From contig JAKSOL010000036.1 of NCBI GenBank assembly GCA_024405635.1, positions 1 to 10,916 of the forward strand: 10,916 nucleotides of DNA, given 5' to 3'. This document shows, one piece after another, positions 1 to 10,916 of the stretch. A program made the translations under genes and the position numbers. The notes below the pieces were generated by a model. That model was not told the DNA's origin and did no database searches. It worked only from the letters and a program-made list of their open reading frames with translations. This stretch comes from Salinivirgaceae bacterium. GTDB taxonomy: Bacteria; Bacteroidota; Bacteroidia; Bacteroidales; SZUA-534. The first letter of the stretch is position 1; each line of letters opens with the position of its first letter.

Positions 1-229
1 TAAAGTATTTTACTTGCGCTGTGTCGCCATTCACTGATTGATAAAGAGTTAGCAACTCGTCTTGGCTTTTGTATTGGTAGGTTTTGCTTTCAATTTGTTT
101 CAACTTTGATACTACTTCGGTGGGTAGGTTTTTAATGTTTTTCTTGAAGCGCTTGTCGGATGATTTGGTACACGAAACAGAATATTTAAGATATTGCGCA
201 CTAACTGTTTGTGCGCTAACTGAACTAGT
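1..229. repeat. Left arm of inverted repeat (partner 10652-10880)
   Basis: Reverse complement of 1-229 aligns without gaps to 10652-10880, with 12 mismatches by manual count (about 95% identity). Confidence 0.95.
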
Positions 230-847
230 GCTAACAGAACCAGAGTTGACACATCCTAGTGCTTTAATAGTACCATTAACGGCACAGTCACCACCTACGT
301 TAAGCAAACTAGTAGTTGTTGATGGATAACCAATTGTTACTTTACCACTAGTTTTTATTGTATTACAATTTACATCGCCAGTAACTGTAGATGTACTTGA
401 AGAGGTTGAATTTCCTTGATTAGACCCAATTTTTTCTATTATTATGTCTTCAATTGTTTTGGCTCCAATTATTAATGTAGATCCGTTTTCAATAGTAATG
501 TTGCCTGCAAAAGCACTATTACCATTTACTCGCAACTTTTCATTGGTATTAGGTGTAGCACCTATACCTAATTGACCATCATTTCCCCAAATTATTGTTC
601 TGCCCGTAAACTTTGAAACACCTTTTACATAAAGTTTATAATTATTATCTGGATTAGTTCCAATTCCAAGATTTCCATCAAGTTTTGTGTTACCATTTAG
701 ACTTGTAGTTCCTTTAACATTAAGTTTATAATTATTATTTGAATCGTATTCGCCAATATTAACATTGCCATTTGTCCCAACTTCAATTTGCGCAAACGAT
801 GCGTTTGCAATAGCCACTGCAACTATTGCTAGTAGTGTTTTCTTCAT
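1..847 (-). CDS. Secreted tail-fibre-like protein with peptidase S74 (intramolecular chaperone) domain, copy L; 3' end runs off the window
   Basis: Manual translation from the ATG at 847 is open for 282 codons to the edge. It starts MKKTLLAIVAVAIANASFA|Q (Sec/SPI-type signal ending in Gln), has repeated GNxGIG...YKLxVKG units, then SSDKRFKKNIKNL (S74 S-D-x-R-x-K motif, 143-160). It is absent from the ORF track because it has no stop in the window. Confidence 0.88.
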   Translation of the reverse strand, partial: MKKTLLAIVAVAIANASFAQIEVGTNGNVNIGEYDSNNNYKLNVKGTTSLNGNTKLDGNLGIGTNPDNNYKLYVKGVSKFTGRTIIWGNDGQLGIGATPNTNEKLRVNGNSAFAGNITIENGSTLIIGAKTIEDIIIEKIGSNQGNSTSSSTSTVTGDVNCNTIKTSGKVTIGYPSTTTSLLNVGGDCAVNGTIKALGCVNSGSVSTSSVSAQTVSAQYLKYSVSCTKSSDKRFKKNIKNLPTEVVSKLKQIESKTYQYKSQDELLTLYQSVNGDTAQVKYF

Positions 848-1190
848 GTTTTAATAAGTAGATTATAGTTTTTTGAGCAAGTTTTGGTTTGCTCCTTTTG
901 TTAAAAATTGTTTTCTCTTAAGTTAAATTATTTCCATCGCTCCAACCTTGTTGGTTAATGGCTCTACATAGTTGTGTTGTCTGTTTTGTGCAAAAAAGGT
1001 TTGCGCCACACACCCAGCAGCTTGTAAACAATAAAATATCAAGAGGTATAAAAACAAAAAACGTGGGTGTAGTTGCTCTTCTTGGCACAAAACCAGTAAA
1101 ACAAAACGTTTTCTGCGTTTAACTTCTATCACTTTAGTTCATAAACAACTTGGTGTGGTTGGTTTTGGGTTGAGTATGAAGAATGGTGAT
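848..1190 (-). ncRNA. Candidate structured 5' leader RNA, copy L
   Basis: Homologous to 9707-10039. It has conserved blocks separated by non-triplet indels, helices maintained in both copies and a 34-nt identical block (941-974). Confidence 0.6.
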
Positions 1191-1194
1191 GCGG

Positions 1195-1202
1195 TAAACT
1201 TA
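1195..1202 (-). promoter_or_regulatory. Putative Bacteroidota -7 promoter box variant (TAagTTTA) for the copy L leader and gene
   Basis: One mismatch to TAnnTTTG. The same TAnnTTTAcc occurs at the equivalent position of copy R, where strong homology begins. Confidence 0.5.
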
Positions 1203-1233
1203 TATAAATGATTTAAATTATTTAGCTGTAATC

Positions 1234-1291
1234 ATATATTTTTATGGTATATATTTTTATGGTATATATTTTTATGGTATATATTTTTATG
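1234..1291. repeat. Tandem repeat, 15-bp unit ATATATTTTTATGGT, about 3.9 copies
   Basis: Perfect units at 1234, 1249 and 1264, plus a 13-nt partial unit at 1279. Confidence 0.95.
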
Positions 1292-1312
1292 ACTTTTGCC
1301 ATTATTTGCGAC

Positions 1313-1351
1313 AAAAAAAGCCGCTCTACAAATAAATTGTAGAGCGGCTTT
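1313..1351 (-). terminator. Rho-independent terminator downstream of ribH
   Basis: Perfect 15-bp stem AAAGCCGCTCTACAA/TTGTAGAGCGGCTTT with a 5-nt loop and a T7 tract on the minus strand, about 20 nt after the ribH stop. Confidence 0.9.
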
Positions 1352-1372
1352 GTATTTTAAACTATTAGCGTT

Positions 1373-1849
1373 TTACACTTCCAACATTTTGAGAGCTGTT
1401 ATGCCAGCCTCAACGCCTTTGTTGCCAAGTTTGCCGCCTGCGCGGTCAAGTGCTTGCTGAAGGTTGTCGGTCGTAAGAACACCAAAAATAACTGGTGTTT
1501 CGCCTTTTGAGTTAAGCATCGAAATGCCTTCGGTAACGCCATTGCAAATAAAGTCGAAGTGGCGAGTGTCGCCTTGAATAACACAACCCAAGCAAATAAC
1601 ACCATCGTAGCACTTGGCGTTTACTTTTTTTGCAGCTGCGTATGTAAGCTCAAAAGTGCCAGGAACATGAACAAGTTCAATGTCGCTATCGGCAACACCG
1701 TTGTCGGCAAGGGCGGTAATGGCTCCTTGGGCCAAAGCATCGGTAATTTGCTTGTTCCACTCGGCAACAATCACGGCAAACTTTTTGCCTTTTCCGCTTG
1801 GAACGGTTGCTGGATCGTATTCCGAAAGGTTTTTAAGCGCTGACGCCAT
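1373..1849 (-). CDS. ribH: 6,7-dimethyl-8-ribityllumazine synthase
   Basis: 158 aa; motifs VPGTFEL, LGCVIQGDTRHFDFI, PVIFGVLTTD, GNKG. Confidence 0.97.
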   Translation of the reverse strand: MASALKNLSEYDPATVPSGKGKKFAVIVAEWNKQITDALAQGAITALADNGVADSDIELVHVPGTFELTYAAAKKVNAKCYDGVICLGCVIQGDTRHFDFICNGVTEGISMLNSKGETPVIFGVLTTDNLQQALDRAGGKLGNKGVEAGITALKMLEV

Positions 1850-1855
1850 ACCTTT

Positions 1856-2533
1856 TTATTTCGATAGTTTTTCAATGCTTTTTTCAACTTGGCGAGCCTC
1901 AGTTGATTCAGCATAATCGGCTTTAATTTTCTTGTATAGCGAAAGAGCTTTGCTGTTTTTGCCTGCTTTTTCGTAAGCAACAGCTGCCTTGTACAAGTAA
2001 AGTGGAGCTGTTAGTTTGTTGTCGGAATTAGCAGCTGCAGCCTCGTAGCACGATGCTCCTTTTTCAATGTTACCAAGTTCAACGTAAGCATCGCCCATAG
2101 CACCTTTAGCTATTGACGAAAGAACGATATCTTTTGCATTGAATTTTTTCAAGTGAGCAATAGCCTCTTCGTATTGACCAAGATACATGTAGCTGATACC
2201 TGCATAGTATTGTGCCAATTTTCCAGCTTTTGTGCCACCGTAGTTGTCAATCACATCAAGAAAACCATAGTTGTTACCGTCGCCGTTAAGAGCAAGGTTA
2301 AACGAGTCTTTTTGGAAATATTGCTCAGCAACATACATTGTTGAAGCGGCCTCGTTGTTACGTGGTTCCGATACAAAACGTTGGAAACCAAAATAAGCAG
2401 CCACCAATACCACAATACCAATAATGGCGTATGAAATGATTGATTTGTTTTCTTCAATGAAAAGTTCGGTGCGGCTCAATGCTGATTCTACACTCTCGAA
2501 GCCGTCTTGTTGTGTCTGTTGTTCTTGTGACAT
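1856..2533 (-). CDS. Membrane-anchored tetratricopeptide repeat protein (YfgM-like)
   Basis: 225 aa; one N-terminal transmembrane segment (IISYAIIGIVVLVAAYFGF) followed by TPR-like helices (YYAGISYMYLGQYEEAIAHL). This type of gene commonly precedes ribH in Bacteroidota. Confidence 0.85.
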   Translation of the reverse strand: MSQEQQTQQDGFESVESALSRTELFIEENKSIISYAIIGIVVLVAAYFGFQRFVSEPRNNEAASTMYVAEQYFQKDSFNLALNGDGNNYGFLDVIDNYGGTKAGKLAQYYAGISYMYLGQYEEAIAHLKKFNAKDIVLSSIAKGAMGDAYVELGNIEKGASCYEAAAANSDNKLTAPLYLYKAAVAYEKAGKNSKALSLYKKIKADYAESTEARQVEKSIEKLSK

Positions 2534-2568
2534 AATATAAAATATGAAATGGTTACTTTTTAACGCGG

Positions 2569-2576
2569 CAAAAATA
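2569..2576 (-). promoter_or_regulatory. -7 promoter box (TAttTTTG) for TPR-ribH
   Basis: Exact match to the Bacteroidota TAnnTTTG consensus, 35 nt upstream of the start codon. Confidence 0.65.
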
Positions 2577-2666
2577 AACGAATTTATTATTTGTAGAAAT
2601 AAAGTTTATAGTTGGCTACAAATGTTGATTTGCTTGATATTAGTATTAACTCAAATTGTTACTTAA

Positions 2667-3941
2667 TTATGTAAACCGATGAACCATAACTTGGTTGCCT
2701 ATGGCGCAATGTAAGCATCGGCGTTGCTTGCAGTAGCAGTTTGTGAGCTGTATAAGTGCCTGACTATCTGACGCATTCTCGCACTCAACGCCTACATTTG
2801 TCCAGCTGCGAATAATATTGTTGTCTTCGGGCAAAATTTGTTCAAGCCAACTTAAAGCACGATCAATTAAATGCGGTTTGGCCAAACTTTTTGCATAATA
2901 AAACATAAATGGCACTATTGCATTTATTACCAATATATTGAACGTAAAATTTCCTATTCCTTTAATTGCTCTTTTGCTCTCTTTTCCAAAATTGTAATGC
3001 GTGTGCCAATAGTCTGAAATGTCGGCATCAAAATACTTTTTAATTTCGGCAATATGCTCACACTCAACTATTTTAGACATGAGCGAGCTCGATTCATATA
3101 TCAGTGCAGCAAATTGTGCAAGGCGCACTGGTGGTGTATTACTCAGGTGCATGCGGGCAAATTTCCAAACATTAGCATCTATTGGCGTAAGATTGTATTT
3201 GTGGCGCAAAAAAGTGTGTTCGCGCACTAGCAATTGCGTGTATTCTTCAGTTGGATTATCGGGAAGCAAACCTGCCTGACCAAAAACAAGAGCCTCAACT
3301 TGCAAACGATTATGTTTGTGCCTAGCAACAACGTTGAGTGGTAACGACTGTGCCATTAGCACAAATGGCTCTGCGTTTACTTTTAATCCGTATGTACGAG
3401 CAAGCAATTGGTAAAATGTTTCTTCCCAATTGTTATTTGTTGCGGCAAACAATTCGGCCACCACTTTAGTTTTGTCCTCAATGCGTTCAATGGCCAACCT
3501 TTGGCGCCACTGTGCCATTACAAAACTGTTAATTTTTGCCACAAAACTTTCGCATGGCAACCAATCGCGCGTTTGCATCAAATATTGATAACGTTGGCGC
3601 ATGTCGTCGGAACATGATAGTTCAACGGTTGGAATAAGTTCGCCACTGGCTCGGCACACAGGTTGGTCGTTTTGCCAAACCACGTGAAGCACAATGCTAT
3701 CGTATCGGCTATCGGTTTGGTGGTGGTGTTTTTGCCAGTCCGATGCTTTAACGTGCATCTCTACATTTCCAGCCCATGTTACATCGCCAATTTTAATACG
3801 GGCATCGAAAAAATCGGGACCTTGATCGTGGTTATGTTGGCCGGGATTAAGCACTTCAACTTTGGCACCTGTAACGCAATCGGTTAGTGGCTGACTAAAC
3901 AACATTCGTTTCCACAAAAAGTGAAGCAATTCTTCGTTCAT
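2667..3941 (-). CDS. DUF2851 family protein
   Basis: 424 aa; MNEELLHFLW start, NHDQGPDFFDARIKIG, WAGNVEMH, W..HHHQTD.RYD..VLHVVW, and C-terminal YCKQRRCLHCAIG. Confidence 0.88.
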   Translation of the reverse strand: MNEELLHFLWKRMLFSQPLTDCVTGAKVEVLNPGQHNHDQGPDFFDARIKIGDVTWAGNVEMHVKASDWQKHHHQTDSRYDSIVLHVVWQNDQPVCRASGELIPTVELSCSDDMRQRYQYLMQTRDWLPCESFVAKINSFVMAQWRQRLAIERIEDKTKVVAELFAATNNNWEETFYQLLARTYGLKVNAEPFVLMAQSLPLNVVARHKHNRLQVEALVFGQAGLLPDNPTEEYTQLLVREHTFLRHKYNLTPIDANVWKFARMHLSNTPPVRLAQFAALIYESSSLMSKIVECEHIAEIKKYFDADISDYWHTHYNFGKESKRAIKGIGNFTFNILVINAIVPFMFYYAKSLAKPHLIDRALSWLEQILPEDNNIIRSWTNVGVECENASDSQALIQLTNCYCKQRRCLHCAIGNQVMVHRFT

Positions 3942-3964
3942 AGCAAAAGCTGGTTAATGGAGTT

Positions 3965-3972
3965 CAAATATA
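3965..3972 (-). promoter_or_regulatory. -7 promoter box (TAtaTTTG) for DUF2851 gene
   Basis: Exact TAnnTTTG match 23 nt upstream of the ATG and downstream of the pheS terminator. Confidence 0.55.
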
Positions 3973-4020
3973 TATTTATATGCCAACTAAACATAGTTAA
4001 ATGCTTAACACATTGACAAT

Positions 4021-4061
4021 AAACAAAAAAGGGCAGACTCAAAAGCCTACCCTTTTTGTTT
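4021..4061 (-). terminator. Rho-independent terminator downstream of pheS
   Basis: Minus strand reads GGGTAGGC-TTTTGA-GTCTGCCC followed by TTTTTTGTTT. Two G-U pairs form only on the minus strand. Confidence 0.85.
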
Positions 4062-4078
4062 GATATTTGATACTGTTA

Positions 4079-5098
4079 TTAGTATGCCGATTTGAATTGT
4101 TTAAGGAAACGAACATCGTTTTCGAAATACAAACGAAGGTCGCGAACTTGATATTTAAGCATTGCAATACGTTCAACACCCATACCAAATGCAAAACCTG
4201 TATATTTTTCAGGGTCGATGCCGTTGTTTTTCAACACGTTAGGGTCAACCATACCGCAACCCAAAATTTCGAGCCAACCTGTTCCTTTGCAAATGTTGCA
4301 ACCTTTGCCGCCGCAAATAGTACACGACACGTCCATTTCGGCCGATGGTTCGGTAAATGGGAAGTACGAAGGACGAAGACGGATTTTTGTTTCGGCACCA
4401 AACATTTCTTTTGCAAAGTACAAAAGGGTTTGTTTTAGGTCGGCAAACGATACATTTTCAGCCACATACAAACCTTCAACTTGGTGGAAGATGCAGTGAG
4501 CACGAGCCGATATGGCCTCATTGCGGAACACACGACCTGGGAACAAACTGCGGATAGGTGGTTGTGTTTTCTCCATTACACGCGACTGAACGCTTGAAGT
4601 GTGTGTACGAAGAAGAATATCAGGATCTTTCTCAATAAAGAAAGTGTCTTGCATATCGCGTGCTGGGTGCTCAGGAGGGAAGTTAAGCGACGAGAACACG
4701 TGCCAATCGTCTTCAACCTCTGGACCTTCACTTACGGTGAACCCAATGCGGTTAAAAATGTCGATAATTTCGTTTTTGGTAAGCGAAATAGGATGGCGGC
4801 TACCAACCTCGTATGGCTCTCCTGGACGGGTTAGGTCGTGAGCATCGTTTGATGCTGCTGCATTTTCAAGGTTTTCTTTTGCCTCGTCAAACTTTTGTTG
4901 AGCTAGTTGCTTTAGTTTGTTTATCTCGGCTCCAAGTACTTTTTTTTCTTCGGCTGCCACTGTACGGAACGAGTCGAACAACTGGCTTATTTCGCCTTTT
5001 TTACTCAAATATTTTAAACGAAACTGCTCTAGTTTTTCGGCAGAGTCAGTTTGCGATTGTTTAATGTCTTCAACCAGACTTTTAATCTTATCAATCAT
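4079..5098 (-). CDS. pheS: Phenylalanine--tRNA ligase alpha subunit
   Basis: 339 aa; HPARDMQDTF, LLRTHTS, GRVFR, FHQVEG, YFPFTEPS, GFAFGMGVER. Confidence 0.98.
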   Translation of the reverse strand: MIDKIKSLVEDIKQSQTDSAEKLEQFRLKYLSKKGEISQLFDSFRTVAAEEKKVLGAEINKLKQLAQQKFDEAKENLENAAASNDAHDLTRPGEPYEVGSRHPISLTKNEIIDIFNRIGFTVSEGPEVEDDWHVFSSLNFPPEHPARDMQDTFFIEKDPDILLRTHTSSVQSRVMEKTQPPIRSLFPGRVFRNEAISARAHCIFHQVEGLYVAENVSFADLKQTLLYFAKEMFGAETKIRLRPSYFPFTEPSAEMDVSCTICGGKGCNICKGTGWLEILGCGMVDPNVLKNNGIDPEKYTGFAFGMGVERIAMLKYQVRDLRLYFENDVRFLKQFKSAY

Positions 5099-5120
5099 CT
5101 GTATAAGTATTTTGAATACG

Positions 5121-5150
5121 CAAAGGTATTGAAATCATTGAGTTTGCAAA
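5121..5150 (-). promoter_or_regulatory. Bacteroidota sigma-A promoter for pheS, overlapping the 3' end of the upstream gene
   Basis: TTTG (5150-5147), an 18-nt spacer, then TAccTTTG (5128-5121). Confidence 0.7.
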
Positions 5151-6445
5151 CGAGCAATTTTTTTCTCCACATTGCCAAGTTTTTTTTCATCGGCAAGCAG
5201 CATTATTACAATTCCAATAAACGGAAGTGCAGGTATTTTGTACCTAACTAACGCACCTAAAACTGGAGTTGTTAGTCCAACCAACACATAAAGAATTACC
5301 ACAAACGACAACCATGTCCAAACCTCAACCCTACCAAAGTTGCTTTTTTTAATCATGCTCAACCCCATTAGCATTAGTAGCAAAAGCAGTATGTTTTCGG
5401 CAGCGGCCATTAGCATTGTCAGGCCCGACACTTCAAAAACCGATGGCCTGAAAAGTGTATTGAGAAAGGCTTGCGGTGCATTACAAATCATACTTAGTAT
5501 GGTTCCATCGAGCAGGGGAATATCGATGCGGCTACCAACGTTGCCTTGCTCTTCAACCATATTGATAAATGCGTGTTGCTTTTGGCTGATGATGTCGAAA
5601 AAGTCGAGCGAAGTAACCTTTGCCATTATCAAAACCAAAGCAAATAGAAACAAATGCGCTATAACAAATTGGGTTATTGGTTGGCCATGCTTTACTTTTT
5701 TAATCCACGCATAACTGGCAAATGCTGGCAATGCGGCCATCAGTACATAGAATTTTGATTGCATTAGCATAAACGATAACACAACAAGCCAAAGCATGTG
5801 AGGCAATTTTTTGGCGTTGCAAATTAGTTGGTCAAACTGATAAATAAACAGTCCGAAAAAGCCAATGAGCAACGATTCTTTTATGGCTGTTGATGTCCAA
5901 AATATAACTGACGGCAAACAAAAAACAGTTAGCACTGTCAACATTTTAGCATGAGGTAGATATTTGTGTATTGTTTTGCATATTGCCCACTGGCCTATAA
6001 ATGCAAAAAAACCAAGCAACAGGTTGTGTATGTGTACATTACCCATCGATATAAAATGAATTATCGCATTGGCGCGAATAACAATATGCGTGTCGTGAGG
6101 AATGCCAAAGTCGATGCTAGCTAGCCAAAAGTTGCAAGTGTCGTAATACTGCATAAGGTGCGGTTGCGATGCACCTATTCCTGTCATTATGCTTAAAAAA
6201 TCGAGTGGATGCTGAAACGCAACATCGTGAATTACTTTACCATCGGCTAAGTAGTTGAATAGGTCGCTTGTGTTGTTGGCGTAGTAATAAGTGTAAATGT
6301 ATGTAAACGCAAACGAGCAAGCTACTTTGGCCAACAAAATAGCAGTGAGCACATTGCGCCCTACTTTTGGAGTATCAAAAAAACTCCATTTGCGCACCAA
6401 TAGAATAAGTAGTGCGGTATAAATAACGAATAGCAACCAACTCAT
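5135..6445 (-). CDS. Polytopic integral membrane protein, possibly GT-C/Wzy-like
   Basis: 436 aa with roughly 10-11 hydrophobic segments; SD..Y in the first loop, IKES, and a C-terminal GALVRYK. The function is inferred only. Confidence 0.7.
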   Translation of the reverse strand: MSWLLFVIYTALLILLVRKWSFFDTPKVGRNVLTAILLAKVACSFAFTYIYTYYYANNTSDLFNYLADGKVIHDVAFQHPLDFLSIMTGIGASQPHLMQYYDTCNFWLASIDFGIPHDTHIVIRANAIIHFISMGNVHIHNLLLGFFAFIGQWAICKTIHKYLPHAKMLTVLTVFCLPSVIFWTSTAIKESLLIGFFGLFIYQFDQLICNAKKLPHMLWLVVLSFMLMQSKFYVLMAALPAFASYAWIKKVKHGQPITQFVIAHLFLFALVLIMAKVTSLDFFDIISQKQHAFINMVEEQGNVGSRIDIPLLDGTILSMICNAPQAFLNTLFRPSVFEVSGLTMLMAAAENILLLLLMLMGLSMIKKSNFGRVEVWTWLSFVVILYVLVGLTTPVLGALVRYKIPALPFIGIVIMLLADEKKLGNVEKKIARLQTQ

Positions 6446-6448
6446 CAG

Positions 6449-6754
6449 CTACAAGAATCCCAAATCGAGTTTAGCCTCTTCGCTCATCATATCTTGACTC
6501 CATTCGGGGTCCCACACAAGGTTTACAATAACCTCTTTTATTTGTGGAATGAGTTCGAGTCGAGTTTTCACTTCGTCAACAATTTGGTCGGCAAGCGGAC
6601 AACCAGGCGATGTAAGTGTCATTTCAACTTCAAGTACACCGTATTTTTCCTTTAAGTTGTAAACAAGCCCAAGGTCGTAAATATTCACTGGAATATCGGG
6701 ATCGTATATTGTACGAAGCTCGTTTACAATTGCCTCTTCAAGTTTAGCATCCAT
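6449..6754 (-). CDS. Fe-S cluster assembly protein, DUF59/SufT (PaaD/MIP18-like)
   Basis: 101 aa; DPDIPVNIYDLGLVY, MTLTSPGCP, VWDPEWSQDMMSEEA; adjacent to sufE. Confidence 0.92.
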   Translation of the reverse strand: MDAKLEEAIVNELRTIYDPDIPVNIYDLGLVYNLKEKYGVLEVEMTLTSPGCPLADQIVDEVKTRLELIPQIKEVIVNLVWDPEWSQDMMSEEAKLDLGFL

Positions 6755-6756
6755 AG

Positions 6757-7185
6757 TTATTTTTCAATTTGTGATTGAAAGGCCAACGCATACATACGCA
6801 TTTGCTTAATCATACTAATGAGGCCGTTTGAACGGGTTGGCGAAAGGTTTTCTTTCAGTCCAATGGCATCAATAAAATGTAAATCGGCATTAACAATTAC
6901 ATTAGGTTCAAGGCCCGAAAGCACACGTATAAGCAACGATACTATGCCTTTGGTGATTATGGCATCGCTATCGGCTGTAAAGTGTACTTGCTTGCCGTCA
7001 AAAGTTGCGGCAAGCCAAACTTGGCTTTGGCAGCCTTTAATTAGGCTATCGTCAGTGCGGTTGGTCTCGTCAAAAGCTGGTAGTTCTTTGCCTAGTTCAA
7101 TCAAATATTCGTATTTGTCCATCCAGTCAGTAAACACGCTAAAGTCGTCGATTACCTGTTGCTGACGTTGTTCTAATTCGTTCAT
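6757..7185 (-). CDS. sufE: Cysteine desulfuration protein SufE
   Basis: 142 aa; IKGCQSQVW acceptor Cys, ADSDAIITKG, LSPTRSNG. The start overlaps the sufS stop (TAATG). Confidence 0.95.
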   Translation of the reverse strand: MNELEQRQQQVIDDFSVFTDWMDKYEYLIELGKELPAFDETNRTDDSLIKGCQSQVWLAATFDGKQVHFTADSDAIITKGIVSLLIRVLSGLEPNVIVNADLHFIDAIGLKENLSPTRSNGLISMIKQMRMYALAFQSQIEK

Positions 7186-8405
7186 TATGAAAACATTTTA
7201 ACTGCTCGCACTAATGCGTCGTGCAGCATATCAATCTCTTGTTTTGTGTTGTAAAATGCAAACGAGGCACGCACTGTGCCAGGAATGCCATAATGTTGCA
7301 TCACAGGTTCGGTACAATGCGTTCCAGTGCGCACGGCAATTCCCATTTTATCAAGTATCATTCCTACATCGTAAGGATGCGCTCCATTTACCACAAACGA
7401 CAATACCGATGCTTTGTTGGCTGCTGTACCAATGGGTTTTACGCTATCGATGCTCAAAATGCGTTGTGTTGCATAATTGAGTAGTTCTTGCTCGTATGTC
7501 GCAATTTGCTCAATGCCAATGCTTTGCACAAATTGTAGTGCCTCGGCTAAAACTATAATGCCAACATAGTTTGGTGTGCCTGCCTCAAATTTGTATGGCA
7601 ACACATTGTAGGTTGTTTTGTCAAACGACACGCTCTCAATCATTTCGCCGCCGCCTTGATAAGGTGGCAGTTGCTCAAGCAGTTGAGTTTTACCATAAAG
7701 TGCGCCAATGCCCGTTGGCCCGTATATTTTGTGACCTGAAAAAACAAAAAAGTCGCAATCCATTTTCTGCACATCAATTTTAATGTGTGGAATAGATTGG
7801 CTACCATCAATCAGCACCATAACATTGTTACGATGCGCAATTTGTGCAATTTGCTCAACTGGATTAACTGTTCCCAATGTGTTTGAAACATGAGTAACGG
7901 CCACAATTTTGGTGTGTGGTGTTATTAGTTTTTCGAGTTGATTGAGATCAAGTTCGCCAGCGTCGTTAAATGCCCATTTAACCACTTTGGCGCCTTTGCG
8001 TTGCGCTACAATTTGCCATGGCACAAGGTTGCTGTGATGCTCCATTTCGGAAACAATAATCTCGTCGTTTTCGGTAATAAAACGCTCACCCACAGTGTAA
8101 GCAACCAAGTTAAGGCTCTCGGTGGCTCCACGGGTAAAAATTATGTTTTCGACCGATGGCGCACCAATAAAATTAGCAACCACTTTGCGAGCGTCTTCCA
8201 TTGCTGTGGTGGCCACATTGCTCAAGTGATGCACACCGCGGTGCACATTGGCATTGTAGTGGCAGTAAACCTCAGCTATTTTGTCAATCACCACTTGCGG
8301 TTTTTGCGTAGTGGCAGCATTGTCGAGATAAACCAATGGTTTACCGTAAACCTGCTCGGTAAGAATTGGGAACTGCGCCCTTATTTTTTCAATGTTAAAA
8401 GCCAT
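7185..8405 (-). CDS. sufS: Group II cysteine desulfurase SufS
   Basis: 406 aa; YLDNAATTQKP, EHHSN, FSGHK (PLP lysine), FEAGTP, RTGTHC catalytic Cys motif. Confidence 0.96.
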   Translation of the reverse strand: MAFNIEKIRAQFPILTEQVYGKPLVYLDNAATTQKPQVVIDKIAEVYCHYNANVHRGVHHLSNVATTAMEDARKVVANFIGAPSVENIIFTRGATESLNLVAYTVGERFITENDEIIVSEMEHHSNLVPWQIVAQRKGAKVVKWAFNDAGELDLNQLEKLITPHTKIVAVTHVSNTLGTVNPVEQIAQIAHRNNVMVLIDGSQSIPHIKIDVQKMDCDFFVFSGHKIYGPTGIGALYGKTQLLEQLPPYQGGGEMIESVSFDKTTYNVLPYKFEAGTPNYVGIIVLAEALQFVQSIGIEQIATYEQELLNYATQRILSIDSVKPIGTAANKASVLSFVVNGAHPYDVGMILDKMGIAVRTGTHCTEPVMQHYGIPGTVRASFAFYNTKQEIDMLHDALVRAVKMFS

Positions 8406-8407
8406 TG

Positions 8408-9253
8408 TTATTTTTTAACCAACTTCATTTTCATTGCAACGTCTTTCACTGGACGGTCAGAGCGACCAGTTTTAACAGCAGCAATTGAGTCAACCACTTC
8501 AAGTCCCTCAACCACTTCGCCGTAAACGGTGTAGTCGCCATCGAGGAAAGGAGTTCCGCCAATGGTTTTGTAAATTTCGCGTTGCTCGTCGGTATATTTA
8601 AATAGCTCAGTACCTTGTTTTTGCAAACGCTCGGCAACTACCTTTTCGCAAAGGTCGTTCAACTCGTTCATTTTCTTTTCGGCATAAAGTTTATGAATCA
8701 AGTTAATGGTGTCCATGTTAGCAGCATCTTGCATATATTCGTTCAAAGCATTTTGTCTGATGGCCATGTTGCGGCGAGCCTCAAACTGGTCAAGAGCAGC
8801 ATCGGTTTGTTTTTCGCCTTGCACAATGTAGAATTGGCAACCCGACGATTTTTTCTCAGGATTGTTGTTACGTGCAGCGGCCAAAGCACCTTTTTTATGA
8901 ATAAGGTTGTTGTTGAATTCGGCAGGAATCATTTCGCCATGTTCGCCAGCGCCAAGCATTTTGTCGGCTGGGGCATTTTTTGAACCTGGGTCGCCACCTT
9001 GAATCATAAACTTGTTAATCACGCGGTGAAAAAGAAGGTCGTTGTAAAAACCCTCGTCGGCCAATTTGGCAAAGTTTGCAGAGTGAAGAGGAGTTTCGTT
9101 ATACAAACGTACTTTAATGTTACCGTACTCGGTTTCGATGAGCACCAACTGCTCGTTGTTGTTGTTTGCTGACATAAATTTTAGTTTTCCGCAGCCACTT
9201 AACAAAATAGCTGATATTGTTATTAATATTGAATTGATTACTATACGTTTCAT
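8408..9253 (-). CDS. Cyclophilin-type peptidyl-prolyl cis-trans isomerase, predicted lipoprotein
   Basis: FHRVINKFMIQGGDP, HKKGALAAAR, SSGCQFYIV, LDGDYTVYGEV, with a helical insertion. I moved the start from 9292 to 9253, which gives MKRIVINSILITISAILLSG|C (lipobox). A promoter box lies inside the longer N-terminus. Confidence 0.92.
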   Translation of the reverse strand: MKRIVINSILITISAILLSGCGKLKFMSANNNNEQLVLIETEYGNIKVRLYNETPLHSANFAKLADEGFYNDLLFHRVINKFMIQGGDPGSKNAPADKMLGAGEHGEMIPAEFNNNLIHKKGALAAARNNNPEKKSSGCQFYIVQGEKQTDAALDQFEARRNMAIRQNALNEYMQDAANMDTINLIHKLYAEKKMNELNDLCEKVVAERLQKQGTELFKYTDEQREIYKTIGGTPFLDGDYTVYGEVVEGLEVVDSIAAVKTGRSDRPVKDVAMKMKLVKK

Positions 9254-9279
9254 TCTACTCTTACTGATTTTTATTGCGG

Positions 9280-9287
9280 CAAATTTA
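9280..9287 (-). promoter_or_regulatory. -7 promoter box (TAaaTTTG) for the PPIase-sufSE-sufT-membrane protein operon
   Basis: Exact TAnnTTTG match 26 nt upstream of the ATG at 9253. It is followed by CCGC, like the box at 2569-2576. Confidence 0.7.
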
Positions 9288-9694
9288 CACATAAATCTGT
9301 TGTTGACCTTTTGATAATGGTTGTTGTTTTTGATGATGGTGATATGCTTTCGTATTTTCTCTGCATTAGCAGATTAGCATTCTTCATACTCAGCAAACGG
9401 TAGCTCCAAATGCACCTTGTGCTTACAAGGTAACACGCGAACACGGCACAACCGAATTCCTTGAAAAAGTTTACGATGTGTTTACTCAAATGCAAGCTTT
9501 ATATCAAAGAAATATGTCGTTTGCTAACTAACTGATAATCAACTTTGAATAACATAAAAAACGTTATCTCTTCTCTTTTTTTTGTGCAGTTTTCAAAAAA
9601 TTCTGAATATATAATTGCTATCATATTAATATATGAAATATGTACATATAGCATAAAACATAGACCAGTCATCTAAGCATATAAATCAATTTTA

Positions 9695-9702
9695 TACCTT
9701 TA
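9695..9702 (+). promoter_or_regulatory. Putative -7 promoter box variant (TAccTTTA) for the copy R leader and gene
   Basis: Positionally equivalent to 1195-1202; one mismatch to TAnnTTTG. Confidence 0.5.
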
Positions 9703-9706
9703 CCAC

Positions 9707-10039
9707 ATCACCATTCTTCATACAAAACCCAAAACCAACCCGCCAAGTTGAGTATGAACTTGAGTGACAGATGTAAAAAAGCAGAAAACGGTATTCTGAG
9801 TTTGTTTTTGCAAGCAAAGCAATAGCCACCCACGTTTTTGTTTTTGTACCTCTTGTTTAAATTTTTAACCAGCTACTTGGGTGCGTAGCACAAACCATTT
9901 ATGCAAAAAACAGACAGAACCAACTATGTAGAGCCATTAACCAACAAGGTTGGAAAAATGGAGAAGAAAAGCCAAACAATTAAAGGTGAATGAGCAAGCC
10001 TTAAGTTGCTCAGAAAACTAAATACTTCTTAAAACAATT
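9707..10039 (+). ncRNA. Candidate structured 5' leader RNA, copy R
   Basis: Homologous to the reverse complement of 848-1190. It shares the same helices and the invariant block at 9921-9954. Confidence 0.6.
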
Positions 10040-10916
10040 ATGAAAAAAATATTTATGGCAATAGCCGCTGTAGCTATTGCAAGTGCATCGTATGCGCAAG
10101 GAATTGAAGTTACCGAAACACAAAATGTATTATCGGGAAAGAGTTATTTTAATGGGAATATAGGTATTGGAGATAATCCAAATACCGATTATAATTTGTA
10201 TGTCAAAGGGAAAAGCTATTACAATGGAAATGTTGGAATTGGAGTTTTTCCTAGTACTACTCCTCAATATGATCCGACAAATACTACTACACAGACATCT
10301 TATAAACTAAGAGTAAGAGGAAATTGCGAATTTAAAGGTAGTGTTGATATTGATGGCGACATTACTATCTCAAAAAATCACACATTAAAAATTGGAGATA
10401 AAACGATTGATCAATTTATAACGGATAAATTAGGCTCCAATCAAGGAGCAACAGCAACTCCAAGTGCATCTGCAGGTTCAACAAATGACGATGTTAATTG
10501 TAAAACTATAAAAACTAGTTGTAAGGTTACTATTGGCAATCCTTCATCTACCACTAACATGCTAAATGTAGGGGGAGATTGTATTGTGTATGGAGTTATT
10601 AGAACACCCGGAACGGTTAATGCAGGAAATGTTAGCGCAAACTCTGTGAGTACTAGTTCAGTTAGCGCACAAACAGTGAGTGCACAATATCTTAAATACG
10701 CAGTTTCGTGTACCAAATCATCCGACAAACGCTTCAAGAAAAACATTAAAAACCTTCCTACCGAAGTAGTATCAAAATTGAAACAGATTGAAAGCAAAAC
10801 CTACCAATACAAAAGCCAAGACGAGTTGCTAACTCTTTATCAATCAGTTAATGGCGACACCGCGCAAGTAAAATACTTTAACACCAACCGCGACCAATAC
10901 GGTTTCCTAGCCCAAG
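10040..10916 (+). CDS. Secreted tail-fibre-like protein with peptidase S74 (intramolecular chaperone) domain, copy R; 3' end runs off the window
   Basis: Open for 292 codons from the ATG at 10040. It has the signal MKKIFMAIAAVAIASASYA|Q, GNIGIG/GNVGIG...LxVxG repeats, SSDKRFKKNIKNL (10721-10738) and YGFLAQ (the S74 GFIAQE-type motif) at the window edge. Confidence 0.9.
   Translation, partial: MKKIFMAIAAVAIASASYAQGIEVTETQNVLSGKSYFNGNIGIGDNPNTDYNLYVKGKSYYNGNVGIGVFPSTTPQYDPTNTTTQTSYKLRVRGNCEFKGSVDIDGDITISKNHTLKIGDKTIDQFITDKLGSNQGATATPSASAGSTNDDVNCKTIKTSCKVTIGNPSSTTNMLNVGGDCIVYGVIRTPGTVNAGNVSANSVSTSSVSAQTVSAQYLKYAVSCTKSSDKRFKKNIKNLPTEVVSKLKQIESKTYQYKSQDELLTLYQSVNGDTAQVKYFNTNRDQYGFLAQ
10652..10880. 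repeat. Right arm of inverted repeat (partner 1-229)
   Basis: About 95% identity (12 mismatches in 229 nt) to the reverse complement of 1-229. Confidence 0.95.

Follow-up and report, generated by a model that had tools for sequence, protein, structure and literature searches.

A repeated modular cassette, probably a promoter plus leader, upstream of S74 fibre-like genes and other secreted-protein genes in a Salinivirgaceae genome

The window analysed here is an entire contig of 10,916 bp (C30) from a 2.66-Mb Salinivirgaceae genome in 36 contigs; the other contigs are numbered in the same way. Both ends of the window fall within outward-facing genes for S74-domain (endosialidase-chaperone) fibre-like proteins, which we call copy L (left) and copy R (right), and each is preceded by a long non-coding leader. 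The genes between them are mostly housekeeping genes (lumazine synthase, pheS, sufE/sufS, and others), one of which has no Pfam match, and no recombinase gene was found among the window genes scanned with Pfam. The features discussed below are collected in Table 1.

The two leaders are homologous: the minus strand of 848-1230 and the plus strand of 9679-10039 can be aligned over about 380 nt by BLAST and by direct alignment, with 76% identity. A preliminary description of this DNA had proposed homology between 848-1190 and 9707-10039, and had further noted that the indels are not constrained to triplets, that the leader is non-coding, and that it is better conserved than the N-terminal coding sequence that follows it. 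These points were confirmed by the alignments, and no ORF is common to the copies. Identity between L and R in 50-column windows was 56-88% in the leader and 6-64% in the N-terminal and central coding sequence, and rose higher still, to 88-100%, in the C-terminal S74 part. The signal-peptide region of copy L (788-847) is 78% alike to that of copy R (10040-10099); the fibre genes thus have conserved ends and a variable middle. The inverted S74 paralogues with their homologous leaders bound the whole contig (1-1300 and 9600-10916), and recombination between them would invert the 8.5 kb of mostly housekeeping genes that they enclose. The joints shown for four runs, taken from contigs only, included none of this kind. 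A look-alike of the first 24-27 bases of the leader lies on the plus strand 335 nt upstream of copy R (9366-9392), and the repeat listing gives it as 83% identical to 9700-9723 and 81% complementary to 1171-1197.

Table 1. Positions of the features in the window, with the proteins encoded behind the copies on other contigs
Feature	Position	Strand	Evidence or remark
S74 (endosialidase-chaperone domain) fibre-like gene, copy L	2..847	-	ORF; Pfam Peptidase_S74 (PF13884), E 3.4e-07; runs off contig end
Hairpin/palindrome GAGCAA-N8-TTGCTC, 6 bp	875..894	-	27 nt before ATG; stem invariant, loop differs from copy R
Non-coding leader, copy L (haplotype A)	848..1194	-	76% to 9679-10039; 97-100% to C33 copy over about 320 alignment columns; no Rfam match
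Core common to all nine copies (ACACCCACG ... GGTTGGAG)	925..1070	-	core alignment; covariance model matches nine genome copies
P2, extended: imperfect inverted repeat I13, 27 nt, 74%, around 79-nt core segment	972..1104	-	repeat listing
P1 of the preliminary description	1138..1180	-	12-nt arms 1169-1180 and 1138-1149, 10/12 complementary
-7-like box TAAGTTTA, putative promoter of copy L	1195..1202	-	5/6 fixed positions of TAnnTTTG
Four 15-bp tandem repeats (CATAAAAATATAT + 2 nt) upstream of box	1234..1291	-	repeat listing; degenerate in copy R
-7-like box TACCTTTA of copy R	9695..9702	+	motif comparison
Non-coding leader, copy R (haplotype B)	9703..10039	+	88-94% to C9, C15, and C16 copies; 217-nt RNA-library contig over 9729-9945
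S74 fibre-like gene, copy R	10040..10915	+	ORF; Pfam Peptidase_S74 (PF13884), E 7.7e-09; runs off contig end
S74 protein behind C33 copy			338 aa
S74 protein behind C16 half copy			354 aa; gene intact
Lipoprotein-like protein behind C15 copy			575 aa; no Pfam match
Esterase-like lipoprotein behind C28 copy			weak matches, below curated cut-offs
Protein behind C34 copy			501 aa; Flg_new repeats and Por_Secre_tail T9SS sorting domain

A search of the whole genome with a profile of the leader revealed five full copies (C30L and C30R, which are the two in the window, C33, C15, and C9), two half copies, on C16 and C27, that contain only the 3' part (from profile position 153), one diverged copy (C28), and four fragments (one on C31, two on C34, and one on C9). 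With a covariance model of the 148-nt core, nine core copies were found, dispersed over C9, C15, C16, C27, C28, C30, C33, and C34. Many copies sit at contig breaks, and the C9 and C27 contigs break at the same point within the cassette; together with three arrays of the 15-bp repeat at contig ends, these breaks make the copy count a lower bound. A gene starts within about 90 nt downstream of all seven core copies whose downstream side is assembled, while two more run off their contigs, and none of the copies found by the profile search is located inside a gene.

S74 genes follow four of the core copies (C30L, C30R, C33, and C16). The proposed specificity of the leader for the S74 family did not survive the search, because three other gene types carry it (Table 1); in addition, the leader profile has no match at the S74 paralogue on C17 or at the four large S74 proteins that this genome also encodes. 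Behind the C33 cassette, a gene for a 701-aa protein of the Peptidase_C25 (gingipain) family starts 4 nt after the S74 gene (C33:122867-124972).

At the start of the leader, a box of the form TAnnTTTA was found at the matching place in all five full copies. The promoter-like box of the preliminary description stands as a Bacteroidota-type -7-like box that lies at the start of the leader, is sense to the gene, and is reused before other ORFs, but it agrees with the consensus at only five of the six fixed positions and has no TTTG at -33. The transcription start site would be expected next to this box. A sigma-70 scan, which is unsuited to Bacteroidota, gave counts equal to those of shuffled sequences. 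A second promoter-like motif, TTTG-N17-TAAATTTT (9858-9865), is found inside the leader in haplotype B only and is absent from haplotype A. Its spacing is shorter than that of the promoter consensus, and it could conceivably serve as an internal promoter of haplotype B.

Upstream of the box, C30L, C33, C9, and C15 have tandem repeats of 15 bp in common, of which C30R has a degenerate form. The statement that strong homology begins at the promoter-like box thus holds for the L/R pair only, whereas among C30L, C33, C9, and C15 the homology continues about 95 nt further upstream, through the four tandem repeats. Multi-unit arrays of the repeat occur at seven places in the genome. Four of these adjoin a leader, and the other three are cut off by contig ends, suggesting that the latter belong to unassembled copies of the cassette; an array within a contig but without a leader was found at none of the seven places. 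The arrays outside the window (C33:121409-121468, C9:364-423, C15:11-70, C9:61233-61292, C22:24-68, and C24:22-66) have four units where fully assembled. The arrays and the box stay in register with the leader, and the arrays are candidate binding sites for a regulator. Beyond the array of copy L, just 3' of the lumazine synthase gene, a hairpin with a 15-bp stem and T-runs on both strands (1317-1351) looks like a two-way terminator separating that gene from the cassette.

In the metatranscriptome run X1, a contig of 217 nt covers 9729-9945 at a depth like that of housekeeping genes, although such contigs show neither strand nor ends and may derive from DNA. A contig of run X2 (loose end at 1198) starts in the leader and reaches 40 nt past the box on its upstream side, which could reflect either an earlier transcript start or DNA in the library. 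The contig over 9729-9945 does not prove transcription, and the leader is putatively transcribed over its whole length. The sense strand of the leader has a mild excess of A over T and of C over G. In run X3, contigs have the T-run that follows CCACCCACG within the core (9834) lengthened by +TT and +TTTT, and these differences may be due to variation among paralogues or strains or to variation in homopolymer length.

Comparison of the copies revealed a modular and mosaic make-up. The C33 copy is 97-100% identical to haplotype A (C30L) up to alignment column ~320 and thereafter 87-100% identical to haplotype B (C30R). C27 consists of an unrelated module, U2, followed by haplotype A and then haplotype B, and C16 consists of U2 followed by haplotype B. 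U2 is 220-314 nt long, is common to C16, C27, and C34 with 84-87% likeness, and takes the place of both the array of repeats and the leader's 5' half (C16:45928-46240, C27:190-500, and C34:14799-15021). The junction near profile position 153 is common to several copies. The leader is therefore not the single multi-domain unit that had been proposed: C16 and C27 have only its 3' half behind an unrelated module, and yet C16 precedes an intact S74 gene.

Parts of the cassette also occur alone. The box together with the first ~50-55 nt of the leader recurs directly before the ATG of an orphan ORF with an Rhs_assc_core domain (C34:28301). This ORF (C34:28301-29128), the one that was scanned, is the last in an array at C34:22050-29128 in which an identical 20-nt ORF start occurs five times, and only the last start has the promoter module of the cassette before it; the array looks like a set of Rhs orphan cassettes. 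On the minus strand of C9:45695-45782, the box and about 50 nt are followed by an ORF of 13 codons (MKTTTNRQQPSKK) and then by a G+C-rich hairpin with a T-run, with atpB ~350 nt downstream. This segment resembles either a small transcription unit that ends in a terminator or the remnant of an Rhs orphan start. Profile positions 54-164 occur alone on C31, 3' of a gene in a convergent spacer, and positions 1-87 and 24-86 occur alone on C9 and C34.

Two small ORFs within the leader were considered and rejected. The frame over NYVEPLTNKVG is open in both L and R, but its start is not shared, a 1-nt indel lies just upstream, and the C28 sequence as read has a stop in the frame. An ORF of 25 codons with a TTG start (23 codons in its ATG form) lies at 9748-9825 on the plus strand in haplotype B leaders, and by reading we found it in an altered form in the C31 fragment and cut at the fifth codon (TAA) in haplotype A.

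The separate modules, the lone fragments on C31, C9, and C34, the shared junction, and the frequent contig breaks at copies would all be expected if the copies were remnants of an intergenic repeat (MITE/REP-like) that was mobile or spread by recombination and plays no part in the genes nearby. However, the repeat listing of the window contains no inverted repeat at the cassette ends, its only entry of this kind being I13, which is internal to leader L. Furthermore, each of the seven core copies that could be assessed faces the start of a gene next to it, no copy is within a gene, and the arrays and the box keep their register with the leader. We consider this explanation improbable.

Outside this genome, the leader was found in none of the 32 other genomes of the family, either by BLAST (0/32) or with the covariance model (0/32). 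S74 proteins, in contrast, are present in 29 of these 32 genomes, and across the order in 79 of the 151 genomes (this one included), so that S74 specificity is not supported across genomes either. An nhmmer search with the leader on 29 S74 loci of other families, some of which have < 150 nt upstream, also gave no match (best E 0.72). The spacers upstream of S74 genes in other genomes followed no consistent pattern within the short flanks available, several being > 550 nt without an ORF >= 100 aa and others being 16-51 nt. A degenerate 32-nt pattern of the core had 0 matches in the collections genome_contigs, metagenome_contigs, and viral_contigs, from which records of this genome or of near kin may be omitted, and BLAST gave no match in phages or plasmids. 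Judged by these searches, the cassette appears lineage-restricted, being found in this genome only among the relatives searched.

The preliminary description interpreted 848-1190 as a structured, multi-domain cis-regulatory leader RNA. On this view, a 5' UTR of ~340 nt would fold into domains (the P2 helix around the core, small hairpins, and a further hairpin close to the ATG) and would act on the elongation, stability, or translation of the mRNA that follows. All the helix arms that it named are present where it placed them, and the hairpin GCTGC/GTGGC in one copy versus GCTAC/GTAGC in the other has indeed two one-sided G-U/A-U changes. In the hairpin at alignment columns 190-207, two pairs vary through G-U/A-U only. 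Covariation, however, was not found. Over the five full copies, none of the 42 pairs in the six proposed helices had changed on both sides, and 500/500 shuffles reached every measure. RNAalifold gave an unfavourable covariation term both for the five full copies (+3.84; 1/76 pairs compensated) and for the core of eight copies (+0.38; 0/25 pairs compensated); with about three independent sequence types, these tests have low power in either direction. In the six helices, 88% of cells are paired as against 32-39% with slid partners, a comparison biased by the fact that the helices were read off the same sequences. The claim that both arms of P2 had changed with pairing kept was not confirmed by these counts, a result that depends on the placing of a 2-nt gap. 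A deeper alignment had been proposed as a further check, and none could be built for want of homologues outside the genome. Two outcomes that the preliminary description itself had set against an RNA element, namely an alignment without covariation and homologues independent of gene context, were each seen in part, the latter in the fragment on C31.

A scan with Rfam 15 by E-value, covering the window and eight loci with other copies or fragments, gave no match to a known family within any leader, a check that the preliminary description had proposed; the matches listed are all outside the leaders and far below the gathering score. One of them, to Thr_leader (E 0.032; 31.5 bits vs 55), was rejected as sub-threshold and located 5' of the C33 cassette. 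The z-scores for folding of the whole leader were -1.68 (L) and -0.92 (R) in the sense direction, similar to the antisense value of -0.94, the other antisense value being +0.77.

The individual helices gave a mixed picture. The arms of P1 are complementary to the extent proposed, but one arm is damaged in each haplotype without compensation. The 5' arm in L is the exact complement of the 3' arm in R, implying that each haplotype has spoiled one arm, and P1 would fit a 12-bp repeat that was once perfect. The pair 36/64 is unpaired in 5/5 copies, and C28, C34b, and C9b have retained the 5' arm but lack the 3' arm. The P2 duplex of L (-21.6 kcal/mol) is far more stable than its shuffles (mean -9.4 +/- 2.4; reached by 0/500), and that of R (-16.4 kcal/mol) is modestly so (reached by 11/500). 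In C15 and C28, P2 is not beyond shuffles (p about 0.1), and its 5' arm is absent from C16, C27, and C34. The local fold of the P2 domain had z-scores of -2.0 in L and -1.97 in C28, but of only -0.10 and +0.26 in R and C15, which are of haplotype B. The helix ACACCCA/UGGGUGU forms in the haplotype A fold. Between C28 and haplotype A, the arm opposite UGGGUGUGUGG differs by C/U transitions opposite G, and as read from the folded sequences pairing is kept on the sense strand only; this is weak evidence for an RNA fold, because an arm opposite G tolerates any transition.

The hairpin nearest the gene has a stem that is invariant in 5/5 copies with a differing loop, and one flanking pair is compensated in C15. 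It scores as terminator-like on the opposite strand, and in the sense direction neither leader has a terminator-like site. Both minimum-free-energy folds leave the final ~27 nt ahead of the ATG unpaired. The expression platform of a riboswitch or antiterminator, as had been suggested, was thus not detected in either leader.

Taken together, these tests do not support 848-1190 as a folded regulatory RNA. The P2 duplexes in L and R, the local folds in L and C28, the two hairpins, the mild strand skew, and the contig of the RNA library over the leader speak for one; against it stand the pairs of the proposed helices, which never change on both sides, the unfavourable covariation terms, the arms that are lost in several copies, and the lack of an Rfam match and of a sense-strand terminator. 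We regard a structured leader as unlikely and leave some weight on it because of the P2 signal and the length of the leader, which a plain promoter and UTR do not explain. Quite unlikely, too, is the extended version in which a lineage-specific leader RNA of ~340 nt, with the P2 helix around its core, would exert shared post-transcriptional control over a regulon of secreted and surface proteins (S74 fibres, T9SS protein, and lipoproteins), and in which the alternative 5' modules (the promoter with 15-bp repeats or U2) would provide different inputs.

The same palindromes could instead act in the DNA, as protein-binding or invertase sites of a switch or operator such as a small invertible promoter. 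The elements concerned would be the 12 bp of P1, the 27 nt of P2 around a 79-nt segment (which contains TTTG-N17-TAAATTTT in haplotype B), and GAGCAA-N8-TTGCTC. Surface-protein genes are often phase-variable in Bacteroidales, and the genes concerned here encode surface proteins; I13 flanks the promoter-like motif, and the 3' palindrome has invariant half-sites and a variable spacer. Nevertheless, the inner segment has one orientation in 8/8 aligned copies, the promoter-like motif is absent from haplotype A, the window has no recombinase gene, and no strand-changing joint over either leader was found among the joints shown for the four runs, which derive from contigs with rare variants dropped. 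Moreover, the 79 nt between the arms are short for an invertible segment. A DNA-level switch is therefore highly improbable.

The reading that we favour, with moderate confidence, is that 848-1190 is one copy of a repeated, modular promoter-plus-leader cassette whose copies are kept alike by duplication and recombination or gene conversion. The cassette begins with four 15-bp tandem repeats and a -7-like promoter box; about 340 nt of non-coding, A/C-rich leader come next, and then the start codon with a conserved signal peptide. It, or its core, precedes the S74 fibre-like paralogues and, besides these, no fewer than three genes whose products are secreted or lipid-anchored, and the likeness of the copies would come from duplication and gene conversion and not from selection on an RNA fold. 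In this case, the cassette would give its genes the same promoter and a long 5' UTR for which little structure is predicted, and the surface genes would as a set be under one transcriptional input, for which a protein binding to the 15-bp repeats is a possible mediator. Along with the conserved 3' end of the S74 genes, it might also provide two homology arms between which the variable middles of the fibres are exchanged. A 5' UTR of ~340 nt would be far longer than the median lengths of 24-32 nt given for Bacteroidota (PMC9723704).

If this ordinary reading is correct, the locus is mainly a caution. In multigene families of surface proteins, the non-coding flanks can seem better conserved than the gene when recombination homogenises the ends while the middle diversifies, and helices picked by eye in two such paralogues therefore carry little weight. 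At the same time, a portable promoter cassette with four 15-bp repeats would mark a set of surface genes as a candidate regulon in a Bacteroidales lineage about which little is known, and the conserved arms would mark where fibre variants may be exchanged. Should the RNA element be true after all, it would be a rare, species-restricted regulatory RNA common to unrelated genes for secreted proteins.

The cassette resembles several known systems in part. Like MITE and REP elements, it is multi-copy and intergenic, with dispersed fragments and a broken assembly; unlike them, it has no terminal inverted repeats in the window listing, and the orientation of its core copies is tied to the downstream genes (7/7), with one fragment, on C31, lying elsewhere than upstream of a gene. 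Invertible promoters at surface loci of Bacteroidales have inverted repeats around a promoter segment, and the cassette likewise has, upstream of surface-protein genes, a short segment that contains a promoter-like motif and is flanked by imperfect inverted repeats. Its segment, however, is very short and keeps the same orientation in 8/8 copies, and no recombinase is encoded in the window. With riboswitches and other structured leaders, the cassette has in common some local complementarity and a lengthy non-coding region that separates a promoter-like box from the start codon. Structured 5' regions and the Flavo-1 motif are described for Flavobacterium (PMC9723704). In contrast to these and to the cis-regulatory families of Rfam, the cassette has neither an Rfam match nor covariation, a terminator, or sequestering of the start site, and in contrast to riboswitches it occurs in one genome only among the relatives and collections searched and is modular rather than one unit. 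The vsp genes of Mycoplasma bovis and the vpma genes of M. agalactiae are families with conserved 5' UTRs and signal-peptide regions (PMC2268961). Here as there, the non-coding 5' region and the signal peptide are highly alike among paralogous surface-protein genes whose mature parts vary, and the shared 5' region, which is a substrate for recombination in the mycoplasmas (PMC2268961), may have such a role in the cassette. The vsp and vpma genes are clustered, and a single promoter is moved among them by a neighbouring tyrosine recombinase at sites in the 5' UTR (PMC2268961). The cassette differs from them in that no recombinase was found in the window and no inversion among the joints shown from contigs, and in that it also serves unrelated genes, its copies lie on at least 7 contigs, and each full copy has a promoter-like box of its own.
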